From the IMG/VR virus record IMGVR_UViG_2721755710_000007, positions 1-64,000 of that record: a DNA stretch of 64,000 nucleotides, one strand, 5' to 3'. This stretch comes from a virus (lineage: Duplodnaviria; Heunggongvirae; Uroviricota; Caudoviricetes). Below the pieces are notes generated by a model that was not told the origin of the DNA, made no database searches, and worked only from the letters and a program-made list of their open reading frames with translations. The position numbers and the translations under genes are program-made. Shown here one piece after another: positions 1 through 64,000 of this stretch (positions within the stretch are counted from its first letter, which is position 1; the number at the start of each line of letters is the position of its first letter).

Positions 1-220
1 ATGTGGCCATTCCGACGGAAATATCACTACTGGCTGATCGCCTTTGTTACGCCGACCGGCGGTATCAGGCATGTCATCACCAGGTATCGCAACAAGAGAC
101 TCACCTTAGCCAGAATTTTACAGGCTGCCATAGGTGAGGGACTGGATACAAATTGCGTAGTCCTTCCTCCTTCATACTTAGGAAAAATGACCGAAGCACA
201 AGCTAATACGGAACTTTGAA

Positions 221-1108
221 ATGATCACTTCAGCACAAAACCAATCAATCGAAAATGTATCTATCCCTGACGTCCTGAATGCCGGTATCCCGGCCATTAT
301 CCAGAACATCCGGGCCGCGCAACGCCGCGTTAGTTGTGATGACCTCACAGCGCGTTTTTTTGATAATGCGGTTCAGTCAGCGGAGATGCTTCACGCACAG
401 CTTATTGATGTTTATAACGCAGAAGCTGATAGCCATAACTCCCTGGTAGATGCAGCTGAAAATATGCAGTTGGATCTCGGTCTGAAGGGTAAAGAAATTG
501 AAGAGCTTCAGCTGGAAATTGAACATTTGAAACGCCAGCAACAGGACGCGATCGACGATGCGACGCATGACGCCAACCAGCGTGCTGATAATGCCGAACG
601 TATAAGCATTGAGCTGGAAACAAAACTCAATGAAATGACCGCGATGGTTGAACTGCGGAACTCACAGATTTCAACGCTAAAATCTCAATATAAAGAGATC
701 ATGAAACTTGATCCTTTTAACCTTGAGAAACGCTATAACAAAGCTAAAAGCGAGCGACAGGAACTGCGTAAGCAGGTCGCCGACCTTAACCAACAGCTCA
801 AAAAAACTATTAAAGATGCAAGCGAAGCGCGCGTGGCATTTGCTAATAAAAAAGCAGAGGTTACCGCGCTGGTTAATGAGAATGCCAAATTTGCGACGCT
901 CAAGAAGGAAATGTATGGCATTACTGAGCGCCGTTTCCCTGCAAGCAAACTTCATCCGACGTTAGGGCAAATCTCCTTCTTCCCGCGCCTCCTGGCTTAT
1001 GGGATCTCATCGCCTAAAGAGTTCAATAACGAGCGTCCTTATATCGTTTCTAAGCTGGACTTTGCTTATCAGTTCTGCTGCGACATGGGCTATGCCATTG
1101 ATATCTGA
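221..1108 (+). CDS. hypothetical coiled-coil protein (295 aa)
   Basis: Long ORF with heptad-like charged repeats; no recognisable catalytic motif. Confidence 0.4.
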   Translation: MITSAQNQSIENVSIPDVLNAGIPAIIQNIRAAQRRVSCDDLTARFFDNAVQSAEMLHAQLIDVYNAEADSHNSLVDAAENMQLDLGLKGKEIEELQLEIEHLKRQQQDAIDDATHDANQRADNAERISIELETKLNEMTAMVELRNSQISTLKSQYKEIMKLDPFNLEKRYNKAKSERQELRKQVADLNQQLKKTIKDASEARVAFANKKAEVTALVNENAKFATLKKEMYGITERRFPASKLHPTLGQISFFPRLLAYGISSPKEFNNERPYIVSKLDFAYQFCCDMGYAIDI

Positions 1109-1120
1109 ATCAACGAATGG

Positions 1121-1483
1121 TTGATGCCAAACTTCCAGCCGCTGGCCATTTTCCGCGAGTTCCAGCCGGAAGGTTGGGTAGAGTTCTTCCATGAATTGAT
1201 CTGTAAAGAGATGGAAAGCCGCCGCCCGGAACTGGTCCGCCGTGTCGAGTGGGCGCAAGAGGTTATGTTGGCAGATGCAGAGCTGCCGTTCGAACCGGAA
1301 TTTATTGATGATCTGGCAGCTAAAGGGCTGCATACCCTGTTTGATGTGGTTACCCGCCGTCATGAGCAGTTGGTTGTCGAATTGGGTTTAGAGGAAACAG
1401 CGGCAAGAAGACTTCTCGATGTTTGCTATGCACGTAGCGATGCATGGGAAAAAGAGAACGGCGGCACTATTTACGTTCGCTGA
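1121..1483 (+). CDS. hypothetical protein (120 aa)
   Basis: ORF 13 bp after the previous gene, followed by a terminator hairpin. Confidence 0.4.
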   Translation: MMPNFQPLAIFREFQPEGWVEFFHELICKEMESRRPELVRRVEWAQEVMLADAELPFEPEFIDDLAAKGLHTLFDVVTRRHEQLVVELGLEETAARRLLDVCYARSDAWEKENGGTIYVR

Positions 1484-1503
1484 CAGTTACAGTGTCACTT
1501 TTA

Positions 1504-1536
1504 ATGCTGGTGGAGTGCGCCCACCAGCATTTTTTT
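1504..1536 (+). terminator. rho-independent terminator
   Basis: Inverted repeat atgctggtgg / ccaccagcat followed by a T6 run. Confidence 0.55.
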
Positions 1537-1555
1537 CGTCCAATGAGGAGGGCAT

Positions 1556-2062
1556 TTGAGTATTTTCAATAAACACGCACACCAGGAACGTCCGTATATC
1601 GTCATAGTTGATATTGATGGAACAATATCAGAGGCAACTGAAGACAGACTGCATTTGCTTCCGCCACCAGGTAAAGGTGCATTAACAAAGGACTGGAACG
1701 AGTTTAATCTCGCCTGTGACACCGATACTCCCATCACTCCAGTTATTGATATGGTGCGCCAGTTATTTAACGTTTACACGGTCTGGTTTGTAACCGGGCG
1801 CTGTGAGATCGCAAGGGATAAAACACGAGCCTGGCTGCGGAAGTACGTAACAAACGGGGCTGAGCCTTTGCTATCTATGCGTCCTGCCACCGATGACAGA
1901 AATGACGGCCCAGCAAAGATTGATCTCCTTAAGAAAATTGGTCTAAGTAAAATCGCGTTCGCGCTGGAAGATAAGATTGAAGTGGCGCGTGTTTTCAGGA
2001 GGCACGGCGTGCTTACGTTAATGGTCAGGGAGTATGAAAATGCGCTTCTTCATCAACAATGA
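1556..2062 (+). CDS. HAD-superfamily phosphatase-like protein (168 aa, probable TTG start)
   Basis: N-terminal VIVDIDGT motif typical of HAD phosphatases; GAGGAGG ribosome-binding site upstream. Confidence 0.4.
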   Translation: MSIFNKHAHQERPYIVIVDIDGTISEATEDRLHLLPPPGKGALTKDWNEFNLACDTDTPITPVIDMVRQLFNVYTVWFVTGRCEIARDKTRAWLRKYVTNGAEPLLSMRPATDDRNDGPAKIDLLKKIGLSKIAFALEDKIEVARVFRRHGVLTLMVREYENALLHQQ

Positions 2063-2078
2063 TTGCTCTAATAAATAT
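2062..2078 (+). promoter_or_regulatory. C1 operator-like site
   Basis: attgctctaataaatat, near-match to the P1 C1 operator consensus. Confidence 0.5.
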
Positions 2079-2326
2079 TGATTTTTAAAACGGAGAAAGT
2101 GAAAATAAAAACATGCCGCAAGGCGCGGCATGTATCCAATCAATCACAGGAGCTGAAAATATGAACACGGCATTCAAAATCATTATGGCCGCGATCTATT
2201 TCTGGCTGTTCTCTATCACTTTTGGCGGCATCGTCGCTCATGGGTAAGGGGAGTATATTAGCCATTTGGGACCCCACGGTCTCTTGCGGGTTTAATTAAG
2301 AACCCGCAAGAAAAATACGAATTGGG

Positions 2327-5300
2327 CTATATTTTTCCGCCTACGCCTTTAAACTTCTCAATAAACGAGACGATTTTCTGGAAAACTGCCTGTTTTTTCG
2401 TTTTATATTGCGGATTTAACGGACTAAGTTTTGGTAATGTTTCGTTTAATTCTGTGCCATTTTCGGTGGCATATTCGCGTTTTAAAGACGTGCGAATATA
2501 GCGTTTTGCTGCATCTTCATTGAGATTTTCTTCTTTTATCAATGCTTCTGCTTCACGTTGCTGTTCGCGTTGAGCAAACGTAAAGAATGCGTCAATGATG
2601 CTGGCTTTGTCCGGTAAATCATCCAGGTTCGTTTGCTGAATAAAATCGACCACCAGGCCCTCTTTAGCACGGTTCCCTAGGCTTGAACGAATTAAGCGTT
2701 TGACCTCTTCGATCATTTCGCCCTTGCCTTTATTTTGTCTGTTGTGTTCGAAAATCAGTCCAAGGATATAATCCAGGTTTATTTCCTGAGACTTCAGCAA
2801 ATCGACCTCAAAAACTACGTCATCCCAGTCAGTGGTTGATTTCTCTTTTTTCTCAGCTTCTTTCTCACGGCGCTGCCAGTCGCGAATATCGTTATAGGCA
2901 GAACGATAATCCTGAATCTTGCGATCAGCAGGGAGACGAATTGTTTGCAATTTAGCGAACTTTTCATCATCCACATAATGCTCTGCTTTGAATTTTTCTA
3001 CCGCAACAGGATCGCTAAGATCGATTTGTTGCAGGGCTTTTAGCGTGGCAAATTCATCATAGTTTTGCAGGATGTTCTCGGCACGCAGGTATTCGCCAAA
3101 CAGTTTAACGAAGTCTTTCTTCTCTTTTTCACTTTCAATACTGGTAGGGTCAGGGAACCGTTGTTCCAGTTCTGAAACTACTGTCATAAAGCCGCGTTTA
3201 GCTTCACCAGTAGCAGCATCAGTAAAGCCTTCCATATACTCTGTATAACTCTTTTCTAACACCACATTTTTGGTGTTTTTGTCACCAAACAGCGTTATGG
3301 CATCAATAGTTGAGCGTTCCAGATCCCGGAAAGTGACGATATTACCGAAGGTTTTAGTAGCGTCATAAATGCGGTTGGTGCGGGAAAATGCCTGCATCAG
3401 GCCGTGAAAACGCAAGTTTTTATCGACGAATAGCGTGTTCAATGTTGGAGCATCGAAGCCGGTTAAAAACATCCCCACGACGATTAACAAGTCAACATCC
3501 TGATTTTTAACCCGCTGAGCCAGGTCCCGATAGTAGTTCTGAAAACCCTTGCTATCAGTACTGAAATTCATTTGAAAATGGTCGTTATATTCACGAATTG
3601 CAGCATCCAGAAACTCTTTAGCACTGCTGTCCATTGCGCTGGTATCAAAAGTTTCATCGGAAATTTCACCAATGGCATTTTGTTCTTCATTAGCGGCAAA
3701 GGAGAAGATTGTCGCAACACGCAGCGGTTTATAGGTAGCCGATTTATTAGCGGCTTCTTCTTGTAACCGTTTAAACGTCGCATAATAGGCTTTCGCGGCA
3801 TCCACGCTGCTCACTGCCAGCATGGCATTAAAGCCTTTGGAGCCTGGGAAGGTACGGTGGGTTTTCTGGCGGAAGTTGTTCAGGATATATTGCGTGATTT
3901 CCTGAATACGCATGGGATGAAGAAACGCCTGCTGATTTTCAGCCGCACTCAGTTTTTTCTCGTCAGTTTCTGTCTCTAAAGACTTAAACTGTGGCCGCAC
4001 ATCGTTGTAGTCCACCTTGAATTTGAGCACTTTTTCGTCACGAATCGCATCGGTAATTACATACGAATGCAATTCACGACCAAATACGCTGGCGGTTGTT
4101 TCTGAGCCTAAGGCGTTTTCCGGGAAAATAGGGGTGCCGGTAAAACCAAACTGATAATAGCGTTTGAATTTCTTCTTCAGGTTTTTCTGCGCTTCTCCAA
4201 ACTGGCTGCGGTGGCATTCATCAAATATAAACACCACTTGCTGATTATATACAGGCAGGTCGCTTTCTGCTTTCATCAGATTATTGAGTTTCTGAATAGT
4301 AGTGACGATAATTTTGTTATCGTCCTTATCCAGATTTCGTTTAAGGCCTGCGGTATTTTCCGAGCCGTTGACGCTGTCTGGCGAAAAACGCTGATATTCC
4401 TTCATGGTCTGGTAATCGAGGTCTTTCCTGTCGACCACAAAGAAGACTTTATCAATAAAGTCCAGCTCTGTTGCCAGACGCGCGGCTTTAAAGCTGGTGA
4501 GGGTTTTACCAGAACCGGTAGTGTGCCAGATATACCCACCGCTTTCCGGTTTTGACCAGTTCTTCGCTGTAAAGGAACTCTTAATTTTCCACAGAATGCG
4601 CTCGGTGGCGGCAATCTGGTACGGTCGCATCACCAGTAGCGTCTGACTACTGTCAAAAACGCTGTAGTTCACCAGAACATTCAGCAGAGTATGTTTCTGG
4701 AAAAAGGTAGCGGTAAAGTCTTTGAGGTCTTTAATCAGCGTGTTGTCTGATTTCGCCCAATTCATGGTGAAGTCAAAACTGTTTTTATCGCGCTTTGTCG
4801 TGTTGGCAAAATAACGGGTATCGGTGCCGTTAGAAATGACAAACAGTTGCAGATACTTAAACAGGGAATTTTCGCTGTTAAAACTCTCTTTACTGTAACG
4901 ATGTATCTGGTTGAAAGCCTCACGAATCGCCACCCCGCGTTTTTTTAGTTCGATTTGCACCAGCGGTAAACCATTAACCAGGATCGTGACGTCATAACGA
5001 TTAGCATGAGAACCCGTCTGTTCAAACTGCTGGATAATCTGCACCTTATTGCGCATGAGATTCTTTTTATCTATCAAATAGATGTTCTCAAGTCGCTCGT
5101 CATCAAAAATAAAGTCGCAAATATAGTCGATATGGATTTTACGGGTCTTATCCAGAATGCCATCGCTCGGGTTGTCCAGATACTGCTCCGTGAAACGCCG
5201 CCACTCGCTGTCATTAAACACCACACCATTGAGGCTCTGAAGCTGTTGTCGAACATTGGCCAGCATCGCCGACTGAGATTTTACGGATATAAATTCATAG

Positions 5301-5443
5301 CCCTGATTTCGCAGGTCCTGAATCAGTTCACGTTCCAGGTCCGATTCGCTCTGGTAGCTGTCGCCTGTTGGCTCAGCTTTGATGTACTTATCAAGAACGA
5401 TAAAGTTATTGGATTCAGCAATGGTGTGTGTCTGATGAGTCAT
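2327..5443 (-). CDS. hsdR: Type I restriction enzyme R subunit (1038 aa)
   Basis: Helicase motifs (TTGSGKT, DECH box); size matches Type IC HsdR; downstream of hsdM-hsdS. Confidence 0.85.
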
Positions 5444-5564
5444 AGCGCATCCTTTGTGCCGTCTGGCAAGGGCCGGAAGGGGGGTAATGGTGACTTCCGG
5501 CGCGTAAAAAATAGTCTATATACTGACCGGGTGTTAAGGTGGTCCGATCGGTAGCAATGATCAA

Positions 5565-6164
5565 TTAATTACTGACAGTTTCAGGTTTCGGGAAACTGAA
5601 CAGTAAATCACGGTAGTATTCGTATTGTTTCTGGCGCAACTCGATTTCACGCGGAAGACCTTCGGTGATGGAGTTAGTCAGGGTGTCGAAATTATCCAGA
5701 ATCCGAACGATTTCAGACTGGATGGCAAGGGATTTTTCCGGATTATCCGGGCAGGGGATTGGGATTTTTTTTTGAGAATAATTACTAATCCATTGGCGTT
5801 TATGGTCTCCCTCTGCGAATTCACTTGGTAATGTATTGAGCCAATAGTAAACATATTTCAGTAAGGTTTTATTATCATCACATGATGTAACCATTTTCAT
5901 AGCCGATGATTTTGCCTTAAAGTCAAAATCCACCCATTTATTAGCGGTGGTGAAATCATCAAAAATTATTACAGGTGCCTTTGATGCCTGATAAATACCA
6001 TGAGTCTCATTTGTGTATCCAAGAATAAATGTTTTTCCGGCAGTAAGAACCGGGATGGTATATGTGTCGTGATAATCTTTTGCTTTTACCAAATACTTTG
6101 TTGGCTGTTCATATTTGGTTATTTCCCCCAATGGCAACCACTCAACCTCAACCCCATCCAGCAA
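5565..6164 (-). CDS. hsdS: Type I specificity subunit, half-size with one target-recognition domain (199 aa)
   Basis: 24 bp downstream of hsdM; C-terminal conserved HsdS helix (...ILDNFDTLTNSITEGLPREIELRQKQYEYYRDLLF); only one TRD fits. Confidence 0.7.
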   Translation of the reverse strand: MLDGVEVEWLPLGEITKYEQPTKYLVKAKDYHDTYTIPVLTAGKTFILGYTNETHGIYQASKAPVIIFDDFTTANKWVDFDFKAKSSAMKMVTSCDDNKTLLKYVYYWLNTLPSEFAEGDHKRQWISNYSQKKIPIPCPDNPEKSLAIQSEIVRILDNFDTLTNSITEGLPREIELRQKQYEYYRDLLFSFPKPETVSN

Positions 6165-6188
6165 TTTTTCCAGATAAACTTAACTCGC

Positions 6189-7751
6189 TCATTTTTGCAC
6201 CTCGCAGCCTTCAATTTCAGCCACAATCGCATCAATATCTTTACGCAACTGGTCGATTTTGCTGACCGTGGTTTTCAGCTCAGCATTCAGCTCAGCAATA
6301 TCGATAATTTCGCGGTTATCTTTCGCTTCCACATAGCTGCTCACCGACAGGTTATAGTCATTAGCAACAACGGTCTCAAACGCGACAGATTTCGCCAGAT
6401 GAGCAACATCTTCCTTGCTGGCAAATACCTGCATAATCTGTTCGATATGGGTATCGGTCAGGATATTGTTGTTAGTCTCTTTTTTGAACAGTTCGCTGGC
6501 GTCAATAAACTGAACGTTGGTATCCGTTTTATGTTTGGACAGAACCAGAATGTTTACTGCAATGGTGGTGCCAAAGAACAGGTTCGGTGCCAGTGAAATT
6601 ACGGTTTCGACATAGTTATTGTCAATCAGATACTGACGGATTTTCTGCTCCGCGCCGCCACGGTAAAAAATACCCGGGAAGCAAACAATCGCAGCACGAC
6701 CTTTGGCAGAAAGATAGTTCAGCGCATGTAGTACAAAGGCGAAGTCAGCTTTTGATTTGGGGGCCAGAACGCCAGCCGGGGCAAAACGCTCATCGTTAAT
6801 CAGTGTCGGGTCATCGCTGCCAATCCATTTCACCGAATACGGCGGGTTAGAAACGATGGCATCAAACGGTTTTTCATCTCTGAAGTGCGGCTCAGTCAGT
6901 GTATTACCCAGCCTGATATCAAACTTGTCGTAGTTGATGTTGTGCAAAAACATGTTCATACGCGCCAGATTATAGGTCGTATGGTTGATTTCCTGACCGA
7001 AAAAGCCTTCTTCGATGATATGGTTATCAAACTGCTTTTTAGCCTGCAACAACAGTGAGCCGGAACCCGCTGCCGGGTCGTAGATTTTGTTAACGTTGGT
7101 CTGCCCGTGCATAGCCAGTTGTGCAATCAGCCTGGAGACGTGCTGCGGTGTAAAGAACTCACCGCCTGACTTACCAGCATTCGCCGCATAGTTAGAAATC
7201 AGGAACTCATAGGCATCGCCGAACAGGTCAATCTGATGTTCGTTAAAGTCGCCAAGCTTTAAGCCTTCAACCCCTTTCAGGACCGCAGCCAGGCGGGCAT
7301 TTTTATCCTTAACGGTGTTACCCAGGCGGTTACTGGTGGTATCGAAATCAGCAAACAGACCTTTGATGTCTGCTTCTGAAGGATAACCGTAAGCAGAACT
7401 TTCGATAGCAACGAAGATGCTGTTTAAATCTGCATTCAGTCTGTCATTGGTATTTGCTTTCGCCGCTACGTTGCAGAAAAGCTGACTGGGGTAGATGAAG
7501 TAGCCTTTAGTTTTGATGGCATCGTCTTTAATATCATCAGTAATTACGCTGTCATCCAGTTTCGCATAACAGATACTGTCATCACCGGCTTCAATATAGC
7601 TGGAAAAATTTTCGCTGATAAAACGGTAGAAAAGTGCGCCCAGAACGTATTGCTTAAAATCCCATCCATCGACCGAACCCCTGACATCGTTAGCAATTTG
7701 CCAGATTTGACGATGAAGCTCTGCACGTTGTTGAATACTTGTCATTTTCAT
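6189..7751 (-). CDS. hsdM: Type I N6-adenine DNA methyltransferase M subunit (520 aa)
   Basis: NPPY catalytic motif ([10 protein letters not shown]), AdoMet-binding region, conserved HsdM N-terminus. Confidence 0.85.
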
Positions 7752-7927
7752 CCACTTATTTCAGGCTTATGTAATTGGATGTGATTCTACAGCAACTTGG
7801 ATGCTTTAGCAGTTCGGATATTAGGCTACGAATGACCTGCCTAGAGGTTTGTTAAGCCGCAAAGTGCTGGTGCTTTATGTCTGTGAAGTTTATAATTGCG
7901 TACACATAACGAGTACACGAGGTATTT

Positions 7928-8149
7928 ATGCAATCCATTAACTTCCGTACCGCGCGCGGCAACCTTTCTGAAGTGCTCAACAATGTTGAAGCCGGGGAAG
8001 AGGTTGAAATCACCCGCAGAGGCCGTGAGCCAGCAGTAATTGTCAGCAAGGCTACTTTCGAAGCCTACAAAAAAGCGGCGCTGGATGCTGAATTTGCATC
8101 CCTGTTTGACACCCTGGACTCCACCAACAAGGAACTGGTTAACCGATAA
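7928..8149 (+). CDS. phd: Phd antitoxin (73 aa)
   Basis: Sequence matches P1 Phd as I recall it ([41 protein letters not shown]...); overlaps doc start. Confidence 0.9.
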
Positions 8150-8529
8150 TGAGGCATATATCACCGGAAGAACTTATTGCGCTTCATGATGCGAATATAA
8201 GCCGCTACGGCGGCCTGCCGGGAATGTCAGATCCGGGTAGGGCAGAGGCCATTATCGGGAGAGTTCAGGCCAGAGTTGCCTACGAAGAGATCACCGACCT
8301 TTTCGAAGTCTCCGCCACCTACCTGGTGGCTACAGCGAGAGGGCATATATTCAATGATGCCAATAAGCGTACCGCGCTAAACAGCGCGCTGCTATTTCTA
8401 CGCCGTAACGGGGTGCAGGTATTTGATTCACCTGAACTGGCAGACCTTACCGTAGGGGCTGCGACCGGAGAGATATCTGTATCTTCTGTCGCCGACACGT
8501 TACGTAGATTGTATGGTTCTGCGGAGTAG
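8149..8529 (+). CDS. doc: Doc toxin (126 aa)
   Basis: Fic/Doc family sequence immediately after phd with ATGA start/stop overlap. Confidence 0.9.
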
Positions 8530-8713
8530 ATTAATGGCACGTAAATACAACAAGTTGTCCCGTGAAGCGTTAAAGATGCTTCTTGATGGCGTGAGCCGCC
8601 GCAAGGTAAAGCAATACCTGGTTGGTAAGCAAATTGGAGTCAGGACCGCTATTGCTGTGTTATGCCGTCAGGAAATGGTTGTGCTTAAACAGAGAATGCC
8701 GGGCAGCAGATAA
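8513..8713 (+). CDS. small hypothetical protein (position of P1 pdcB)
   Basis: Short basic ORF directly after doc. Confidence 0.3.
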
Positions 8714-8740
8714 AGCCCAATCAGTGATTAAAGGTGTGAT

Positions 8741-9784
8741 GTGAAAGCCATAATTACTCCCTTTGTACAGAAAGAGCTTGGCCTCGCCACGTTCAAAGTG
8801 GATCAGGAGGTCAGAAAGCTGGTGGAGGCTGGCCGTAAATTTATTATGGAGCCGGTGCCGCGTGAGTTAATCGAGCACATGGAAGACGGCCTCGTTGTTA
8901 CCGAGCAAACCATGGCAACAAATGAGGCGTTGCAGCCGTTTTTTAACAGCGATGAACTGTTTCGCCGTATTGGTGGAATTGACGCGCTGGTGGCGTGGTT
9001 GCGTAAGAAAGAGGGTCAATGCCAGGCCGCAGATCGTAGTTGGTGTGACAACCATATTGTCCACGCTGAACGAGACAATAGCGCGGTGTTGTTGTGCTGG
9101 CATCACGATAACCATTATCGGATGCGTGGTTTTAATGAGCTGAAAGAAACGCTGCACAATAATCGCGTTAACTGGATACTGGATGTCGCCCGTCAGGAAA
9201 TGGGCCTTTCAAATAGCCATGATTTAAGTATTCAGGAGCTGTGCTGGTGGGCTTTCATGCGCAACATGATGCACCTGATGCCGGAAGAAGTCTGCCGCAT
9301 ATCAATAAATAAGATGAAGGCTACTCCGCAGGATAGCGGACCTCTGAAAGAGGCGGATATTCGCCCGTATGACGATCGCGCTACAGCATATGTTCAGATG
9401 ATGGAAGAACGCGCCGCGCCGATGCGTGCAAAAGTATGCCCTGTGGATGTTGACTCCGACCCTGGCATGGCGCATTTCAAAATACCAAAACTGCAATCGC
9501 TAAAATTACCTGAGTACATGGACTTTGTTGCTTCCCGTCCATGCTGTGGGTGTGGAGCTGCGGGAGCTGGCGCTCACATTACGCCTCATATCGTTCGTCA
9601 TAGTCGATTATGCGCGCATGACATTTACGCAATTCCTCTGTGCCAGTCATGCCAGCGTGATATTGAGCGTGACCGCGATAATTGGGAGAAGACGCACGGT
9701 AGGTTGGCGATGCATCAACGATTGTTCTTTGATTACGCGCTTGGAGTCGGCGCTATCACAAGTCACTCGTCGAACGTTAGGTAA
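8741..9784 (+). CDS. hypothetical protein, 347 aa (position of P1 pdcA)
   Basis: Long ORF between doc and the late-activator gene; Cys/His-rich C-terminal region. Confidence 0.5.
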
Positions 9785-9785
9785 A

Positions 9786-9802
9786 ATTGCTCTAATGTAT
9801 TG
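9786..9802 (+). promoter_or_regulatory. C1 operator-like site
   Basis: attgctctaatgtattg. Confidence 0.5.
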
Positions 9803-9872
9803 ATATTTATTTAATCTATGGTATTATATTCCACGTTGATTAGTTGACATGGGCTAATCAGTAGGTGACAGG

Positions 9873-10325
9873 ATGTTACTTAACTGGCAGGGACGCCACT
9901 TCATGGAAATAAATCACTTACGAATAACATCGTATGAGATTGCGGATTACATGATCCGCACCAAATCTCTTCTATCAGCGAAAGAACTCGCAGCAATCCT
10001 TGAAAAGGAATACCCGCATCTGGATGTCGATAAGCGCGACGTTTATCTGCGCTTAAAGGCTATCGCTGTGTCTAAGTATTCGTCTGTTTTGATTGATGAC
10101 AGTACACGCCCACGTAGATTTCAGATCCACTCTCTGAATCCTGAATTCTTTCGCCGCAGCCGCGCTCCGCGCCGGTTTGATGAAAAACTCCAGAACGAAC
10201 TCTATATGACGCAGGACGAAAAGGAACGCCGGGAGCACCAGCCTTGGGTGATGGCGCGTCAACTTTTCAATAAGGTGGTCCGTCAGCACCGTCATTACGG
10301 TAATGCCACATCCGCACGTATCTGA
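9873..10325 (+). CDS. lpa: late promoter activator Lpa-like protein (150 aa; alternative start at 9903)
   Basis: Position immediately upstream of pacA and downstream of a C1 operator, as in P1; size fits. Confidence 0.5.
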   Translation: MLLNWQGRHFMEINHLRITSYEIADYMIRTKSLLSAKELAAILEKEYPHLDVDKRDVYLRLKAIAVSKYSSVLIDDSTRPRRFQIHSLNPEFFRRSRAPRRFDEKLQNELYMTQDEKERREHQPWVMARQLFNKVVRQHRHYGNATSARI

Positions 10326-10411
10326 TTGATTGCTTGCCCGTTCCGGGCCTTTTGACATGTGACTTTCGTTACCCTCGCGTCAAAAAGAGTTTTATACGAA
10401 AGGAAGCATAA

Positions 10412-10970
10412 GTGACCTGGGACGATCACAAGAAGAATTTTGCTCGCCTGGCGCGAGATGGTGGTTACACCATCGCACAGTATGCCGCCGAGTTTAATCT
10501 TAACCCTAATACCGCACGTCGTTATCTCCGTGCCTTCAAAGAAGACACCAGGACAGCGGACAGCCGCAAGCCAAATAAGCCAGTCAGGAAGCCTCTAAAA
10601 AGCATGATCATTGATCACGCTAATGATCAACGTGCAGGTGATCACATTGTGGCTGAAATGGCTGAAAAACAAAGAGTTAATGCTGTTGTCAGTGCCGCAG
10701 TTGAGAACGCTAAGCGCCAAAATAAGCGCATAAATGATCGTTCTGATGATCATGACGTGATCACCCGCGCCCAGCCGCCGCGCTGATGCCGCATTGTGGA
10801 TTGAGCATCGTAGAGAAGAAATTGCCGATATCGTCGATACAGGTGGTTATGGTGATGTCGATGCGGAAGGCATATCAAACGAAGCATGGCTTGAACAGGA
10901 TCTGGACGAAGACGAGGAGGAAGACGAAGAAGTTACCCGCAAACTGTACGGGGATGATGATTAATGGCCA
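10412..10970 (+). pseudogene. pacA: pacA, terminase small subunit, shortened and frameshifted
   Basis: N-terminal 124-codon ORF (10412-10786) with HTH-like start; acidic C-terminal tail (...[15 protein letters not shown]) is in another frame from about 10761; total about 180 codons. Confidence 0.6.
10605..10763 (+). other. pac packaging site (hexamer repeats with Dam GATC sites)
   Basis: Four TGATCA hexamers at 10605-10644 and three TGATC(A/G) at 10735-10763, the 4+3 arrangement of the P1 pac site. Confidence 0.8.
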
Positions 10971-12448
10971 GAAGTTGCGTAACGGACCCACGTTGGCGCG
11001 AGCTGGTGGCGCTATATCGTTATGACTGGATTGCGGCCGCTGATGTGTTGTTTGGGAAGACACCAACCTGGCAGCAGGATGAGATCATTGAGTCCACGCA
11101 GCAGGACGGCAGTTGGACAAGTGTGACCTCCGGCCATGGTACTGGTAAATCGGATATGACGAGTATCATTGCAATACTCTTCATCATGTTTTTCCCCGGC
11201 GCTCGCGTCATTCTGGTCGCTAACAAAAGACAGCAAGTCCTTGATGGTATTTTCAAATACATAAAGAGCAATTGGGCTACTGCTGTTAGCAGATTCCCGT
11301 GGTTGTCAAAGTATTTCATTCTTACAGAAACGTCTTTTTTTGAGGTGACTGGCAAGGGTGTTTGGACAATATTGATAAAGTCCTGTCGCCCCGGGAATGA
11401 GGAGGCGTTGGCTGGTGAACACGCCGATCATCTCTTGTATATCATCGACGAAGCGTCGGGTGTGAGTGATAAAGCATTCAGTGTGATAACAGGTGCGCTG
11501 ACCGGTAAGGATAACCGTATTCTGCTTCTTTCCCAGCCTACGCGACCTTCAGGCTATTTCTACGATTCACACCACAGACTAGCTATTCGCCCGGGAAATC
11601 CTGATGGATTGTTTACTGCGATAATACTGAATAGTGAAGAATCTCCGCTTGTAGATGCAAAATTTATACGAGCAAAACTTGCGGAGTATGGCGGTCGTGA
11701 TAACCCCATGTACATGATCAAAGTACGTGGTGAATTTCCCAAATCTCAAGATGGCTTTCTTCTTGGTCGTGATGAGGTTGAGCGGGCGACGCGGCGAAAG
11801 GTCAAGATTGCCAAAGGATGGGGCTGGGTTGCATGTGTTGACGTTGCTGGTGGCACAGGACGAGATAAGTCCGTTATTAATATCATGATGGTGTCCGGCC
11901 AGCGAAATAAACGCCGTGTAATCAACTATCGTATGCTGGAATACACAGACGTTACAGAAACGCAGTTAGCCGCCAAGATTTTCGCAGAATGTAACCCAGA
12001 ACGGTTCCCGAACATAACCATAGCTATTGATGGCGATGGCTTGGGGAAATCGACGGCTGATCTAATGTACGAACGCTATGGCATTACCGTCCAGCGTATC
12101 CGCTGGGGTAAAAAGATGCACAGCCGTGAAGATAAAAGCCTTTATTTCGATATGCGCGCTTTCGCGAATATTCAGGCGGCAGAAGCTGTAAAATCAGGGC
12201 GTATGAGGCTTGATAAGGGGGCTGCGACTATAGAGGAAGCATCAAAGATACCGGTAGGGATAAATTCCGCAGGTCAATGGAAGGTGATGTCAAAGGAAGA
12301 TATGAAGAAAAAACTCAACCTGCACTCACCGGACCATTGGGATACATATTGTTTCGCTATGTTGGCGAACTATGTTCCCCAGGATGAAGTGCTTAGCGTC
12401 GAAGACGAAGCGCAGGTTGATGAAGCTCTGGCATGGCTTAATGAATAA
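10964..12448 (+). CDS. pacB: terminase large subunit PacB (494 aa)
   Basis: 494-aa ORF overlapping the pacA tail; Walker A-like GHGTGKS; length matches P1 PacB. Confidence 0.85.
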
Positions 12449-12472
12449 CTCATTAACCATGCCGGATAGAAA

Positions 12473-13324
12473 CTATTGCGCGCTTTCGGGGTTGTCGTTT
12501 ACTGGCTGCCCCTTCTTAGTTTTACGGCTGCGCGTAACTGATGCGGCTGATTTGACCTTTTTCTCTTCGCGAGTGATGGCAATTTGTTTTTTTACATTTT
12601 CAATATCTGCCAGGCGATATATTTTTGCCTGCGGCCAGCGGTCGCAGATGATCGGTTCTATAGAGTCATAAAGGCTAAATTTTGCTTTCTCGAATTCACC
12701 GTTGATGATGATTCCATCACGGAGAGTTTCATCGCAGATAAACACACCACACAGCGGCACATGGTAACTAACTGATTTACCATCATTGTAGTTAGGGCTA
12801 CTGGAAATGTAATGGACGCGCAGCATTGTTTCGCTAAAGCCGTGTACACGCATACGGAATTTTTCATCCTCCGGGTACTGCTTCATTAGCTCTTTTGTTG
12901 CTTCCAGGTTCTCTATGTATTTCGCACTGTGCTCATTGATCCCCGCGCTTTTCTGGATGCGAATGTCCTTATCAATCAGATGAATAATGCGGCCAGCGGT
13001 CATGTTGACGCTGTTCACAGCTTCTGTCTGATAAGTTGTAACCTTACGCACACCGCGAAGGATGTTAGGCACTGGATATAAAATAGTCTTTGGGATATTG
13101 AGGTCTGGGTACTGTTCCAGTTCTCGCGCCATTAAAGTCCATTTATCAATTTCAGCCTGAATGCTGTCCGTTTCTTTGAACGGCAGAACGACAACCGGGC
13201 GTACAGGACGACCGTCGCTGGCGGCATCAACGTGTTGGGCGCGTGCAACAGCTTTTTTTAGAAAGAGATCCCTGAAGCTGACGAACTCCTGGTACAGTTG
13301 TTCGCCGTAGACATAATTTATCAT
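12473..13324 (-). CDS. c1: C1 master repressor of lysogeny (283 aa)
   Basis: Sequence matches P1 C1 as I recall it (MINYVYGEQLYQEFVSFRDLFLKKAV...); 283 aa. Confidence 0.9.
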   Translation of the reverse strand: MINYVYGEQLYQEFVSFRDLFLKKAVARAQHVDAASDGRPVRPVVVLPFKETDSIQAEIDKWTLMARELEQYPDLNIPKTILYPVPNILRGVRKVTTYQTEAVNSVNMTAGRIIHLIDKDIRIQKSAGINEHSAKYIENLEATKELMKQYPEDEKFRMRVHGFSETMLRVHYISSSPNYNDGKSVSYHVPLCGVFICDETLRDGIIINGEFEKAKFSLYDSIEPIICDRWPQAKIYRLADIENVKKQIAITREEKKVKSAASVTRSRKTKKGQPVNDNPESAQ

Positions 13325-13434
13325 TGATCCTCCTCCAGAATTGACATGGTCAATAACGCCCGGCTGAGAAAACCGGTCATTACTGACCTATATTATAGAG
13401 GGATCAAACGAAAATAATAGATTTATTAGTGCAT

Positions 13435-13644
13435 TTATTGTGAGTCTAACTGGTTAGTTGCCATGAGATATTCGATTGTGTCAGTGAGGTCATCCAGGTC
13501 GTCTTGGGTGATGCGGTACTCCTGATTGGATATCTTTGAGTAGTGTTCAGCAATGGCGCGGGCTGCGTCGGTTTCGGCAGGGTCTACAGATAAAGCGTTA
13601 GAGCAATGTCTAACGTCGTCGATGGTTGGTTGAATGAAAGCCAT
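13435..13644 (-). CDS. coi: Coi, C1 inactivator (69 aa)
   Basis: 69-aa ORF directly upstream of c1 on the same strand. Confidence 0.8.
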   Translation of the reverse strand: MAFIQPTIDDVRHCSNALSVDPAETDAARAIAEHYSKISNQEYRITQDDLDDLTDTIEYLMATNQLDSQ

Positions 13645-14008
13645 AATTATGCCTCACTGTATTGACAACACAGAGCCTGAAGCTCTGACCTACTGTTTCA
13701 CCCATGATCCATGCTGGGGTAATCTAACAACATTGCGCTGTGTGTAAGATGAGCAATGCGGTGATGCTGCCAACTTACTGATTTAGTGTATGATGGTGTT
13801 TTTGAGGTGCTCCAGTGGCTTCTGTTTCTATCAGCTGTCCCTCCTGTTCAGCTACTGACGGGGTGGTGCGTAACGGCAAAAGCACCGCCGGACATCAGCG
13901 CTATCTCTGCTCTCACTGCCGTAAAACATGGCAACTGCAGTTCACTTACACCGCTTCTCAACCCGGTACGCACCAGAAAATCATTGATATGGCCATGAAT
14001 GGCGTTGG

Positions 14009-15461
<1,453 letters not shown>

Positions 15462-15586
15462 ATAGCTGTAATGCCGTTGTATAAGGTTTCCCTGTTTGCT
15501 CATTTCCTTCTGAGCCGCTCTACAACGCTGAAGACACATTAAATAGTGAATCCAAAGTCGTATTACGTAACGGCGGCAAAACTATA

Positions 15587-15603
15587 ATTTATTAGAGCAA
15601 TTG
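15587..15603 (-). promoter_or_regulatory. C1 operator-like site
   Basis: aatttattagagcaat (reverse complement of the consensus). Confidence 0.5.
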
Positions 15604-15667
15604 TCAAACAACTATGAAAAACAATCCAGTTTTTGGCTGGTGGAGTGGGATTTTTCTCTCAAAATTT

Positions 15668-15684
15668 ATTGCTCTAATAATTAT
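15668..15684 (+). promoter_or_regulatory. C1 operator-like site
   Basis: attgctctaataattat. Confidence 0.5.
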
Positions 15685-15727
15685 TGATTTTTATGCGCAG
15701 CTGGACGTAAACTCCTCTTCAGACCTA

Positions 15728-15761
15728 ATAACTTCGTATAGCATACATTATACGAAGTTAT
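15728..15761 (+). other. loxP site-specific recombination site
   Basis: Exact 34-bp ATAACTTCGTATAGCATACATTATACGAAGTTAT. Confidence 0.97.
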
Positions 15762-16179
15762 CTTAGGGGTTATTGAACATGATCAATTTACCTGTAAATC
15801 TATACAGTTCAATACCTTATCAGGTCAAATAGTGATCACTTGATCATTTGATCAAGGTTGCGCTACGTAAAATCTGCGAAATGTTGGCAGTGTTAGTGCT
15901 CCAGATTTCGCGTAGCGCACTTAGCACCACCAATCAATCAGAGGTGAAAAATGGGATATTCAGCTGCTAAAGTGTCCACTCATCTTGAGCTTGAGAAAAA
16001 TCGTGGTTACTGGCGGGCAAAAGGGTTTGATCGTGATAGTTGTCAACTGTCATTATCGCGCGGTGAAGAAAAGATAGAACGCAGTCGCGGTCGTTGGCGT
16101 TTCTATGACGAGAACCATAAACAGGTAAAGGCAGAGCCGATCCTGTACACTTTACTTAAAACCATTATCTGAGTGTCAA

Positions 16180-17211
16180 ATGTCCAATTTACTGACCGTA
16201 CACCAAAATTTTCCTGCATTGCCGGTCGATGCAACGAGTGATGAGGTTCGCAAGAACCTGATGGACATGTTCAGGGATCGCCAGGCGTTTTCTGAGCATA
16301 CCTGGAAAATGCTTCTGTCCGTTTGCCGGTCATGGGCGGCATGGTGCAAGTTGAATAACCGGAAATGGTTTCCCGCAGAACCTGAAGATGTTCGCGATTA
16401 TCTTCTATATCTTCAGGCGCGCGGTCTGGCAGTAAAAACTATCCAGCAACATTTGGGCCAGCTAAACATGCTTCATCGTCGGTCCGGGCTGCCGCGACCA
16501 AGTGACAGCAATGCTGTTTCACTGGTTATGCGGCGGATCCGAAAAGAAAACGTTGATGCCGGTGAACGTGCAAAACAGGCACTAGCGTTCGAACGCACTG
16601 ATTTCGACCAGGTTCGTTCACTCATGGAAAATAGCGATCGCTGCCAGGATATACGTAATCTGGCATTTCTGGGGATTGCTTATAACACCCTGTTACGTAT
16701 AGCCGAAATTGCCAGGATCAGGGTTAAAGATATCTCACGTACTGACGGTGGGAGAATGTTAATCCATATTGGCAGAACGAAAACGCTGGTTAGCACCGCA
16801 GGTGTAGAGAAGGCACTTAGCCTAGGGGTAACTAAACTGGTCGAGCGATGGATTTCTGTCTCTGGTGTGGCTGATGATCCGAATAACTACTTGTTTTGCC
16901 GGGTCAGAAAAAATGGTGTTGCCTCGCCATCACCCACCAGCCAGCTATCAACTCGCGCCCTGGAAGGGATTTTTGAAGCAACTCACCGATTGATTTACGG
17001 GGCTAAGGATGACTCTGGCCAGAGGTACCTGGCCTGGTCTGGACACAGTGCCCGTGTCGGAGCCGCGCGAGATATGGCCCGTGCCGGAGTTTCAATACCG
17101 GAGATCATGCAAGCTGGTGGCTGGACCAACGTAAATATTGTCATGAACTATATCCGTAACCTGGATAGTGAAACAGGGGCAATGGTGCGCCTGCTGGAAG
17201 ATGGCGATTAG
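16180..17211 (+). CDS. cre: Cre tyrosine recombinase (343 aa)
   Basis: Sequence recognised as Cre (MSNLLTVHQN...LEDGD); about 420 bp downstream of loxP. Confidence 0.97.
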   Translation: MSNLLTVHQNFPALPVDATSDEVRKNLMDMFRDRQAFSEHTWKMLLSVCRSWAAWCKLNNRKWFPAEPEDVRDYLLYLQARGLAVKTIQQHLGQLNMLHRRSGLPRPSDSNAVSLVMRRIRKENVDAGERAKQALAFERTDFDQVRSLMENSDRCQDIRNLAFLGIAYNTLLRIAEIARIRVKDISRTDGGRMLIHIGRTKTLVSTAGVEKALSLGVTKLVERWISVSGVADDPNNYLFCRVRKNGVASPSPTSQLSTRALEGIFEATHRLIYGAKDDSGQRYLAWSGHSARVGAARDMARAGVSIPEIMQAGGWTNVNIVMNYIRNLDSETGAMVRLLEDGD

Positions 17212-17228
17212 CCATTAACGCGTAAATG

Positions 17229-17245
17229 ATTGCTCTAATTCTTTG
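17229..17245 (+). promoter_or_regulatory. C1 operator-like site
   Basis: attgctctaattctttg. Confidence 0.5.
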
Positions 17246-17261
17246 ATATTTATGGTGACAT

Positions 17262-17573
17262 ATGAGAAAGGATTTCAACATCGACGGAAAATATGTAGTG
17301 CTGTCTGTAAGCACTAATATTCAGTCGCCAGCCGTCATTGTCACTGTAAAGCTGAGCGATAGAATGCCTGATATTGATTCAATATCCGTTGCGTTCCCTG
17401 TCAAAAGTATGCGTGGTGCTGAACATTTCGTGATGAATGCCACCGAGGAAGAAGCACGGCGCGGTTTTGCTAAAGTGATGTCTGAGTTTGGCGAATTTTT
17501 GGGGCACGTTGACAAAGCCCTCTCAATCAGTTCAGCAAGGTCCAAAGCGTTAACAGCTTCCATGATGAAATAA
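17262..17573 (+). CDS. hypothetical protein, 103 aa (cre-associated position)
   Basis: ORF between cre and ref, preceded by an operator-like site. Confidence 0.45.
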   Translation: MRKDFNIDGKYVVLSVSTNIQSPAVIVTVKLSDRMPDIDSISVAFPVKSMRGAEHFVMNATEEEARRGFAKVMSEFGEFLGHVDKALSISSARSKALTASMMK

Positions 17574-17704
17574 AAAAAAGCCTGGCAAGGAGCCAGGCTG
17601 CACAAAAGAGCGGGTTTGTATTCCGCATCCAATCAATCAAGAAGGAGTATAGCACACAGGTACTGAAGTGAAAAAATGTGATTCGCGATAAATAAACAAC
17701 TTTA

Positions 17705-17721
17705 ATTGCTCTAATTGGTTG
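17705..17721 (+). promoter_or_regulatory. C1 operator-like site
   Basis: attgctctaattggttg. Confidence 0.5.
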
Positions 17722-17787
17722 ATATAATTGAGTCGCAGTTTTTGTCAACTACGAAGACGTTGCCATTACTTCACTCCTTGACATCAT

Positions 17788-17815
17788 AGGCGGCCATTAG
17801 GCCGCCTTTTTTTTG
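17788..17815 (+). terminator. rho-independent terminator
   Basis: aggcggcc-atta-ggccgcct followed by a T8 run. Confidence 0.6.
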
Positions 17816-17820
17816 ACCAT

Positions 17821-18381
17821 ATGAAAACAATCGAACAAAAAATTGAACAGTGCCGCAAGTGGCAGAAGGCAGCCAGAGAACGAGCGATCGCTCGGCAACG
17901 GGAGAAGTTGGCTGATCCGGTCTGGCGAGAATCTCAATATCAGAAAATGCGGGATACTATCGACCGCCGTATCGCTAAACAGAAAGAACGCCCACTAACC
18001 AGCAAAACGCGGAAAATCGCGGTAAAAATAAAATCTCGTGGCTTGAAGGGACGAACACCGACGGCAGAGGAACGGCGCATAGCCAATGCTCTTGGCGCTC
18101 TCCCCTGCATTGCCTGCTATATGCATGGAGTAATATCTGAAGAGGTGTCTCTGCACCATATCTCCGGTCGTACCGCGCCTGGTTGTCACAATAAGCAATT
18201 GCCCCTTTGTAGATGGCACCACCAGCATGCAGCACCGGCTGAAGTAAGAGAAAAATACCCCTGGCTGGTCCCTGTTCATGCCGATGGTGTGGTTGGAGGC
18301 AAGAAAGAATTCACCCTGCTGAACAAGTCAGAGATGGAGTTGCTGGCTGACGCCTATGAGATGGCAAATATCATGCACTAA
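17821..18381 (+). CDS. ref: Ref recombination enhancement function, HNH endonuclease (186 aa)
   Basis: 186-aa ORF with Cys/His HNH-like motifs (CIACYMHG...HHISGR...CRWHH); position after cre as in P1. Confidence 0.8.
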   Translation: MKTIEQKIEQCRKWQKAARERAIARQREKLADPVWRESQYQKMRDTIDRRIAKQKERPLTSKTRKIAVKIKSRGLKGRTPTAEERRIANALGALPCIACYMHGVISEEVSLHHISGRTAPGCHNKQLPLCRWHHQHAAPAEVREKYPWLVPVHADGVVGGKKEFTLLNKSEMELLADAYEMANIMH

Positions 18382-18427
18382 TATATTTATTATTTTTAAA
18401 ATATTGGGGCGCGTATGCCCCTGTTTG

Positions 18428-18982
18428 TTAATGTTTTTTGTCCTCTTCCAGACGAGCAACTTTTAATTGTTTGTCCGTGATAGTAAGCAATGCAACCCCT
18501 TCTTTTTCGTACAAATAACCAGCTCCATTAATCAATAATACAAACCGATCCTTTCCTCGGAATACTTCATAATACTTACCAGCACCACAGGTTTTAGTTT
18601 CAATGCAGTCCAAACCAGAGATTGCAGCCTTATCAAAGATATGGTCCTTCGTCGCAACAGGTTTCCCATACTCTTTTGTAAGCATTTCATCTAATTGCAT
18701 AAAGGTATATTTGCCAACTTTTGTTGTCATGCTCAACTCAACCTTGCCATTAATCAACATTCCTGTGGTATGTGGTTCCTGAGCGTCAGGTGACGATTTA
18801 TCGTATAATGCAAAAAGTTCTATGTCTGGAGTCCGTTTTTCAAAAGTGGCTTCGTCCTGTTCTTCAAGATAACTCTTGTCTTCACCGATAAGTGAGAGTT
18901 TATCAATCTCTGACTGGTTACACCCTGTTAACATTAGAGCCATAGCAATAGAAGCGATGATGTTGAAACTACGATTTTTCAT
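18428..18982 (-). CDS. lipoprotein, 184 aa (position of P1 mat)
   Basis: Signal peptide with lipobox LTGC. Confidence 0.5.
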   Translation of the reverse strand: MKNRSFNIIASIAMALMLTGCNQSEIDKLSLIGEDKSYLEEQDEATFEKRTPDIELFALYDKSSPDAQEPHTTGMLINGKVELSMTTKVGKYTFMQLDEMLTKEYGKPVATKDHIFDKAAISGLDCIETKTCGAGKYYEVFRGKDRFVLLINGAGYLYEKEGVALLTITDKQLKVARLEEDKKH

Positions 18983-19237
18983 TAATCAATCTCCGTGATT
19001 TGTGGTCATCAAGACCGGACGCAGGAATAGCCCAGACTCTACTACTGCAACCATATAAAAAATAATAGAAATATTGGTTTATAGCATTTTTACAGATAAA
19101 AAAATTGACATCTGACAAATTACTTCTGCCAAAATCACATCAAGCCCGGTACGGATGGATCCCTTTTCAAATATTCCATGGACGGCACAGTCTGAGTACC
19201 GGGCGCTACCTTCAGTTGTATTGCTAAGCCGCCGCTG

Positions 19238-19909
19238 GTGGCTTTTCTTTTTTGTAGGGGCGCTATGGATAAGAAAATATGCGTTGTTTCGATGAGCGTC
19301 GGCAAACCGGCGTCAATGACTGCTGCATGGATCAACAACGAGCTGATAATGGCTGATCGGACCAGCTACCCTGAACGCCGCCGCGATATGGAACTCCAGC
19401 TGCTGCGCGAATTGCGAGAAAAAGAGGAAAAGGGTTTTATCGTGCTGGTGGAAGAGGAAAACAGCTTTATTACCGGTCGAGTTGGCCAGCGTGTAAGGTT
19501 GCGCGATCCCTTCATGAACGGCAGGCCGGTACTAATTGAAGCAATGCAGATTTACAAGGAGTTGGAACGCCAGAAAGCGATCAAGTTACCGCGCAAGGAA
19601 TCCGGCAAATACATCCTCCACCAAAGCATCTTCGATTCCGAACACGATAAAAAAGGCGATGAGTTTTTCAACATCAACTGGAGCGAGATAACGACAGAGC
19701 ATGTTCTAACGTTGTTATGCTGCTTCGCAACAGAATACAACAACGTGGTAAGCGCAGACTACATCAGGACAATGACAAACACCGTTACTAAACAAGACAA
19801 CGAATATTCACCATATGAGCTATTTGTAAATATGATAAAAGCATTTTATCGGATGGAGCTCGCTAAAGTTCCTCAAGGTAAATTAACAGGTAAGGATAAC
19901 ATCTTTTAA
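19238..19909 (+). CDS. hypothetical protein (223 aa)
   Basis: ORF at the start of AT-rich cargo; no recognisable motif. Confidence 0.35.
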   Translation: MAFLFCRGAMDKKICVVSMSVGKPASMTAAWINNELIMADRTSYPERRRDMELQLLRELREKEEKGFIVLVEEENSFITGRVGQRVRLRDPFMNGRPVLIEAMQIYKELERQKAIKLPRKESGKYILHQSIFDSEHDKKGDEFFNINWSEITTEHVLTLLCCFATEYNNVVSADYIRTMTNTVTKQDNEYSPYELFVNMIKAFYRMELAKVPQGKLTGKDNIF

Positions 19910-19962
19910 GCACAGTAATAAGGTGCTTAGATGTTCATATCAATATCCTAACTCTCTGCATC

Positions 19963-20652
19963 TCATAAATCTGATAGCCACTTACTATCTATGGACTCAA
20001 TCTCCGTCAGCGGAATTGATGGGAAAAAATATCCCTGAGCGCCCCATAGCCCTATCCCTTTTGATAACTTATGACAATCAATGTTTTCGACGCCTTCAGC
20101 GATGATATTCGGACATAACTTTTTTAAATTGCTAATAATGACATCAAAATGAGGCTTAATCATATGCTCTTGAAAAAATGACTTATCAAGTTTTATTGCA
20201 TGATATTTATTTTTAATTAATGCTTTCATGGTGGCGTTACCACTTCCAAAATCATCAAGCCAAACATTATCTGTCAAAGTCAGTAGAAAGGATATGACGT
20301 AATCCTCATCGCTTAAATCAGGATAGTTTTCTGATATCTCAATCGCTATAAATTTATTGTTTATTAGTAGTTCTTGAATTTGTTTATTGCCATATATATA
20401 TAAACAGGTATCATAATCTACATTGATAGAGCATAATATATTATGGCATTCAAAAAAACACTTATATTTGATTATTGTGTTAAGTTGAGATTTTAGCAAG
20501 TTAATCTTCATCTTGCTTGTAAATATACCTAATACTTTCTGAGTAGAAAGAATAGCCCCCTCGTTGGAATAAAATCTGCTCAACACTTCCACTGCTATCA
20601 ACTTGTTAGTGCTTGTGGAAATGATTGGTTCTACTATGTAGATAACTTCCAT
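19963..20652 (-). CDS. stand-alone EAL-domain protein, putative c-di-GMP phosphodiesterase (229 aa)
   Basis: EAL signature residues: EVLSR, IEISE, DDFGSG, KLDKSF, AEGVE, QGYFF. Confidence 0.7.
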   Translation of the reverse strand: MEVIYIVEPIISTSTNKLIAVEVLSRFYSNEGAILSTQKVLGIFTSKMKINLLKSQLNTIIKYKCFFECHNILCSINVDYDTCLYIYGNKQIQELLINNKFIAIEISENYPDLSDEDYVISFLLTLTDNVWLDDFGSGNATMKALIKNKYHAIKLDKSFFQEHMIKPHFDVIISNLKKLCPNIIAEGVENIDCHKLSKGIGLWGAQGYFFPSIPLTEIESIDSKWLSDL

Positions 20653-20873
20653 GCTCCCACCCTCTATTTTTAAATTGGTTGGCTTTAGCAGATAAAGTGC
20701 CCTTTATATTTACAGGGGTTACACACTATGTCAATTTATTTATCTGTAGTGAAATTGATAAAAATTCAATAATAAAAGCAGCAACTGTGACACAAATCAA
20801 TATTTTTATTTTTTGCACAACTTCTTGATTTCAGTGCTGCTGTATCTCTATTCTTGTTCAAAGCCTCTTTAGA

Positions 20874-21600
20874 ATGGTGGTAGCTATGTCAGGAGTCTGT
20901 TACTTCATCCTAATAAAGAAACCGATAAATTTTCAATTTCTTAAGGATTTCTTAATATTAAATTATGGTGATGTGCTGTTGCTTAAACATTCTGAACGCG
21001 AATTCTTACAAACCTATTCAGATAAATATATCGAATTCGAACTTAATGATAGTGCCGTAAGAAACTATTTATCTTGTCACAATCACCAAGGGAAGCAACT
21101 TCTGGATAAATGCCCACATTTGCTAAAAAAGTCTTTTGCTTATCCTGATTTATTAATCAGGATGATCGATAATATAAGTGACCAGAATCATATACATCCT
21201 GATTTTAAGGATGCTTTAACTTTTTCATTACTTTCAATTTTTAGTGATGTTGACAACCTTAGAGCTTTTCTTAAATCTGGTATGCCTACTTTCTCAGGGA
21301 AAGTACGCAGCATATTTCTTTCAGATGTATCTAAACATTGGAAACTAAGAGACTTAACTGATTATCTATACATAGTGAGAGTTTAATAAAGAAAAAACTC
21401 TTATTAGAAAACACCTCCTTCAGTAAGTTATTACTTGATACACAAATGGCTTTTGCTATTAAATTACTAAAGCAAAACCGCCCCCTCAAACAAGTATCAG
21501 AAAGTTGTGGTTTTAGTAGCATATCGTACTTTGTGTGCCTATTTAGGCAGTATTATAATTGTACACCATGTGAATATGTAAAACATCAGTTATCATCTGG
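20874..21600 (+). pseudogene. AraC-family regulator, disrupted (170-aa ORF plus out-of-frame C-terminal HTH)
   Basis: ORF 20874-21386 ends in TAA TAA; AraC-type HTH (...LLDTQMAFAIKLLKQNRPLKQVSESCGFSSISYFVCLFRQYYNCTPCEYVK) follows in another frame next to an A-run. Confidence 0.5.
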
Positions 21601-21645
21601 GAAATAAGATGCATTTATCTCCCAGATAATATTGTAATATTAAAC

Positions 21646-21894
21646 TCAGTCAGCATTTAGTAGCAGAGCATTATCTATGATGATCTGCTCCCATTCTTCG
21701 AATGCCCGGTCGCGGACGCCCTGGGGAACGCTGTTTGTTTTGAAATCGACGACCGTCCGCCATTTCCCGTCCGGACGGTACATGCGCAGAGCTTTACTTC
21801 CCCCTTCCCTGCGCACCTCAACGTTATGCTTGTCAGCAAACTCTTGTAATGCTCGTAGCGTCCCATGCTTTACTGTGTAGTATCGCTTTTTCAA
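21646..21894 (-). CDS. hypothetical protein (82 aa)
   Basis: Last gene of a three-gene minus-strand cluster; overlaps the upstream gene by 4 bp. Confidence 0.4.
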   Translation of the reverse strand: MKKRYYTVKHGTLRALQEFADKHNVEVRREGGSKALRMYRPDGKWRTVVDFKTNSVPQGVRDRAFEEWEQIIIDNALLLNAD

Positions 21895-22331
21895 GTTTTC
21901 TCTCCAGCCTGTGCCAAGGCTTCAACTTCCAAATCGTAAGACTCAAACTCATAGTCCTGGTCGTCAACTTCTTCAGGGACTGGCAGTAAATGCCAGGCTG
22001 AGTATATCTGACCATTATCAAAACGCTCCTGGCTGTAGAGCGTCGCGGCTATGAGTGTTAGCGCCGGGCGGTCATAACGGTAAAATTTGCGAACGTCACG
22101 GTCAACGAGACGACCGAAATTACCATAACCGCGCTCCAGTAATAATTTTTTAATTTCCGGCCAGTATGGGCCATAGCTGCGGTACAGGCGGGGATTTTTC
22201 AGTAATCGCCCGCGTAGCCCTGACAGGAAGAAATCAACGTATTCGTCTTCTGTCTTTCCTAACAACGCTGTACGGAGTACCGCCTCAAGATATGTTTTAT
22301 TCGGTTTTATTGTATCAGATAGTGTGGCCAT
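21891..22331 (-). CDS. hypothetical protein (146 aa)
   Basis: Middle gene of the cluster. Confidence 0.45.
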   Translation of the reverse strand: MATLSDTIKPNKTYLEAVLRTALLGKTEDEYVDFFLSGLRGRLLKNPRLYRSYGPYWPEIKKLLLERGYGNFGRLVDRDVRKFYRYDRPALTLIAATLYSQERFDNGQIYSAWHLLPVPEEVDDQDYEFESYDLEVEALAQAGEKT

Positions 22332-22364
22332 ATTATGCGACGCCCGGCGAACCGGGCGCTCCTG

Positions 22365-33177: not shown

Positions 33178-33455
33178 GTGACCTCCTGATGTGAAATCAC
33201 TATACCGAAGTGGTTTTTATTTTTTTTCACAAACAGGACTTTTTTCAGTGATTTTTTTCTGAGAATTATGAGGGGCGTGTCGTTGGTGCGATGCATACCG
33301 ATAGTGAATAACACCAGATGAGCTCGGGAACGGCATAGCGGGGTGTACTTATGTTCGGCAGAAAAGTAGCTTTTTCTGCAATGGGTATTCCTGATCCGGT
33401 GATTTGAAAAGTGCTGTTTTACTTACTAAGTTATACATATATCTAGTGCCACTTT

Positions 33456-33612
33456 TTAATCAAAAGTGACCCTAGGTTTTTTGCGCATAGTGCCACTTTT
33501 TAAAAAAGTGACCCTATGTCCTGTCTACATAGGGTCACTTTTCACAAAGAAGTGACCCTATGTCGAGGCTCCATAGGGCCACTTTTCAGCAAAAAGTGAC
33601 CCTATGTAATAG
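33456..33612. repeat. array of four tandem palindromic units (core AAAAGTGACCCTATGT / ACATAGGGTCACTTTT)
   Basis: Units begin near 33456, 33489, 33527, 33571; each has 12-14 bp inverted arms around a short spacer. Confidence 0.8.
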
Positions 33613-34189
33613 CCATTGTTAATCAATCGGAAAAATATTCATGCTAGCTCGCTCTTATCGCTAAGGTTATTGCTGCTTTCTGCCGATAACAGTGCAAGTT
33701 TTGCGATTTTTTTAAGCGCTTCACAGTTCGTTAGCAAGCTCAGTTTTTTTTGATAAAATTCTGGTCAGTTTGTTTAAAAAGTGTTACAAGTAAGGCGAAT
33801 GGTTGAATGGTTAGTTTTAAGACTCAAATCGGCAGTATTAAAATTCCAAAAGTAGCTTTTCATACTTCAAAAAACCAAACTTTAATTTCATGTAGAAGAG
33901 TTGTACTATTGTATTGACTCAAGGACAATCCGACATGTCAGAATCAGATAACATAACGCGTAACTATTACGTACCGAGGTTTCGATTATTCGTAGTTACC
34001 GTGCATTCCTAATGTTATTGCCTATCCATGATCTTCTTCGTATCAATCAGGGTCTCCACTCTTGCAACGCCGTCTATTTGGAGACGGATTTGGGACAATG
34101 ACTGATAATGCATTTGAAGTTGAAACTCGTCCGGGAAGTTTCCTCGTTCCACGTTCTTTAGGCAAAGAGATTTCCTGGGATAATTTTTT

Positions 34190-34720
34190 ATGGCTGTTGT
34201 CGATGGTGACACTAACGTTATTCGAGAATATGACAGTGACGATGCTGACTTCGGTATTTACAATGCTGGGGAAAAAGTTACTTTACTGTGTGGCCGGGAA
34301 GACTTTTATAATCCGACAAAAATTCAGCAGTTACGCTCTAAGTGTGTAGATATACAAAATGATTACTTTATTCAAATCTTCTTTATGTCAATGCTTGCAC
34401 CTGAGTTTGTCAGCATATTTTTTGGATTAAAGCCTGCCACCGCAGATGCAATAAAAGATGTTGGCGTTTCATCACTTAAAGCAATTAACGATGTTGTTCT
34501 CTTTCCGCGAACAATTGCCTTTACGCCAGGACTGGGGGATGATAGCACTACGTTAAAATCTAAAGTATTCGCCAGGGCATACGAATTATCTGCCGACATT
34601 CGTTTGGGTAAAGTTAGTGATGACTTAATGGAACTACTGCGTTACGACACTATGTTTACGTGTCACCGTCAGGATGTGTTTAACTCATTAGCAAATAAAG
34701 TGCTCTTGAAGGATTATTGA
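34190..34720 (+). CDS. hypothetical protein, 176 aa (an upstream out-of-frame ORF 34062-34349 may be a frameshifted N-terminus)
   Basis: ORF divergent from the two-gene operon; ends 7 bp before IS1 copy 3. Confidence 0.4.
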   Translation: MAVVDGDTNVIREYDSDDADFGIYNAGEKVTLLCGREDFYNPTKIQQLRSKCVDIQNDYFIQIFFMSMLAPEFVSIFFGLKPATADAIKDVGVSSLKAINDVVLFPRTIAFTPGLGDDSTTLKSKVFARAYELSADIRLGKVSDDLMELLRYDTMFTCHRQDVFNSLANKVLLKDY

Positions 34721-34726
34721 ATATGG

Positions 34727-35494
34727 GGTAATGACTCCAACTTATTGATAGTGTTTTATGTTCAGATAATGCCCGATGACTTTGTCATGCAGCTCCACCG
34801 ATTTTGAGAACGACAGCGACTTCCGTCCCAGCCGTGCCAGGTGCTGCCTCAGATTCAGGTTATGCCGCTCAATTCGCTGCGTATATCGCTTGCTGATTAC
34901 GTGCAGCTTTCCCTTCAGGCGGGATTCATACAGCGGCCAGCCATCCGTCATCCATATCACCACGTCAAAGGGTGACAGCAGGCTCATAAGACGCCCCAGC
35001 GTCGCCATAGTGCGTTCACCGAATACGTGCGCAACAACCGTCTTCCGGAGACTGTCATACGCGTAAAACAGCCAGCGCTGGCGCGATTTAGCCCCGACAT
35101 AGCCCCACTGTTCGTCCATTTCCGCGCAGACGATGACGTCACTGCCCGGCTGTATGCGCGAGGTTACCGACTGCGGCCTGAGTTTTTTAAGTGACGTAAA
35201 ATCGTGTTGAGGCCAACGCCCATAATGCGGGCAGTTGCCCGGCATCCAACGCCATTCATGGCCATATCAATGATTTTCTGGTGCGTACCGGGTTGAGAAG
35301 CGGTGTAAGTGAACTGCAGTTGCCATGTTTTACGGCAGTGAGAGCAGAGATAGCGCTGATGTCCGGCGGTGCTTTTGCCGTTACGCACCACCCCGTCAGT
35401 AGCTGAACAGGAGGGACAGCTGATAGAAACAGAAGCCACTGGAGCACCTCAAAAACACCATCATACACTAAATCAGTAAGTTGGCAGCATCACC
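34727..35494 (-). mobile_element. IS1, copy 3
   Basis: Identical to copy 2, same orientation, with insA/insB ORFs (35164-35439, 34742-35245). Confidence 0.95.
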
Positions 35495-36968
35495 TATCAA
35501 TGGCCTGGGCAATACTTTCCGTCGAAAATGATTGCAACATATTGCCGATATCCTCAAATCCAAGTGATTTGAGAGCCTCACCAATGGCGCTGCTAATACC
35601 AGATACCAGTCCCCCCATATCAAGAACATTAGCTAACGTATAAGCGGCTTTTTGCTGGAATGATGGATCTTGTCCTGATTTAAGCCCAAACGCTCGACGT
35701 TGCGCTTCTGTATCATTCCAACCGGTTACCGCATCATAAATACCTCCAGCCACTGTGCCGACTAGGGGAATTGCGCGTAACGCCCCTTTACCAACTGCCT
35801 TTAATCCAAGTTTACCTGCTGCCCGGGCAGCCAAATCTCCGCCTTCATGGGCGAGAGTCTTCTTGCCACCACCGCGTAGCATTCCTACAAGTTTCTTTGC
35901 CCCCAGAGCGCCAAAAGCGAGTGCTCCAGCTTTTTTCAGCATGCCACGCCCCATTAACAACGACGCGACGCCACCGGCCCCCTTCCCTAACAGGCTAAAT
36001 AGTTTGGACAGCAAGCCGCCCTTCTTTTTCCCGGTGTTTTTGGCTATCTGATCAAGGGCACGGAGAATCTTGTCATTGCCCTCTTTAATTTCGCTGGTCT
36101 GCTCCTGAAGTTCCTGAACCGTCCGTTTTTGGGTGTTAACCTGAACGACATCGGCACTATTTTGCGATTTACGCCTAAAAAAACCTTTTCTACGGCTGTT
36201 ATCGTCGTTGCCACGAATCACATCGGCAATAGACTTTCTGGCACCATTAAGCGATCCACCAACTTCTTTTGATATCCCGCCAAGCTCCTTCCCTGCTGCC
36301 CACAATGGACCAGCAACGGCATAACCTAACGCATCGACGGCACGAGTCTCTGAAGGGTTACCTATGCCTTCAGCTACTTTTGACAGTTTTTTTAATAAAC
36401 CTGATTCAGCATTTAGACGCTCATCATCCTCTTTGCGCCTGGCCTTTTCAGCACGTTCAGCACGGGCATCTTCCGCTGCGGCCTTACTCCCTGACTTTCC
36501 AATAAAACGACCACGCGCATCGCGTTGGTTTTGGCTTTTTTGCGCACCGCCTTTTTGACCGAACATTTCGCGAGCGTGTTCGGCTGCTTCGGTCCGTTGC
36601 GCCTTTACATCTTCTGTTATAGCCTTCTTGCGTCGTTTTTTACCCTTTCGCGTAGTTGATTTGGCCTGCGGTTCCTGTAGAGCAACATCCTCCTGAACTA
36701 CACGAGAAACGTCCCCTAAATTAAGCCGTTTCATTGCCTCAACAATAGGGTCCACTGATGGCGCATTGGCCACAAAGTCTGGCCGGGAATTTTCGATTGT
36801 GCGATTTAATGCCGACACACTGCGAGAGACAGGATCAACTGTAGCAACTCGCCCACCTTTCAAATCTTCAACGGCTTCCCGAATACCTGCAAGCTCTTCC
36901 AGCTCTTTTGCGCTGGCGGTTTCAACCGTCCTTATCACATCGTCAATGTTGGCGTTTTTTCTTTCCAT
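35490..36968 (-). pseudogene. phage structural protein (tape-measure/Sit-like), C-terminally truncated by IS1
   Basis: 492-codon ORF whose last sense codon and stop lie in the IS1 terminal repeat; Gly/Lys/Ala-rich tape-measure-like composition. Confidence 0.5.
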
Positions 36969-37049
36969 GATCTTATCGCCTACCGCTTCGGTTTAAGTTT
37001 TTCTTCCAGTTTCTCCAACAGGAAAAACGCATAGGATTCAGTGAGCCTT

Positions 37050-37931
37050 TCAGCGTCCTGAATCGGTATACCCCCATACAAAACCAGGTTGGACACTAAG
37101 GTCTGATAGCTTTTCAATCCCCACCTGTGGAATGAAGTCGGTAGCCCGAAAGGGCACCCACAGACGGGTATACGCACCCTCTGTGGACTCCTTTGTATCC
37201 TGGTTTGGGCATTTGTGCGGCGGGAGACGAAGACGCATTTCGCCTTTATCGATGTAGCACGGTAAACCATGTTCGAGCTTTTCATGAGCCAGCCGGATGT
37301 GTGCCGCCAGCTTCATAAATTCAGTATCAATGGCCATCCGTTTGATCGTTTCATAACGACGCTCAGCCTGCTCTTCACGAGTACCGCTAACATCGTTATA
37401 AAGTTCACACTGATAAGCGAATTCCCAAAAACGCAAATCAACGATCGCTTCTTTGAATTCCGCGTCGTCTTCAGGTGGCAATGCTGCACGGCGCATCTCC
37501 AGCATTTCCATTGCCCAACCATCAAGCGGCACGATACGCCATTGATAAGGCACGCCCTCTACAGACACCTCAATATCGTCAATGAACGGTTCCACTTCCA
37601 GGACCTGGATATCTTCAGCCAGAGCATTCATATCGCAATCGTAATAATGCTCTTTACCGCAATGTTTACAGGTGTAGGTGAATGTCTCGACCGGTGTTTC
37701 ACGGGAGCCGGTAAATATCCACCATAACGCGGTAATCCGGTCCTGCGCCGTCCATGTCAGGGGATCATGTTTCGCGGGTTCAGCCAGCAAGGCTTTTAAA
37801 TACGCCGTTGTCTGTTGTTCTTGTTCCTCCGGTGTTATCGAGTTGAAACGCATCGCATCAGCAATATTTGGCTGACGGAACTGGATCAATTCAGTTGGCC
37901 GCGATGGTAGCGGGAAAAGGGGTAAAAGCAT
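37050..37931 (-). CDS. hypothetical phage protein (293 aa)
   Basis: ORF in a co-oriented cluster; CxxC...CxxxxxC motif. Confidence 0.45.
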   Translation of the reverse strand: MLLPLFPLPSRPTELIQFRQPNIADAMRFNSITPEEQEQQTTAYLKALLAEPAKHDPLTWTAQDRITALWWIFTGSRETPVETFTYTCKHCGKEHYYDCDMNALAEDIQVLEVEPFIDDIEVSVEGVPYQWRIVPLDGWAMEMLEMRRAALPPEDDAEFKEAIVDLRFWEFAYQCELYNDVSGTREEQAERRYETIKRMAIDTEFMKLAAHIRLAHEKLEHGLPCYIDKGEMRLRLPPHKCPNQDTKESTEGAYTRLWVPFRATDFIPQVGIEKLSDLSVQPGFVWGYTDSGR

Positions 37932-37945
37932 CCTTGCTCCTTAAT

Positions 37946-38557
37946 TCAAAGAGAAAAACTAAAGCCCAGAAGGGAAGCCAAAGAACTTGAGGATTGGTTA
38001 AACGTGCTGTGCAATGCGAAGGTCATTGGGAATGACTTAAATTCCGTAACCTGATCCCGCGCATAGGTGACATCGCCGGTAGTGACCGGGAATACCGTCA
38101 TCTCATTTTCCAGTTTGGTTAAGCCGGAAGACAGCAACCGATAAATACGCACATTGAGCAAATATTTAGACGGTATATTCCCGGTACCGTCCGGATTGAT
38201 CACCCGACTTTTTGCCGTCTTAAACCAGTCTAAAACGAGGCCATCAACGGTATCCCTGACCATCATTGTTATCTGCCCAGGCGAACGCTCCGTTGGTTGA
38301 AGGATATTCCCTCCGCCGATTTTAATCGTTTCATATTCGATGCTGTAATCGTGGTAGGTAATGTCTTTGGCAAAGAAGTCTGCCCCCTCCAGTCCATCAA
38401 CTTCGACAGAGAACTGCCATCCTTGCGCGAACAGCATTTTGTTCATGATGATTGACGTCAGCTTACCAACTTCCCGCTCACCAACGCCGGAGCCAAATAA
38501 TGTCGTCGTTAATGCCGAAGATACATAAGACTTTACTGAAGCAACATTAAGCCCCAT
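37946..38557 (-). CDS. hypothetical phage structural protein (203 aa)
   Basis: Tightly spaced ORF in the same cluster. Confidence 0.45.
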   Translation of the reverse strand: MGLNVASVKSYVSSALTTTLFGSGVGEREVGKLTSIIMNKMLFAQGWQFSVEVDGLEGADFFAKDITYHDYSIEYETIKIGGGNILQPTERSPGQITMMVRDTVDGLVLDWFKTAKSRVINPDGTGNIPSKYLLNVRIYRLLSSGLTKLENEMTVFPVTTGDVTYARDQVTEFKSFPMTFALHSTFNQSSSSLASLLGFSFSL

Positions 38558-38567
38558 ATCAGCCCCC

Positions 38568-39158
<591 letters not shown>

Positions 39159-39214
39159 TTAACAGATTCTACGAGTTGTCATTTGTGACAGTATGCTCGC
39201 AATCGTAGTGATTA

Positions 39215-39754
39215 CTACCACCAACTGCTAGCTTTCTTCTCTCTAGCTTTTCCTTCGCTTTGCAGTAAATCTTTACTTCCTGTAGAAATATTTCTATTTG
39301 CATCAGCCTCAGACTGAATTACATCTGTCTTAGCTGCTCTCTCCTTCAACTCCTGCTCTATAAAATCGTTTTCTCGCTGGACACGAGCCGCTTTTGCTTG
39401 CAGTTCGAGTTTCATGCTTTCGAGTTGCAGCTTGCGAAGCTCATCCTCATAAGCTTGATCTCGCTTCTTGTCATTTGCTAGCTCGGCTTCTCGTTTCGCT
39501 CTACGTTCATTTTCTGCAGCAACACGCTGTTTTTCGCGTGCAGCAGCGGCAGATGCTGCTTTTTCTCTTCTAATACGTTCAGCTTGTGCTTGTTGGCGAA
39601 TAAGTTCTTTTCTGGCATCCTCAGCTTGCTGCTCTTTAGCTCGCCCTTCATTTTCCGCTTGAGCAATAGCAGCAATTTGACTTTGCAACGAGTTAGCCAA
39701 GGCAGTGCCTACACTAAACGTAGAAAAGATTAGAAATAAAATAATTTTATTCAT
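39215..39754 (-). CDS. secreted coiled-coil protein (179 aa)
   Basis: N-terminal signal peptide, then Ala/Glu/Arg/Lys-rich coiled coil. Confidence 0.45.
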   Translation of the reverse strand: MNKIILFLIFSTFSVGTALANSLQSQIAAIAQAENEGRAKEQQAEDARKELIRQQAQAERIRREKAASAAAAREKQRVAAENERRAKREAELANDKKRDQAYEDELRKLQLESMKLELQAKAARVQRENDFIEQELKERAAKTDVIQSEADANRNISTGSKDLLQSEGKAREKKASSWW

Positions 39755-39757
39755 AAA

Positions 39758-40279
39758 TTATTTCTTTTCTGGACAAGTAGCATTTGGCTGAATTCGAGTT
39801 TCATTATCTTTAGTTGAAATAAGCACAGCAAGCCCCGTTGTAAACTGGCATGCTTTACCAACTTGAGTTGAAGTGAACACCTTAGTTCCTTCTTTATAAG
39901 TCAGTGAAACACCTTCAACAATTGTTTTATCACTAACCAAAGAACCAGCCGCTGCACCAAGAGCCGCACCACCAGTACCGCCAGCTACAGCACCCAGTGT
40001 CGATGTGCCTTTAACATTATAACCGGCAACGCCCCCAGCAACAGCTCCCAGTACCGCACCAAATGTCTGTGCCGCTTCTTTATTAGCTTTATTATCAACT
40101 TTCACTTTAGCTGGAAGCACAGAGATAATATTGACTGTCTTTGTTTCCTGCTTCGAATTCAATTGAGCGGTATCATAAACATCGGCAGCATAATCAGCAC
40201 CGCTAGATTGACACCCAGAAAGAAGAATTGCAGATACAACAAGAGCGCATAAAGTATACTTTTTAGACATAAGAATCAT
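39758..40279 (-). CDS. lipoprotein with glycine-zipper region (173 aa)
   Basis: Lipobox LSGC; GAVAGGxxG repeats. Confidence 0.5.
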   Translation of the reverse strand: MILMSKKYTLCALVVSAILLSGCQSSGADYAADVYDTAQLNSKQETKTVNIISVLPAKVKVDNKANKEAAQTFGAVLGAVAGGVAGYNVKGTSTLGAVAGGTGGAALGAAAGSLVSDKTIVEGVSLTYKEGTKVFTSTQVGKACQFTTGLAVLISTKDNETRIQPNATCPEKK

Positions 40280-40560
40280 CCCAGAAAAACAAAAACCGGC
40301 GAGAAGTTACCACGAGAACGGAAAGTAAACAAGAATACTCCCATTGACTTATATCAAATAATCAACTTTTTATAAGCTATCCCTAACTTATTGTGTATAG
40401 CTGAAAAGTCAGAGATAAGTTCACCATCTGCATTATTTCTTAAGTTAATAGTTTATTGCTAACTTAATTTATGTATCGACTATTGATATCCATCTTAAAG
40501 TAACAATATCCCTCTGCATTATTTTTCATCACAAATAATACATCTATTGCACTACGCTCA

Positions 40561-40577
40561 CCTGCTCTAATAAATTT
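40561..40577 (+). promoter_or_regulatory. C1 operator-like site upstream of c4-icd-ant
   Basis: cctgctctaataaattt in AT-rich promoter region. Confidence 0.45.
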
Positions 40578-40769
40578 GTATTTTTAAGTCGCGAATGCTA
40601 TCTTTTCGCATCATATTGACCTTTTAATCGTTCAGGCTTATAGTTTCGCCGTCGTAGCAAATTCTGCGACCAGGTTTGACAGCCTGAATGATTGTGCGGA
40701 CAACCGCAGATTTCCGATATTGCGGTATTTTTGTGTCCGTTAAACCGCGTTACGCCCAAATTATGGTGG

Positions 40770-40855
40770 GGCGTGATGGGGAGGCTTCGGCCTGCTGGTT
40801 TCACAATCGCCAGTCTGTCAACCCTGTCACGTCCTGCCACCTGTTTGACAGCGGG
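40770..40855 (+). ncRNA. c4: candidate c4 antisense immunity RNA
   Basis: Segment containing tcacaatc and ctgtcaa, complementary to paired targets ttgacag/gattgtg at 40668-40688 and 40845-40880; boundaries approximate. Confidence 0.4.
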
Positions 40856-40891
40856 TAGCAGGTTGTTAAACCTGATTGTGAGGCCGTAACT

Positions 40892-41113
40892 ATGGTTAAT
40901 GCCAATCCTTGCGCACGCCCAGAATTCATCTGGCGTTTCTATTCCTGTAAAAAACACCACTATCACTTCGTTATCGCAGCAACTGAAGACGAAGCACGCT
41001 CTCAATTGCCTGATGGCCCCTGCATTTTTACTGCCCGTTTTTCAACTAACTCGCGCAATTCACTTAGTTACTGGAGCCTCCCCTTCTCTGCCGACGTTCA
41101 GGGGGGTTTATGA
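40892..41113 (+). CDS. icd: Icd, interference with cell division (73 aa)
   Basis: 73-aa ORF overlapping the start of ant, downstream of the candidate c4 region. Confidence 0.65.
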   Translation: MVNANPCARPEFIWRFYSCKKHHYHFVIAATEDEARSQLPDGPCIFTARFSTNSRNSLSYWSLPFSADVQGGL

Positions 41114-42144
41114 AAACACCTCTCGTCACCCGTAATGAAATAGCCGAAGCGATCGCCTTGCATACTGCCTGTATGCCGACACGGGAGATCCCCGGCGCAA
41201 TTGCTAACTATTTCATGATAACCAGACGTTTTTATACCCGAACAGATAAGGCTGTGATCAACAGGCTACTGATAGCCGAGATCAGGGATTATTTGATTGA
41301 ACAAGGACGTCTACGTTACGCAACAGTGGCAGCAGAAATGAGAAAGGAGGCACATAGAATGACCGGTAATAATTTAAATGTTGAAAAACCAGCACCTGTT
41401 GCTTCAGCTACGCCAGCACCAGCCCTGAATGTCATCCCCAACACCGGAGACACAATCGACAGCCAAACATTGTTGAAGATGGTCAATGAGGCACGGAAAT
41501 TATGTAGCGAAAAACCAGTTCGCAACAATGATTTCATTGCCAGAGTTAAGGATGAGCTTGAAGGAGAAACCTACGAAATTTTCGTAGGTCAAAAAAACGG
41601 CGCAGAAATAGATATTATAACCATGACCTACAAACAAGCCCTGCGAGTTGCCGCGCGCGAGTCAAAAGCGGTCCGCCGTTCGCTGATCGACAAACTGGAA
41701 GAATTGCAGCAGGCAAACTCCCCTACCCCATCGATCCCCCAAACATTACCAGAAGCTCTACGCCTGGCTGCCGAGTTGGCAGAACAGAAAATGCAGTTGG
41801 AACAACAGCTGGTGGCCGCAGCCCCTAAAGTCGATTTTGCCGACCGGGTATCAGCGGCTAATGGAATCCTGATCGGGGACTTTGCAAAGGTCGTTGGACT
41901 TAAGCAAAACGCCCTTTTCTCATGGTTGCGCCAGAACGGCATTCTCATGGCTTTTGGTGCGCGCAAAAACGTACCGCGCCAGCAGTACATTAACGCCGGG
42001 TATTTCACGGTGAAAGAAGTGGTGCTGGATGATGAAAATGGCTACCAGATACGGCTGACGCCCCAATTAACGGGTAAAGGCCAGCAGTGGTTAACTCGCA
42101 AGCTACTTGATGCTGGTTTGTTAAAACCAGTAGCAATAGGTTAA
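41110..42144 (+). CDS. ant: antirepressor Ant (344 aa)
   Basis: C-terminal region shares a motif with the next gene (LPEALRLAAELAEQK...); position after icd as in P1. Confidence 0.65.
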   Translation: MKTPLVTRNEIAEAIALHTACMPTREIPGAIANYFMITRRFYTRTDKAVINRLLIAEIRDYLIEQGRLRYATVAAEMRKEAHRMTGNNLNVEKPAPVASATPAPALNVIPNTGDTIDSQTLLKMVNEARKLCSEKPVRNNDFIARVKDELEGETYEIFVGQKNGAEIDIITMTYKQALRVAARESKAVRRSLIDKLEELQQANSPTPSIPQTLPEALRLAAELAEQKMQLEQQLVAAAPKVDFADRVSAANGILIGDFAKVVGLKQNALFSWLRQNGILMAFGARKNVPRQQYINAGYFTVKEVVLDDENGYQIRLTPQLTGKGQQWLTRKLLDAGLLKPVAIG

Positions 42145-42221
42145 CAAAAGAAAAAACCTGCCAGCTAACTGGCAGGTTTCTGAGCAGATCGTCCAACCCG
42201 ATCTGGATCGAGTCAGAAAAA

Positions 42222-42238
42222 TTTGCTCTAATAAATTT
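42222..42238 (+). promoter_or_regulatory. C1 operator-like site
   Basis: tttgctctaataaattt upstream of the kilA-like gene. Confidence 0.5.
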
Positions 42239-42307
42239 CGTTTTCTAAGTGCAAAGAATCACCATTTCGAGCTGGTGATTGAAGGTTGATGCAAATTTGG
42301 AGAAAAA

Positions 42308-43108
42308 ATGCAACAAACATTCAATGCGGATATGAATATATCAAACCTTCATCAAAATGTCGATCCTTCCACCACTCTGCCCGTTATTTGTGGTGTTGAA
42401 ATTACGACCGACCGCGCTGGCCGTTACAACCTTAATGCTCTACACAGAGCGAGCGGACTCGGTGCCCATAAAGCGCCAGCTCAATGGCTAAGAACGCTGT
42501 CAGCCAAACAGCTCATCGAAGAGCTGGAAAAAGAAACTATGCAGAATTGCATAGTTTCGTTCGAAGGCCGTGGCGGCGGCACTTTTGCCCATGAATTGCT
42601 CGCAGTGGAGTACGCTGGTTGGATTTCTCCCGCGTTTCGGCTGAAGGTAAACCAGACATTTATCGACTATCGCGCTGGAAGATTACAACCTGCTATTCCG
42701 AAGAGCCTCCCAGAAGCTCTCCGTTTGGCTGCTGACCTGGCAGAGCAAAAGCAACGGCTGGAGCAAAAAATGCTGATGGATGCACCTAAAGTCGAATTCG
42801 CCGAACGCGTTGCTACCGCCAGCGGGGTTCTAATCGGCAACTATGCCAAAGTGCTCGGCCTGGGCCAAAACTATCTCTTCACCTGGTTGCGTGATAACGG
42901 AATTCTGATCGCAACCGGTGAACGCAGGAACGTCCCCAAACAAGAATACATATCCCGTGGGTATTTCACCCTTAAAGAAACCGTGATCGATACAAGCAAT
43001 GGAAGCAGGATTTCTTTCACGACTCGTATAACCGGCAAAGGTCAGCAGTGGCTGATGAAGCGATTGCTTGATGCTGGTGTGCTGGTACCTGTCGCGGCAA
43101 CGCGCTAA
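42308..43108 (+). CDS. kilA: KilA-like protein (266 aa)
   Basis: Position between ant and repL; C-terminal domain paralogous to Ant. Confidence 0.55.
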   Translation: MQQTFNADMNISNLHQNVDPSTTLPVICGVEITTDRAGRYNLNALHRASGLGAHKAPAQWLRTLSAKQLIEELEKETMQNCIVSFEGRGGGTFAHELLAVEYAGWISPAFRLKVNQTFIDYRAGRLQPAIPKSLPEALRLAADLAEQKQRLEQKMLMDAPKVEFAERVATASGVLIGNYAKVLGLGQNYLFTWLRDNGILIATGERRNVPKQEYISRGYFTLKETVIDTSNGSRISFTTRITGKGQQWLMKRLLDAGVLVPVAATR

Positions 43109-43137
43109 CAGACGTAGTAAGAACCACCAGCATTGTA

Positions 43138-43983
43138 ATGCTGGCTAAAGTCACTTTCCTGAGCTGTATAACGATGAGCGATTTTACTTTTTCTGGCTAT
43201 GAATTGGCCTTCTTTGTAACACACTCCGGTCTATCCCGTAGCGCCGGGCATATCCTGTCGCAATGTGCAAATCTCGCGGCAACAACCAGTGAATACTTCA
43301 TTCACAAGCCCCACCGCCTGATCGCGGCAGAAACTGGTTATAGCCAATCAACCGTCGTTCGTGCATTCCGTGAAGCTGTAAACAAAGGAATTCTATCTGT
43401 AGAGATTGTTATCGGCGATCACCGTGAACGTCGCGCTAACCTGTACCGGTTTACACCATCCTTTTTGGCCTTCGCACAACAAACCAAAAATGCGCTGATT
43501 GAAAGCAAATTAAAGATCTCTTCAGCGGCAACCAAGGTTAAAGCTGTTCTCGCTAAGACATTGGCTTTATTTGATTTTTTATCCACACCCCCATGTCAAA
43601 ATGATACCCCCTCCCCCTGTCAGGATGACGTGGCAATAAAGAATAAGAAGTCACAAGTTAAAAAAACAAAAAGATCAGTTTCCGGCGGTGCCGGAACGAC
43701 CAGACTCAAAAAATTGACTTCATGGATCGCTGAGGCAAAAGCAAAGGCTGACAATCTGCGGTTATCCAAAAAACGCGCTCAAAAACATGAGTTCAAGCAG
43801 AAAGTAGAGGCGGCTGCGCGGAAATATGCTTACCTGAAGAACAAGCGTTCGCCTGATATTGGCGGGATATCAAACTTCGATAATCTACCGCATTGCATGA
43901 CGGTAAACGAAGCTCTTAATGCGGTTTTAGCCAAAAATAAAGATAACGAAAAATGGGGTATACCGGCAGGATTCAGGGGGTGA
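43138..43983 (+). CDS. repL: RepL lytic replication protein (281 aa)
   Basis: 281-aa ORF (MLAKVTFLSCITMSDFTFSGYELAFFVTHSGLSRSAG...) recognised as RepL. Confidence 0.8.
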   Translation: MLAKVTFLSCITMSDFTFSGYELAFFVTHSGLSRSAGHILSQCANLAATTSEYFIHKPHRLIAAETGYSQSTVVRAFREAVNKGILSVEIVIGDHRERRANLYRFTPSFLAFAQQTKNALIESKLKISSAATKVKAVLAKTLALFDFLSTPPCQNDTPSPCQDDVAIKNKKSQVKKTKRSVSGGAGTTRLKKLTSWIAEAKAKADNLRLSKKRAQKHEFKQKVEAAARKYAYLKNKRSPDIGGISNFDNLPHCMTVNEALNAVLAKNKDNEKWGIPAGFRG

Positions 43984-43986
43984 TAG

Positions 43987-44003
43987 ATTGCTCTAATCTG
44001 GAG
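43987..44003 (+). promoter_or_regulatory. C1 operator-like site
   Basis: attgctctaatctggag. Confidence 0.45.
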
Positions 44004-44034
44004 TCACCTGGCGTTTTCAGTTTGAGGTCGGAGA

Positions 44035-44279
44035 TGCAATCTGATTTTTTACAGTTAGCGATCGCTTTTGCAGGATATGTTTGTATTGGCTTCTGTGTAT
44101 ACATGATCAGCCGAAAAATGCTTGTCGATATCTACCGCAAAGAACGAGCAGAGGAGATCTTAGTATGGATTTTCTTTGGCGCGGTCTGGCCATTAGGGAT
44201 CATGTTTGCTGCAACATTTCTTCTGATGTGGATATTCACCCTTCCAGGTGATTTCTATAGAAAAAAAGCCAGACATTGA
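44035..44279 (+). CDS. small membrane protein (81 aa from internal Met)
   Basis: Two hydrophobic helices; ORF-track entry 43953-44279 probably over-extended. Confidence 0.4.
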
Positions 44280-44402
44280 TACAATCGTTGCGGGTGCTTG
44301 AGGCTATCTGCTTCAGGCATGACCCGAAAAGCAGATAGAAGAAAGCCCCAGATAACATTACGCGTCCTGCAAGACGCTTAACATTAATCTGAGGCCATAT
44401 CT

Positions 44403-44609
44403 ATGCTTAGCATACGTAGATTAGCCTCTTACCGACCAAAAGGTCAAGGAGAAGCAGGCTATGAAGCAGCAAAAAGCGATGTTAATCGCTCTGATCGTCA
44501 TCTGTCTAACCGTCATTGTGACGGCACTGGTAACGAGGAAAGACCTCTGCGAGGTACGAATCCGAACCGGCCAGACGGAGGTCACTGTCTTCACAGCCTA
44601 CGAATCTGA
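44403..44609 (+). CDS. mok-like overlapping reading frame
   Basis: 68-codon ORF overlapping the hok-like gene in another frame. Confidence 0.4.
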   Translation: MLSIRRLASYRPKGQGEAGYEAAKSDVNRSDRHLSNRHCDGTGNEERPLRGTNPNRPDGGHCLHSLRI

Positions 44610-44616
44610 AAGGTAA
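44461..44616 (+). CDS. hok: Hok/Gef-family membrane toxin (51 aa)
   Basis: MKQQKAMLIALIVICLTVIVTALVTRKDLCEVRIRTGQTEVTVFTAYESER resembles Hok; GC hairpin ggcggggagtgatccccgcc just downstream. Confidence 0.8.
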   Translation: MKQQKAMLIALIVICLTVIVTALVTRKDLCEVRIRTGQTEVTVFTAYESER

Positions 44617-44970
44617 GAGACCTGGCGGGGAGTGATCCCCGCCACTCTTCGTGTGTCTGGTAACCTCAATGCACCCTTTTCTCCCCAATAGTGTAAAACA
44701 CAATGAAGTAGAAGGAGTTATTTCACATCATGCAAAGATTCAGACCATATCTCCCAATAGCCTTCGCGACATGATGACTTTCAGAAATATCTAGCTGTTA
44801 ACAAAATTCCATACTTGCTTTGCTAATACCACCTAGATTATATATGGAAAAATACACCTAAAACTTAAACAAATTATATCCACAACAAACATCCATCTAT
44901 TAGGATTAAAATTAATTTAATAATAAATAATACAACACCGGTTCATTTTCTAACAAACCGGTGGGCACCA

Positions 44971-46041
44971 TTATTGGAATAACTTACTGATTACATTAAA
45001 AACATTAAGGGCGTTACTTGCCACACTAGACATCTTGGCTGAATTTTTTTCGATTGAGTCAAGAACACTTTCGACTTCCGATAAAGTTCTTCTGCTATCT
45101 GCATCTTTTCCTGAGTCTATCGCATCTTTAATTGCAGATATAGCAGACTCTAAATTCTCCTTAAACTCACCTGTCGTCTCATCCTTCAAGAGAAGTTCTA
45201 ACTCTTGTTTAAGTTTTTCCAATGATGCTCTTTTCTCATCAGTTTTACTAATCTTCCCTGAATAACTGACACAAACACATTCTCTTTTATTGCAGACAGG
45301 ACAACCATTTAGATAATAACTTTCAAACGCCTCGCCAAGATCATCATCTTTAAAAATAATCCCCCATAAAGAAAACAACCAAGCATATATATCAGCACAC
45401 TCTTCATGAAGATTTTCTTTGTTGTAATTTTTATCTTCAATTGATTTAGCATAAGCCTCTTGCAACTCACCCAACTCTTCGAATAACCTGGATGAATGAT
45501 AAAACCCACCAAAAGTAGACCAAATGGTTCTATTCGACGGATAGATGTCATTAATCATTCGTGGCGCATAAGGCGGAAATTGCATAGGTTTAATAGCGTT
45601 ATATTTATTGAAAAGCTCATCTTTAATTCCTTTTGCGCTTCTTATTTTCTCTGGCTTTCTGTGTGTTTGAGAACAGGAACAAGGCGCCCCTAAGCAATAA
45701 GGACAGCAACTAGGAAATTTTTTATAAAATGCTTCCTGTGGTTGTATTTCAAGTTTATCACAGATTGCAAAAAGCCAAGACAATGCTTCTATATAGGTAT
45801 TTTTTAATAATTCTTTATCCTGATTACCATCACGAATAAACTCACGTGTTAAATAAGCTGTTTTCCTTGTCAGATAAGAGTACATATACTCAAATGATTT
45901 TTCTTCATTTTTTTTGCTGTAAATACCTACAATAATATTGCTCATATCATTGATACGTAACATGACATTCCTCTTAAATAAGCCAATACTTCCTAGAACC
46001 ATATATGTTTCGACAAAGATTAACGGACATCTTGCCTTCAC
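44971..46041 (-). CDS. hypothetical protein with MazG-like pyrophosphohydrolase motif and two Cys clusters (up to 356 aa)
   Basis: EELGELQEAY...EECADIYAWL (E-x2-E...E-x2-D); CCPYCLGAPCSCS and CPVCNKRECVCV; AT-rich. Confidence 0.4.
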   Translation of the reverse strand: MKARCPLIFVETYMVLGSIGLFKRNVMLRINDMSNIIVGIYSKKNEEKSFEYMYSYLTRKTAYLTREFIRDGNQDKELLKNTYIEALSWLFAICDKLEIQPQEAFYKKFPSCCPYCLGAPCSCSQTHRKPEKIRSAKGIKDELFNKYNAIKPMQFPPYAPRMINDIYPSNRTIWSTFGGFYHSSRLFEELGELQEAYAKSIEDKNYNKENLHEECADIYAWLFSLWGIIFKDDDLGEAFESYYLNGCPVCNKRECVCVSYSGKISKTDEKRASLEKLKQELELLLKDETTGEFKENLESAISAIKDAIDSGKDADSRRTLSEVESVLDSIEKNSAKMSSVASNALNVFNVISKLFQ

Positions 46042-46260
46042 AAACTTTGACGCTACATAAATTTAACCATGTGCATACTAAATATTTAAGGTAGAAAAGT
46101 ATAGGAGTATTTATTAATAGGTAACTGTTAGTTTACACTCACTTCATACCAGAGTATTTACAAGATGTTATTTTACTCTATTCGCTAGGCGGTGGAATGC
46201 GGTTGTATCAAGGGGAGGTAAACCTCCCCCGAAGAAGATTAAAAGTACAAGGGATAACAC

Positions 46261-46770
46261 TTAATCCCACTCAATCCAGTTGTAGACGATACGAAGTGAC
46301 GGGCGCACAGCGGCAGTCACATCTTCGGTACTAAAGTCGATTGCATCACTGTAGATTTTGCAGTCCAACATTTCAATTGTTGTAGCAGCTTTTGTCACAG
46401 CGTTAACCCCGGAAGATTTGGATTCAGGGGTAGCAGCCATCGTGATATCAACATAGTCCTTCGCCGCAATGCGATCTTTAATGAACTGAAGAATATCGCC
46501 TTCGATAGTCTCCACGCACTGGACCTGGATTTCCCCAGAGTTTCGAATTGGACCGTGCTGGTTGAACTTCACACCATTCGGACCATAGTCCTCCACATCC
46601 TCGCGGGTCATTTCAGGAATTTGCGACGTGCGAACCAGTACGCTGATATCTTCATGGCCTGCAAAAGTGAGCTGGAATTCAGAAGATACCAGTCGTTCGC
46701 CTTTGGCCGCGTTGGCAGTATAGCGGCCCTTAATAAATTTACGGTTTCCCTTAGTGTTATTGTGCCCCAT
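46261..46770 (-). CDS. phage structural protein, hypothetical (169 aa)
   Basis: ORF in co-oriented late-gene cluster. Confidence 0.45.
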   Translation of the reverse strand: MGHNNTKGNRKFIKGRYTANAAKGERLVSSEFQLTFAGHEDISVLVRTSQIPEMTREDVEDYGPNGVKFNQHGPIRNSGEIQVQCVETIEGDILQFIKDRIAAKDYVDITMAATPESKSSGVNAVTKAATTIEMLDCKIYSDAIDFSTEDVTAAVRPSLRIVYNWIEWD

Positions 46771-46781
46771 ATAAAATCCTT

Positions 46782-47363
46782 TTACTGGAACGCCCGAACA
46801 ATATCGGAGCTGTTATATATCGAAGAACCGGTCAACTGGAGGTTGACGGTGTTTTTCAGGAAATGCCCATTGCTGTCCCTGGGTGCATCGAGATCGAAAC
46901 TTATGTCCTGGATAGCGACATCAATGATGTTGATCCGGCGACCAATGTTTAGCGTCACACGCTCCGGGATTCGACCACCAATACTGGCATCTTTAAGTTC
47001 CGGGCTAATCATCGCTGACAATGCGGCGATAGCTCCTGAAACCTCCGTGAATGGGTCAAACAAAGCGATGAAAGTTACTGGCAGCGTGAAAGTCGGCGGT
47101 GTTCCCCCCTCCCAAACCATTAAGCTATTCCAACGGGCCACCGACGTTGTTTCAGTACCAACCTGCGCAAAACCACTGAAAGCACCAGCAACAGACCCCA
47201 TGGACATACCGGTAAACGGCGCTTCCCAATTCTGGGCCATGTTCATTGCTGCCCCCTGGCTGATATATCCGGTAACCTGGTACTGAGAGTTCGTTAAAGT
47301 AACTTTCAGAAATGGCGATACACCATCAGCCTGGCTGTAAACCCCATAAGGTATAGGTGCCAT
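46782..47363 (-). CDS. phage structural protein, hypothetical (193 aa)
   Basis: ORF in late-gene cluster. Confidence 0.45.
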   Translation of the reverse strand: MAPIPYGVYSQADGVSPFLKVTLTNSQYQVTGYISQGAAMNMAQNWEAPFTGMSMGSVAGAFSGFAQVGTETTSVARWNSLMVWEGGTPPTFTLPVTFIALFDPFTEVSGAIAALSAMISPELKDASIGGRIPERVTLNIGRRINIIDVAIQDISFDLDAPRDSNGHFLKNTVNLQLTGSSIYNSSDIVRAFQ

Positions 47364-47398
47364 TCAAGTTAAAGGCCGGAGTTCTCCGGCCTCCTCCT

Positions 47399-48214
47399 TT
47401 AGCCAAGGCGCTTACGGCGCAGTTTCATTGACTTTTTGCGGGCAAGTTTTGCCGCGCCGGTCTGGGCTTTTCGACGCGCTTTTTTCAGCGCCGATTTTTG
47501 AGCCGCAGTCAGACGTTTTTTCCGCAGGCGTTTACGGATGAGTTTGATCTCACCGTTACGAACAACCTTCTTAAATGCTTCAGTCAGCATTTCATCAGAA
47601 GTGCCAGCAACAACAAACGCCGCTTCCAGTTCGTCGCGGTCGTCGCTATCTAAACCAGCGATAGAGGCACCAACATCAGCAGCAGCGTCGTCGTCTTCAT
47701 CGTCAGCCAGTGCTTCGATCATGTCATCATCTACACCGCATGCTGCGAGGAAGTCAGCAACATTTGCCCATGCTTCGTTATAGGCATCGTCCTGTTCTTC
47801 TGTAACTTCGGAGTCGTCGTCATCAGAGATACCAGCGATAGCCTGAACGAAACCATCAAGGGAGTCGAAAGTCAGATCACCGCTATCAGCCCAGGCGAAA
47901 ACGGCGTCGGCCGCATCACTCAACGCATTCTGCATCGCACTTCGATTTGCAGCTTCCAGAATCATCTGGTGCGCCTGTTCAACGGTCCATTCTTTACCGT
48001 CTTTCTCTTCCAGGATTTGCTCAGGAGCCGGATCAGATGGAACGTTATCGTTAGTCTGTGCCGCCGGTTCCGGATTATTATTAATAACCGGATCTGTTGG
48101 CGGTTCGGCGCTTGCTCGGGCAGACTCCATCAGCTGCACAGGATCAGAGTTCAAAGCGAAACGGGACAGTCCATTCCCCAAAAATGCCCCGGATTGAAAA
48201 AAGTTTTTGCTCAT
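47399..48214 (-). CDS. acidic phage protein (271 aa)
   Basis: Asp/Glu-rich with basic C-terminal tail. Confidence 0.45.
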   Translation of the reverse strand: MSKNFFQSGAFLGNGLSRFALNSDPVQLMESARASAEPPTDPVINNNPEPAAQTNDNVPSDPAPEQILEEKDGKEWTVEQAHQMILEAANRSAMQNALSDAADAVFAWADSGDLTFDSLDGFVQAIAGISDDDDSEVTEEQDDAYNEAWANVADFLAACGVDDDMIEALADDEDDDAAADVGASIAGLDSDDRDELEAAFVVAGTSDEMLTEAFKKVVRNGEIKLIRKRLRKKRLTAAQKSALKKARRKAQTGAAKLARKKSMKLRRKRLG

Positions 48215-48223
48215 TGTATTCCC

Positions 48224-49813
48224 TTACTTAATAAGCAGCGGTACGCCCTGGATACGACGGGCTACGCCAGTCGGGCAGCAGGCCCAGACTACTTCCCATT
48301 TATCGAATTCCGCCTGCGTAACTTTCAGCACATACGGTTCTGTACCGTCAGCATCAGGATCACGAGGAGCCACCAGAGCGCCGGAGGCGACAAAGCGATC
48401 TAAAAGTTTGGTCATCCCTTTAGTCAGGCCAGCCGCAGTAATACCGTCCGGGCTATGCTTCATCTGTCGGGCTAACTGGACAAAGAAACGGCTGATTGCA
48501 TTCATCAGGGATGGGACGTGCTGGAAGTGCAGATAGTTATCCTGCGTGCAGCAAGTTAAAGCATCGTCGATGATCATCTGGCCAGAGGTGCCAACAGATA
48601 CTTTATTGAGACGGCCCTTGACCATTGCTTCTTCGTCCGGGGTATCTTCCGGATACAGCGGTTGAATTGACGCACGAGCAATGACGGCACGTTCTTCACC
48701 AGCCGGTGAGTAATGCCAACCGCCGACATCAGAGTTTTTCTTGACGCCACGAGCTTTCGCCGCATACGCCGAGCCAGACAGACCGAAGACCACACGGGAT
48801 TGGGTCCATTTGTCTTTGCAGGAGAACGGGAAGTGATAGACAGCACAGCTTACATAATCGGTACCAAGTAAACCGGTATCTTCAACAGCAGAGATCGCTT
48901 CCGTGTACGTCAATGTCGGTTTGACATCAAAGAAGCCATCAATCAGGCGATCTGCACAGATTTTACCTAATGCGGTGATAGCCGCATTGTCATAGCAGCC
49001 CAAGCCAAGAACAGCGGTGTACATGTACGGCGCATTATTCAGCACTTTAACCGCACGCAGGTAAGCAGCGGTTGAGATTTTCGACTGATCGCCATTGGTA
49101 CCGCCAGTGAATGCCACCGATTTTTTATTTGTTACTTTCGCTGTCGAAATCAGCTCTTCATTAACAACCGCACGCAGATATTTAGAACGGGCTTCCAGAG
49201 CCGTAGGCAGATAACACAAGCGGCCCATGTCATCTTTCGCTTCTTCCGCCAAAGACACAGTGTGTGTCTCCAGGGTCGTTACCACACCGAGCGAAGTCGT
49301 CTGGGTCAGTTTTAAGAGGAAGCGTTCATTACCCGCGCTGTCCGCTGTTGCCGTTTCGATGGTTAACTCACGGGTAGGTGAAATACACGGATCACCATCA
49401 TCAACGTAGATAGCAAAGGCTTCGCCGCTATCAAGTTCAATTTCAGAACCGTATGGCAACGCACTGTAAGCCGGTTCGCCTGATTCATCGAACATAATAA
49501 TCGGGAACTTCGCATCATCCGGAACAGCACGGACAACATAACCAGACGTTTGCTGAATAGCTTCGTACACATGGCGAATTGGTTCGAACTGTGAGCCGGA
49601 AGACGGCTTCAGCGGTTCGCCGAGAACATCTTCGTAATTGGACTCAGTAACCGCAAGAACAGTAAACGGCTTGCCACGCGCAAATACGCCAATACCAGCC
49701 CACAAGCTGCTATTTAATGCAACACCGGTAGATAACGTCGCATCGGCATTGATCGGGCTAACCGCGACGCCGGATGCATTACCTAATGACTGTTGAATTG
49801 AATATTGAGACAT
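48224..49813 (-). CDS. contractile tail sheath-like protein (529 aa)
   Basis: Size and position match P1 gene 22 upstream of the capsid-like gene. Confidence 0.55.
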   Translation of the reverse strand: MSQYSIQQSLGNASGVAVSPINADATLSTGVALNSSLWAGIGVFARGKPFTVLAVTESNYEDVLGEPLKPSSGSQFEPIRHVYEAIQQTSGYVVRAVPDDAKFPIIMFDESGEPAYSALPYGSEIELDSGEAFAIYVDDGDPCISPTRELTIETATADSAGNERFLLKLTQTTSLGVVTTLETHTVSLAEEAKDDMGRLCYLPTALEARSKYLRAVVNEELISTAKVTNKKSVAFTGGTNGDQSKISTAAYLRAVKVLNNAPYMYTAVLGLGCYDNAAITALGKICADRLIDGFFDVKPTLTYTEAISAVEDTGLLGTDYVSCAVYHFPFSCKDKWTQSRVVFGLSGSAYAAKARGVKKNSDVGGWHYSPAGEERAVIARASIQPLYPEDTPDEEAMVKGRLNKVSVGTSGQMIIDDALTCCTQDNYLHFQHVPSLMNAISRFFVQLARQMKHSPDGITAAGLTKGMTKLLDRFVASGALVAPRDPDADGTEPYVLKVTQAEFDKWEVVWACCPTGVARRIQGVPLLIK

Positions 49814-49873
49814 AACTTTCCCTGTTATGCGCCCCGCACGGGGGCGCTATGTTAAACGGAGAACTTCCCCTGA

Positions 49874-51601
49874 TTACTCAGAGTCACCGGCATCAATCGT
49901 GTCGCCGCTAATGAAGTTAAGCCCGCCTTTTTTGGCCATTGTCAGCGTTACACGAGTGAAGTAATCAGCGCCGTTGCGTGGGTGCATATCGTTGATAGCC
50001 GAACCCCACAGCGTGGTACGGTTGACCAGCGCCGGAGTGGTCGGATGCTGGAACGGGATGGCCGGGACAGCATCACCAGTCACGAAGCCTGCTTTACCCG
50101 GATTTTCATCACGGACGTAGCACAGCACATCCATCGAGCTGAACTGAATGTTCTCTGTCGTTAAGTTCTTACAAATACCAGCAGGTACTTCGTACACTTT
50201 CACGTTACCGAACAGGGTACCGATGTAGTGAACATACGGAGTCTGGATATAGTCTTCGGCTGGCTGGAAGAAATCCTTCGGCAACTGTTTGAAGAAAGAT
50301 GCTGCATCAGCACCAGCAAACATCCCCATCGCACCAGAAGATTTAACGCGCTCAATAATGTCGCGATATACAGTCTGGAATTTGCCACGAATGATGGTTG
50401 CCCATACATCAAAGGACTGGTTAACCGGCAGAGCGATGTCAAAGGTATCGGTCGCAAGAGTACGCCAGATCATGATGCGGAGACGCAACATATCCTGTTC
50501 ATGGGACAGGTATTCTTTCAGGGTGCGGAACTGTAGGGAACCCAGGTCCAGACCAAATTCACGCTGTGCTTCATACGCCGCCTGTACCGTGTGCTCAGCC
50601 GCGATAACGAACTGGCTTGGGAACAGGGTGTATTTCTTCATTTCGTGGTTGATCAGCGGGATCAGCTCAGGAGCGGCTTCAATATTGATTTCCGTCTCAA
50701 TTGCGATCTCAGTGCCTTTATCCGGCGCTTTGGAGAACGACAGGGCAATCTGACCAATGTTGTAGTTCAGAGAGCAGGTAACAGTGATTTGCTCACCAGC
50801 AGCATTAGTAAACGAGTGAAGTAGGCTGCCGGAACCGTTATCAACAACAGACTTAATACGGTTAACGTAGATGTTAGTACGACCTTTTCGGATTGGTACA
50901 TTCTGGCCTTCGAAGTCTTCCATCTTGAAGGTTGCGGTTTTGCTGGTGCCATCGGAGCTTGCCACCAGCACATAGCGGCGACGTAACTGGCTGTACACAC
51001 CGACGGATTGCATGTCCAGAACATCACCAGCAGCATAAGAACCAAAAGAGGAACCTGCCACGTTAAAGACTTCATAGATGTCGGACTGGTCACGCGTAAC
51101 CGGAATGAAGGTACACGCATCAGCGGTAGCTGCCCCCAACTGAACCGGCAGGATCATCGCGAGGAATAAAGGCAGACGCATAACACCGTCAGAAACGCTC
51201 ATCATCTCTGCTGCGACGGATTCCAGCATCGCTTTATTAGTGGCATCCATGCTATTGCGGGTGGACTCAATCAGGCAGTTTTCCAGCGTCTGGTGGCAGG
51301 AGGCCAGAATTTCCGGACGCGGCATAGATTTATGTGCTGCGGCGTAGTCAGCCAGTGCACTTGCCCACGCTGTAGCGATTTGAGCGGTGGCATTATCAGA
51401 GATACCCGCAAAAACCGGGTCTTTACGTGCAGCTTCAAGGATAGATGCGGCACGCGCGGCATCATCTTTAATGAATTGGTTATCAGTACCGAACTGCGCA
51501 GTGCTTGCCCAGCCAAGCACAGCTTTAGAGCGTTTTGCGATATCTGCAATACGATTCTGGTATTCGCGTAAGTTACTCAATTTACTCTTCCTTAAACACA
51601 A
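49874..51601 (-). CDS. major head protein-like (up to 575 aa)
   Basis: Large ORF immediately before parB, as P1 gene 23. Confidence 0.5.
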   Translation of the reverse strand: MCLRKSKLSNLREYQNRIADIAKRSKAVLGWASTAQFGTDNQFIKDDAARAASILEAARKDPVFAGISDNATAQIATAWASALADYAAAHKSMPRPEILASCHQTLENCLIESTRNSMDATNKAMLESVAAEMMSVSDGVMRLPLFLAMILPVQLGAATADACTFIPVTRDQSDIYEVFNVAGSSFGSYAAGDVLDMQSVGVYSQLRRRYVLVASSDGTSKTATFKMEDFEGQNVPIRKGRTNIYVNRIKSVVDNGSGSLLHSFTNAAGEQITVTCSLNYNIGQIALSFSKAPDKGTEIAIETEINIEAAPELIPLINHEMKKYTLFPSQFVIAAEHTVQAAYEAQREFGLDLGSLQFRTLKEYLSHEQDMLRLRIMIWRTLATDTFDIALPVNQSFDVWATIIRGKFQTVYRDIIERVKSSGAMGMFAGADAASFFKQLPKDFFQPAEDYIQTPYVHYIGTLFGNVKVYEVPAGICKNLTTENIQFSSMDVLCYVRDENPGKAGFVTGDAVPAIPFQHPTTPALVNRTTLWGSAINDMHPRNGADYFTRVTLTMAKKGGLNFISGDTIDAGDSE

Positions 51602-51719
51602 GGCACTTGTGTGAATCCCTTTTCGGAAGAGATTTTATTGAAAGTCACTTGTTGACTTTCTCGCTAAAAGTAATTTTTTAAATTTTTTGTGCGGGGGAGG
51701 GGGGCAAGTAAAACAGGCG

Positions 51720-51800
51720 TGAAACCGTGGGAATTTCAGTCTGAAATTTTTCATGAATATCTATATATATCATATATTTATACATGAAATAGACGCGGGA
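51720..51800. promoter_or_regulatory. candidate partition site parS
   Basis: Inverted ATTTCA heptamer-like boxes (aatttcagtctgaaattt) downstream of parB in AT-rich DNA. Confidence 0.3.
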
Positions 51801-51846
51801 CATTTTAGACAGGGGAGGGGGCTAAAGCCGCCTCCCACCAGCGGGA

Positions 51847-52812
51847 TTATTCCCCAGCAGACATTTTCCCAATGATTTTTTTTATTGCTTCGTCAATTTC
51901 AGTTTGCACTTCAGACGGGAGTCTGGAGAACTCGTAGGCGACAACCCGTTTTTTCGGATCGGACTTCTTTCGGGCATATTGGCGACGGTCAGAGAAGTCT
52001 CGCAGCTTCTCAACCACCACAGATTTAACCGGCGCGGGCTTCAGGCTTTTGCTTTCCGCTTTGAAGATAGCCAGTATCTTCGCTTTATCCTCTTTCGCGC
52101 CCTCAGTCTCTGCAATTCGTTCGCGCACCGTATCAACCAGCTCTTCAATCGGCACGCTTTTAGCGTTAGCATCCTCGGCGATCTGGAGCAGTAACTGGTA
52201 ATCTGGAAGGGCGAGCTCGCTGGCTACGGGGAAGACAGCAATCATCTCATCCGGCACCGCGGCAGCCTGGAAAGCTCGCGTCACTTTAGCCTTTGAGATG
52301 TTCTCAGCTCGGGCGATCTCTTCTTTGGTCATATTCTTACCGTACATAACCTCGAAGCGTTTACCCAGCTCGCGCAGAGTGTGTTCGCGGGCTGTCTGGA
52401 TATCAATGGCCAGCTGGCGGGCATCCGCCAGGCTGATCTCATCTTTCGTCACCAGAATCTCAAATTTCGTTTCATTGAAGATACACGCAGCACGGCGACG
52501 CGATCCGTCCAATACCTCAATGCGCTCCCCAACCATACGACCGATAGCCGGGAAGAACTGTTGCAATTTAATGGTGCGGGAAATATCGCTTACCGACTCA
52601 GGGGTGAGCAGAGACTGATCGCGGCCGTTAACTGCCGGGTCAACGAACGTGCGCGACTCAATCTCACCACTCAGCACGACGGTAAGCAAGAATTTAGCCT
52701 GGCGGCCAGATTTTAGGGTAAAGGTTTTGGTGCCTTCACTGCCTTCAAGCATGCGAGCAAACTCGGAGCTATTCTTGCCCAGCACTCGTCCACGGGAAAC
52801 TATTTTTTTCAT
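51847..52812 (-). CDS. parB: ParB partition protein (321 aa)
   Basis: ParB motifs (ILDGSRRR, KVTRA); overlaps parA stop. Confidence 0.85.
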   Translation of the reverse strand: MKKIVSRGRVLGKNSSEFARMLEGSEGTKTFTLKSGRQAKFLLTVVLSGEIESRTFVDPAVNGRDQSLLTPESVSDISRTIKLQQFFPAIGRMVGERIEVLDGSRRRAACIFNETKFEILVTKDEISLADARQLAIDIQTAREHTLRELGKRFEVMYGKNMTKEEIARAENISKAKVTRAFQAAAVPDEMIAVFPVASELALPDYQLLLQIAEDANAKSVPIEELVDTVRERIAETEGAKEDKAKILAIFKAESKSLKPAPVKSVVVEKLRDFSDRRQYARKKSDPKKRVVAYEFSRLPSEVQTEIDEAIKKIIGKMSAGE

Positions 52813-54020
52813 GCCGCCTCACCCCTAACAAACTCAATTCGATCAAACACAGCCTTAGTGAAACGCTCGGCCTCGGTTCGTGCCTTCTTCAGCGCCTCTG
52901 CACTGCCTGGATACGATTGCGGGTTGGCACTGATTACGGTGTCGAAAGACTCGCCGCATCGCTCAAATCCATCCAGACGAGGCAGAGAAGAGTCCAGAAT
53001 GTTGCTGGCGTAAACCTCACGCGCAAGGCTGTGTGATGTCTCGTGATCGCGCTTGCCGGTCATCTTCGACATAAAACCAATGCTGGCGCTTAAACGCGGT
53101 TCTACGCCTTCCTCCTCCAGTTGCTCCAGCATTTCTGGCAGACGGGTGAGATATTTCAGTGTTGAGTGGAAGTCAACCTGGGCTGGTGGGGTAGGGGTAA
53201 GCAGCAAATCGCTGGCCGCCAGACCGTTGAGCAGGAACGGATCCAGGTGTGGACCGGTATCAATAAAGATAAAGTCATAATCATCCGCAACACGATCAAT
53301 GATATTGCGTCGAAGGATTTCGTACTGATTTTGTCCGGGAAGATGCTCTTCAACCAGCTCTTTCCATTGGCTGGCAACAAAGCCATCGTCGATAGAGGCT
53401 GGAATCACGTCTACGCCAGGAACGATGGTCGGACGAATCACCTCTTTGCGTAGCGTCTCCGCGTCCAGGTCGTTCAGCATCGCCTGCGCGGCGGTTTCCA
53501 GGATGGAACCAATACTGTGAGTATGGTCGAGGAACATTGTGCTGGATGCCTGAGGGTCAAGGTCAATTACCAGAATGCGCAGATCGTGACGCAGTAAATC
53601 CTGATGCACACGCAGAGCGTGCGCCAACGTGACTGTGGAAACCGTTTTGGATACGCCACCCTTCAGGTTTACGACAAAAATAACGTAAGGCGATTTGTGA
53701 ATGTCGCGATATTTTGGGATCTTACGGTGGGCATAGATATCAATGACGTTCTGGATGGTCAGCGCGTACTGTTCAACGTTACCGACCTGTTTCTTGTTGA
53801 ACTGGTACCCATCATCTTCCATCTCTTTGATGGCCTGCTCCACAATGCGGCGGCTCAGCTTCGGCAACTTTGCCACAGCGTTACGAGTGAACGTCTGATA
53901 ATACTCGGTCTGATTGAACTCTTTGCGCTGATCTTCAATATCCTGGCTCATGGCCTTAAGTAATGCGCTTGCACGAAGAGCTATGGTGCCGACACCGCCG
54001 TAATCGCGTTTCATCATCAT
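52809..54020 (-). CDS. parA: ParA partition ATPase (403 aa)
   Basis: Deviant Walker A (NLKGGVSKT) and strong resemblance to P1 ParA. Confidence 0.9.
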   Translation of the reverse strand: MMMKRDYGGVGTIALRASALLKAMSQDIEDQRKEFNQTEYYQTFTRNAVAKLPKLSRRIVEQAIKEMEDDGYQFNKKQVGNVEQYALTIQNVIDIYAHRKIPKYRDIHKSPYVIFVVNLKGGVSKTVSTVTLAHALRVHQDLLRHDLRILVIDLDPQASSTMFLDHTHSIGSILETAAQAMLNDLDAETLRKEVIRPTIVPGVDVIPASIDDGFVASQWKELVEEHLPGQNQYEILRRNIIDRVADDYDFIFIDTGPHLDPFLLNGLAASDLLLTPTPPAQVDFHSTLKYLTRLPEMLEQLEEEGVEPRLSASIGFMSKMTGKRDHETSHSLAREVYASNILDSSLPRLDGFERCGESFDTVISANPQSYPGSAEALKKARTEAERFTKAVFDRIEFVRGEAA

Positions 54021-54129
54021 CTCCTTATCATTTCGTATGAGTGAATTGTACGTTTGATTCTGCTACGTGCAACTTTTTTTGATTCGTGCGTCAATTATTG
54101 CACGTAAAGAAATGGCGATGAGGCTATTA

Positions 54130-54413
54130 GATGTGTGCTGGAGGGATGATGCAGGACCAGAATGTGCGAGAGAGGGAAGTCGCATTGAATTATGTGCTGT
54201 GGAGGGATCGCTGGTATCAAATATGTGTGCTGGAGGGAAAGGCAGAGAATTACATGTGCACTGGAGGGAAAAACGGATGGACAGATGTGTGCTGGAGGGA
54301 AAGTCTGGGCAAACTGCGGGGCGTCCCCCTCCAGCGCACATCAAAAACAGGAAATTGGACAAGCCTTCCCGGCAGCACACATTTTTTTAATGCAGCTTCC
54401 CTCCAGCACACAC
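54130..54413. repeat. incA iteron array (RepA binding sites)
   Basis: About nine copies of GATGTGTGCTGGAGGGAAA-type 19-bp iterons in both orientations. Confidence 0.85.
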
Positions 54414-55274
54414 TTATTCTGGGAGTTTCAGCTTTGGATTGCGAGAATGGACGATTACAAAACTTTCCCGGCCTTTCTTCTCAATTGAACAGTCGAGATA
54501 GCCGATTGTTTTAAGCTGTTCTATCGCTTTCTTAATGATACGGTTTTGCTCGCCAACAGCTGACTGCAAAGCCAGGCGCTCACGGATTCGGGCGAAAGAT
54601 AGCGGCAACGGATTCTGCGGAAGGCTTTCGATGAAAGTGTAAATGGCTTGTGCAGCTTCTTTCTTCGGAAGGGCACGCAAGGCGTGGTGTTGCAACAGAA
54701 CGCGATAATCAAGCTGGAACAGCTCCCACAGCTTCGAATCAGCCTCCAGCTCTATCAGATCAAGGTCAGCATCAAAACGACCGACCTTTAGCAGACCAGT
54801 CTGATAGCCGCCTTTAGCATCTTTTCCGCGCTTAAAAGCGATACCCTTGTTACGTAAGCGTCCAAGTGATTCATGAATGGTTAAACGCAGTTTCGCATCC
54901 AGACGTTTTGAGGGGAAACCACAGGCTTTAGCGAATTCCTGAAACGATAACTGGATGGTGTTTGAGGACAAGCCGTATTTGCTGAACGCGTAGATGACAC
55001 CGATCCACGTTTTGAAATCAGTATCCATATCGAGTCGAGGACCGGTGATTTTAATATCATCGTAACCCTCGGCTTTAGCTATCTCCAGCTGGGAAAACGC
55101 TTTGGTGGCATCAATCTCTTTACTTTCTCCTTTGCTCTTTGATGGCTTCGGCACGAATACCCCCAAGCGCATCAACGCTACAGGCTGCACAGTGTTGTTT
55201 GAATTAACTGTTAGTTCTTTTGCCTTACTTTCAATGTCTGCGTAAAGAATATCGGAGATAAATGATTGATTCAT
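54414..55274 (-). CDS. repA: RepA plasmid replication initiator (286 aa)
   Basis: 286-aa ORF flanked by iteron arrays; resembles P1 RepA. Confidence 0.9.
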   Translation of the reverse strand: MNQSFISDILYADIESKAKELTVNSNNTVQPVALMRLGVFVPKPSKSKGESKEIDATKAFSQLEIAKAEGYDDIKITGPRLDMDTDFKTWIGVIYAFSKYGLSSNTIQLSFQEFAKACGFPSKRLDAKLRLTIHESLGRLRNKGIAFKRGKDAKGGYQTGLLKVGRFDADLDLIELEADSKLWELFQLDYRVLLQHHALRALPKKEAAQAIYTFIESLPQNPLPLSFARIRERLALQSAVGEQNRIIKKAIEQLKTIGYLDCSIEKKGRESFVIVHSRNPKLKLPE

Positions 55275-55331
55275 ATTACTTTTTCCGAATTATGTAGATA
55301 GTTTTTATAAGTGATGATAACTACCCAGGCT

Positions 55332-55560
55332 TTCCCGTCAGCACACATCCTATATCCCGCCAGCACACATTAGCAACCCGTCAGCACACATTTTTATCCC
55401 GCCAGCACACATCGTTTTCCCGCCAGCACACATCGCGATACACTTCTAGGCCAGACGTGGCGCGGCCTGCAACGATCAGGGATCTATATGGATCTAATTG
55501 GGATCTGTATGGACCTAATTATTGGATCTATCCAGTGGATAATGTGGATAAGTGAAAAAC
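55332..55560. repeat. incC iterons and oriR (plasmid replication origin)
   Basis: Five iterons (cc[cg]tcagcacacat), then five GATC-containing heptamers and DnaA boxes (tgtggataa). Confidence 0.85.
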
Positions 55561-55592
55561 CGGCCAACAAAGCCGGTTGGAAGGAAGCTGTA

Positions 55593-55985
55593 TTATTCTA
55601 TGCTTTCGATGAGAAGACCATGTTCATAACATTTAAGCTCATCGCCTTCGTACAGGAATTGGTATCCAATACCACCATCTTCATGGACATTAGGGAATAA
55701 CTCATAACTCACTGAAGAGCAAATCACACCAATACAGCGATCAACGCCTTCTCGTTCTTCAGTGCTGAAAAAATCCTCTTCGGTAAGAACATGAGTACAT
55801 TGCTCATCAGCATAGGTCGGAAATACATGCTCAATGCAATCCGGGTGTTTTAAACCAAGCTGATCGGCAAGCTCGAAAGCACGACGGTATTGTTCAGATC
55901 CTGGCTTGCCAACAGTGATTTGCTCAATTTTGTAGATTGAAGTCGCTTTGTTGATAGTTTGCTTTACTGTTACTTTATCAGACAT
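55593..55985 (-). CDS. hypothetical protein (130 aa)
   Basis: ORF downstream of the spanin-like pair. Confidence 0.4.
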   Translation of the reverse strand: MSDKVTVKQTINKATSIYKIEQITVGKPGSEQYRRAFELADQLGLKHPDCIEHVFPTYADEQCTHVLTEEDFFSTEEREGVDRCIGVICSSVSYELFPNVHEDGGIGYQFLYEGDELKCYEHGLLIESIE

Positions 55986-55996
55986 AAAAATCCCTT

Positions 55997-56329
55997 TTAG
56001 TTACCGCTAATAGCTCGGTTGTAATCATTAACGTTGCGATTCTTCCTGTTAATCCCCATCAGCATCGTTTCTGTATCGAGGATATACGCTGGCAGATCAT
56101 CAAAATATTCACTGCTAAACTCTGGCATCCTGCACATAAATGCACTTTTTGGGTCAGGGTGGTTAACCTTTGTCGGCGTCGGCGTTAAATTCGCTGATCG
56201 ACTCCCGGAGCAACCGCTGAGTGTCAGCAGGAATACGCTGGCGAACATTACCCGCCGCAACCAGTTGTTTCTGAACTTCAGCTTTTCGTTCCATTTGCCT
56301 GTCAGCATATTTGGCTTGTTCTGATTCAT
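55997..56329 (-). CDS. candidate outer-membrane spanin (Rz1-like lipoprotein, 110 aa)
   Basis: Lipobox LSGC, Pro-rich (TPTPTKVNHPDP); overlaps the upstream gene out of frame. Confidence 0.5.
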   Translation of the reverse strand: MNQNKPNMLTGKWNEKLKFRNNWLRRVMFASVFLLTLSGCSGSRSANLTPTPTKVNHPDPKSAFMCRMPEFSSEYFDDLPAYILDTETMLMGINRKNRNVNDYNRAISGN

Positions 56330-56612
56330 TTTTCACTTCCTGGCTGTGAAAATGTTGCTCTGCTTTGTTCATCGTCTCAATGGTCTGGTTAAGATCCATT
56401 ATTGACTTATCACGTTCCTTAACAGCCTGATCAAGACTGCCAATTTTCTCCATGGCTTGCTTTAGCTGATGACGTTCCCATGCAAACCCAGCACCAACAA
56501 GTGCGCAAATCAGAACAAGAACACCAGTAGCAGCAAGTTTCTCCTTCAAAGACAAAGCTGTTTTTAACGTAGAAAAGAATGACATGTCTTCCTCCTGAAG
56601 AAAAATTATCAA
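56163..56612 (-). CDS. candidate inner-membrane spanin (Rz-like, 149 aa)
   Basis: N-terminal transmembrane helix then coiled coil; 167-bp overlap with the lipoprotein gene. Confidence 0.5.
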   Translation of the reverse strand: MIIFLQEEDMSFFSTLKTALSLKEKLAATGVLVLICALVGAGFAWERHQLKQAMEKIGSLDQAVKERDKSIMDLNQTIETMNKAEQHFHSQEVKNESEQAKYADRQMERKAEVQKQLVAAGNVRQRIPADTQRLLRESISEFNADADKG

Positions 56613-56624
56613 TGAAGTCCTTTG

Positions 56625-57413
56625 TTACTGTGCCGCTTTGTTTAATTCATCAAGAACTGAATCAGGAACCAAAGCGGCAACTGCGCTGGCTGTGCTGGCC
56701 TTATTTGCTGATGCTTCCGCAAGCGCGGTACCGATAGCATGGTTATAAGCAGTTATGGCTACGTTGGCGCTTTCATTCGCTCGTTCATACTGCTGTTGTA
56801 ACGCAGTTGTGGGCGCTGTTGTCTGGTTGAAAACAACCCCAAACTGTTCAGTTGCTACTTTCAGAGATTCAATTTGCTCTTCTGTTAGTGCTGGTGGGGG
56901 AGTGGCAGTGCCGCCGCCTGAACCAGAGCCTGACGAGCTTCCTGAGCCAGTGTTAAGGGTCTGGTTAATCTCCCCCATAGCAGCGACTAAACTTGATGTA
57001 TTAAGCGCGTTAACAGCGTCCTCAAGCGATTTAGTAATATTCACATTACCAATGGCAATAGAGATCGGCAGTTCTGAAACTTCTCGCTCATTAGCACGGC
57101 AGTAAACATCCCAACCAATATCGAGTTGAAGCAGCATTGACAGATCTGCATAACCAGCCAACAGGTCCGCGTGCTTAGTTGCCAGTTCTCCAATGTTCGT
57201 TAAGCCGGTTGTGGTTGTTCTGATCGTTGAAACATAGCTGGTAATAGTGTCGGGATAGACAATGGTATCCAGAATTAATCCGGTCAATTCTTCTGCAAGC
57301 AGTTTTGCTGTGTTAGCACTGTTTCGTGCCGATGTTATGGCACCAGGTGTTTTCATCCCACCGGCGGCGGCCAATTTTTTATATGCGGATAACTGGTAGT
57401 CTTTTTCCAGCAT
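56625..57413 (-). CDS. hypothetical protein (about 262 aa from internal Met; ORF-track entry extends to 57470)
   Basis: Ser/Gly/Thr-rich linker; no clear motif. Confidence 0.4.
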   Translation of the reverse strand: MLEKDYQLSAYKKLAAAGGMKTPGAITSARNSANTAKLLAEELTGLILDTIVYPDTITSYVSTIRTTTTGLTNIGELATKHADLLAGYADLSMLLQLDIGWDVYCRANEREVSELPISIAIGNVNITKSLEDAVNALNTSSLVAAMGEINQTLNTGSGSSSGSGSGGGTATPPPALTEEQIESLKVATEQFGVVFNQTTAPTTALQQQYERANESANVAITAYNHAIGTALAEASANKASTASAVAALVPDSVLDELNKAAQ

Positions 57414-57421
57414 GATATCTC

Positions 57422-57706
57422 CTAACTTACCTGAACCAGGCCGTCTCCGGACGCTACGGTAGATCCGCATGAAACAGGGTCACCAACGCATACGATCCCT
57501 TTACCATTGACGGTAAACCATGCCCTGGTTGATATAGCTTGCCCACCGTGCGTACTGTTTCCATCGGTATGCTGTGCATATTGCTTACCATCAACTAACA
57601 CTTCGACTCCGTTGACTTTAAGTAGTGGTTCACTCTCTACAGGAGGCCTGGATGGGAATCCTCCGTGCCCCGAACAAATGCTGTCTTTTGTTGCAATACT
57701 TGCCAC
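57422..57706 (-). CDS. PAAR-like small protein (94 aa)
   Basis: Gly/Cys/His pattern (CSGHGG, VNGKGIVCVGDPVSCG) reminiscent of PAAR spike-tip domains. Confidence 0.4.
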   Translation of the reverse strand: MASIATKDSICSGHGGFPSRPPVESEPLLKVNGVEVLVDGKQYAQHTDGNSTHGGQAISTRAWFTVNGKGIVCVGDPVSCGSTVASGDGLVQVS

Positions 57707-57787
57707 GCCATCACCAATTATTTGCTCTGATTTTCGTTATTTTAACTTAGGTTATTTGTGGTCTGTATGGCGTTTACTTATTACAAA

Positions 57788-57804
57788 ATTGCTCTAATAA
57801 ATAT
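57788..57804 (+). promoter_or_regulatory. C1 operator-like site
   Basis: attgctctaataaatat upstream of the rdgC-like/dmt operon. Confidence 0.5.
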
Positions 57805-57875
57805 TGTTTTTTATGTCGTATTTTCGGTACCATTCAGCCATCGCCCTTCAATGGGCATTTGTTTGGAGTCGTCAG

Positions 57876-58160
57876 ATGCAGATGGAGCTAATAAGCCGCA
57901 AAGAGTTCGATAGCCGTGTAACCAGCGGTGAACTCGACAACTTGCAGGCTATCAAGGTGAAAGAAGGCTTTTGCCTCATTGGGAATCAGAGCGGAACAAA
58001 TCGCGTTTTTATGCTTCGCCGTACGGATTTGAAGCCATTTGTCTGGAAGAACGAAATTGGTCCCAGCTCATACGCTCAAACGAGGGGGTGCCACAACCTG
58101 GCCTTTTTCTACAAAGACGAGCTTTCTGTGGTTGATATTCAAGGGTTACAACATGTTTAA
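57876..58160 (+). CDS. hypothetical protein upstream of the rdgC homologue (94 aa from internal Met)
   Basis: ORF between the operator-like site and the rdgC-like gene. Confidence 0.35.
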
Positions 58161-59058
58161 GCACTGGAAAAACATTACTATTTATAAACTTTCTCGTGAG
58201 GCGGATCTGACCGACTTAGAAGATAAAAAGAAAATGATCCTTTTCACGCCATGCGGTAGTCAGGATATGGCCAAGTTCGGTTTTGTATCTCCATTTGGTG
58301 ATAATTCCGAAGTTATCGCTATGCATGGAAATGGTTTTATCCTTGTTGAAGCAAAGCGCGAAACAAAAATTCTTCCCCCGCCGGTTATCCAGCGAGCTAT
58401 TCAAGAAAAAATTGAAAAACTTGAGCAAGAACAAGCGTGTAAACTGAAGAAAACAGAGAAGGACTCCCTGAAAGACGAAGTTCTGCATTCTCTTCTGCCA
58501 CGGGCTTTTTCAAAGTTTTCTGTTATCCAGGCGATCTACGACGGTTCAACTAAACGTATCTATATCAATGCCAGCGCGCGGCAGGCAGAGGATATGCTCG
58601 CGCTTATGCGTAAGTCTCTGGGTTCTCTTCCTGTTGTTCCCCTGAGTGTTGAAAATCCCATTGAATTAACGCTGACCGACTGGGTACGTGATGGTAGTGC
58701 TCCACAGGGATTTCAAATGGGGGATGCGGCAGAACTTAAGGCAGTGCTTGAGGATGGCGGTATTGCCCGAGTGAAAAAGCAGGATTTGGGAAGCGATGAA
58801 ATTTCCACACACCTGGAAGCTGGCAAGCTCGTCACTAAGTTGGCACTCGACTGGCAGAACCGCATTAAATTTACACTGGACCATAACTTCAGCCTTACCA
58901 GCGTCAAATTTGCGGATGAATTGCTTGAGCAGAACTCTGATATTGATAGTGAAGATGTAGCGCAGCGACTGGACGCAGATTTCTTCCTGTTGACCAGTGA
59001 AATTTCGTGCCTGGTTGATGCTCTGGTAAATGCCCTTGGTGGAGAGGCTAAGCAGTGA
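58153..59058 (+). CDS. hrdC: RdgC-family recombination-associated protein (302 aa)
   Basis: Strong resemblance to E. coli RdgC ([11 protein letters not shown]...[23 protein letters not shown]...SLPVVPL); start at the Met at 58153. Confidence 0.85.
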
Positions 59059-62000
59059 AAGAGCTGTGCTATGGATCTGTTTGCAGTGGAATTGAAGCCG
59101 CGAGTATTGCCTGGGAACCGTTGGGTATGCGTCCGGTTTGGTTTGCTGAAATCGAGCCTTTTCCATCGGCCGTTCTTGCGCTCCGCTGGCCCCATGTCGC
59201 CAACCTTGGCGACATGACAAAACTTGCCAAAAAAGTCTAGGCTGGGGAAATCGAATCCCCTGACGTGCTCGTCGGGGGAACACCATGTTTTACCGCGGGG
59301 CATATGGTTCTTTGTAAAAATGGTTATAAACCAATAGAAGATATTTGCCCTGGCGATTACGTAGTCAGTCATCTCGGGCGGTTACAACAAGTAAAAAGAG
59401 TTGGTTCAAAAATAGCTAATACGGGGTTACTTAATGCCGTTGGGCAGCCTTTAGGTATAAGAACAACCAATGACCATCCCTTCCTGGCGGTTCGGTGGAA
59501 AGCCCAAAACACCCGGAAAAATGGCACATATTTTAAGAGAGAGTTGTTGTCTGAACCGGAATGGCGAGCAGCATGTGATATGCCGGGATATCAATGGTGC
59601 GCTCTAACTAATTTCAATATTGCATCTCCAGATATTTGTTCTCGGTTCTTGTCTGAAGAACAGGCTATGTATCTTGCGGGCGCTTATGTTGGCGATGGAT
59701 ATATTAGGAGATGGAGAGGTAAATCTAAGAAGGCGGTTGTTTTTGGCATAAATTGCCAGAAATTGAGAAAGTTTCATTGCCGCATACCAGAAAACATATT
59801 TTCCGTGGCAAGCGAAATCCGAGGGAGCATCAAAGTAACCTTGAATGATACGTGTTATGCCAATTGGCTTAATGAACATTTTGGCGAGTTAAGCCATGCT
59901 AAGCGTATCCCTGCATGGGTGATGTCGCATCCATTGCGTCATGTGTTTTTACAAGGCTATCTTGATACTGATGGGACACCAAGTGGTAAAGCGGGATTTA
60001 GAATTAATAGTGTTAGTCCTGCGCTTGCTTGGGGCGTTGCGGGGTTGTCACAGACTTGTGGTTATGTTTCTTCGGTCAGCTTTATTGAAGTTGAGCCCAA
60101 AAAAGTGATCGAGGATCGCGTGGTAAATCAACGGAATTATTATCAGGTAACAATCTGCCCGCAGAAATTGTCACGTAAATCAAGATTGGCTCATGGAATG
60201 CTTTTACGAACAGTCAAAGAGTTTAAATCGGTAGGCCTAGATACTGTATACAACATAGAAGTCGAAGGTGATCATTCCTATATCCTCAATGGTGCGGTGG
60301 TCCATAACTGTCAGGCATTCAGTATCGCGGGATTACGTGGTGGGCTTGATGATGAGCGTGGCGCGCTAACTTTAAAGTATGTGGAGCTTGCAAATGCAAT
60401 TGACGACAAACGGGCTGAGTCATTTCTCAAACCAGCCGTTATCGTCTGGGAAAATGTCCCAGGAGTCTTGTCATCGGCAGATAACGCCTTCGGATGTTTC
60501 CTTGCCGGATTGGCTGGAGAAGATGCGCCATTTGAACCAGGTGATCGACCTGAATCAGGAAAAAGTAACGCGTTCTGGCGGTGGGATGGCAAAACCGGTT
60601 GCCATGCTCCAAAGTGGCCGCAGTGTGGTTGTATTTATGGGCCGCAGCGAAAGGTGGCCTGGAGAATCCTTGATGCCCAATACTTCGGAGTGGCACAACG
60701 ACGCCGACGCGTGTTTGTTGTCGCAAGTGCTCGAACAGACCTCGATCCCGCAACGGTACTTTTTGAGTTCGAAGGCGTGCGCCGGAATATTGCGCCGAGC
60801 CGAAAAAAGAAGGAAATCGCTTCCGCCATTACTGCAAATGGCGCTGCAATCAGTGGCGAAAGCCTAAATCCATGCCTACACGCTGGCATGTCCCCCGGTA
60901 TGAAATCGACGAAAGCCGTAAACGGTTTCAGGATGGCGGCATTTGGGGAATATATTGACGATGAAACCGCATCGACAGTAAAGGCAAGAGACTTTAAAGA
61001 TGCCACTGACCTTGCTGTTTTTAGCAGCACAGGAGCAGGTTTTTGGTCAGAAGGGCATGGTACATTGCGGGCTCGTGAGCAAGAAAGCCATGAGCATCTT
61101 GTTACATTGGCTTTTCCTGAGCGTATGAGCGGTACACAACATGCTGCAACTAAGAATACTTCACCATCTCTAATGGCTAAAAATCCAACAGCTGTTTGCT
61201 ATGAAGTAAGAAACGCAGAAGTAGCTGTCCGCCGTCTTACCCCTGTCGAATGTGAAAGGCTGCAAGGTTTTCCTGATGGGCATACGTTGATCCCGACGGA
61301 AAAGCGTAAAAAAGTTAATTCAGATGAACTGGCATATCTTCGCAATCACTATCCAGATTTAAGCGAAGAAGAGGCCGCGATGCTTGCAGCTGACGGACCG
61401 CGTTACAAAGCGATCGGCAATAGTATGGCAATACCAGTAATGCGCTGGATTGGCGATCGGATTACTAAGGCCGTATGTCGGCAGAAAGAAGGAAGTGAAA
61501 CAAAAGAGCGAAAAGTTAAACCAGCGGCAGAATTCGAACGGTCCATATTCAAATGGGCTGGTGGAAAATTTGGTGTTCTGGAACAAATCTTTCGCTATTT
61601 GCCAGAAGGGAAGCGCCTGATTGAACCTTTCGTCGGTGGTGGAGCTGTCTTCATGAATGCCGGATACCAGGAAAATCTGCTAAATGATGTGAATGCTGAC
61701 CTGATTAACTTTTACAAGACTCTGCAACGCGAGGCGCATTCACTTATCACTCTGGCTCATCGTTTCTTCTTGGACTACAACACCCAGGAGGGATTCCTGG
61801 CAGTACGGAATGCGTTTAACAAACAAGTCTATGATGATTTACATCGCGCAGCGGCGTTTTTGTTCCTGAACCGACATTGTTTTAACGGATTGACGCGTTA
61901 CAACCAGGCCGGTGAGTTCAATGTCGGTTATGGGAAGTATAAAACTCCGTATTTCCCATTACAGGAGATGGAAGCCTTCCTCGGTGCGGAAGGTCGTTCT

Positions 62001-62342
62001 GAGTTTGTATGTGGTGATTTTGCTGCGGTGATTGAAGCTGCCGGAGAAGGAGATGTCATTTTTTGCGATCCGCCATATGAACCGCTTCCAAATACAGAGG
62101 GATTCACGAACTATTCCGGTCATGACTTTAAGTTTGAAGAGCAACAACGCCTGGTGTCTCTGTTGACGGATGCTCATCGCCGAGGTGCAAAGGTTCTCAT
62201 TACTAACAGTGGCGCGCCAAACATCAGAGAGCTTTATCATGACAATGGTTTCAGAGTGGAACCTCTTTTTGCCAGACGTTCTGTGTCTTGTAAGGGGGAC
62301 ACTCGAGGTGTTGCTCATGACGTTTTAGGTATATTGCTCTAA
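59055..62342 (+). CDS. dmt: two-domain DNA methyltransferase Dmt (C5-cytosine N-terminal, Dam-like C-terminal), interrupted by an intein and an in-frame TAG
   Basis: C5 motif I ([10 protein letters not shown]), split PCQ motif (GGTPC / QAFSIAG), [15 protein letters not shown]; Dam motifs (KWAGGK, DPPY); GTG start overlapping the upstream stop. Confidence 0.75.
59286..60308 (+). other. intein with LAGLIDADG homing-endonuclease domain (341 aa) in dmt
   Basis: Starts [13 protein letters not shown] (block A), TNDHPF (block B), [11 protein letters not shown] and [11 protein letters not shown] (LAGLIDADG), ends ...[10 protein letters not shown], followed by extein Cys of PCQ. Confidence 0.75.
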
Positions 62343-62349
62343 TAAATTT
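62333..62349 (+). promoter_or_regulatory. C1 operator-like site
   Basis: attgctctaataaattt overlapping the dmt stop. Confidence 0.5.
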
Positions 62350-62526
62350 ATTAGTGTAATATCGCCTCAATGAATCGTGATTTATAGAGCGATTTAGCTG
62401 TTAGCCGCGACAGGCGCGGCGGCAAGTATGGCGGGGTAGTGACTCCTTCCCCATCATGACGCCGAGTTGCCAGGTTGACCATACGCCTAAGTGGCAACAC
62501 CGAAGTGCGTTACGAGCTTCCAGTTT

Positions 62527-62551
62527 GCCCATCTTCGGGTGGGCGTTTTTT
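62527..62551 (+). terminator. rho-independent terminator
   Basis: gcccatc-ttcg-ggtgggc hairpin followed by a T6 run. Confidence 0.6.
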
Positions 62552-63016
62552 CAGGGTTTTCGTCATGGTTAGCGACTTTGCGGCGGTTTAGAAACTGACC
62601 ATTAAAGTAAATGCAAACGATGATCTGATGATGGCAGCGGCCTAAGAAGCCTGATGCCACGGGGTATGAGTCGTCCCCCGTCAAAAAAATCGACCGCAGA
62701 GTGTCCCCGTCTGTGTATTAGGGAACGGGGAGGCACAACAGGTAAGGGCGCTGGTGTGATTAACCAGATGAACGAGAAGGGGCCATCTGTTGGTCAGCGT
62801 CCTTTCCTGTTGCGTCTTCTTTTCAGCGTAACAGCGGTGCTTAACAGCACTTTGGGTACAGTTCCACGAATTTACGGGTATATCCCGTCATGCTGAAAGC
62901 GCTAATCACGCTGGAAGCCAGGGTTATGCATCCCCTGTTACCGAATTGCAGCCAGGGCGCGGTGCGCCGAAAAGCATACGGAGGTGGAAGCCCTCGCCGG
63001 AGACGTACCCGGCAAG

Positions 63017-63089
63017 TGATGGTGTAGCTCAGCGGTTAGAGCGGTTGACTGTTAATCAACGGGTCGATGGTTCAAATCCATCCACCATC
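63017..63089 (+). tRNA. tRNA-Asn (anticodon GTT)
   Basis: Cloverleaf folded by hand: acceptor GATGGTG/CACCATC, anticodon loop CTGTTAA, T-arm GATGG-TTCAAAT-CCATC, then CCA. Confidence 0.85.
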
Positions 63090-63094
63090 GCCAA

Positions 63095-63167
63095 TGCCGG
63101 TTTAGCTCAGTTGGTAGAGCGCCTGCTTTGTAAGCAGGATGTCAGCGGTTCGAGTCCGTTAATCGGC
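63095..63167 (+). tRNA. tRNA-Thr (anticodon TGT)
   Basis: Acceptor GCCGGTT/AATCGGC, anticodon stem-loop CCTGC-TTTGTAA-GCAGG, T-loop TTCGAGT, then CCA. Confidence 0.85.
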
Positions 63168-63171
63168 ACCA

Positions 63172-63260
63172 GCACAACAGGTAAGGGTATTTTGCGACGT
63201 CGGAGATCGCCGAGCTTGGCAGAGGGTTCGAATCCCTACGAAGTACCCTTACCGTTGTGA
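63172..63260 (+). ncRNA. tRNA-like structured element, not a canonical cloverleaf
   Basis: T-arm-like GAGGGTTCGAATCCCTA enclosed by a 16-bp inverted repeat; no canonical acceptor/anticodon arms could be folded. Confidence 0.3.
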
Positions 63261-63902
63261 GGAAGTGCAGCTCTTTGAAGCAACCAGAAGATAAGCATCT
63301 GGCTTCACAACATAAACCGCAGGAACGACCAATAAACGGTAGTCCGTATGGAGAACACCCCGTTGAGGAAGAGGCCTGGCCGGAACCGTAACCGGCACTA
63401 CAACGTTGAGAACACTGGCGTAACGGGGTCATATCCCAATCTACGAATAAATGTTGCGTTGCAGCGTGACAACCAGTGTTCTCAACATTGTGGTGAATGC
63501 ACAGGCTGATGTGCCGCAACTACAGTAGTGCGCGCTTTGCGGGGCTTGCTACAACCCTGTGTCGGAGTTCAGCACCGACCATCACAGTTTGATTCTCTGG
63601 CATGAGCATAACGCTGAAATAAGTCCAGTCTGGTGCGGCCCGATCACCCGCCGTTAGCTCCACGAAACGGAGCACGTAACAGGTAAGAGCATTCTCCTGT
63701 AACGGGTTCATATCCCAATCTACAGGTCCACCAGGAATGCTCTTTCCGTTGCGGTGAATGCGGCTAAGCGCACGCGGAACAGTTAAAACAATCCTCCTTA
63801 ATGGTTAAACATTCCGGCGTTAATTGTTAACTGGTTAACGTCACCGGGAGGCACTCGGCACCGCAATCTAATAAATATGTCACTTTTATTGAGGGATAAC
63901 CA

Positions 63903-64000
63903 ATGTTCGGTAAATTGTTCGGCAAGAAAGTCGCTTCTGCAAAAGTAGAGCTGAAAAAAGTTGAGAATCGCGATCTGATGGAGGCCATCATCGGTGGCTG
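63903..64000 (+). CDS. partial ORF of unknown function running off the window
   Basis: ATG at 63903 with upstream purine-rich ribosome-binding site; only 32 codons visible. Confidence 0.3.
   Translation, partial: MFGKLFGKKVASAKVELKKVENRDLMEAIIGG

Follow-up and report, generated by a model that had tools for sequence, protein, structure and literature searches.

MazG stands among the domains predicted to act in bacterial defence, none of which has been validated yet (DefensePredictor paper, PMC13092281). MazG-like effectors are also predicted in PUA-HAD systems (PMC12871103), and a review describes a phage MazG-like protein, Atd1, as anti-defence, with (p)ppGpp as its proposed target (PMC10419184). 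Anti-phage enzymes that deplete nucleotides include a defensive dCTP deaminase, a dGTPase, and AvcD (bioRxiv 10.1101/2021.04.26.441389). The small MazG-like enzymes of family PF03819 (1vmg SSO3215, 2p06 AF_0060, 2gsc XCC0516, and 2gta YpjD) have subunits of about 100 aa that form homo-oligomers with equivalent sites. E. coli MazG (3cra) contains two MazG-type modules per polypeptide, and structures of dimeric dUTPases include 5myd (title: 'Convergent evolution involving dimeric and trimeric dUTPases in signalling'), 1w2y from Campylobacter jejuni, and 2yay from Leishmania major.

The gene studied here lies in a 64,000-nucleotide stretch (hereafter the window; positions 1 to 64,000 of IMG/VR record IMGVR_UViG_2721755710_000007) of a P1-like phage-plasmid of E. 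coli. Compared with the small MazG-like enzymes, the window protein holds two copies of the module in one chain, one of them degenerate, and has in addition a knuckle per copy and a helical domain of 95 aa. Structural similarity to the dimeric dUTPases covers both of its halves; however, identity to 5myd is 8%, the dUTPases have neither Cys knuckles nor a C-terminal bundle, and no Pfam dUTPase family was found among the window-protein matches up to E=1. Two modules in one polypeptide are shared with E. coli MazG, but the Foldseek match to it is weak and non-significant (E=4.4), mazEF linkage is absent, and further differences concern the domain order of activity, the knuckles, and the C-terminal domain. 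The likeness to the nucleotide-depleting enzymes lies in the proposed single-gene removal of nucleotides needed by phage and in the cytidine/dCMP deaminase domain of some relatives, whereas there is no homology, and the reaction predicted for the window enzyme is alpha-beta pyrophosphate cleavage rather than deamination or triphosphohydrolysis. Atd1 is likewise a phage-carried MazG-like pyrophosphatase in phage-host conflict, but in the counter-defence direction, and neither twin Cys knuckles nor chromosomal TIR or GGDEF fusions are reported for it. The MazG-like variants of PUA-HAD systems are similar in being MazG-like phosphoesterases predicted as NTP-targeting effectors; those systems are multi-component, with PUA and HAD partners, whereas the window gene is solitary and has no PUA or HAD gene adjoining. 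A PADLOC 2.0 scan of the window protein matched no defence model, the sole match being a spurious coiled-coil one to LmuB (E=0.018), and literature searches found no paper on the family.

Results

Gene and cassette

A preliminary description of the window had reported an open reading frame at 44971-46041, alone in low-GC DNA between hok and the late structural genes. The ORF list contains this minus-strand frame, which measures 356 aa when counted from GTG 46041, and it is a real gene. The true start, however, is most likely ATG 45963, which displaces the GTG and gives 330 aa (Table 1). Nearly all of 24 aligned homologues share this start, at the same position or within one residue. PGAP products are 330 aa long in one record (WP_000944483.1) and 343 aa in another, and the RefSeq name of the window protein is already 'MazG-like family protein'. 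The solitary low-GC setting was also borne out: GC is 0.31-0.36 over 44600-46200 compared to 0.47-0.53 in the flanks, and the neighbours are hokD/sok on one side and bplB with homologues of P1 pmgG, 21, and 22 (tail sheath) on the other.

Homology to the sister P1-like phage phi456 stops at 44688 and restarts at 46228, phi456 having 11 bp in place of the cassette. The insertion site is the hypervariable repL-bplB slot, which holds different genes in P1, phi456, RCS47, and SJ46. Upstream of the gene, no P1 C1 operator was detected at up to 3 mismatches (the 11 operators detected were all elsewhere), the late-promoter -22 box AAGTGACTT, derived from P1 LP23, was absent, and a promoter scan of the leader gave no strong sigma-70 site. 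No Rfam riboswitch or sRNA was found within the cassette, and the leader RNA fold was not compelling (z = -2.1). Given the filled site compared with the empty site of phi456, the gene's own Shine-Dalgarno sequence and terminator, and the absence of a C1 operator or late-promoter box, the cassette appears to be an autonomous unit that brings along a leader, a ribosome-binding site, and a terminator. The weak U-tract of the hairpin at its upstream edge makes read-through from the late operon possible; since, in addition, no promoter was recognised, expression of the gene in lysogens is an assumption. Searches found no partner gene or small ORF inside the cassette and no recognisable sensor in the window protein. 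Disruption of the gene by IS421, present in 5 of the 16 carrier plasmids, was considered as a hint of toxicity and rejected: in the one plasmid inspected, the IS lies between the 3' end of the gene and hok, and the gene is intact.

Table 1 Positions of the cassette, the gene, and the predicted parts of its product within the window.
Feature	Position	Strand	Basis
AT-rich cassette, 1,539 bp	44689..46227	.	blastn of window vs phi456 locus L011; GC profile
AT-rich leader/promoter region, 264 nt	45964..46227	-	no P1 C1 operator, late-promoter -22 box, or Rfam element
GC-rich hairpin after bplB, cassette upstream edge, poor U-tract	46212..46230	-	read from sequence; not listed by terminator scan
Shine-Dalgarno AAGAGG	45970..45975	-	6 nt 5' of ATG 45963; read directly from sequence
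CDS of MazG-like protein, 330 aa	44971..45963 (incl. stop codon)	-	ORF list, homologue alignment, Shine-Dalgarno, PGAP WP_000944483.1
N-terminal MazG-like module, residues 1-108, catalytically degenerate	45640..45963	-	hhalign duplication, BLASTP of halves, residue counts
Cys4 knuckle 1, CPYCLGAPCSC (C87, C90, C95, C97)	45673..45705	-	invariant in close family
C-terminal MazG-like module, residues 125-235, predicted catalytic, with conserved IYPxN motif	45259..45591	-	
Metal-binding signature EELGE-x21-EECAD (E162, E163, E166, E188, D191)	45391..45480	-	sequence and residue counts in relatives
Cys4 knuckle 2, CPVCNKRECVC (C221, C224, C229, C231)	45271..45303	-	invariant in close family
C-terminal helical-bundle domain, residues 236-330, four predicted helices, weakly conserved	44974..45258	-	AF2 secondary structure, pLDDT 55-80
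Intrinsic-terminator-like hairpin, 12-bp stem then TTGTATTATT	44936..44963	-	terminator scan; 8 nt past stop codon

Fold, active-site motif, and knuckles

The gene product is a pseudo-dimer, in which a single chain joins two helical modules of MazG type with the all-alpha nucleotide pyrophosphohydrolase fold of the MazG and dimeric-dUTPase type. The internal duplication was detected by hhalign (P=94.8%, E=5e-8) and by BLASTP of one half against the other (E=1e-5), and the AF2 model (pLDDT 81) has the all-alpha helical-bundle fold of the MazG / all-alpha NTP pyrophosphohydrolase superfamily. The E-x2-E...E-x2-D signature of MazG/HisE type noted in the preliminary description is present in the C-terminal module. 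Its spacing, E163-x2-E166-x21-E188-x2-D191, fits the superfamily pattern E-x2-E-x(12-28)-E-x2-D. Residues E162, E163, E166, E188, and D191 are each conserved in 154-158 of 174 aligned relatives (~90%), fusions included, and the family profile matches the MazG-like PDB chains 1vmg (E=1.1e-4) and 2p06 (E=1.5e-3); the signature is thus not a chance acidic run. Profile comparison and structure prediction, which the same description had proposed as checks, recovered the MazG-type module.

Pfam and NCBIfam scans of the window protein gave nothing above threshold, PF03819 (MazG) scoring 14.5 bits (E=0.045) against a gathering cut-off of 22 bits, which several relatives exceed (P0136, 27.1 bits; P0152, 29.1 bits). 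The window protein also matched phrog_2245, an NTP-PPase (E=4.3e-6). The assignment of the C-terminal half to the all-alpha NTP-pyrophosphohydrolases of MazG type, its metal-binding motif being complete, is supported. This copy has a complete predicted Mg2+-binding site, and the acidic metal ligands have been lost from the N-terminal copy, in which most of them are replaced by conserved Arg (R33 and R40) and Tyr across 174 relatives.

Each module is terminated by a CPxC-x4-CxC knuckle. All eight Cys residues are invariant in the close family and essentially invariant in the 174 relatives, and the knuckles probably bind zinc. The C-x2-C-x4 spacing is reminiscent of retroviral nucleic-acid-binding knuckles. 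A zinc ribbon, by comparison, has a beta-hairpin spacer, typically of at least 10 residues, between its two CxxC knuckles. The two clusters had been described as zinc-ribbon-like; their number and conservation stand, but the ribbon does not, because each follows C-x2-C-x4-C-x-C within a span of only 11 residues, modelled by AF2 as coil without strands, and they are better described as knuckle-like Cys4 sites. The internal duplication with its degenerate N-terminal copy, the short knuckles that end the modules, and the variable helical C-terminal domain were absent from the earlier reading. This C-terminal bundle diverges fast, its mean top-residue frequency being 0.25 compared to 0.42-0.46 for the core (106 full-length relatives).

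Distribution and mobility

The gene is carried by 18 of 5,426 complete E. coli genomes, invariably on plasmids; among 679 plasmid records with at least some of this 1.8-kb region, 16 contain it, and reference P1 lacks it. Homologues with 29-79% identity are sited between tail-completion and baseplate genes in P2-like phages, beside an integrase, in lambdoid early regions, at the end of a Providencia prophage, and, in an 8-kb Vibrio inovirus, in the cargo slot. P2-like, lambdoid, inovirus, and P1-like backbones all act as carriers, making at least four kinds of temperate phage. In a Pantoea lambdoid prophage (L006), the early-region homologue is flanked by a DNA methylase gene and by Ant and Q genes. 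In five IMG/VR viral contigs, the homologue has 33-35% GC compared to 47-55% for the locus. By its foreign composition, own signals, presence/absence polymorphism, and unrelated phage backbones, the gene classes as prophage cargo (a 'moron'). Some homologues also stand alone in chromosomal islets, where the nearest 8 kb contain no phage genes, an arrangement more in keeping with a gene that benefits the host than with phage counter-defence. The relatives amount to several hundred representative sequences, a profile search gave 978 hits, and the libraries searched contain no dedicated family model.

Fusions and neighbourhoods of relatives

All 20 relatives of at least 380 aa, out of 173 retrieved, were scanned for fused domains, which were TIR (n=9), cytidine/dCMP deaminase (n=4), GGDEF (n=4), and Ser/Thr kinase (n=2); a further search found more fusions. 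Neighbouring genes encode ThsB/PDC-S66-like TIR proteins, a methylase-helicase operon, DndB with Dam, SIR2-TPR with an integrase, and other PADLOC matches, as well as thymidylate kinases. One core+GGDEF relative (L030) adjoins a CdnE+Cap15 CBASS operon. The Cap15-like gene was considered as the effector of the L030 GGDEF cyclase and rejected: the ORF 5' of it encodes a CdnE CD-NTase (2e-113 to 7x4a), so an ordinary CBASS operon merely lies beside this relative. Likewise, the guess that a PADLOC 'CARF_STK_AAA' neighbour match corresponded to the 1,267-aa protein of locus L027 was unsupported, this protein having no PDB match. In the Pantoea/Pectobacterium clade, a conserved gene for a two-TM partner lies downstream. 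A comparison of the downstream membrane proteins of Pseudomonas and Pectobacterium relatives detected no homology between them. Most of the evidence from fusions and neighbourhoods was drawn from relatives at ~24-30% identity and may not apply to the window protein.

Discussion

Judged from its sequence and comparative context, the window gene is a good candidate for a new phage-conflict gene. The preliminary description had suggested a defence or counter-defence factor, a plausible reading that now has comparative support in its occurrence as cargo on temperate phages, the immune-type fusions, and the defence-gene neighbours. The explanation that we favour, tentatively and at somewhat less than an even chance, is a conflict-related nucleotide pyrophosphohydrolase that benefits the lysogen, probably by protecting it against other phages. 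Such an enzyme would hydrolyse something that the incoming phage needs, either a (deoxy)nucleoside triphosphate or a molecule derived from a nucleotide. It could act by bulk nucleotide depletion once activated or by selective 'house-cleaning' of phage-specific non-canonical dNTPs, and the variable C-terminal domain together with the knuckles might supply regulation or target recognition. Against this reading, the window protein matches no PADLOC model, scores below the Pfam MazG cut-off, and has neither a partner gene nor a recognisable sensor, and late read-through into the gene is possible.

It is unlikely that the protein instead serves the phage-plasmid itself against immunity, being made in the element's own infection or induction and destroying an immune or stress nucleotide of the host, for example (p)ppGpp, so that the element escapes. 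Atd1, reported as an anti-defence gene in a review (PMC10419184), offers a precedent, and the window gene shares its strand with the late operon and follows immediately 3' of it, the intervening hairpin leaving read-through possible; the early-region homologue of the Pantoea prophage also agrees with this role. Nevertheless, the solitary chromosomal relatives speak against it, as do the gene's own terminator and a composition foreign to every phage backbone examined. Moreover, the TIR, deaminase, kinase, and GGDEF fusions in bacterial genomes and the two-TM partner of one clade are traits that characterise immune genes on the host side rather than small inhibitors made by phages.

Dimeric dUTPases and T4 gp56 are examples of nucleotide-pool house-cleaning, and phage MazG-like proteins are also known as nucleotide-metabolism enzymes. 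A dUTPase- or dCTPase-like enzyme could support replication of the element by excluding uracil or damaged bases from phage DNA or by feeding dTTP synthesis, and the thymidylate-kinase neighbours and deaminase fusions are equally consistent with ordinary pyrimidine metabolism. We consider this role quite improbable: the gene is rare and non-syntenic, reference P1 manages without it, no Pfam dUTPase matches it, its homologues are placed among tail genes in P2-like phages and occur in an inovirus whose replication relies on host enzymes, and neither the fusions to TIR, kinase, and GGDEF domains nor the two-TM partner would have a part in it. The fusions, in which a constant MazG core is joined to varying classical effectors or signal generators (TIR, deaminase, kinase, or GGDEF), speak for a non-hydrolytic sensor or switch. 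Its acidic pocket would bind nucleotide-Mg2+, or its knuckles nucleic acid, and a change in oligomeric state would control the fused effector in relatives and, in the window protein, some partner or its own C-terminal bundle. The two-TM partner in one clade, the fast-diverging and specificity-domain-like C-terminal domain, and the retroviral-type knuckle spacing suit such a switch. However, conservation of the five catalytic-type acidic residues in ~90% of relatives is the pattern expected for an active enzyme, and the window cassette has no partner gene. This alternative is the least probable of those considered here.

A bolder reading, possible but rather doubtful, is that the twin-knuckle pseudo-dimeric MazG core represents an undescribed, widespread immune module of bacteria and temperate phages. 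Its pocket would recognise phage- or infection-specific nucleotides, which the stand-alone form would destroy; elsewhere, the core would be coupled to TIR NADases, cytidine deaminases, Ser/Thr kinases, GGDEF cyclases, or the two-TM partner. In that case, MazG chemistry would underlie a new family of single-gene defences, and the P1-plasmid gene would be its first E. coli member amenable to experiment.

Should the cassette protect lysogens, MazG-type pyrophosphohydrolysis would be a new chemistry for single-gene anti-phage immunity, available in an easily tested E. coli/P1 model, and would account for the TIR, deaminase, kinase, and GGDEF fusions of the MazG core across many phyla. Selective removal of modified dNTPs would mean that 'house-cleaning' enzymes had been repurposed for immunity, and even if the protein proved to be a dUTPase-like helper, several hundred representative sequences of its family would gain a role. 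Protection of lysogens would also make the repL-bplB slot of P1-like phage-plasmids, which spread in livestock and human E. coli, a place to search for more conflict genes.

A mobile cassette in the repL–bplB interval

The window carries a P1-like (IncY) phage-plasmid of Escherichia coli, and the P1 C1 operator consensus matched it 11 times (for example at 2062, 15585, 42222, 57788, and 62333) against 0.36 matches expected by chance, confirming a P1-type immunity circuit; none of the 11 matches lay near the cassette. Identity of 95-99% to P1, RCS47, SJ46, and many E. coli plasmids was confined to the flanks of the MazG-like gene. The interval between repL, the lytic replication gene, and bplB, a tail gene, holds rlfA, rlfB, and pmgF in reference P1, an IS transposase and a 198-aa unknown protein in RCS47, and lom with two unknown genes in SJ46, while it is almost empty in the sister phage phi456 (among loci L002, L011, L012, and L013). 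Because these elements and the window fill the interval differently, it is a hypervariable accessory slot of P1-like elements.

Homology to phi456 ended at 44688 and restarted at 46228, so that a 1,539-bp cassette stands in place of 11 bp. The GC content over the MazG-like gene was 0.31-0.36 vs about 0.5 on either side, and a 12-bp hairpin with a T-rich tail was located 8 nt past its stop codon. The cassette is mobile, compositionally foreign, and self-contained. The minus-strand open reading frame at 44971-46041 named in the preliminary description was present in the ORF list, but the gene most likely starts at ATG 45963, judging from an AAGAGG ribosome-binding site 6 nt upstream and from 24 homologues found by word-based search, nearly all of which start at most one residue from the equivalent position. 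One record carries exactly the 330-aa product as a PGAP annotation, and a second carries a 343-aa form.

Outside the cassette, a complete hok/sok type I toxin-antitoxin locus adjoins it; this locus is common to phi456, which has no MazG-like cassette. Homology to reference P1 stopped at 43997, within ATTGCTCTAAT. Of the P1 C1 operator Op55 (Orlf), located after repL, only the initial 11 bases are left there. With this truncation the window has lost the C1 control exerted on the rlf genes in P1, along with the rlf genes themselves.

Coordinates of features in the window and in comparison loci
Feature	Locus	Position	Remarks
repL–bplB interval	window	43998-46227	81-aa membrane protein, hokD/sok, MazG-like gene
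ATTGCTCTAAT	window	43987-44000	end of reference-P1 homology
Predicted two-TM protein, 81 aa	window	44034-44279	between repL and hok; WP_032167114.1 (PGAP), annotated without a family
hok/sok locus	window	44300-44616	
sok antisense RNA	window	44300-44466	Rfam RF01794, 91 bits, E=1.2e-20
hokD CDS	window	44461-44616	
CBASS pair and following genes	L030 (Ginsengibacter MAG)	5349-9304	
Methylase-helicase run	L023 (Phycisphaeraceae MAG)	3618-12357	
TIR protein	L036 (Mesorhizobium)	3958-6275	region with TIR gene directly upstream of core+GGDEF gene
TIR protein	L018 (Aliivibrio)	6947-10518	region with TIR gene 1.6 kb downstream of full-length relative
Thymidylate-kinase-family gene	L028	8153-8779	
Thymidylate-kinase-family gene	L030	8681-9304	
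Thymidylate-kinase-family gene	L031	4824-5504	
Two-TM partner gene	L007	9080-9826	
Two-TM partner gene	L006 (Pantoea lambdoid prophage)	~9068-9805	
Two-TM partner gene	L050	5157-5924	
Filamentous-phage homologue	L037 (PQ189347.1)	6649-7641	330 aa, 29% identity
Split plasmid match	L053 (NZ_LR883966.1)	711-1823	

Architecture of the MazG-like protein

The MazG-like motif (EELGE...EECAD) was found where it had been described. The two Cys clusters were also present (CPYCLGAPCSC and CPVCNKRECVC), but their 11-residue span, C-x2-C-x4-C-x-C in both, is too short for the zinc ribbons that had been proposed; here they are called Cys4 knuckles, with putative zinc binding. One half of the protein is homologous to the other (BLASTP E=1e-5), and hhalign of the family sub-alignments of the halves gave a probability of 94.8% (E=5e-8) over a region comprising the final helix and the Cys knuckle. 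The MazG signature is retained by the C-terminal copy. When the window protein and 173 relatives were aligned with an HMM, E162, E163, E166, E188, and D191 were each kept in 154-158 of the 174 sequences, and the eight cysteines were kept with essentially no exception among the aligned sequences. Most of the corresponding ligand positions in the N-terminal copy carry Arg or Tyr, so this copy is degenerate.

The single sequence stayed under the Pfam MazG threshold; it matched a PHROG family of NTP pyrophosphohydrolases (4.3e-6), and the family profile matched the MazG-like PDB entries 1vmg (1.1e-4) and 2p06 (1.5e-3), ahead of further MazG-like entries. An AlphaFold2 model built from 23 sequences (mean pLDDT 81) was all-helical, with coil at both knuckles. 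These results show a MazG/dUTPase-type fold with an intact, strongly conserved metal site. Given the homologous halves, the degeneracy of one copy, and the fold evidence from sequence and model, the protein is a pseudo-dimer within one chain and has a single predicted active site; dimeric dUTPases share this architecture, at which the present protein arrived via a separate duplication. Residues 236-330 were predicted to form a four-helix bundle, far less conserved than the core: across 106 full-length relatives the mean top-residue frequency was 0.25 there vs 0.42-0.46 in the core.

RefSeq names the product 'MazG-like family protein', so the superfamily assignment is not new. What appears to be undescribed is a pseudo-dimer in one chain that bears twin Cys4 knuckles and ends in a variable helical tail, together with the family's modular fusion to immune domains and its spread as prophage and phage-plasmid cargo. 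PADLOC 2.0 had no model for the protein, and MazG is not mentioned in the P2/P4 hotspot papers. The DefensePredictor paper lists MazG among predicted defense domains and states that none of these is experimentally validated (PMC13092281). In a preprint from 2026, MazG-like effectors are predicted solely as parts of PUA-HAD systems (PMC12871103).

Distribution of close relatives

Among 5,426 complete E. coli genomes the gene was rare: 18 had it, in each case on a plasmid and at identity of at least 99.8%. It was also in 16 of the 679 plasmid records matching any part of a 1.8-kb query. In IMG/VR, relatives of 76-79% identity lay between tail-completion and baseplate genes of P2-like phages, and those of 54-59% identity beside an integrase and within an early region of lambdoid type; in five viral contigs the homologue had 33-35% GC and its surroundings 47-55%. 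Other relatives were found at the end of a Providencia P2-like prophage, between a methylase and the Ant and Q genes of a Pantoea lambdoid prophage, and as solitary chromosomal genes in Pectobacterium, Pseudomonas, Celerinatantimonas, Aliivibrio, and another genome. The sole match in the GenBank phage collection was the 8-kb filamentous Vibrio phage 10N.286.54.E11_PE002A (Tubulavirales), whose homologue (~1 kb) occupies a cargo position between a gene I (G1P) homologue and a regulator. This is the behavior of a mobile accessory ('moron') gene.

In the Pantoea/Pectobacterium clade (53-55% identity to the window protein), a conserved gene just downstream on the same strand encodes a protein of ~245 aa with N- and C-terminal TM helices and a helical middle, which had no match in Pfam or PHROG. 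The pair may form a two-gene system; the window's clade lacked this partner.

The match came in two pieces in 5 of the 16 cassette-bearing plasmids, and an IS421 transposase was annotated under the match in 4 of these 5. In the one plasmid of this kind that was inspected, the IS separated the 3' end of the MazG-like gene from hok, and the gene was intact.

Domain fusions and gene neighborhoods

Searching 1.84 billion representative proteins with the family profile returned 978 matches at E<=1e-3 and 99 at E<=1e-30; short fragments aside, nearly all of the latter spanned the whole three-part protein. The two-module core (~230 aa) occurred alone and inside longer proteins. Relatives are fused to immune effector or signaling domains, or lie beside defense genes. 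Among all 20 relatives of at least 380 aa in the 173 retrieved by word-based and profile searches, the added domain was TIR in nine (N- or C-terminal, one of CAP12/Pycsar type), a cytidine/dCMP deaminase in four, GGDEF in four, and a Ser/Thr kinase in two; one had no other recognizable domain. Species-representative genomes yielded further examples in Chloroflexota, Acidobacteriota, Planctomycetota, Nitrospinota, Bacteroidota, Patescibacteria, Burkholderia, and an archaeon.

A CdnE+Cap15 CBASS operon lay immediately upstream of a core+GGDEF gene, and ThsB/PDC-S66-like TIR proteins adjoined family members in Mesorhizobium and Aliivibrio. Other neighbors were a methylase/core protein/ResIII-helicase operon, DndB with a Dam-type methylase, a SIR2-TPR protein with an integrase, and OLD/AbiEii-type ATPases. 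A pooled PADLOC scan of 149 neighboring ORFs matched a CBASS cyclase, a 2TM effector, ThsB, type II and III methylases, and other models; these hits are reported as an association rather than a measured enrichment. Thymidylate-kinase-like genes stood within a few kb of family members at three loci from unrelated phyla, which could reflect a link to pyrimidine nucleotide metabolism or signaling, or just housekeeping tmk.

In L030 the CBASS pair (a CdnE-type CD-NTase and a Cap15-like effector; type I CBASS) was followed after 29 nt by the core+GGDEF gene, a 151-aa ORF, and the thymidylate-kinase-like gene. The TIR proteins of L036 and L018 shared 41% identity over 131 residues. In L023, a 1,101-aa N6/N4 DNA methylase, a 401-aa family member (core plus an unknown C-terminal domain), a 1,042-aa ResIII helicase, and a 347-aa ORF followed one another on one strand, a run that looks like a restriction-type or BREX-like operon.

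Possible function

The preliminary description had left the choice between defense and counter-defense open; the MazG/dUTPase-type fold, the mobile cassette, and the immune fusions and neighbors agree with its general idea, and as to direction we tentatively favor defense of the lysogen against other phages, at slightly less than even chances. A phage MazG-like protein, Atd1, has been reported as a counter-defense factor (PMC10419184), and since the U-tract of the hairpin behind bplB is weak, late transcription could run through it. Immunity on the host side is favored instead by the copies that stand alone in chromosomes, by the partner with two TM helices, and by the fusions to TIR, kinase, and GGDEF domains; we consider a counter-defense role unlikely. 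The structural match would suit a dUTPase- or dCTPase-like housekeeping enzyme, as would the fusions to deaminases and the neighboring kinase genes, but the gene's rarity and placement speak against such a role, and we regard it as somewhat less probable still. Least probable is a purely ligand-binding switch, hard to reconcile with the retention of all catalytic-type residues at 90%.

Under the defense reading, the protein would hydrolyze a nucleoside triphosphate or a molecule related to one, and the lysogen would benefit because other phages would be blocked. One option would be depletion of (d)NTPs upon activation, a mechanism known from dCTP deaminases and dGTPases. The other would be constitutive, selective removal of phage-specific non-canonical dNTPs, which would need no sensor and would spare both the host and P1.

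Follow-up and report, generated by a model that had tools for sequence, protein, structure and literature searches.

Two overlapping minus-strand genes beside the replicon of the window (the whole 64,000-nt stretch of viral DNA analysed here) are ppfA and mlp of phage P1, very probably an overlapped two-component spanin pair, which is predicted to disrupt the outer membrane late in lysis. The region is 99.3% identical in DNA sequence to positions 63257–64057 of the P1 record, in which mlp is gp063 and ppfA is gp064. The two are one and the same locus, alike in their neighbours, overlap and lipobox and in the start codons and ribosome-binding sites of both genes. At the protein level, PpfA is identical or 99.3% identical to PpfA of the P1 group and Mlp is 98.2% identical to P1 Mlp, with three amino-acid differences in all between the window and the P1 reference (I45M in PpfA; S7N and A59D in Mlp). 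The window and P1 also have a common gene order around the pair, with parA, repA, oriR and upfA on one side of mlp and ppfA, and upfB, upfC, uhr, hrdC and dmt on the other; incA lies on the repA/parA side of the pair as well in the P1 record.

Previous descriptions of the pair

This predicted spanin pair is already known and catalogued. Its identification in P1 is traced to Summer et al. (2007), as cited by Bednarek et al. (2022; PMC9025707), who describe partially overlapping P1 spanin genes in another, unlinked operon, identified from predicted features, and in whose text the i- and o-spanin labels are swapped. Table S1 of Kongari et al. (2018; PMC6139136) classes the P1 pair as "ovl" (overlapped); in it, gp064 is an i-spanin of 140 aa that lacks a periplasmic Cys, and gp063 is an o-spanin of 110 aa with a single periplasmic Cys, a LipoP cleavage site at position 39 and the remark "Too long signal sequence". 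Both papers set the pair apart from the remaining lysis genes of P1, by repA/oriR. The RefSeq record (NC_005856) calls mlp a "Rz-like spanin", and several GenBank records of P1-like elements name the pair Rz/Rz1. An earlier note on this DNA, made from the sequence alone, had taken the two genes for a spanin-like pair located by the plasmid replicon, and this reading agrees with the 99.3% identity to P1 and with both the 2018 and the 2022 papers. As a discovery the pair is minor, having been identified in 2007 and tabulated in 2018, and it is labelled as a spanin in RefSeq. Automatic pipelines nevertheless cut mlp to 43–46 aa and leave ppfA as "hypothetical" in the records of P1-like resistance plasmids, hundreds of which are affected.

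Gene boundaries and overlap

Both out-of-frame reading frames were found on the minus strand at the coordinates that the earlier note had given for its overlapping pair, and they share 167 nt. The features of the pair are as follows.

56163..56585, minus strand: ppfA, predicted i-spanin of 140 aa (ORF and start codon; N-terminal transmembrane helix, helical periplasmic domain)
55997..56329, minus strand: mlp, predicted o-spanin, 110-aa precursor of a 71-aa mature outer-membrane lipoprotein (ORF, ATG start)
56163..56329, minus strand: dual-coding overlap of 167 nt, encoding PpfA residues 86–140 (the C-terminus) and Mlp residues 1–56, with mlp in the +1 register
56591..56596, minus strand: Shine-Dalgarno sequence AGGAGG, 5' of the ppfA ATG (also in Kongari 2018 Table S1)
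56338..56341, minus strand: Shine-Dalgarno sequence AGGA inside ppfA, 8 nt 5' of the mlp ATG (also in Kongari 2018 Table S1)
56481..56537, minus strand: codons of the predicted PpfA transmembrane segment, residues 17–35 (hydropathy 2.35; within the AlphaFold2 helix 13–110)
56210..56221, minus strand: codons of the Mlp lipobox L-S-G-C, residues 37–40 (Cys40 the predicted lipidated residue; Ser at +2)

The maximal ppfA-frame ORF in the ORF list runs over positions 56163–56612 of the minus strand and encodes 149 aa from a TTG. The ATG at 56585 lies nine codons 3' of the TTG at 56612, is preceded by AGGAGG and gives a product of 140 aa. We take this ATG as the ppfA start because of the AGGAGG in front of it and because the P1 record and Kongari et al. 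(2018) use the same start; TTG 56612 is almost certainly ruled out, and ATG 56585 is the likely start. The length of 149 aa in the earlier note thus holds for the maximal TTG ORF and is to be replaced by 140 aa for the gene product. At the other end of the pair, mlp continues for 166 nt beyond the ppfA stop, as in spanin pairs of the overlapped class.

Predicted properties of PpfA and Mlp

PpfA has one strongly hydrophobic segment only, located near its N-terminus (residues 17–35, LAATGVLVLICALVGAGFA; mean Kyte-Doolittle hydropathy 2.35), as in the type II topology of i-spanins. A short Lys-containing stretch (K8, K14, K16) stands in front of this segment. The AlphaFold2 model, built from a 12-sequence alignment and of moderate confidence (mean pLDDT 70), consists of a helix at residues 13–110, a linker at 111–119 and a second helix at 120–137. 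In a 28-residue window, 7 of the 8 a/d heptad positions are hydrophobic, a score that was reached in 8 of 500 shuffles. The transmembrane segment, the helix-linker-helix prediction and the heptad stretch together bear out the description of this protein in the earlier note as a membrane-anchored coiled-coil protein. The Pfam matches of PpfA were weak, sub-threshold noise from coiled-coil families only, and Mlp matched no Pfam family. There is no periplasmic cysteine in PpfA.

The Mlp precursor begins with a basic 27-residue N-terminus, followed by a hydrophobic core and the lipobox L-S-G-C40. The sequence at the signal cleavage site, ASVFLLTLSG followed by C40, fits the PS51257 residue pattern, with Ser as the +2 residue (C-S-G). 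Serine at this position, without an Asp retention signal, predicts that Mlp is sorted to the outer membrane. The assignment of the second protein to the lipoproteins is accordingly well borne out, as the lipobox has the PS51257 pattern and its Cys is present in all relatives; in the Salmonella/Klebsiella clade, Asn occupies lipobox position –2. The signal peptide of 39 aa is atypically long, and the PROSITE positional rule fails for it. It nevertheless looks genuine, because the relatives conserve no alternative internal start. The label "Pro-rich", which the earlier note had attached to the lipoprotein, applies only mildly: mature Mlp contains 6 prolines in 71 aa (8.5%) as against 10 in 40 (25%) for lambda Rz1.

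Position beside the replicon

On one side of ppfA/mlp are upfA, oriR and repA, and on the other side are upfB and upfC, so that the pair is found outside the lysis cassette that is the typical, not obligatory, location of such genes. The neighbouring genes are listed here.

55593..55985, minus strand: upfA, downstream gene in the same apparent transcription unit (ORF)
56625..57470, minus strand: upfB, upstream gene in the same orientation (ORF)
57422..57706, minus strand: upfC, PAAR-motif protein, first gene of the leftward cluster (Pfam PAAR_motif 8.5e-6, phrog_281, NF033420 4.5e-9)

In intact P1, the lysis genes are spread over four loci, and the distance from the pair is ~43 kb for lyz and ~32 kb for lydA/lydB. 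Homologues of PpfA were found in P1-like phage-plasmids only, in 19 phage records, 630 PLSDB plasmids and at least 80 IMG/VR contigs, and a further clade ~60% identical is present in Salmonella, Cronobacter and Klebsiella. A word-indexed search for distant PpfA homologues in ordinary lysis cassettes returned P1-like proteins only, and scans of GTDB genomes and of IMG/VR for distant homologues returned only copies 96–100% identical. Only three more distant full-length matches came out of a profile search run exhaustively over 1.84 billion representative proteins. One of them (P0077) is encoded in a 94-kb P1-like contig (L098) with the same synteny; another (P0085) was not found in IMG/VR. In L098 a PAAR gene is followed by upfB and then by genes like ppfA (151 aa) and mlp (109 aa), which overlap by 179 nt; two further genes and ~2 kb separate this pair from a Rep3-type replication gene on its downstream side.

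The order upfC-upfB-ppfA-mlp-replicon was kept in all divergent P1-like elements examined, that is, the ~60% clades and L098. Because the arrangement is kept across this divergence, the replicon-side position is, as judged from synteny, an old and stable trait of the P1-like lineage and not an oddity of the window. In an independent survey of 54 P1-like plasmids, the JL22 paper (PMC9603915), mlp and ppfA are two of the 21 genes found to be extremely conserved.

The element that carries the pair

Apart from IS1-associated differences, the window is ~99.9% identical to the Escherichia coli IncY plasmid p22Q34-2 (NZ_ON934557.1). This plasmid carries the resistance genes aph(6)-Id, aph(3'')-Ib, sul2, dfrA14, floR, qnrS1 and tet(A) outside the span of the window. 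We searched both the 64-kb window and the whole of p22Q34-2 by tblastn with the P1 lysis proteins Lyz, LydA, LydB, LydC, LydD and LydE, and with DarA, the portal protein, Pro and Ssb of P1; none of these queries gave a match in either sequence. Aligned with the intact P1-like genome MH422554, the window is missing 31.5 kb (positions 5766–37287 of that genome). The deleted stretch holds most of darB, prt, pro, lyz, the lyd genes, the dar operon and cin, together with the tail fibres, the baseplate genes and most of sit, and is replaced by ~11.3 kb of IS-flanked cargo at window positions 24181–35477. We therefore rejected the view of the window as an intact, colinear P1, on the grounds of the blank tblastn searches and of the 31.5-kb deletion relative to MH422554.

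The earlier note had reported that no endolysin or holin gene is adjacent to the pair. The result is stronger than that, in that tblastn with the six P1 proteins detected none anywhere in the 64 kb. The window has no such gene because the lysis loci of P1 are scattered and this element has deleted all the others; unlike P1 itself, it is a deletion derivative, of a P1-like IncY plasmid, without the remaining P1 lysis genes. By its gene content the element can be classed as a non-lytic, non-packaging phage-plasmid remnant with resistance cargo, in which ppfA/mlp is probably an idle passenger. The simplest explanation for the survival of the pair in this element is its location within 0.7 kb of oriR. 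Other remnants of this kind seem to exist in number. In PLSDB, ~623 plasmids encode PpfA at 90% identity or more, versus ~506 that encode a P1-type Lyz at 80% or more, both being separate rough counts whose records were not paired; these figures suggest that ppfA-bearing remnants without a P1-type endolysin are common and amount to roughly one-fifth of ppfA-bearing plasmids.

Candidate expression signals near the operon

Three kinds of candidate expression signal were recorded around the pair.

56627–56653 and 56843–56872, minus strand: P1ppfA and P2ppfA, predicted sigma-70 promoters inside upfB (from the P1 record, transferred through an ungapped alignment)
57717..57745, minus strand: sigma-70-like promoter match just 5' of upfC (weak, a consensus match only; site count no higher than the shuffle expectation)
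55558..55578, minus strand: terminator-like hairpin with a T-run, after upfA and before oriR (scan)

A simple promoter scan did not recover P1ppfA or P2ppfA, and the number of sites that it returned was no higher than in shuffles. A P1vir transcriptome preprint contains nothing on ppfA or mlp. From LPpro, LPlyz and LPdar we built a P1 late-promoter pattern, which combines a –10 hexamer with a 9-bp element at –22. This pattern had 12 matches in the window versus 4.8 expected, none of them in or near the upfC-upfA cluster, and lysis-timed expression of ppfA/mlp is therefore not evident. Early or constitutive synthesis of PpfA and Mlp would be tolerable under a spanin model of the lambda kind, since the spanin complexes would stay inert until the wall is degraded.

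Proposed function

On the model of lambda Rz/Rz1, PpfA would insert its N-terminal helix into the inner membrane and extend as a long helical rod across the periplasm, and Mlp would reach the outer membrane after its export and its lipidation at Cys40. The two proteins may then bind through their periplasmic ends to form a bridge that is restrained by the peptidoglycan mesh. Once the P1 holins and the SAR-endolysin Lyz have destroyed the wall, the freed complexes would fuse the inner and outer membranes and so finish lysis. The place of the pair by repA/oriR is the native one, conserved among P1-like phage-plasmids; the lysis genes of these lie at four scattered loci. In the element of the window the pair most likely has nothing left to act on and is kept because it is closely linked to the replicon.

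Knockdown results from the literature bear on how strongly the pair is needed. In a genome-wide CRISPRi screen (PMC10695390), the efficiency of plating was 1.3 and 1.2 for ppfA and 0.24 and 0.19 for mlp, and both genes were scored non-essential; lambda Rz was scored essential in the same study. These scores count against a strong requirement for ppfA/mlp, provided that the knockdown was effective at this operon. According to Bednarek et al. (2022; PMC9025707), spanins are dispensable for lysis in shaken laboratory cultures.

A function unconnected with lysis has to be weighed against this proposal. The pair could have an envelope role in the prophage-plasmid state, such as phage exclusion, envelope tethering or a contribution to plasmid fitness, and be expressed from sigma-70 promoters in lysogens. 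The promoter predictions near the operon, which are all of the sigma-70 type and include no late-promoter motif, are in line with this, as are the missing plating phenotype in the CRISPRi knockdowns, the intact state of the pair in a plasmid that has no endolysin, and the surplus of PpfA plasmids over those with a P1-type Lyz in PLSDB. Several points weigh on the other side. Spanins are dispensable under many laboratory conditions, the plasmid counts were not paired record by record, and retention is more simply due to physical linkage to repA/oriR. In addition, the deletions are recent, because the DNA is still 98–100% identical to that of intact P1-like phages. The kinship with LysB/LysC of the P2 lysis cassette and the full spanin architecture speak against a non-lytic role as well, and we consider such a role very unlikely. 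We regard as very unlikely, too, the related claim that the pair is not only, or not mainly, lytic and that its sigma-70-driven expression in the plasmid-prophage confers a selectable envelope or maintenance benefit. Were it true, a benefit of this sort would explain why the pair stays by the replicon in divergent P1-like lineages and why it survives without a P1-type endolysin. The lytic spanin function thus remains our preferred reading.

Selection on the two reading frames

We compared substitutions by codon position between the window and four P1-like loci whose proteins are ~60% identical to those of the window (Cronobacter phage JK004, a Klebsiella aerogenes contig, a Salmonella contig and one further contig). 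In the segment that belongs to mlp only, 26–30 of 55 third positions of mlp codons were substituted, versus 7–13 at positions 1 and 2. This excess at position 3 indicates that the mlp frame 3' of the ppfA stop is under purifying selection. Inside the 167-nt overlap, the substitutions track the wobble position of ppfA, and we therefore take the C-terminus of PpfA to be the constrained partner there, with the n-region of the Mlp signal peptide drifting. The first ATG of mlp, the lipobox Cys40 and a second cysteine, Cys66 (motif F-M-C-R-M-P), are conserved in every relative, and across five lineages, down to roughly 35–60% identity, the mlp ORF stays open with its ATG, lipobox Cys and second Cys. 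Taken together, these patterns indicate that both the ppfA and the mlp frame are maintained by selection.

That ppfA alone is real, and the 110-codon frame an untranslated chance ORF, would fit the atypical length of the Mlp signal peptide and the frequency with which gene callers skip or shorten mlp (to 43 aa by PGAP in p22Q34-2 and to 46 aa in MH422554), but it is contradicted by the open frame with its conserved ATG and both cysteines in five lineages, by the AGGA ribosome-binding site, by the similarity to P2 LysC and by the codon-position bias past the ppfA stop, and we rejected it as extremely improbable.

Relation to known spanin pairs

Profile searches tie both proteins to spanins. Among the PHROG profiles, PpfA matched phrog_89 ("Rz-like spanin") at 1.5e-25 along almost the whole protein, and Mlp matched phrog_30284 at 2e-77 and, weakly, phrog_456 at 1.7e-4, both of which are also annotated "Rz-like spanin". 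The P2 proteins fall in the same set: LysB matched phrog_89 at 5.8e-61, and LysC matched phrog_456 at 1.7e-31 with a cross-match to phrog_30284. For the lipoproteins the relation is visible in a direct alignment as well, as BLASTP of Mlp against P2 LysC gave 37% identity over 68 aa (pairwise E 3e-7) with conservation of the second Cys and of a C-x-M-P motif. PpfA gave no significant direct match to P2 LysB, either by BLASTP (E 57) or by hhalign of the 12-sequence PpfA alignment against the single LysB sequence (probability 1.3%), and its score against the NCBIfam LysB model TIGR03495 was 19 bits, with a cut-off of 92.75. BLASTP of PpfA against lambda Rz was likewise not significant (E 0.26). 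Since these direct comparisons are not significant, it is the phrog_89 profile that links PpfA to LysB. The comparison with known spanin pairs that the earlier note had proposed as a check thus linked Mlp to LysC, and PpfA to LysB through phrog_89 only, and gave nothing significant for PpfA set directly against LysB or Rz.

P2 lysB/lysC resembles ppfA/mlp in being overlapped: the gene for the lipoprotein is read in the +1 frame and runs past the stop of the i-spanin gene. The products are of similar size (141 and 96 aa in P2 versus 140 and 110 aa for PpfA and Mlp). The setting of the genes differs. In P2, Y (holin), K (endolysin), lysA, lysB and lysC follow one another in one late operon, whereas ppfA/mlp of P1 lies tens of kilobases from lyz and the holin genes. 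The signal peptide of Mlp is also far longer than that of P2 LysC.

With lambda Rz/Rz1 the pair has in common its two component types, a helical type II protein of the inner membrane and a lipoprotein of the outer membrane that is encoded in the +1 register; the role in membrane fusion is presumably shared too. Lambda Rz1, however, is fully nested within Rz, whereas the last 166 nt of mlp lie past the end of ppfA; lambda Rz has periplasmic cysteines, of which PpfA has none; and the lambda proteins are members of phrog_13 and phrog_3198, in contrast to phrog_89 and phrog_30284 for PpfA and Mlp. Both the architecture and the PHROG membership thus place ppfA/mlp outside the embedded lambda Rz/Rz1 family. 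The "classic Rz/Rz1 arrangement" of the earlier note is right as to the type, a two-component spanin encoded by overlapping genes, and needs correction as to the class, which is the overlapped one of P2 lysB/lysC instead of the embedded one. PpfA/Mlp is most aptly seen as distantly related to the P2 LysB/LysC type rather than to lambda Rz/Rz1.

A deletion derivative of a P1-like phage-plasmid

By its sequence, the window derives by deletion from a P1-like IncY phage-plasmid and is ~99.9% identical to the E. coli plasmid p22Q34-2 (NZ_ON934557.1). Compared with an intact P1-like genome, it lacks 31.5 kb containing most of darB, the portal gene, pro, lyz, lydA, lydB, lydC, lydD and lydE, together with the dar operon, cin, the tail fibres, the baseplate genes and most of sit. 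In place of this segment the window carries:

24181-35477: IS1/IS3-flanked cargo

The contents of the cargo, as annotated in the near-identical p22Q34-2, include an autotransporter gene and mobI. As its sequence reads, the element cannot lyse the cell or produce virions.

A further 635 bp of p22Q34-2 (record positions 110274-110908) is absent from the window at ~10771-10777, where the junction shows a 7-bp overlap. This gap falls within a 397-aa gene, probably pacA, that is flanked by lpa and the terminase gene, and the loss would be a second inactivating lesion of the packaging machinery.

Segments without a megablast match to P1

By megablast, parA/parB of the window (52809-54020 and upstream) had no match to P1 parA/parB, while the neighbouring incA-repA-oriR-upfA-mlp region did match P1, the alignment starting only at window position 54127. 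This suggests a par specificity type different from that of P1, and mosaicism at the par/rep boundary. The ~1 kb of the hrdC/dmt junction (59288-60309) likewise gave no P1 match by megablast. The Dam-family methyltransferase is 1025 aa long in p22Q34-2 compared to 754 aa for P1 Dmt, and at the same junction the Salmonella, Cronobacter and Klebsiella relatives, with proteins ~60% identical, have an additional 191-aa gene.

Annotation and divergent relatives of the predicted spanin pair

The predicted o-spanin gene mlp (55997-56329, - strand) has been shortened by annotation pipelines. PGAP calls a 43-aa "hypothetical protein" starting at Mlp Met68 (NZ_ON934557.1 56417-56548), and MH422554.1 carries a 46-aa "Rz1" (57202-57342); the signal peptide and lipobox are missing from both calls. 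Its predicted i-spanin partner, ppfA, is usually labelled "hypothetical", and Bednarek et al. 2022 (PMC9025707) swapped the labels, with ppfA as o-spanin and mlp as i-spanin.

In the Salmonella/Klebsiella P1-like plasmid clade (loci L092 and L093, ~4370-4385), the Mlp lipobox is L-N-A-C or L-N-G-C. Since Asn at -2 is not in the PROSITE PS51257 residue set, the lipidation efficiency of these predicted o-spanins is in question. A much more divergent P1-like sequence, the 94-kb viral contig IMGVR_UViG_2871745582_000001 (L098), has kept the PAAR-upfB-spanin module:

6001-6607: genes for a PpfA-like protein of 151 aa and an Mlp-like lipoprotein of 109 aa, preceded by a PAAR gene and upfB

Its PpfA-like and Mlp-like genes overlap by 179 nt. 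A Rep3-type replication gene lies ~2 kb downstream of the pair, beyond a gp49_66-like gene and a 318-aa gene with no assigned function.

The gene cluster of the predicted spanin pair and late-promoter matches

Two further genes share the cluster with ppfA and mlp, the maximal upfB ORF overlapping the 3' end of upfC by 49 nt:

57422-57706, - strand: upfC, PAAR-motif protein
56625-57470, - strand: upfB, 281 aa

Across the window, the P1 late-promoter pattern was matched perfectly just twice, at 51570-51588 (+) and 51632-51650 (-). These sites lie back to back, ~60 bp apart, upstream of the par operon region, and look like a putative divergent late-promoter pair. The pattern scan found no recognisable P1 late promoter in the upfC-to-upfA cluster. 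With the PAAR protein UpfC encoded in the cluster of the spanin pair, a single operon lacking a recognisable late promoter appears to combine a predicted spike-tip protein of the virion with a predicted lysis function. UpfC resembles T4 gp5.4 and the PAAR proteins of type VI secretion.

What the first reader, a model, noticed from the sequence alone, without database searches (positions are those of the whole stretch)
59286..60308. Intein with LAGLIDADG homing endonuclease inserted at the catalytic cysteine of the dmt C5-methyltransferase
The conserved C5-methyltransferase PCQ motif is split: GGTP, then a 341-codon in-frame insertion beginning with Cys and ending with His-Asn, then CQAFSIAG. 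The insertion has Hint blocks A, B and G and two LAGLIDADG motifs, so it reads as a full-length intein whose +1 nucleophile is the methyltransferase catalytic Cys. Without the insertion the gene is about 746 codons, close to the 754 aa I recall for P1 Dmt, so this looks like a recent gain. I am not aware of an intein described in this gene, and inteins are rare in enterobacterial elements.
Basis: partly seen in the sequence, partly recalled or inferred. Interest (0 to 1): 0.85.

Follow-up and report, generated by a model that had tools for sequence, protein, structure and literature searches.

The report
Homing intein splitting P1 Dmt methyltransferase
The P1-type dmt gene of this E. coli phage-plasmid really does carry a complete self-splicing intein with a homing endonuclease at the cytosine methyltransferase's catalytic cysteine, but the intein sits in about 30% of P1-like elements, and in this copy the gene also has an upstream stop codon.

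Summary
Window 59286-60308 is a 341-codon in-frame insertion (Cys1...His-Asn, then Cys+1) that splits the GTP|CQAFS motif IV of the C5-methyltransferase half of P1 dmt (59055-62342). Removing it gives a 754-aa protein collinear with reference P1 Dmt.

Sequence profiles, conserved catalytic residues and a confident predicted structure (pLDDT 97) all identify a class-1 intein with a LAGLIDADG endonuclease. The model's best matches are PI-SceI and the VMA inteins.

- **Not rare or private.** The window is E. coli D5 plasmid A (NZ_CP010146). The same intein, at least 99% identical, is in 152 of 5426 complete E. coli genomes, in 133 PLSDB plasmids, and in phage RCS47. About 30% of P1-like dmt alleles are occupied.
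- **Part of a large family.** Its closest relatives, about 130 of the 145 full-length hits examined, sit at the same PCQ site of C5 methyltransferases.
- **A missed stop codon.** Codon 62 of dmt is TAG here (59238-59240). It is TTG or CTG in 16 of the 17 other alleles compared and TAG only in p22Q34-2. This copy should therefore not make the full precursor.

Haplotypes around the site look like co-conversion from homing. I found no paper describing this intein. Verdict: a new member of a known kind, of moderate interest.

The parts
59055..62342 (+). Complete dmt gene of a P1-like phage-plasmid: C5-cytosine methyltransferase domain, intein, and C-terminal Dam-type N6-adenine methyltransferase domain. 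It has a GTG start that overlaps the hrdC stop. It would encode 1095 codons but for the TAG at codon 62.
   Evidence: It is collinear with the annotated dmt of RCS47, Ro157c2YLVW, LR883966 and AP022163 (3288 nt each). Pfam DNA_methylase and MethyltransfD12 both match.
59055..59285 (+). N-extein of 77 codons. It carries C5-methyltransferase motif I (CSGIEAA) through the Pro of motif IV (GGTP).
   Evidence: Translation. After in-silico splicing, Pfam DNA_methylase covers residues 8-135 without a break across the junction, at 105.5 bits.
59238..59240 (+). In-frame amber codon (TAG) at dmt codon 62, upstream of the intein. It is TTG in the intein-bearing relatives and TTG or CTG in the empty alleles compared. 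The same TAG occurs in plasmid p22Q34-2.
   Evidence: RefSeq therefore starts the CDS at 59265 in NZ_CP010146 and NZ_ON934557. No suppressor tRNA is present in the window.
59265..59267 (+). GTG used by RefSeq/PGAP as the start of the truncated 1025-aa CDS. It lies 7 codons before intein Cys1 and has no convincing Shine-Dalgarno sequence at a normal spacing.
   Evidence: The reading of the upstream sequence GGGGAAATCGAATCCCCTGAC is my own.
59286..60308 (+). Intein of 341 codons: class-1 Hint splicing domain with an inserted LAGLIDADG homing endonuclease domain.
   Evidence: Pfam and NCBIfam hits. AF2 model pLDDT 97.4; Foldseek best matches are PI-SceI at E 6.6e-17, then the TliVMA and PhoVMA inteins, PI-PfuI and PI-PkoII. 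The segment is absent from P1, P7, SJ46 and 5 other empty alleles.
59286..59288 (+). Cys1, the block A nucleophile for the N-S acyl shift.
   Evidence: Nearly invariant in the 85-sequence alignment A1.
59466..59477 (+). Block B TxxH (T61-N-D-H64).
   Evidence: T61 and H64 are nearly invariant in A1. Positions were computed.
59643..60161 (+). LAGLIDADG endonuclease domain, approximately residues 120-292 (boundaries estimated).
   Evidence: The alpha/beta block in the AF2 secondary structure spans helices 124-257 and the strands that follow. Foldseek matches to I-DmoI and I-SceI cover about 180 columns. Pfam LAGLIDADG_3 matches residues 221-284.
59673..59699 (+). LAGLIDADG motif 1 (LAGAYVGDG, residues 130-138), with catalytic Asp137.
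   Evidence: G136, D137 and G138 are nearly invariant. Positions.
59946..59975 (+). LAGLIDADG motif 2 ([10 protein letters not shown], residues 221-230), with catalytic Asp229.
   Evidence: D229 and G230 are nearly invariant, and K206 is also conserved.
60246..60308 (+). Blocks F and G ([21 protein letters not shown]), with D329, His340 and Asn341.
   Evidence: NCBIfam intein_Cterm hit. Aligns to the C-terminus of the Spl DnaX mini-intein. V326 and N341 are invariant; D329 and H340 are nearly invariant.
60309..60311 (+). Cys+1, which is both the splicing nucleophile and the catalytic Cys of C5-methyltransferase motif IV (PCQ).
   Evidence: Junction read. The C and Q after the intein are nearly invariant across homologues.
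60309..62342 (+). C-extein: the rest of the C5-methyltransferase domain (ENV, QRRR, target-recognition region, GNS motifs), then the Dam-type domain (about 61554-62252).
   Evidence: Pfam DNA_methylase and MethyltransfD12 at 191.5 bits; NCBIfam dam at 246 bits.
58153..59058 (+). hrdC (rdgC homologue), the gene immediately upstream in the same operon. Its stop overlaps the dmt start.
   Evidence: Annotation of NZ_CP010146 and P1.

Best explanation
Window 59286-60308 is a canonical class-1 intein. It is a Hint splicing domain interrupted by a single-chain LAGLIDADG homing endonuclease, inserted in the C5-cytosine methyltransferase half of the bifunctional Dmt of a P1-like phage-plasmid (E. coli D5 plasmid A).

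**Splicing (inferred).** In an intact allele the 1095-aa precursor would splice itself. Cys1 forms a thioester with Pro-1. Cys+1 attacks that thioester. Asn341 then cyclises, aided by His340 and Asp329, and releases the intein of about 39 kDa. This rebuilds GTP-CQAFS, so that Cys+1 becomes the catalytic nucleophile of motif IV in a 754-aa Dmt.

**Homing (inferred).** The free intein would cut empty dmt alleles (...GGTACGCCT|TGTCAGGC...). Such alleles meet an occupied one when two P1-like elements share a cell. Repair from the occupied allele would copy in the intein together with about 100 bp of flanking extein. This would explain the roughly 30% occupancy, the near-identity of all copies, and the flank haplotype block.

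**This copy (shown plus inferred).** A TTG-to-TAG change at codon 62 should stop translation before the intein. Here the C5 methyltransferase function is probably lost. The intein is then a sequence-intact passenger, made at most by low-level read-through or reinitiation.

**What is shown and what is inferred.** Shown: the anatomy, the fold prediction, the distribution, the haplotype pattern and the stop codon. Inferred: splicing, cleavage and homing activity.
For: - **Precise in-frame insertion.** Empty alleles are collinear, and the in-silico spliced product is 754 aa, the same as P1 Dmt. The Pfam DNA_methylase match becomes continuous across the junction after in-silico splicing, at 105.5 bits against 78.4 bits unspliced.
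- **Profile hits.** Hint_2, LAGLIDADG_3 and intein_Cterm all pass their cut-offs.
- **Residues intact and conserved in 85 homologues.** C1, T61/H64, D137, K206, D229, D329, H340, N341 and C+1.
- **Predicted fold.** AF2 pLDDT 97.4 and pTM 0.93. Foldseek best matches are PI-SceI, the Tli/Pho VMA inteins, PI-PfuI and PI-PkoII, followed by I-DmoI and I-SceI.
- **Family.** About 130 of the 145 full-length hits examined are flanked by GxxP|CF...HN|CQxxS. Relatives also occur in C5 methyltransferases of Mannheimia, Propionibacterium, Lactobacillus and jumbo coliphages.
- **Distribution.** In PLSDB, 133 plasmids are occupied and 340 are empty. In complete E. coli genomes, 152 are occupied and 324 are empty.
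- **Mobility signature.** Nucleotide diversity in the intein is 0.0047, and 0 in the first 100 nt downstream. Divergence between occupied and empty alleles peaks next to the site (0.0715 in the 100 nt upstream, 0.034 in the 100 nt downstream). It falls to 0.013-0.020 more than 300 nt upstream. The intein is linked to two different target-recognition-region alleles, and both of these also occur empty.
- **Stop codon.** TAG at codon 62 in the window and in p22Q34-2 only. No suppressor tRNA is present.
Against: - No experiment shows splicing or cleavage.
- Pfam Intein_splicing scores below its cut-off (22.8 against 35.8 bits), and Hint_2 passes only narrowly.
- Pro at -1 is known, from my own knowledge of engineered inteins, to disfavour the first splicing step. 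However, -1 Pro is nearly invariant in this whole family.
- The haplotype pattern comes from only 10 occupied and 8 empty alleles. Common descent plus ordinary homologous recombination could produce it without endonuclease activity.
- Polymorphism inside the intein is 6 synonymous to 7 non-synonymous codons, too few to show purifying selection.
- For this copy, amber read-through, a suppressor host, or reinitiation at GTG 59265 cannot be excluded.
Confidence: 0.88

Rival explanations
1. The insertion is a former intein that no longer splices. It would be a fixed Hint plus endonuclease domain that permanently inactivates, or re-purposes, the C5 methyltransferase half of Dmt, while the C-terminal Dam domain works on its own.
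For: - The C5 activity of P1 Dmt is only 'perhaps' present according to the P1 annotation.
- The C5 half is damaged in other ways in some alleles: TAG here, and G74W next to PCQ in reference P1.
- Polymorphism in the intein is not clearly under purifying selection, at 6 synonymous to 7 non-synonymous codons.
- Pro at -1 is a poor context for many inteins (own knowledge).
Against: - Every residue needed for splicing and for cleavage is intact in all 10 copies compared, and is conserved across 85 homologues down to about 30% identity.
- The insertion is exact to the codon at a nucleophilic Cys.
- All 153 copies in complete E. coli genomes are full-length and at least 99% identical, and the 10 copies I translated have no stops.
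- Decay would be expected if the element were inert.
Confidence: 0.08
2. The intein splices but its endonuclease is inactive. Its spread among P1-like elements would then reflect vertical descent plus general homologous recombination between co-resident phage-plasmids, not homing.
For: - P1-like elements recombine extensively, and the target-recognition-region alleles and flanking SNPs are shuffled.
- Many natural intein endonucleases are inactive (own knowledge; compare PMC8966425, title and abstract seen).
- The haplotype sample is small.
Against: - Both LAGLIDADG motifs keep their acidic residues and Lys206.
- Divergence between occupied and empty alleles is concentrated within about 100 nt of the site, and diversity is zero just downstream. 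This is the expected trace of a co-conversion tract.
- The intein is far less diverse (0.5%) than the backbone it sits in.
Confidence: 0.25
3. The segment is not an intein. It would instead be a free-standing homing endonuclease gene, a group I intron, a bacterial intein-like (BIL) domain, or an assembly artefact.
For: Weak only. A BIL domain (2lwy) appears at E 0.62 in the PDB sequence search.
Against: - The segment is in frame with both exteins and has no stops or start signals of its own.
- It has a canonical C...HN|C architecture at a conserved catalytic site, unlike BIL domains.
- The predicted fold matches whole inteins.
- Near-identical sequence (≥95% identity; nearly all ≥99%) is present in about 290 independent public records.
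Confidence: 0.01

Closest known systems
PI-SceI (Sce VMA1 intein) and the archaeal VMA, PI-PfuI and PI-PkoII inteins
   Same: Same two-part architecture: a Hint splicing domain with a nested single-chain LAGLIDADG endonuclease. Same class-1 chemistry (Cys1, TxxH, His-Asn, Cys+1). These are the best structural matches, at E 6.6e-17 to 5e-10.
   Different: Only 12-16% sequence identity. The host protein is different (ATPase, ribonucleotide reductase or polymerase, rather than a DNA methyltransferase). The Dmt intein is compact at 341 aa, and its TM-scores of 0.5-0.6 point to a different domain arrangement or missing DNA-recognition extras.
Mycobacteriophage DNMT-1/2 inteins (Kelley et al. 2016, PMC5050341) and the actinophage methylase intein (Gosselin et al. 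2023, PMC9957025)
   Same: They are LAGLIDADG inteins in orphan phage DNA methylases. The Pacc40 gp60 intein is a detectable homologue, at 26.6% identity over the full length.
   Different: Those hosts are N6/N4-type methylases (PF01555). The insertion site there is ...MHV|C...KN|CPLQFD, not the PCQ motif. The host bacteria are actinobacteria, not Enterobacteriaceae.
C-5 DNA methylase inteins listed for actinobacteriophages (bioRxiv 10.1101/2025.01.02.630785)
   Same: Same class of host protein (IPR001525 C-5 methylase). Propionibacterium phage B22 gp50 carries a 30%-identical intein at the same GSP|C...HN|CQ site.
   Different: That work is a survey-level listing for actinophages. It says nothing about P1, E. 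coli or phage-plasmids. The Dmt host protein is a bifunctional C5 plus Dam fusion.
Reference P1 Dmt (Lobocka et al. 2004 annotation, NC_005856 gp069)
   Same: Same gene, same operon (uhr-hrdC-dmt), 754 aa. It is 97.7% identical to the in-silico spliced product, with 17 differences.
   Different: The reference has an empty site. It also has Trp instead of Gly two residues before the PCQ proline (VWGTPCQ).

Membership tests
Intein (class 1) | In-frame insertion in a conserved host protein whose orthologues lack it, with the exteins collinear after removal | tested here: met
   P1, P7, SJ46 and 5 plasmid alleles are empty at exactly this codon. The spliced product is 754 aa, the same as P1 Dmt.
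Intein (class 1) | Cys/Ser at position 1, block B TxxH, C-terminal His-Asn, and Cys/Ser/Thr at +1 | tested here: met
   C1, T61-N-D-H64, H340-N341 and C+1 are present and nearly invariant in 85 homologues.
Intein (class 1) | Match to curated intein/Hint profiles | tested here: met
   Hint_2 scores 29.6 bits (cut-off 28.4) and intein_Cterm TIGR01443 scores 25.9 bits (cut-off 15.6). Intein_splicing PF14890 falls below its cut-off, at 22.8 against 35.8 bits.
Intein (class 1) | Hint fold | tested here: met
   AF2 model pLDDT 97.4. Foldseek matches whole inteins (PI-SceI at E 6.6e-17) and mini-inteins (GyrA, DnaB). This is a prediction, not a solved structure.
Intein (class 1) | Autocatalytic protein splicing | not testable with these tools
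   This needs expression of an allele without the TAG, followed by a western blot or mass spectrometry.
LAGLIDADG homing endonuclease (single-chain, two-motif) | Two LAGLIDADG motifs with a conserved acidic residue each, and the alpha-beta-beta-alpha-beta-beta-alpha fold | tested here: met
   LAGAYVGDG (D137) and [10 protein letters not shown] (D229). Pfam LAGLIDADG_3 scores 35.1 bits (cut-off 22.5). Foldseek matches I-DmoI and I-SceI at E about 5e-5.
LAGLIDADG homing endonuclease (single-chain, two-motif) | Site-specific cleavage of the empty allele, and homing | tested here: inconclusive
   The evidence is indirect: about 30% occupancy, intein diversity of 0.5%, a flank haplotype block that decays within about 100-300 nt, and linkage to two target-recognition-region alleles. 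Enzymatic activity is not testable here.
C5 DNA cytosine methyltransferase (PF00145), as host protein | Motifs I (SAM binding), IV (PCQ), VI (ENV), VIII (QRR) and X (GNS) in order | tested here: met
   CSGIEAA, GTP|CQ, WENVPG, QRRRRVF and [10 protein letters not shown] were read in the translation. Pfam scores 105.5 bits on the spliced sequence. In this window the ORF is broken by TAG between motifs I and IV.
Bacterial intein-like (BIL) domain | A Hint domain in variable, non-conserved protein regions, without a conserved +1 nucleophile and without an endonuclease | tested here: not met
   The insertion lies at an invariant catalytic motif, has a conserved C+1, and contains an endonuclease domain.

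The most novel reading that the evidence does not exclude
This may be an actively homing intein now sweeping through the P1-like phage-plasmids of E. coli, Salmonella and Shigella. That would make it a natural intein system native to E. coli. Occupied alleles, empty alleles and one possible precise-loss or ancestral allele (S. Typhi ph681355) all exist in a genetically tractable phage. Splicing at a Cys1/Cys+1 junction with a -1 Pro might also gate C5 methylation after translation, for example by redox state. That would couple a phage anti-restriction activity to intein chemistry.
Probability: 0.3. Interest if true: 0.65.

Novelty: new member of a known kind. Interest (0 to 1): 0.45.

Why it matters
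- **A natural system in E. coli.** E. coli is the standard host for intein biochemistry and is generally treated as free of native inteins (my own knowledge). Yet about 3% of complete E. coli genomes carry this one on P1-like plasmids, annotated only as a 'Dam family methyltransferase'. It offers a natural polymorphism for studying homing, co-conversion and intein loss in the best-developed phage genetics system.
- **A common but little-noted insertion site.** The catalytic Cys of C5 methyltransferases is shown to be a widely used intein site.
- **An annotation problem.** Intein-bearing dmt genes are named without any mention of the intein. In this plasmid a nonsense codon is hidden by a shifted start.
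- **A possible effect on methylation phenotypes.** Differences in m5C methylation between P1-like elements may depend on intein occupancy, on the TAG, and on the target-recognition-region allele.

Tried and rejected
- **Literature.** Ten full-text searches combined intein with Dmt, P1, P1-like, RCS47, phage-plasmid, cytosine methyltransferase, DNA methylase, Mannheimia and Asteriusvirus. None found a description of this intein. The RCS47 paper is not held. The searches did turn up inteins in N6/N4 phage methylases and a listing of C-5 methylase as an actinophage intein host.
- **Suppressor tRNA.** I looked for one that could read the TAG. The window holds only tRNA-Asn(GTT) and tRNA-Thr(TGT).
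- **Reinitiation at GTG 59265 (the RefSeq start).** The only Shine-Dalgarno-like run (GGGGA) lies about 17 nt upstream, so I treat this start as an artefact of choosing the longest ORF. Low-level reinitiation is not excluded.
- **Promoter scan.** No sigma-70-like site on the + strand inside the gene could express the intein separately.
- **GC content as evidence of foreign origin.** The intein is 43.0% GC, the exteins 49.1% and the window 46.3%. This is suggestive only.
- **Synonymous versus non-synonymous changes.** Only 13 polymorphic codons, which is too few to be informative.
- **PDB sequence search.** Weak on its own (best E 1.4e-3). The fold search was needed.
- **Locus L022.** Cut at the record origin, so not usable for the flank analysis.
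Full report
**What is in the sequence.**
The + strand of window 57876-62342 carries the P1 operon uhr-hrdC-dmt. The window is identical to E. coli strain D5 plasmid A (NZ_CP010146.1). This is an IncY, P1-like phage-plasmid of 112,874 bp, and window position equals record position minus 5924.

dmt starts at GTG 59055, overlapping the hrdC stop, as it does in P1, RCS47 and other relatives. It ends at 62342. Its translation reads ...DVLVGGTP, then a 341-residue segment CFTAGH...NGAVVHN, then [12 protein letters not shown]....

**It is an insertion relative to the reference.**
Reference P1 Dmt (754 aa) reads ...[13 protein letters not shown]... without interruption. P7 (672 aa), SJ46 (807 aa) and five plasmid alleles are also empty at this codon.

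Deleting 59286-60308 leaves 754 codons. These align residue for residue with P1 Dmt, with 17 differences. On the in-silico spliced sequence, the Pfam DNA_methylase match runs unbroken across the junction (residues 8-135) and scores 105.5 bits. The unspliced ORF scores 78.4 bits.

**It is an intein with a LAGLIDADG endonuclease.**
- Pfam Hint_2 (29.6 bits, cut-off 28.4) and LAGLIDADG_3 (35.1 bits, cut-off 22.5) pass their thresholds. Intein_splicing does not (22.8 against 35.8 bits).
- NCBIfam intein_Cterm passes (25.9 bits, cut-off 15.6). Weaker matches fall on the intein parts of intein-containing RNR, GyrA, DnaB and RFC models.
- In an alignment with 84 homologues that go down to about 30% identity, the near-invariant positions are exactly the functional ones. 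These are C1, T61 and H64 (block B), G136-D137-G138 and D229-G230 (the two LAGLIDADG motifs), K206, D329 (block F), H340, N341, and the following C and Q.
- An AlphaFold2 model built on that alignment has mean pLDDT 97.4 and pTM 0.93.
- Its best Foldseek matches in the PDB are whole endonuclease-containing inteins: PI-SceI (E 6.6e-17), the TliVMA and PhoVMA inteins, PI-PfuI and PI-PkoII. Next come the free LAGLIDADG enzymes I-DmoI and I-SceI, and then mini-inteins.
- The +1 Cys is the Cys of motif IV (PCQ), the catalytic nucleophile of C5 methyltransferases. That assignment rests on established knowledge of the family.

Codon 62 of dmt (59238-59240) is TAG in the window. It is TTG in RCS47, Ro157c2YLVW, OP279344, LR883966, AP022163 and the other occupied alleles, and TTG or CTG in the empty alleles compared. 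The same TAG occurs in plasmid p22Q34-2 (NZ_ON934557).

Because of it, RefSeq starts the CDS at GTG 59265, giving 1025 aa. The nearest relatives are annotated with the full 1095 aa. The window has no suppressor tRNA. There is also no plausible ribosome-binding site at normal spacing before 59265 (my reading).

In this plasmid the full precursor should therefore not be made in a non-suppressor host. Any product reinitiated downstream would lack methyltransferase motif I. The C-terminal Dam domain could still be functional if it were expressed. That last point is an inference.

**It is not rare.**
- The 1023-nt intein is found at 95% identity or more in 133 PLSDB plasmids: Escherichia 118, Salmonella 14, Shigella 1. 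In 128 of them identity is at least 99%.
- It is also in phages RCS47 and vB_EcoM-Ro157c2YLVW, and in a record named 'P1 isolate del res del mod'.
- It is in 152 of 5426 complete E. coli genomes, always at 99% identity or more.
- An 800-nt probe made by joining the two flanks finds 340 contiguous (empty) and about 134 split (occupied) plasmid records.
- The same probe finds 324 empty sites among 494 dmt-positive E. coli genomes.
- Occupancy is therefore about 28-32%.

**It belongs to a large family tied to this site.**
HMMER against 1.84 billion representative proteins gave 4482 hits at E<=1e-3 and 192 at E<=1e-30. Of the 145 best hits that cover the whole intein, about 130 are flanked by GxxP|CF...(V)HN|CQxxS. 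That is the same motif IV site of C5 methyltransferases, usually 70-90 residues from the N-terminus.

Annotated examples:
- Mannheimia phage vB_MhS_587AP2 (48% identity).
- Propionibacterium phage B22 gp50.
- Lactobacillus phage Nyseid.
- Asteriusvirus jumbo coliphages.

A mini-intein version without the endonuclease also exists at this site (P0019). More distant relatives (26-27% identity) are the known inteins in mycobacteriophage cluster F 'DNA methylase'. Those sit at a different site (MHV|C...KN|CPLQFD) in an N4/N6-type enzyme (PMC5050341).

**Signs of mobility.**
I compared 10 occupied and 8 empty alleles.
- Nucleotide diversity among occupied alleles is 0.0047 in the intein. It is 0.000 in the first 100 nt downstream and 0.011 in the 100 nt upstream.
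- Divergence between occupied and empty alleles peaks next to the site, at 0.0715 upstream and 0.034 downstream. It falls to 0.013-0.020 more than 300 nt upstream.
- Fixed differences lie at 59182, 59238, 59264 and 59285. Most empty alleles also differ at -4 and -7, reading GGTACGCCT against GGAACACCA. All three changes at -1, -4 and -7 are synonymous.
- Further out, polymorphisms are shared between the two classes. RCS47, for example, carries 'empty-type' variants at 60434-60437.
- The intein occurs with both the P1-type and the P7-type target-recognition region. Both regions also occur without it, so all four combinations exist.

This is what co-conversion during homing would leave. With so few alleles, common descent plus ordinary recombination is not excluded. 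All 10 copies are open, with 6 synonymous and 7 non-synonymous polymorphic codons and no change at a catalytic residue. The intein is 43.0% GC against 49.1% for the exteins.

**Mechanism.**
- Shown: the anatomy, the conserved residues, the predicted fold, the distribution, the flank haplotypes and the stop codon.
- Inferred from the established class-1 pathway: an N-S acyl shift at Pro-1/Cys1, trans-thioesterification to Cys+1, Asn341 cyclisation, and an S-N shift that rebuilds GTPCQAFS.
- Inferred from the LAGLIDADG family: cleavage of the empty dmt site when two P1-like elements share a cell, followed by repair from the occupied allele.
- A point of biochemical interest is the near-invariant Pro at -1. 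From my own knowledge, this is an unfavourable residue for many engineered inteins.

**Comparison with what is known, and novelty.**
Inteins in phage DNA methylases are documented (PMC5050341; PMC9957025). A 2025 preprint lists C-5 methylase among the actinophage intein hosts it calls previously reported. I found nothing on an intein in P1 Dmt, in P1-like phage-plasmids or in E. coli. The library does not cover subscription journals, and the RCS47 paper was not available.

Public annotations call the protein 'Dam family methyltransferase', 'DNA methyltransferase' or 'Hint domain-containing protein', and never an intein-containing protein. I therefore class it as a new member of a known kind: correctly spotted, real, common in public data and apparently undescribed.

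It is of moderate interest, mainly as a natural intein and homing system in E. coli's own phage-plasmids. This particular copy sits in a gene with a nonsense mutation.

Noticed in passing
window 59238-59240: In-frame TAG at codon 62 of dmt. Relatives have TTG or CTG here. It is shared with plasmid p22Q34-2 (NZ_ON934557). RefSeq hides it by starting the CDS at GTG 59265.
   Followed up: yes
L004 (NC_005856 P1) dmt codon 74; window 59274-59276: Reference P1 Dmt has Trp where the 17 other alleles compared have Gly, two residues before the proline of the PCQ motif (VWGTPCQ against VGGTPCQ). This could bear on the never-demonstrated C5 activity of P1 Dmt.
   Followed up: no
window about 60900-61450; L003, L013, L014, L020: The target-recognition region of the C5 methyltransferase domain comes in at least three unrelated variants: P1-type, a shorter P7-type and a longer SJ46-type. 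This suggests different m5C specificities among P1-like elements. The intein occurs with the first two.
   Followed up: partly
L003 (OP279344.1, 'Escherichia phage P1 isolate del res del mod'): A phage record deposited as P1 carries the intein (99.7% amino-acid identity) together with a P7-type target-recognition region. This differs from both published P1 reference sequences. Its origin is unexplained.
   Followed up: no
L015 (CP083412.1, S. Typhi plasmid ph681355) around the empty site: This is an empty-site allele whose immediate flanks carry the haplotype otherwise typical of intein-bearing alleles (GGAACACC..., and downstream 60332-60414). It may be the ancestral target allele or a precise intein loss.
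   Followed up: partly
L010 (Mannheimia phage vB_MhS_587AP2) 1264-3584: The homologous intein (48% identity) sits in a C5 methyltransferase gene that is broken right after the intein (…VVHN|CQSDKGG…*). The rest of the methyltransferase is in another frame and is followed by an HNH endonuclease gene. The cluster representative P0011 is seen on 578 contigs.
   Followed up: partly
window 63018-63171 and 62523-62545: tRNA-Asn(GTT) and tRNA-Thr(TGT) lie downstream of dmt, as in P1. Ro157c2YLVW has an extra tRNA-Tyr between them. A terminator-like hairpin follows dmt at 62523-62545.
   Followed up: no
E. coli genome hits: Five of the 153 intein copies in complete E. coli genomes lie on chromosomes rather than plasmids (for example NZ_CP015229 at 1.84 Mb). 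This implies integrated or mis-assembled P1-like elements.
   Followed up: no
L013 (P7) 2484-2502 within dmt: The P7 annotation predicts an internal late promoter (LPdam2) inside the gene, upstream of the Dam domain. If it is conserved, the Dam half could be expressed independently of the intein and of the TAG.
   Followed up: no

Follow-up and report, generated by a model that had tools for sequence, protein, structure and literature searches.

An amber codon in the dmt gene of a P1-derived IncY resistance plasmid very probably reflects a single nonsense mutation during gene decay

The window, i.e., the whole 64,000-nucleotide stretch of DNA that was analysed, carries a uhr-hrdC-dmt operon with the C1 operator Odmt at its promoter (57788..57804, + strand, one mismatch from the consensus). 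As is the case for P1 Dmt (AAQ14041.1), dmt (59055..62342, +) is the last gene of this C1-controlled operon, and its GTG start at 59055 overlaps the stop codon (GTGA) of the rdgC-family gene hrdC (58153..59058, +); the same start has been annotated for the dmt genes of P1 and RCS47. Just after the dmt stop come a divalent C1 operator, Oban, and the ban promoter region (62333..62360, no strand assigned), and since dmt closes its operon, a premature stop within it should have no polar effect on ban. The C1-operator matches number 11, against 0.36 expected by chance, and, like the operator Odmt, the c1 repressor gene (12473..13324, - strand, 283 aa) is intact; in the plasmid state it maintains repression of the dmt operon.

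Read from GTG 59055, the dmt frame runs over 1,096 codons (1,095 sense positions and one internal stop), with the terminator at 62340-62342. Translation of the window places the sole internal stop at codon 62, a premature amber codon (TAG, 59238..59240, +) that goes back to TTG (Leu), with T replaced by A at 59239, the sequence at 59234-59243 of the window reading GTC TAG GCT; apart from this codon, the 3.3-kb frame is fully open. A preliminary description of this DNA had reported an in-frame TAG 15 codons upstream of an intein, and both parts of that statement hold, as codons 63-77 make up exactly 15 codons between the TAG and the first cysteine of the intein (Cys1), which is residue 78. Codons 1-78 are 94.9% identical to residues 1-78 of P1 Dmt, with this stop as the only one among them, and this match, combined with the start shared with P1 and RCS47, indicates that the upstream open reading frame is the true N-terminus of Dmt and not a chance frame.

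In relatives with a sense codon at this position, dmt encodes a fusion protein made of a C5-cytosine methyltransferase (C5-MTase), an intein and a Dam methyltransferase. In the window, the N-terminal fragment of 61 codons plus the stop (59055..59240, +) holds C5-methyltransferase motifs I through III (GDMT), and everything from the PCQ motif onward, the Dam domain included, lies downstream of the stop. The intein (59286..60308, +; residues 78-418; 341 aa, CFTAGH...VVHN) is inserted directly before the catalytic cysteine of PCQ, and its translation contains Cys1, a block B TxxH (TTNDH), two LAGLIDADG motifs and a terminal HN that is followed by the +1 cysteine. With Pfam scores of 29.5 bits for Hint_2 (cut-off 28.4) and 30.9 bits for LAGLIDADG_3 (cut-off 22.5), the element has the sequence hallmarks of an intein with a LAGLIDADG homing endonuclease.

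The C-extein of the C5-methyltransferase domain (60309..61295, +) contributes motif IV (CQAFS), ENV, QRR and the later motifs, and an alignment with M.HhaI takes in PCQAFS and ENV; in this alignment, position 62 lies between motif III (GDMT) and motif IV (PCQ), within four residues that M.HhaI does not have. The D12-class N6-adenine (Dam) methyltransferase domain follows (61554..62252, +; residues 834-1066), with a score of 191 bits against PF02086 (cut-off 22) and FCDPPY, which contains the DPPY motif, in the translation. The TAG divides motif I, which binds AdoMet, from motif IV, which holds the catalytic cysteine, and the two are not found on one polypeptide in the window. Judging from this arrangement, with the stop between motifs III and IV and the Dam domain beyond it, the truncation would remove parts that are essential for function.

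What is left downstream is a residual open reading frame (59304..62342, +) of 1,012 aa if counted from ATG 59304, or of 1,025 aa if counted from GTG 59265. It lacks motifs I-III and, from ATG 59304, the intein Cys1 as well; its score against PF00145 is 78 bits, compared with 107 bits for the sense-codon protein (cut-off 22). In TAG carriers this frame has been named a “Dam family methyltransferase”, and the fragment at 59055..59240 bears the RefSeq label of a partial or pseudo “DNA cytosine methyltransferase”. The TAG plasmids in RefSeq accordingly show a pseudo “DNA cytosine methyltransferase, missing C-terminus” next to WP_073511587.1 or WP_170930426.1 (“Dam family methyltransferase”); they have the same allele as the window, whose plasmid additionally carries a deletion in pacA (see below). 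The possibility that homologues genuinely begin downstream of the TAG, which had been raised at the outset, fails, since it is only in TAG carriers that GTG 59265 or ATG 59304 has been annotated as the start.

The preliminary description had also held that a sense codon is to be expected where the TAG sits, and a comparison with homologous dmt genes bears this out, with a sense codon in all eight sequenced relatives: TTG in RCS47, OP279344 and four plasmids, CTG in P1 and CAG in P7. Position 62 is therefore Leu in P1, RCS47 and relatives, and Gln in P7. The Dmt of P1, a bifunctional C5-cytosine/N6-adenine (Dam) methyltransferase for which the P1 record marks the C5 activity as “perhaps”, is 95-98% identical to the window in its exteins at the protein level, but unlike the window it has CTG (Leu) at codon 62, lacks the intein and is 754 aa long. 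The frame of the window shares its 1,095-aa architecture, a C5-MTase split by a LAGLIDADG intein and followed by Dam, with RCS47 Dmt (CDN90818.1), NZ_LR883966.1 and NZ_AP022163.1 (WP_097428273.1), which differ from it in having TTG at codon 62 and one uninterrupted annotated CDS. A literature search on the dmt intein or on this TAG allele returned nothing specific.

The nearest relative with a sense codon is NZ_LR883966.1, a plasmid from a fox isolate, which has TTG at codon 62 and, over 8 kb, shows just two differences from the window, one at 59239 (T to A in the window) and one at 62363. Over 62,378 aligned bases the two are separated by 30 SNPs, 14 of them synonymous, 10 non-synonymous, 4 intergenic and 2 nonsense, and both nonsense changes are on the window's side and not in NZ_LR883966.1. 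By comparison, 8 kb of the window are identical to p02B17002_B, to the ES6 plasmid and to a Logan contig; p22Q34-2 is 100% identical over 501 nt, yet shows three differences from the window in 8 kb.

Direct reading showed the TAG in six independent assemblies that come from different projects, sources and countries, namely NZ_ON934557.1, Logan SRR29490212, GCA_026283205.1, GCA_965181205.1, NZ_JBVWFT010000002.1 (human, Canada) and NZ_JCAPUC010000003.1 (frog-farm sediment, China). The pair of 61-aa and 1,012-aa genes was present on 22 of the 23 contigs read, and the exact residual open reading frames are on record for 32 and 28 contigs; for the 61-aa product, the figure of 58 contigs (106 blocks) is an upper bound that includes partial calls at contig ends. 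One such call came from an ENA metagenome contig (L010), which was first counted as a carrier on another haplotype, a hint of recurrence, and was then dropped, as it stops at 59237, just before 59238/59239, so that its “61-aa product” is a partial call at the contig end. Among the records that matched a 71-mer spanning the TAG, at least 429 of the 430 in PLSDB and 437 of the 439 in complete E. coli genomes were not identical to it.

All verified TAG carriers have one haplotype in common over 57301-59282, which indicates that the TAG arose once. Within this lineage dmt shows only two further changes, one synonymous and one A779T, and with so few substitutions a gene that is dead and recently so is not separable from one whose downstream part is still useful. 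In the carrier GCA_026283205.1 the repA-upfB flank differs from that of the other carriers, i.e., the allele has outlived at least one recombination event, which argues that it is not strongly deleterious.

The backbone on which dmt sits belongs to a defective derivative of P1. The P1 region from prt through pmgA, with its portal, lysis and tail fibre genes, is missing from the window, from p02B17002_B and from the fox plasmid, which has TTG in dmt; the genes lost are prt, pro, lyz, the holins, darA, S, R, U, gene 16, bplA and pmgA. As the fox plasmid is already without this block, the backbone was defective before the dmt mutation occurred. Furthermore, sit is cut at residue 501, with an IS1 annotated beside the truncated gene in the near-identical p02B17002_B, and darB is reduced to residues 1651-2255. 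Of pacA a remnant persists (10412..10963, +), about 640 bp for residues 121-332 having been deleted, a deletion found in none of the top-ranked PLSDB records. The pmgS homologue (221..1483, +) is interrupted as well: its codon 296 (1106-1108) has changed from CGA to TGA, a premature stop that is common to the window and p02B17002_B and not found in the fox plasmid. When 37 P1 homologues of the window were checked for in-frame stops, only three had one: dmt with its TAG, pmgS with its TGA, and sit, which is truncated. The complete set of virion, lysis and packaging genes expected of a functional P1-like phage-plasmid (Punavirus) is not there. The P1 maintenance and immunity module is retained, with repA (IncY), c1, the C1 operators, phd-doc and cre; RepA is 100% identical to P1 RepA, and cre, phd, doc and c1 are intact. 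The plasmid also bears resistance genes.

This condition has precedents, as P1-like phage-plasmids often decay into plain plasmids (PMC10879196; Pfeifer and Rocha 2024). Like the plasmid studied here, the decayed examples have lost lysis and tail genes, have gained IS elements, resistance genes and IncA/C mobilisation fragments (mobI, mobH), and have kept plasmid replication and partition; that study treats gene loss at the level of gene repertoires, and a dmt point mutation was not found discussed in it. As for dmt itself, a CRISPRi screen of P1 classed it as non-essential (PMC10695390), and it is required in Dam- hosts only (PMC12707154).

Among the readings that the preliminary description had offered, a nonsense mutation is the one that the homologues support, with TTG, CTG or CAG in place of the TAG and the closest relative a single T-to-A change away at 59239. 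The TAG is very probably a genuine, heritable nonsense mutation (TTG, Leu62, to TAG) of single origin, acquired by an already defective lineage of P1-derived IncY resistance plasmids. Translation from the native GTG would end after 61 residues, and the AdoMet-binding motifs I-III would be cut off from the catalytic PCQ, the intein and the Dam domain at the C-terminus. Save for traces from near-cognate read-through, Dmt would then not be made in full length, and the C5-methyltransferase would be inactivated whatever occurs downstream, a loss of both Dmt protein and activity that is deduced here from the gene structure. Having arisen once, the allele would have spread along with its plasmid lineage.

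The mutation is tolerated and was probably neutral. The plasmid was already a defective prophage that could neither build nor fill virions, C1 represses dmt in the plasmid state, and the phage Dam serves only the methylation of pac in packaging, which the host Dam can supply. This would be ordinary pseudogenisation, and RefSeq already annotates dmt here as split or partial.

An alternative of low probability is that ribosomes that stop at the TAG reinitiate at GTG 59265, 25 nt downstream, or at ATG 59304, and that the Dam domain is kept. The restart product would lack the N-terminus of the C5-MTase; from GTG 59265 the intein could, by prediction, still splice, and from ATG 59304 C-terminal cleavage alone would be possible. 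Restart would then uncouple Dam from C5 methylation instead of killing dmt. In E. coli, translation is known to restart after nonsense codons, e.g., in lacI, and here the downstream frame stays open over 1,025 codons, Dam scores strongly as a Pfam domain of its own, and a weak Shine-Dalgarno-like element (GGGG) is found at ATG 59304 with about -4.5 to -5 kcal/mol, compared with -6.4 kcal/mol at the native start. However, GTG 59265 lacks Shine-Dalgarno pairing at a usable spacing, and Rho-dependent polarity normally affects the untranslated stretch that follows an early stop. The intact frame is equally explained by a recent mutation, given the 30 SNPs in 62 kb that separate the window from its sense-codon relative, and a phage Dam is of no evident use to a defective prophage. 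Complementation of the 61-aa peptide with the restart product was also considered and set aside, there being neither evidence nor precedent for a split at this place. A more elaborate form of the restart proposal, decidedly improbable, is that the amber codon has turned dmt into a Dam-only gene with an intein-led restart product, which, once spliced or cleaved at its C-terminal side, would provide Dam but no C5 methylation, an outcome that could be favoured in a derepressible, non-lytic prophage in McrBC+ hosts.

It is more doubtful still that the knockout itself was positively selected, the argument being that C5 methylation by a derepressible, non-lysing prophage would expose the host DNA to McrBC-type restriction. 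The stop is early enough to abolish C5 activity, and the allele has outlasted a recombination of its backbone and has spread across continents, but this spread is readily explained by hitch-hiking with the resistance genes of the plasmid. A single origin with no recurrence on other haplotypes also speaks against selection, pmgS carries another nonsense mutation, unrelated to the first, which agrees with neutral decay, and the C5 activity of P1 Dmt has itself only been inferred.

Suppression-dependent expression, another of the early suggestions, would mean that Dmt is made under certain conditions only, the TAG being decoded as sense through programmed read-through or with the help of a suppressor tRNA; this is highly improbable. 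Position 62 does accept Leu or Gln, and glutamine inserted by a supE-type tRNA would restore the P7 residue and would probably give an active enzyme. In a host survey confined to supE-type glnV, supE44-type alleles were found in 155 of 5,423 complete E. coli genomes, but among the 40 listed these are overwhelmingly named K-12 laboratory strains or derivatives (such as C600, DH5alpha, DH1 and J53) and not field isolates. A tRNA with a CUA anticodon was detected neither in the window, where ARAGORN found tRNA-Asn and tRNA-Thr only, nor in the annotation of the complete carrier plasmid (Asn, Thr and Ile only). The stop is not conserved among homologues but belongs to a single recent haplotype, being absent from the same 429 PLSDB and 437 complete E. 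coli genome matches; the lineage's other premature stop, in pmgS, is an opal TGA and not amber, and instead of many genes with an in-frame TAG, stops of any kind are limited to three of the 37 P1 homologues, with TAG identified in dmt. A sequencing or assembly error in this record, although a single-base difference from close relatives is its usual signature, is scarcely credible and was rejected, as the same base is present in the six independent assemblies, exact-match gene products occur on dozens of contigs, and the site lies outside a homopolymer, the nearby A6 run ending 5 nt upstream.

With the nonsense mutation as the preferred reading, the “Dam family methyltransferase” CDSs that begin at 59265 or 59304 result from the premature stop and are artefacts, and dmt is better labelled a pseudogene. 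The significance beyond annotation is small; the dmt stop documents one more step on the way from a P1-like phage-plasmid to a plain plasmid. In combination, the TAG at 59239 and the TGA in pmgS make a handy single-nucleotide marker for following a single lineage of P1-derived IncY resistance plasmids that is spreading clonally and is known from human, animal and environmental isolates.

The reading frame of dmt, the P1-type gene for a C5-methyltransferase and Dam, was followed from GTG 59055, which overlaps the stop codon of the upstream rdgC-family gene hrdC (GTGA), to the stop at 62340-62342. This start is also the one annotated for dmt in P1 and RCS47; homologues genuinely beginning downstream of the TAG did not materialize. 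Over these 1,096 codons the TAG at 59238-59240 (codon 62; ...AAA AAA GTC TAG GCT GGG GAA... at 59229-59249) was the sole internal stop, and the preliminary description, which had placed an in-frame TAG 15 codons upstream of an intein, was right on both points. The 61 codons 5′ of the TAG correspond to residues 1-61 of P1 Dmt, and the match resumes past it, on into GGTPC.

The intein itself (59286-60308; 341 aa, CFTAGH...VVHN, two LAGLIDADG motifs), whose Cys1 lies 15 codons from the TAG, is inserted immediately 5′ of the catalytic Cys in the PCQ motif of the C5-methyltransferase, and has every canonical splicing residue (Cys1, TTNDH, HN and the +1 Cys). The gene is P1 dmt in an intein-bearing form, as it is in RCS47; the intein is absent from P1 and P7, about a quarter of the matching P1-like records in PLSDB (~127 of 498) reach into it, and no account of it turned up in a search of the literature. 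In the Pfam assignment for a relative with a sense codon, Hint and LAGLIDADG domains split the C5-methyltransferase (PF00145), and the D12/Dam methyltransferase (PF02086) occupies residues 834-1066. The intein-bearing dmt of OP279344.1 and NZ_CP020936.1 ends ~82 codons earlier, at about codons 1013-1014 (3,042 vs 3,288 nt), and is strongly divergent across the Dam-domain region; either another Dam allele or a truncated C-terminus could account for this.

A sense codon had been expected at the TAG, and comparison of homologous dmt genes bore this out, with TTG (Leu) in RCS47, OP279344, NZ_CP020936.1, NZ_AP022163.1, NZ_LR883966.1 and NZ_CP040069.1, CTG (Leu) in P1 and CAG (Gln) in P7. Alignment to M.HhaI placed codon 62 between motifs III (GDMT, the counterpart of GDIT) and IV (PCQAFS), within an insertion of four residues; the TAG thus takes the place of a sense codon where variation is tolerated. 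The nearest relative is NZ_LR883966.1 (plasmid 2 from an isolate of a Norwegian red fox, hereafter the fox plasmid). Over 8 kb of alignment, its only differences from the window were at 59239 (T in the fox plasmid, A in the window) and 62363, so that one T-to-A transversion turned TTG into TAG. Of the origins first proposed, nonsense mutation is the one that stood, and the TAG is very probably a real nonsense mutation, tolerated because the prophage that carries it is in decay. As a lesion it is simple and offers nothing mechanistically new, and the result serves annotation correction and as a lineage marker; RefSeq already has an incomplete pseudogene for the N-terminal part and a "Dam family" CDS for the rest.

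Translation would end after 61 residues, leaving motifs I-III on a short peptide and the catalytic half, intein and Dam domain untranslated, and the C5-methyltransferase would be inactive under any scenario. A restart downstream of the TAG could yield a Dam-containing product and with it residual Dam activity, which we consider improbable. A weak Shine-Dalgarno pairing is present at ATG 59304, and GTG 59265 has no usable one. The product from ATG 59304 would be without the Cys1 of the intein, and C-terminal cleavage is the most that it could undergo. Suppression-dependent expression, also raised in the preliminary description, fared worse. ARAGORN found no suppressor tRNA in the window, only tRNA-Asn(GTT) and tRNA-Thr(TGT), and on p02B17002_B, a complete and near-identical TAG-carrying plasmid, only Asn, Thr and Ile tRNAs are annotated. 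In-frame stops are few (3 of the 37 P1 homologues in the window: dmt with TAG, pmgS with TGA, and a truncated sit), and that of pmgS is not an amber. On the host side, supE44-type glnV alleles occurred in 155 of 5,423 complete genomes, and the great majority of the 40 listed were named laboratory strains of K-12 or their derivatives. Sequencing error is excluded, as the same TAG was read directly, on one haplotype, in six independent assemblies.

These carriers are NZ_ON934557.1 (p22Q34-2), NZ_JBVWFT010000002.1 (human skin or soft tissue, Ottawa), NZ_JCAPUC010000003.1 (frog-farm sediment, Guangdong), the Logan assembly of SRR29490212, GCA_026283205.1 and GCA_965181205.1. Exact matches to a TAG-spanning 71-mer, which give lower bounds, numbered 1 in 430 matching PLSDB records and, among complete E. 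coli genomes, 2 in 439 matching records. An exact-product look-up found the 61-aa gene followed by a 1,012-aa residual gene on 22 of 23 contigs read, and exact copies of the residual ORFs are recorded on 32 and 28 contigs. Over 57301-59282 all verified carriers share the fox-plasmid haplotype plus the A at 59239; the allele arose once. In GCA_026283205.1 the repA-upfB flank differs and dmt is identical; therefore, the backbone recombined after the mutation. Two later changes in dmt, G394G and A779T, mark the sub-lineage formed by p22Q34-2 and GCA_965181205.1. One candidate carrier, a 97.6-kb metagenome contig (ENA ERZ27268832 k141_9298), was rejected: it stops at 59237, exactly one base short of the polymorphic 59238/59239, probably because the assembly graph broke where strains differ, and the 61-aa "product" called on it is an artefact of the contig end. 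Because such a partial gene call mimics the truncated product, exact-product counts of the allele are inflated.

The region belongs to a P1-like IncY phage-plasmid, with matches in 18 phage records, in 498 plasmids of PLSDB and in 438 of the 5,426 E. coli genomes that are complete. Relative to P1 (NC_005856), the window, p02B17002_B and the TTG-bearing fox plasmid all lack the prt-to-pmgA block, baseplate included (portal, pro, endolysin, holins, ssb, dar genes, cin, tail fibres S/R/U, gene 16 and bplA), in a zone at about 22368-36968 of the window, and share a darB reduced to residues 1651-2255 (22368-24182) and a sit cut at residue 501 (35466-36968), which in the RefSeq annotation of p02B17002_B is directly followed by IS1. 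Judged by comparison with p02B17002_B and the fox plasmid, the gap is occupied by copies of IS1 and IS3, a gene for an autotransporter, a toxin-antitoxin pair of the relE type and fragments of IncA/C type (mobI, trhR); resistance genes sit elsewhere on the plasmids. Since the fox plasmid has the same damage, the backbone was a defective prophage before the TAG arose. The 30 SNPs separating the window from the fox plasmid in 62,378 aligned bases comprise 14 synonymous, 10 non-synonymous, 4 intergenic and 2 nonsense changes, both of the last on the window's side. The pmgS homologue (221-1483) has a second premature stop, CGA (Arg296) to TGA at 1106-1108, common to p02B17002_B (annotated "internal stop") and absent from the fox plasmid and P1.

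Loss of dmt is in keeping with published work: the gene was non-essential in a P1 CRISPRi screen (PMC10695390), phage Dam is needed solely for pac methylation and solely in Dam- hosts (PMC12707154; PMC11437467), and P1-like phage-plasmids frequently decay to plain plasmids, some gaining mobilisation genes (PMC10879196). As dmt is the final gene upstream of the separately promoted ban operon, the TAG exerts no polarity on any other gene. The C1 operator of the dmt operon (57788-57804) is retained, and c1 (12473-13324, minus strand) is intact.

In pacA (10412-10963), which encodes the small terminase subunit and contains the pac site, a ~640-bp internal deletion (junction near 10771-10777) has removed residues 121-332; pacB (10964-12448) is intact. 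The deletion was found in none of the top-ranked PLSDB records and appears private to the window's source. The type I restriction-modification gene hsdS (about 5689-6178) is annotated at 627 nt in the window and p02B17002_B vs 1,236 nt in the fox plasmid, and a 490-nt stretch of the window aligns to two fox-plasmid sites 609 nt apart, which suggests that one target-recognition half was lost by recombination between internal repeats; this may have altered or removed specificity. The homologue of mat (maturation control; 19155-19906) aligns to P1 Mat as two segments, residues 1-44 and 31-250, whose frames differ, suggesting a frameshifted or shortened gene, and in relatives it is annotated as a shorter protein of about 214 aa.

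Follow-up and report, generated by a model that had tools for sequence, protein, structure and literature searches.

What follows the two tRNA genes in the leader of the ban operon? The window, the whole 64,000-nt stretch of DNA analysed here, belongs to a P1-like phage-plasmid, with 98% identity to P1 across 62340-63777. A sequence-only reading of it had pointed to a third, tRNA-like element behind tRNA-Asn and tRNA-Thr and to two short motifs that recur around it, and had suggested that these might be a tRNA of degenerate or unusual form, sites of RNA processing, or regulatory sites in several copies. The counterpart in P1 lies between the C1 operator/Pban and tciA-ban, and also holds trnA, trnT and a "dicF-like region". 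A literature search, outside the P1 genome paper, returned nothing on a tRNA leader of the ban operon and no S1/S2 core sequences (S1 and S2 are hairpins described below), and we found no published RNA end-mapping for this leader. The leader is an array, in which long plus-strand hairpins, HP1-4, alternate with genuine tRNAs and with cloverleaf-like units, here called KL units (Table 1).

Table 1. Features of the ban-operon leader, with positions in the window.
Feature	Position	Strand	Elements and remarks
ban-operon leader	62343-63902	+	C1-repressed, non-coding; dmt stop, tRNA-Asn, tRNA-Thr, tciA
HP1	62734-62814	+	5' base CACAACAGGTAAGGGCGCTGG, 3' base CAGCGTCCTTTCCTGTTGCG; first copy of the 13-nt motif
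Small hairpin, S1-like	62996-63013	+	GCCGGAGACGTACCCGGC; 4 nt 5' of tRNA-Asn; read from sequence
tRNA-Asn (GUU), genuine	63018-63093	+	ARAGORN; Rfam tRNA model 74.5 bits
tRNA-Thr (UGU), genuine	63096-63171	+	ARAGORN; Rfam tRNA model 72.3 bits
HP2a	63173-63259	+	~26-bp stem with one bulge; member of the covarying family
Uc, reduced KL-like unit	63254-63311	+	Closing helix GTTGTGAGG/CTTCACAAC; S1-like CCAGAAGATAAGCATCTGG; without variable arm
HP3	63396-63497	+	CACTACAACGTTGAGAACACTGG/CCAGTGTTCTCAACATTGTGGTG; anticodon-arm-like tip 63420-63444
25-nt repeat, copy 1	63420-63444	+	GTAACGGGGTCATATCCCAATCTAC; 3-bp GGG/CCC stem, 7-nt loop GUCAUAU
Ua, complete KL unit	63487-63588	+	Closing helix ATTGTGGTG (63487-95)/CATCACAGT (63580-88); descriptor match
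Ua, S2 hairpin	63499-63514	+	GCACAGGCTGATGTGC; 46-nt variable insert between S2 and S1
Ua, S1 hairpin	63561-63579	+	GTCGGAGTTCAGCACCGAC
Small hairpin	63657-63673	+	GCTCC-ACGAAAC-GGAGC; directly 5' of HP4; read from sequence
HP4	63675-63755	+	CGTAACAGGTAAGAGCATTC/GAATGCTCTTTCCGTTGCG; 13-nt motif, copy 3, with 2 mismatches; tip holds 25-nt repeat, copy 2 (63699-63723)
Ub, KL architecture, STnc100-like	63748-63867	+	Closing helix GTTGCGGTG/CACCGCAAT, GAAU, hairpins ending CCGGGAGGCACTCGG

The element GGTTCGAATCC is the T-arm-like tip of the long hairpin HP2a, which begins 2 nt past the CCA of tRNA-Thr. The motif is present as described, at 63225-63235 inside AGGGTTCGAATCCCT (63223-63237), and so is an enclosing inverted repeat, but the 16 bp given for the latter were too few: CACAACAGGTAAGGGTATTTTG (from 63173) pairs with CGAAGTACCCTTACC-GTTGTG (to 63259) over about 26 pairs with one bulged A, giving a fold of -42.6 kcal/mol (z = -5.2 against shuffles). 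The tip is made up of an S1-like hairpin, UCGGAGAUCGCCGA, and of the T-arm-like hairpin AGGGTTCGAATCCCT, which abuts the 3' strand of the long stem. AGGGTTCGAATCCCT has the G-C-closed stem and the 7-nt loop UUCRANY of a tRNA T-arm, with an outermost (fifth) pair that would be a G.A mismatch, and within HP2a it alone has counterparts among the tRNAs of other phages (identity at 20 of 21 nt, E ~4); outside the P1-like phages, searches with the HP2a interior gave generic T-arms only. In place of a 7-bp acceptor stem with discriminator and CCA, a D-arm and an anticodon arm, HP2a has the ~26-bp stem, no CCA and no anticodon arm, and just a 4-bp hairpin and 8 unpaired nt separate its 5' strand from the T-arm. 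ARAGORN called tRNA-Asn and tRNA-Thr and no third tRNA. With membership in RF00005 taken as a gathering score of 29 bits or a call by a tRNA finder, cmscan at E<=10 over 62300-64000 gave no match of the tRNA model on 63173-63259, 63396-63497, 63487-63588 or 63675-63755. A normal third tRNA is thus not called by either method, and the suggestion of a degenerate or unusual one is not borne out.

It is hardly credible, therefore, that HP2a is a real but unusual tRNA, and equally so that the region codes for the minus-strand proteins Plp and Upl. P1 records do carry plp and upl on the minus strand across 63142-63711, but the plp frame overlaps tRNA-Thr in antisense, neither gene has a match to a Pfam family, and both are absent from newer P1 annotations. 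Instead of a conserved intact frame there are indels of 46-196 nt that break these frames in relatives (P7, D6, SJ46, OP279344). An odd "tRNA-Ser" was once called in the ban leader of D6 by tRNAscan-based annotation, but the tRNA-Ser of D6 and P7 is a separate genuine cloverleaf, inserted elsewhere in the leader.

All three observations hold, apart from slight shifts in position, and the two recurring motifs turned out to be parts of the long hairpins. The 13-nt motif CACAACAGGTAAG is the 5' basal strand in three of the four related hairpins HP1-4. Of its three reported copies, those at 62734 and 63173 are exact, but the one at 63675 (CGTAACAGGTAAG) has 2 mismatches; a further match with 2 mismatches, at 62802 on the minus strand, is the 3' arm of HP1. 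Its bare count is marginal (4 matches against 1.18 expected, with 4 of 100 shuffles reaching 4). The 20-mer GGG(G/T)TCATATCCCAATCTAC is exact at 63425 and 63704, where the expected count is 0.00 and none of 100 shuffles reaches 2, and the repeat really spans 25 nt (63420-63444 and 63699-63723, 96% identical). We credit HP1-4 and the tRNA-like modules as real on the grounds of structure and covariation, not of repeat counts. The folds of HP1-4 have z scores from -4.4 to -5.6. HP1 (-48.8 kcal/mol, z = -5.4) is included in the covarying hairpin alignment, and its orthologues in D6 and SJ46 show compensatory changes. HP3, inverted repeat I1 with 23-nt arms that are 91% complementary (-49.2 kcal/mol, z = -5.6), is kept in the phage-collection record CMS-2020a, whose tRNA array differs (Asn-Tyr-Thr) and which has no alignment to P1-like loci outside the shared modules. 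HP4 (z = -4.4) is again a member of the covarying family. The outer helices of all four run to about 17-26 bp (roughly 20-27 pairs, with few interruptions, in the folds) and have a conserved bulge or mismatch 4-6 bp above the base, and they offer, on the transcribed strand, the dsRNA helix of ~20 bp or longer that is expected of an RNase III substrate. Rfam, searched at gathering scores and at E<=10, gave only spurious microRNA-precursor matches on the long hairpins. Of the smaller hairpins, one like GCCGGAGACGTACCCGGC is also found 5' of tRNA-Asn or tRNA-Arg in many related loci, and the one ahead of HP4 has a covarying stem and a constant loop (GCCAC-ACGAAAC-GTGGC in locus L103).

The 25-nt repeat is an anticodon-arm-like tip (GGG-NUCAUAU-CCC) common to HP3 and HP4, and not a second T-arm. 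In the first copy the loop follows the pattern U33-CAU-A37, and there is an asymmetric AC/AAUC internal loop. The module recurs with the loops GUCAUAU, UUCAUAU, CUCAUAA and CCCAUAA on closing stems that covary, and in one locus (L095) the apical GGGCUCAUAACCC is identical to the anticodon arm of a phage tRNA-Met. It is not a copy of the anticodon arm of the P1 tRNA-Ile2; the P1 trnI arm is GGCGACUCAUAAUCGC, not GGG/CCC.

Each long hairpin leads straight into a KL unit. Such a unit is closed by a helix of GGUG/CACC type and contains a variable insert as well as two hairpins, S2 and S1, whose loops are complementary. The closing helix, which has at least 7 bp and may reach ~20 bp, is followed by a 3-nt linker, and the 5-bp 3' hairpin (S1) is joined to it without a spacer. 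In Ua the two complementary loops are GCUGA (S2) and UCAGC (S1), and the minimum-free-energy fold has the multibranch shape of the structural descriptor, which also gives chance matches, e.g. two on the minus strand of the window. Ua is no more stable than its shuffles (z = -0.65), so that its support is comparative. Uc folds with a 9-bp closing helix (z = -2.05) and was assigned by inspection of the sequence, on weaker evidence than Ua. Ub makes up the 5' UTR of the TerB-like gene tciA (ATG at 63903) and is ~80-85% identical to sequence upstream of dicB in lambdoid phages, in mEp460 directly upstream. Hairpin and KL unit overlap: the last 6-9 nt of the hairpin 3' arm are at the same time the 5' strand of the next closing helix, at all three junctions (63254-63262, 63487-63495 and 63748-63756), and since the same nucleotides are used, only one of the two, hairpin base or closing helix, can be complete at a time. 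The long outer helix that ends at the 5' end of a KL unit has a median of 17 bp and at least 14 pairs in 64% of contexts, against a median of 7 bp and 15-19% in controls. The CUGAUG motif had brought a hammerhead ribozyme to mind, but inspection speaks against it: the positions that follow CUGA are variable and covary like the strands of a stem, nothing stands between S1 and the closing helix where GAAA belongs, and the Rfam hammerhead models gave no match. The earlier proposal of processing sites or repeated regulatory sites leads in the right direction, in so far as these are repeated structured RNA signals that may serve in processing, but it had caught fragments only, and had missed the KL units and their spread outside P1.

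The comparative evidence is as follows. In the hairpin alignment (n=23), 10 of the 16 predicted consensus pairs show compensatory double changes. Among 90 distinct KL units, 94.7% of the cells are paired, against 81.6% in shuffled and 30-47% in slid controls, percentages that are inflated by a parser which required pairing; both partners change in 19 of 24 pairs, none of 500 shuffles attains the observed values, and the covariation counts, like the following check, are independent of that filter. Of 87 genome loci retrieved by nothing but a 21-mer of one hairpin, 61 proved to have the other hairpin too, along with a closing helix whose sequence is unrelated. At the loop-loop pair, 74 units have G-C, 10 have G.U, 5 have A-U and 1 has another combination, and at least 93% of the units pair in those closing-helix columns that overlap the hairpin 3' arm. 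The wobble pairs of the long hairpins and KL units fit plus-strand RNA only. For one hairpin pair, for instance, 13 sequences have U.G, 6 have C-G and 2 have U-A, and on the opposite strand this would become a C.A mismatch. Integron attC-like DNA hairpins, which the AAC...GTT bases and bulged bases had suggested, were rejected because the U.G wobbles can belong only to RNA of the plus strand.

Neither a normal third tRNA nor an absence of the repeats from relatives, the two outcomes that would have refuted the earlier reading, was observed; the repeats recur in related elements, and well beyond P1. Many prophages from E. coli, Pseudomonas and relatives of these bacteria have the modules. We found related copies in Gamma- and Betaproteobacteria, among them 1784 of 5426 complete E. 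coli genomes, and the architecture recurs in Pseudomonas, Achromobacter and Comamonas. In the one prophage examined (E. coli JJ1886), a hairpin and KL unit are situated in the early-operon leader, where they separate the repressor gene from the early genes and stand immediately 5' of a DicF-like sRNA, an RNA that needs a defined 5' end and that has a terminator. The association with tRNAs is close. Related arrays hold tRNAs with the anticodons CAU, UGU, GUU, UGA, UCU and GUA; array tRNAs begin a few nt past the S1/closing-helix tail, and hairpins within tRNA arrays begin 1-2 nt after the CCA. A hairpin starts within a few nt of the tRNA 3' end (0-6 nt allowed) in 19 of 103 distinct tRNA contexts. 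Parts of tRNAs are also found within the modules: both the hairpin tips and the KL inserts repeatedly contain orphan T-arm-like hairpins, 21 of 86 hairpins have a T-arm-like or anticodon-arm-like module, and one KL insert (L209) has a complete D-arm and T-arm. Among the relatives of P1 the units come and go. A deletion in SJ46 runs between both 25-nt repeats, the presence of the HP2a and HP2b units varies, a tRNA-Ser cassette has been exchanged into the leader, and deletions in SJ46 and Ro157c2YLVW break HP3/HP4 or remove the anticodon-arm-like tip. A CRISPRi knock-down over trnT-plp-upl-tci-trnI-ban did not reduce the plating of P1 (PMC10695390), and from this and the tolerated deletions we conclude that the modules are dispensable in the laboratory.

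The reading we prefer, with a probability of roughly 45%, is that the modules are tRNA-mimicking punctuation that directs the processing and stabilisation of co-transcribed tRNAs, sRNAs and mRNAs. They would act at the RNA level. RNase III would cut the long helices (about 17-26 bp), which are close to or longer than the ~20 bp that the E. coli enzyme needs. The tRNA-like folds, i.e. the elbow-like kissing hairpins, the T-arm-like loops and the 5-bp S1 stem stacked on the closing helix, would engage host RNase P, RNase E, RNase Z/BN and exonucleases. These cuts could split a single early transcript into mature tRNAs, DicF-like small RNAs and capped-off, stabilised mRNAs (tciABC, ban), and the sequence similarity of the modules might also provide recombination points for the gain and loss of cassettes. 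RNase P uses a constant 12-bp "acceptor + T-stem" ruler on tRNA; there is no such constant ruler here, since the closing helix varies in length and some T-arm-like hairpins stand off from the long stem. A more tentative proposal makes hairpin and KL unit together a new class of phage RNA, widespread and without an entry in Rfam 15, which would imitate tRNA parts to recruit or distract the host tRNA machinery. The parts imitated may be the elbow, the T-arm and an initiator-like anticodon arm, and the use may be either a counterpart, in bacterial viruses, of tRNA punctuation that frees sRNAs, tRNAs and mRNAs from early transcripts, or a decoy against tRNA-targeting immunity.

As putative tRNA-mimicking decoys, or sponges, the T-arm-like, anticodon-arm-like (CAU) and elbow-like modules would be made early in infection or induction and would titrate host factors that act on tRNA. 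Candidate targets are defence- or toxin-system anticodon nucleases (VapC, which cuts initiator tRNA, PrrC, colicin E5/D-type) and tRNA-modifying enzymes (TrmA, TruB). The modules would also complement the phage replacement tRNAs from the same array. We regard this as unlikely. The tRNA parts are copied faithfully (a perfect T-loop consensus with G-C closing pair, the tRNA-Met arm, the insert with D-arm and T-arm), the modules are co-located with phage tRNAs in repressor-controlled early operons that are also home to accessory genes and DicF-like sRNAs, and dispensability in a standard laboratory host is usual for anti-defence functions. The most conserved parts (S1, S2 and the closing helix), however, resemble no single tRNA arm, many hairpins and KL units are without any T-arm-like or anticodon-arm-like module, and the CAUAU/CAUAA loop is known in four sequence variants only. 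If true, it would mean an RNA-based layer of phage counter-defence.

Still less probable, in our view, is a cis-acting folding switch, in which the choice between hairpin base and closing helix sets the amount of transcription or translation that gets across the tRNAs and the DicF-like terminator and so into tciABC and ban, either by co-transcriptional choice of fold or by binding of RNA polymerase as in the put RNA of HK022. The mutually exclusive pairings at all three junctions of the window and the conserved pairing of the shared closing-helix columns speak for such a switch, the modules stand just 3' of repressor-controlled early promoters and around intrinsic terminators, and Ub is immediately in front of tciA. 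The overlap could, on the other hand, merely reflect coaxial stacking of adjacent helices, the sequence suggests no ligand or factor, and several units may share one leader, some directly before tRNAs or sRNAs, which need no translation. A put-like antiterminator was rejected: in the complete genome of HK022, the phage that defines put, the KL descriptor has no match, whichever strand is scanned. A last alternative is that the modules are functionless, decayed tRNA genes and recombination scars, the arms and inverted repeats being left by cassette shuffling at short repeats. It has in its favour that the gain and loss of cassettes in relatives falls exactly at repeats, that the T-arm of HP2a is so close to real phage T-arms, and that the region is non-essential (PMC10695390), but compensatory and wobble changes preserve the helices across very different sequences, and the same architecture extends from a third of the complete E. 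coli genomes to Pseudomonas, Achromobacter and Comamonas. With pairing and 21-nt identities kept across such hosts, we find neutral relics very improbable.

If punctuation is indeed the function, the modules amount to a portable RNA "connector" common to temperate phages of hosts that range from E. coli to Pseudomonas. With it, tRNAs, sRNAs (DicF-like, RprA-like) and accessory genes could be joined in a single early transcript under repressor control and still be released as discrete, stable products. This would account for the ends of DicF-type sRNAs, for the ease with which phages swap tRNA cassettes and for the purpose of long "empty" leaders such as that of P1 ban. In about one third of the complete E. 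coli genomes the modules are unannotated, i.e. left blank or mis-annotated as small ORFs (plp, upl).

The long-hairpin and KL modules match no Rfam family, and Ub is just below the threshold of STnc100; KL-bearing loci unrelated to this one, eight in number, had no match to any Rfam family either. STnc100, or PasD, is a prophage-borne sRNA family without known function (PMC12370729). Ub reaches 43.0 bits against its model (RF02076; gathering score 47, E = 1.5e-7) over model positions 31-147 of 206, while Ua and the KL units of the eight other loci have no match at E<=1. Like Ub, STnc100 has a GGUG...CACC closing helix followed by GAAU, a hairpin on the 5' side, a middle part that varies and, flush with the closing helix, a 3' hairpin of CCGG type. 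Ub also shares with it the prophage intergenic location upstream of a dicB/terB-type gene (tciA here, and dicB for the homologous sequence of mEp460). With the KL units in general it shares the layout and an identical start, GGUGAAUGC, but the complementary loops GCUGA/UCAGC of the KL units are not seen in the STnc100-like Ub, and the long hairpins fall outside the matched region of the model.

Plant mitochondrial t-elements (PMC1920247), which direct the formation of mRNA ends, and viral tRNA-like processing signals are analogous in function: they imitate parts of tRNAs without being tRNAs, and tRNA-processing enzymes create the ends of mRNAs or small RNAs at these co-transcribed boundaries. 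The order is comparable to that of our modules (module, then tRNA, sRNA or ORF), but the sequences are unrelated, and the end-forming role is experimental for t-elements and inferred for the bacterial phage operons here. Between the early genes of T7, RNase III hairpins of ~20 bp that are repeated, mutually similar and interrupted by an internal loop or bulge separate the functional RNAs of one early transcript. HP1-4 resemble them in their 17-26-bp outer helices with a bulge or mismatch near the base, processing being a prediction in our case; the T7 sites are without tRNA-like tips and have no sequence similarity to HP1-4. YrlA (RF02553) is like HP2a in having a long stem formed from both ends of the RNA and a tRNA-like domain with a canonical T-arm. 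The long stem of YrlA replaces the anticodon stem; that of HP2a has the acceptor position, with the T-arm abutting it. The sole match of the YrlA model spans the two true tRNAs (25.9 bits against 69), with none on HP2a, and no rsr or rtcB genes were seen in the 61000-64000 stretch examined. None of the modules is accepted as a tRNA by model or caller. KL units differ from the tRNA in an S1 loop of 8-10 nt that is no T-loop, in a closing helix of 7-20 bp and in the lack of a 3' CCA, but they share with it a four-way cloverleaf in which the loops of the 5' and 3' hairpins pair like D- and T-loops, and the likeness extends to hairpin tips with canonical T-arm sequences, to the look-alike of a CAU anticodon arm and to the arrays that the modules share with tRNAs.

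The long hairpins of the ban-operon leader (HP1-HP4) and the cloverleaf-like modules that accompany them (KL units) are conserved plus-strand RNA, modular, associated with tRNAs and sRNAs, and located in the leaders of early operons. The sequence-only reading had described, downstream of the genes for tRNA-Asn and tRNA-Thr, a third tRNA-like element inside an inverted repeat, together with two recurring short motifs. The T-arm-like GGTTCGAATCC is indeed present (63225-63235), within the ~26-pair hairpin HP2a; the tRNA calls of ARAGORN are limited to Asn and Thr, with no third tRNA, and the Rfam tRNA model does not match this hairpin even at E<=10. The 13-mer at the 5' base of HP1, HP2a and HP4 recurs as claimed, with two exact copies and one with two mismatches, a bare count that is only marginal, and the 20-mer repeat is clearly non-random and in fact 25 nt long (63420-63444 and 63699-63723).

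Structured modules in the ban-operon leader of the window
Feature	Positions	Strand	Description
HP1	62734-62814	+	long hairpin, fold compared with shuffles
HP2a	63173-63259	+	long hairpin, fold compared with shuffles
HP3	63396-63497	+	long hairpin, fold compared with shuffles
HP4	63675-63755	+	long hairpin, fold compared with shuffles
Uc	63254-63311	+	reduced KL copy: 9-bp closing helix and S1-like hairpin
Ua	63487-63588	+	complete KL unit; minimum-free-energy fold is the expected multibranch shape
Ub	63748-63867	+	KL layout; sub-threshold Rfam STnc100 match

The four hairpins fold far more stably than shuffled sequence (z = -4.4 to -5.6). HP1, HP2a and HP4 have a common 5' base, (C)ACAACAGGTAAG, and 3' base, CTTWCC(T)GTTGYG, and HP3 has a related version of it (CAACGTTGAG...CTCAACATTG). 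Relatives hold additional hairpins on the same base with wholly different upper stems and tips: HP2b in P7 and Ro157c2YLVW, HP2a and HP2b in tandem in OP279344, one downstream of tRNA-Ser in D6/P7, and others in CMS-2020a and Cyrano. With 23 hairpins aligned, RNAalifold retains 16 basal pairs in the consensus, 10 of them with compensatory double changes. One basal pair is U.G in 13 hairpins, C-G in 6 and U-A in 2. Read from the opposite strand, U.G becomes a mismatched C.A, which places the helix in plus-strand RNA and not in the DNA or in a minus-strand transcript. A small hairpin at 63657-63673 (+) lies directly 5' of hairpins of the CAACAGGYAAG type in the window and in three comparison loci (L103, L091 and L006); its 7-nt loop, ACGAAAC, is invariant and its stem covaries (GCUCC/GGAGC in the window, GCCAC/GUGGC in L103).

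Short repeats 3' of the hairpins (GGTGAATGC...) led to the second module, the KL unit. Exact-pattern scans of IMG/VR gave at least 120 loci each for its 5' hairpin S2 (GRTGAATGCRCAGRCTGATG) and its 3' hairpin S1 (CCGGAGATCAGYACCGG), and in many contigs among the matches listed the two lie on the same strand, 50-200 nt apart. The unit begins with one strand of a closing helix, usually ...GUGGUG, and then has GAAU, whose G closes this helix while AAU serves as a 3-nt linker. Next come S2 (GCGCA-GGCUGA-UGCGC), a variable insert of 30-200 nt, S1 (GCCGG-AGAUCAGCA-CCGGC) and, with no gap, the matching 3' strand of the helix (CACCAC...). The S1 loop UCAGC is complementary to the S2 loop GCUGA. Pairs were counted on this structure in 90 distinct units, aligned after NNNN had been substituted for the insert: 94.7% of cells are paired, against 81.6% in shuffles and 30-47% with partners slid by 1-3 columns. 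The percentage is partly built in, because the parser admitted only units that pair in S1, in S2 and in five of the six pairs of the closing helix; this does not hold for the diversity of pair types. Both sides have changed in 19 of 24 pairs, and none of 500 shuffles attains any of the values observed. Covariation extends to all nine pairs of the closing helix (in one column pair G-C occurs 39 times, U-A 39, A-U 4 and C-G 2), and the sole variable position of the loop-loop helix is G-C in 74 units, G.U in 10, A-U in 5 and otherwise in one.

The fold energy of Ua is unremarkable (z = -0.65), so the support for it is comparative. Ub scores 43 bits against the STnc100 gathering score of 47, and is 80-85% identical to sequence just upstream of dicB in lambdoid phages; STnc100 is a prophage sRNA related to PasD, with a function described as unclear. 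Family-wide, a long outer helix ending a few nucleotides from the 5' end of the KL unit has a median of 17 pairs and reaches at least 14 in 64% of contexts, compared with a median of 7 and 15% at 400 nt further upstream, and 7 and 19% in shuffled sequence. The final 6-9 nt of the hairpin 3' arm double as the 5' strand of the next closing helix (63254-63262, 63487-63495 and 63748-63756), and the hairpin base and the closing helix therefore compete or stack. At some Pseudomonas loci the hairpin-forming sequence instead makes a closing helix of ~20 bp around S2 and S1, which suggests that hairpins and KL units are variations on one theme.

The window is a P1-like phage-plasmid; positions 62340-63777 are 98% identical to phage P1, and Rfam hits in other parts of it are a hok/sok element and the P1 C4 antisense RNA, together with its a1/b1 targets. 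In the record of the P1 reference, dmt ends ahead of the bivalent C1 operator and the pair of ban promoters; next come a 'dicF-like region', trnA (Asn), trnT (Thr), the small minus-strand ORFs plp and upl, and tciA-tciB-tciC-trnI-ban. This order places the modules within the repressor-controlled untranslated leader of the ban operon, ~1.56 kb between the stop codon of dmt (62342) and the ATG of tciA (63903). The ~120 nt preceding tciA (63778-63900) and the first tciA codons (MFGKLFGK...) are of the P7/D6/OP279344 type and not of the P1-reference type, and the mosaic junction falls inside Ub. In dmt (59265-62342, +) an intein-like insertion interrupts the C5-methylase motif, and between the C5 and N6 methylase domains Pfam places Hint_2 (aa 7-56), LAGLIDADG_3 (aa 228-291) and Intein_splicing; Dmt of the P1 reference is ~270 aa shorter, and OP279344 and Ro157c2YLVW have long versions. 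Just 5' of DicF (62413-62550, +) lies a conserved structured element common to lambdoid phages, pseudoknot-like, in which a GUAUGG/CCAUAC helix is interleaved with GUUGCCA/UGGCAAC; the latter differs in phage mEp460 by a compensatory change (GUUGUCA/UGACAAC). 3' of the element come the hairpin called 'dicF-like' in P1 and an intrinsic terminator (GCCCATCTTCGGGTGGGCG TTTTTT); the Rfam DicF model gives no hit there.

Outside P1, an independent scan of one genome per species with a 21-mer of S1 alone gave 87 loci, of which 61 have S2 with its GCUGA loop and a closing helix of locus-specific sequence. These are mostly Gamma- and Betaproteobacteria (Escherichia relatives, Pantoea, Pectobacterium, Pseudomonas, Halomonas, Xanthomonadales, and also Achromobacter, Comamonas, Acidovorax, Variovorax and Paraburkholderia); the loci without the rest of the unit come largely from actinobacteria and resemble matches by chance or in coding sequence. 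One stretch with hairpin, KL unit and sRNA is found at least partially in 1784 of 5426 complete E. coli genomes, and for the most part in 436; almost all the matches listed have no annotation beneath them, and eight KL loci unrelated to one another gave no Rfam family at E<=1. A prophage of E. coli JJ1886 has 720 non-coding nt that separate its repressor gene from the early genes yfdP-yfdR; the hairpin and KL unit lie here, with a DicF-like sRNA and terminator directly 3', and then another long hairpin, with an anticodon-arm-like tip. The sequence trailing tRNA-Ile2 in P1 (TTTGGTTGTAACACGGCGTCTGGCACATGCGTCGTTAGCGGTCTGGTGACG, L001 3836-3880, after trnI) recurs with no tRNA where the early leader of the JJ1886 prophage starts (L281 4826-4880), and is another leader module common to P1 and lambdoid/CPS-53-like prophages. 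At other loci the KL unit stands ahead of a tRNA, a terminator-ended small RNA or an ORF, in the last case with a ribosome-binding site 20-35 nt downstream. One contig (L109 2944-3046) has an RprA-like small RNA and terminator ~350 nt downstream of its KL unit, at 46.9 bits against a gathering score of 70.

Parts of tRNAs recur throughout. The 25-nt repeat forms an apical hairpin, RAC-GGG-NNCAUAW-CCC-AAUC, with loops GUCAUAU, UUCAUAU, CUCAUAA or CCCAUAA and covarying closing stems, and thus looks like an anticodon arm, not a second T-arm; its form in the E. coli prophage, GGGCUCAUAACCC, has exactly the sequence of the anticodon arm in a tRNA-Met(CAU) gene of locus L095. Comparison of the arms rejected a copy of P1's own trnI arm. 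Hairpin tips and KL inserts repeatedly contain T-arm-like hairpins that belong to no called tRNA (a 4-5-bp, G-C closed stem with loop UUCRANN); in the tips, HP2a among them, they usually adjoin the long helix at its 3' strand. In one IMG/VR contig (L209, ~3985-4090) the insert is a complete canonical D-arm (TGTAGCTCAGTTGGTAGAGC), variable loop and T-arm (CGGGTTCAAGTCCCG), without anticodon arm or acceptor stem, effectively a tRNA 'elbow' mounted in a KL frame. Beside another KL unit (L147 715-773) a tRNA-like sequence has a CAU anticodon loop and a T-arm without a D-arm, and scores 28.1 bits with the tRNA model (cut-off 29). The real tRNAs of these arrays have anticodons CAU, UGU, GUU, UGA, UCU and GUA; they begin a few nucleotides after the S1/closing-helix tail, and a hairpin follows 1-2 nt after their CCA.

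We infer that the modules are punctuation for RNA processing. E. coli RNase III takes helices of ~20 bp, such helices lie between functional RNAs in the T7 early transcript, and RNase P, RNase Z/BN and the CCA-adding enzyme recognise the tRNA elbow, T-arm and acceptor/T stack. The ~20-bp helices between functional RNAs would be of RNase III substrate size, as in T7, the tRNA-like parts could be recognised by the tRNA enzymes, downstream sRNAs such as DicF require processed 5' ends, and a folded unit remaining at the new 5' end may protect the mRNA. In plant mitochondria tRNA-like 't-elements' serve in exactly such a role (PMC1920247). The resemblance of the modules to one another would also account for the cassette-like differences among P1 relatives, which are HP2a/HP2b gain or loss, tRNA-Tyr and tRNA-Ser insertions, and a deletion between the 25-nt repeats in Salmonella phage SJ46. 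In the latter (L008, ~2585-2600) all between the repeats is gone, and the resulting fusion of HP3 (5' half) with HP4 (3' half) can no longer make the long stem; in Ro157c2YLVW only the GGGTTCATATCC tip of HP4 is missing. These natural 'mutants' show that the modules are dispensable and recombine with one another.

Against processing stand the tolerated natural deletions, the lack of a constant 12-bp ruler of the RNase P kind in the modules, and the unchanged plating of P1 under CRISPRi across trnT-plp-upl-tciABC-trnI-ban (PMC10695390). The modules could otherwise be decoys made of tRNA parts, a read-through switch built on the competing helices, or neutral relics. An odd tRNA is effectively excluded, and so are Plp and Upl proteins, since both ORFs lack any Pfam signal, are broken by large indels in P7, D6, SJ46 and OP279344 and are omitted from a newer P1 annotation, and plp is antisense to tRNA-Thr. 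In the window plp and upl (63142-63711, -) run antisense to the structured RNAs and tRNA-Thr; they are probably not genes, and plus-strand leader RNA could be the source of the 'upl' signal for which a P1vir RNA-seq paper reports up-regulation in a dksA host.

No family in Rfam 15 covers the long hairpins or the KL unit, and a search of the accessible papers for their core sequences found none that has them; there is a real chance that these modules are a distinct RNA class. The KL unit is like a tRNA cloverleaf in its closing helix of at least 7 bp, its 3-nt linker and its 5-bp S1 stem joined without spacer, and its loop-loop pairing stands in place of the contact between D-loop and T-loop, but unlike in tRNA the length of the closing helix ranges from 7 to ~20 bp and S1 has no T-loop. 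The nearest curated relative, for Ub only, is STnc100, and we file the modules with two known kinds, the tRNA-like structures and the prophage RNAs of the STnc100 type.
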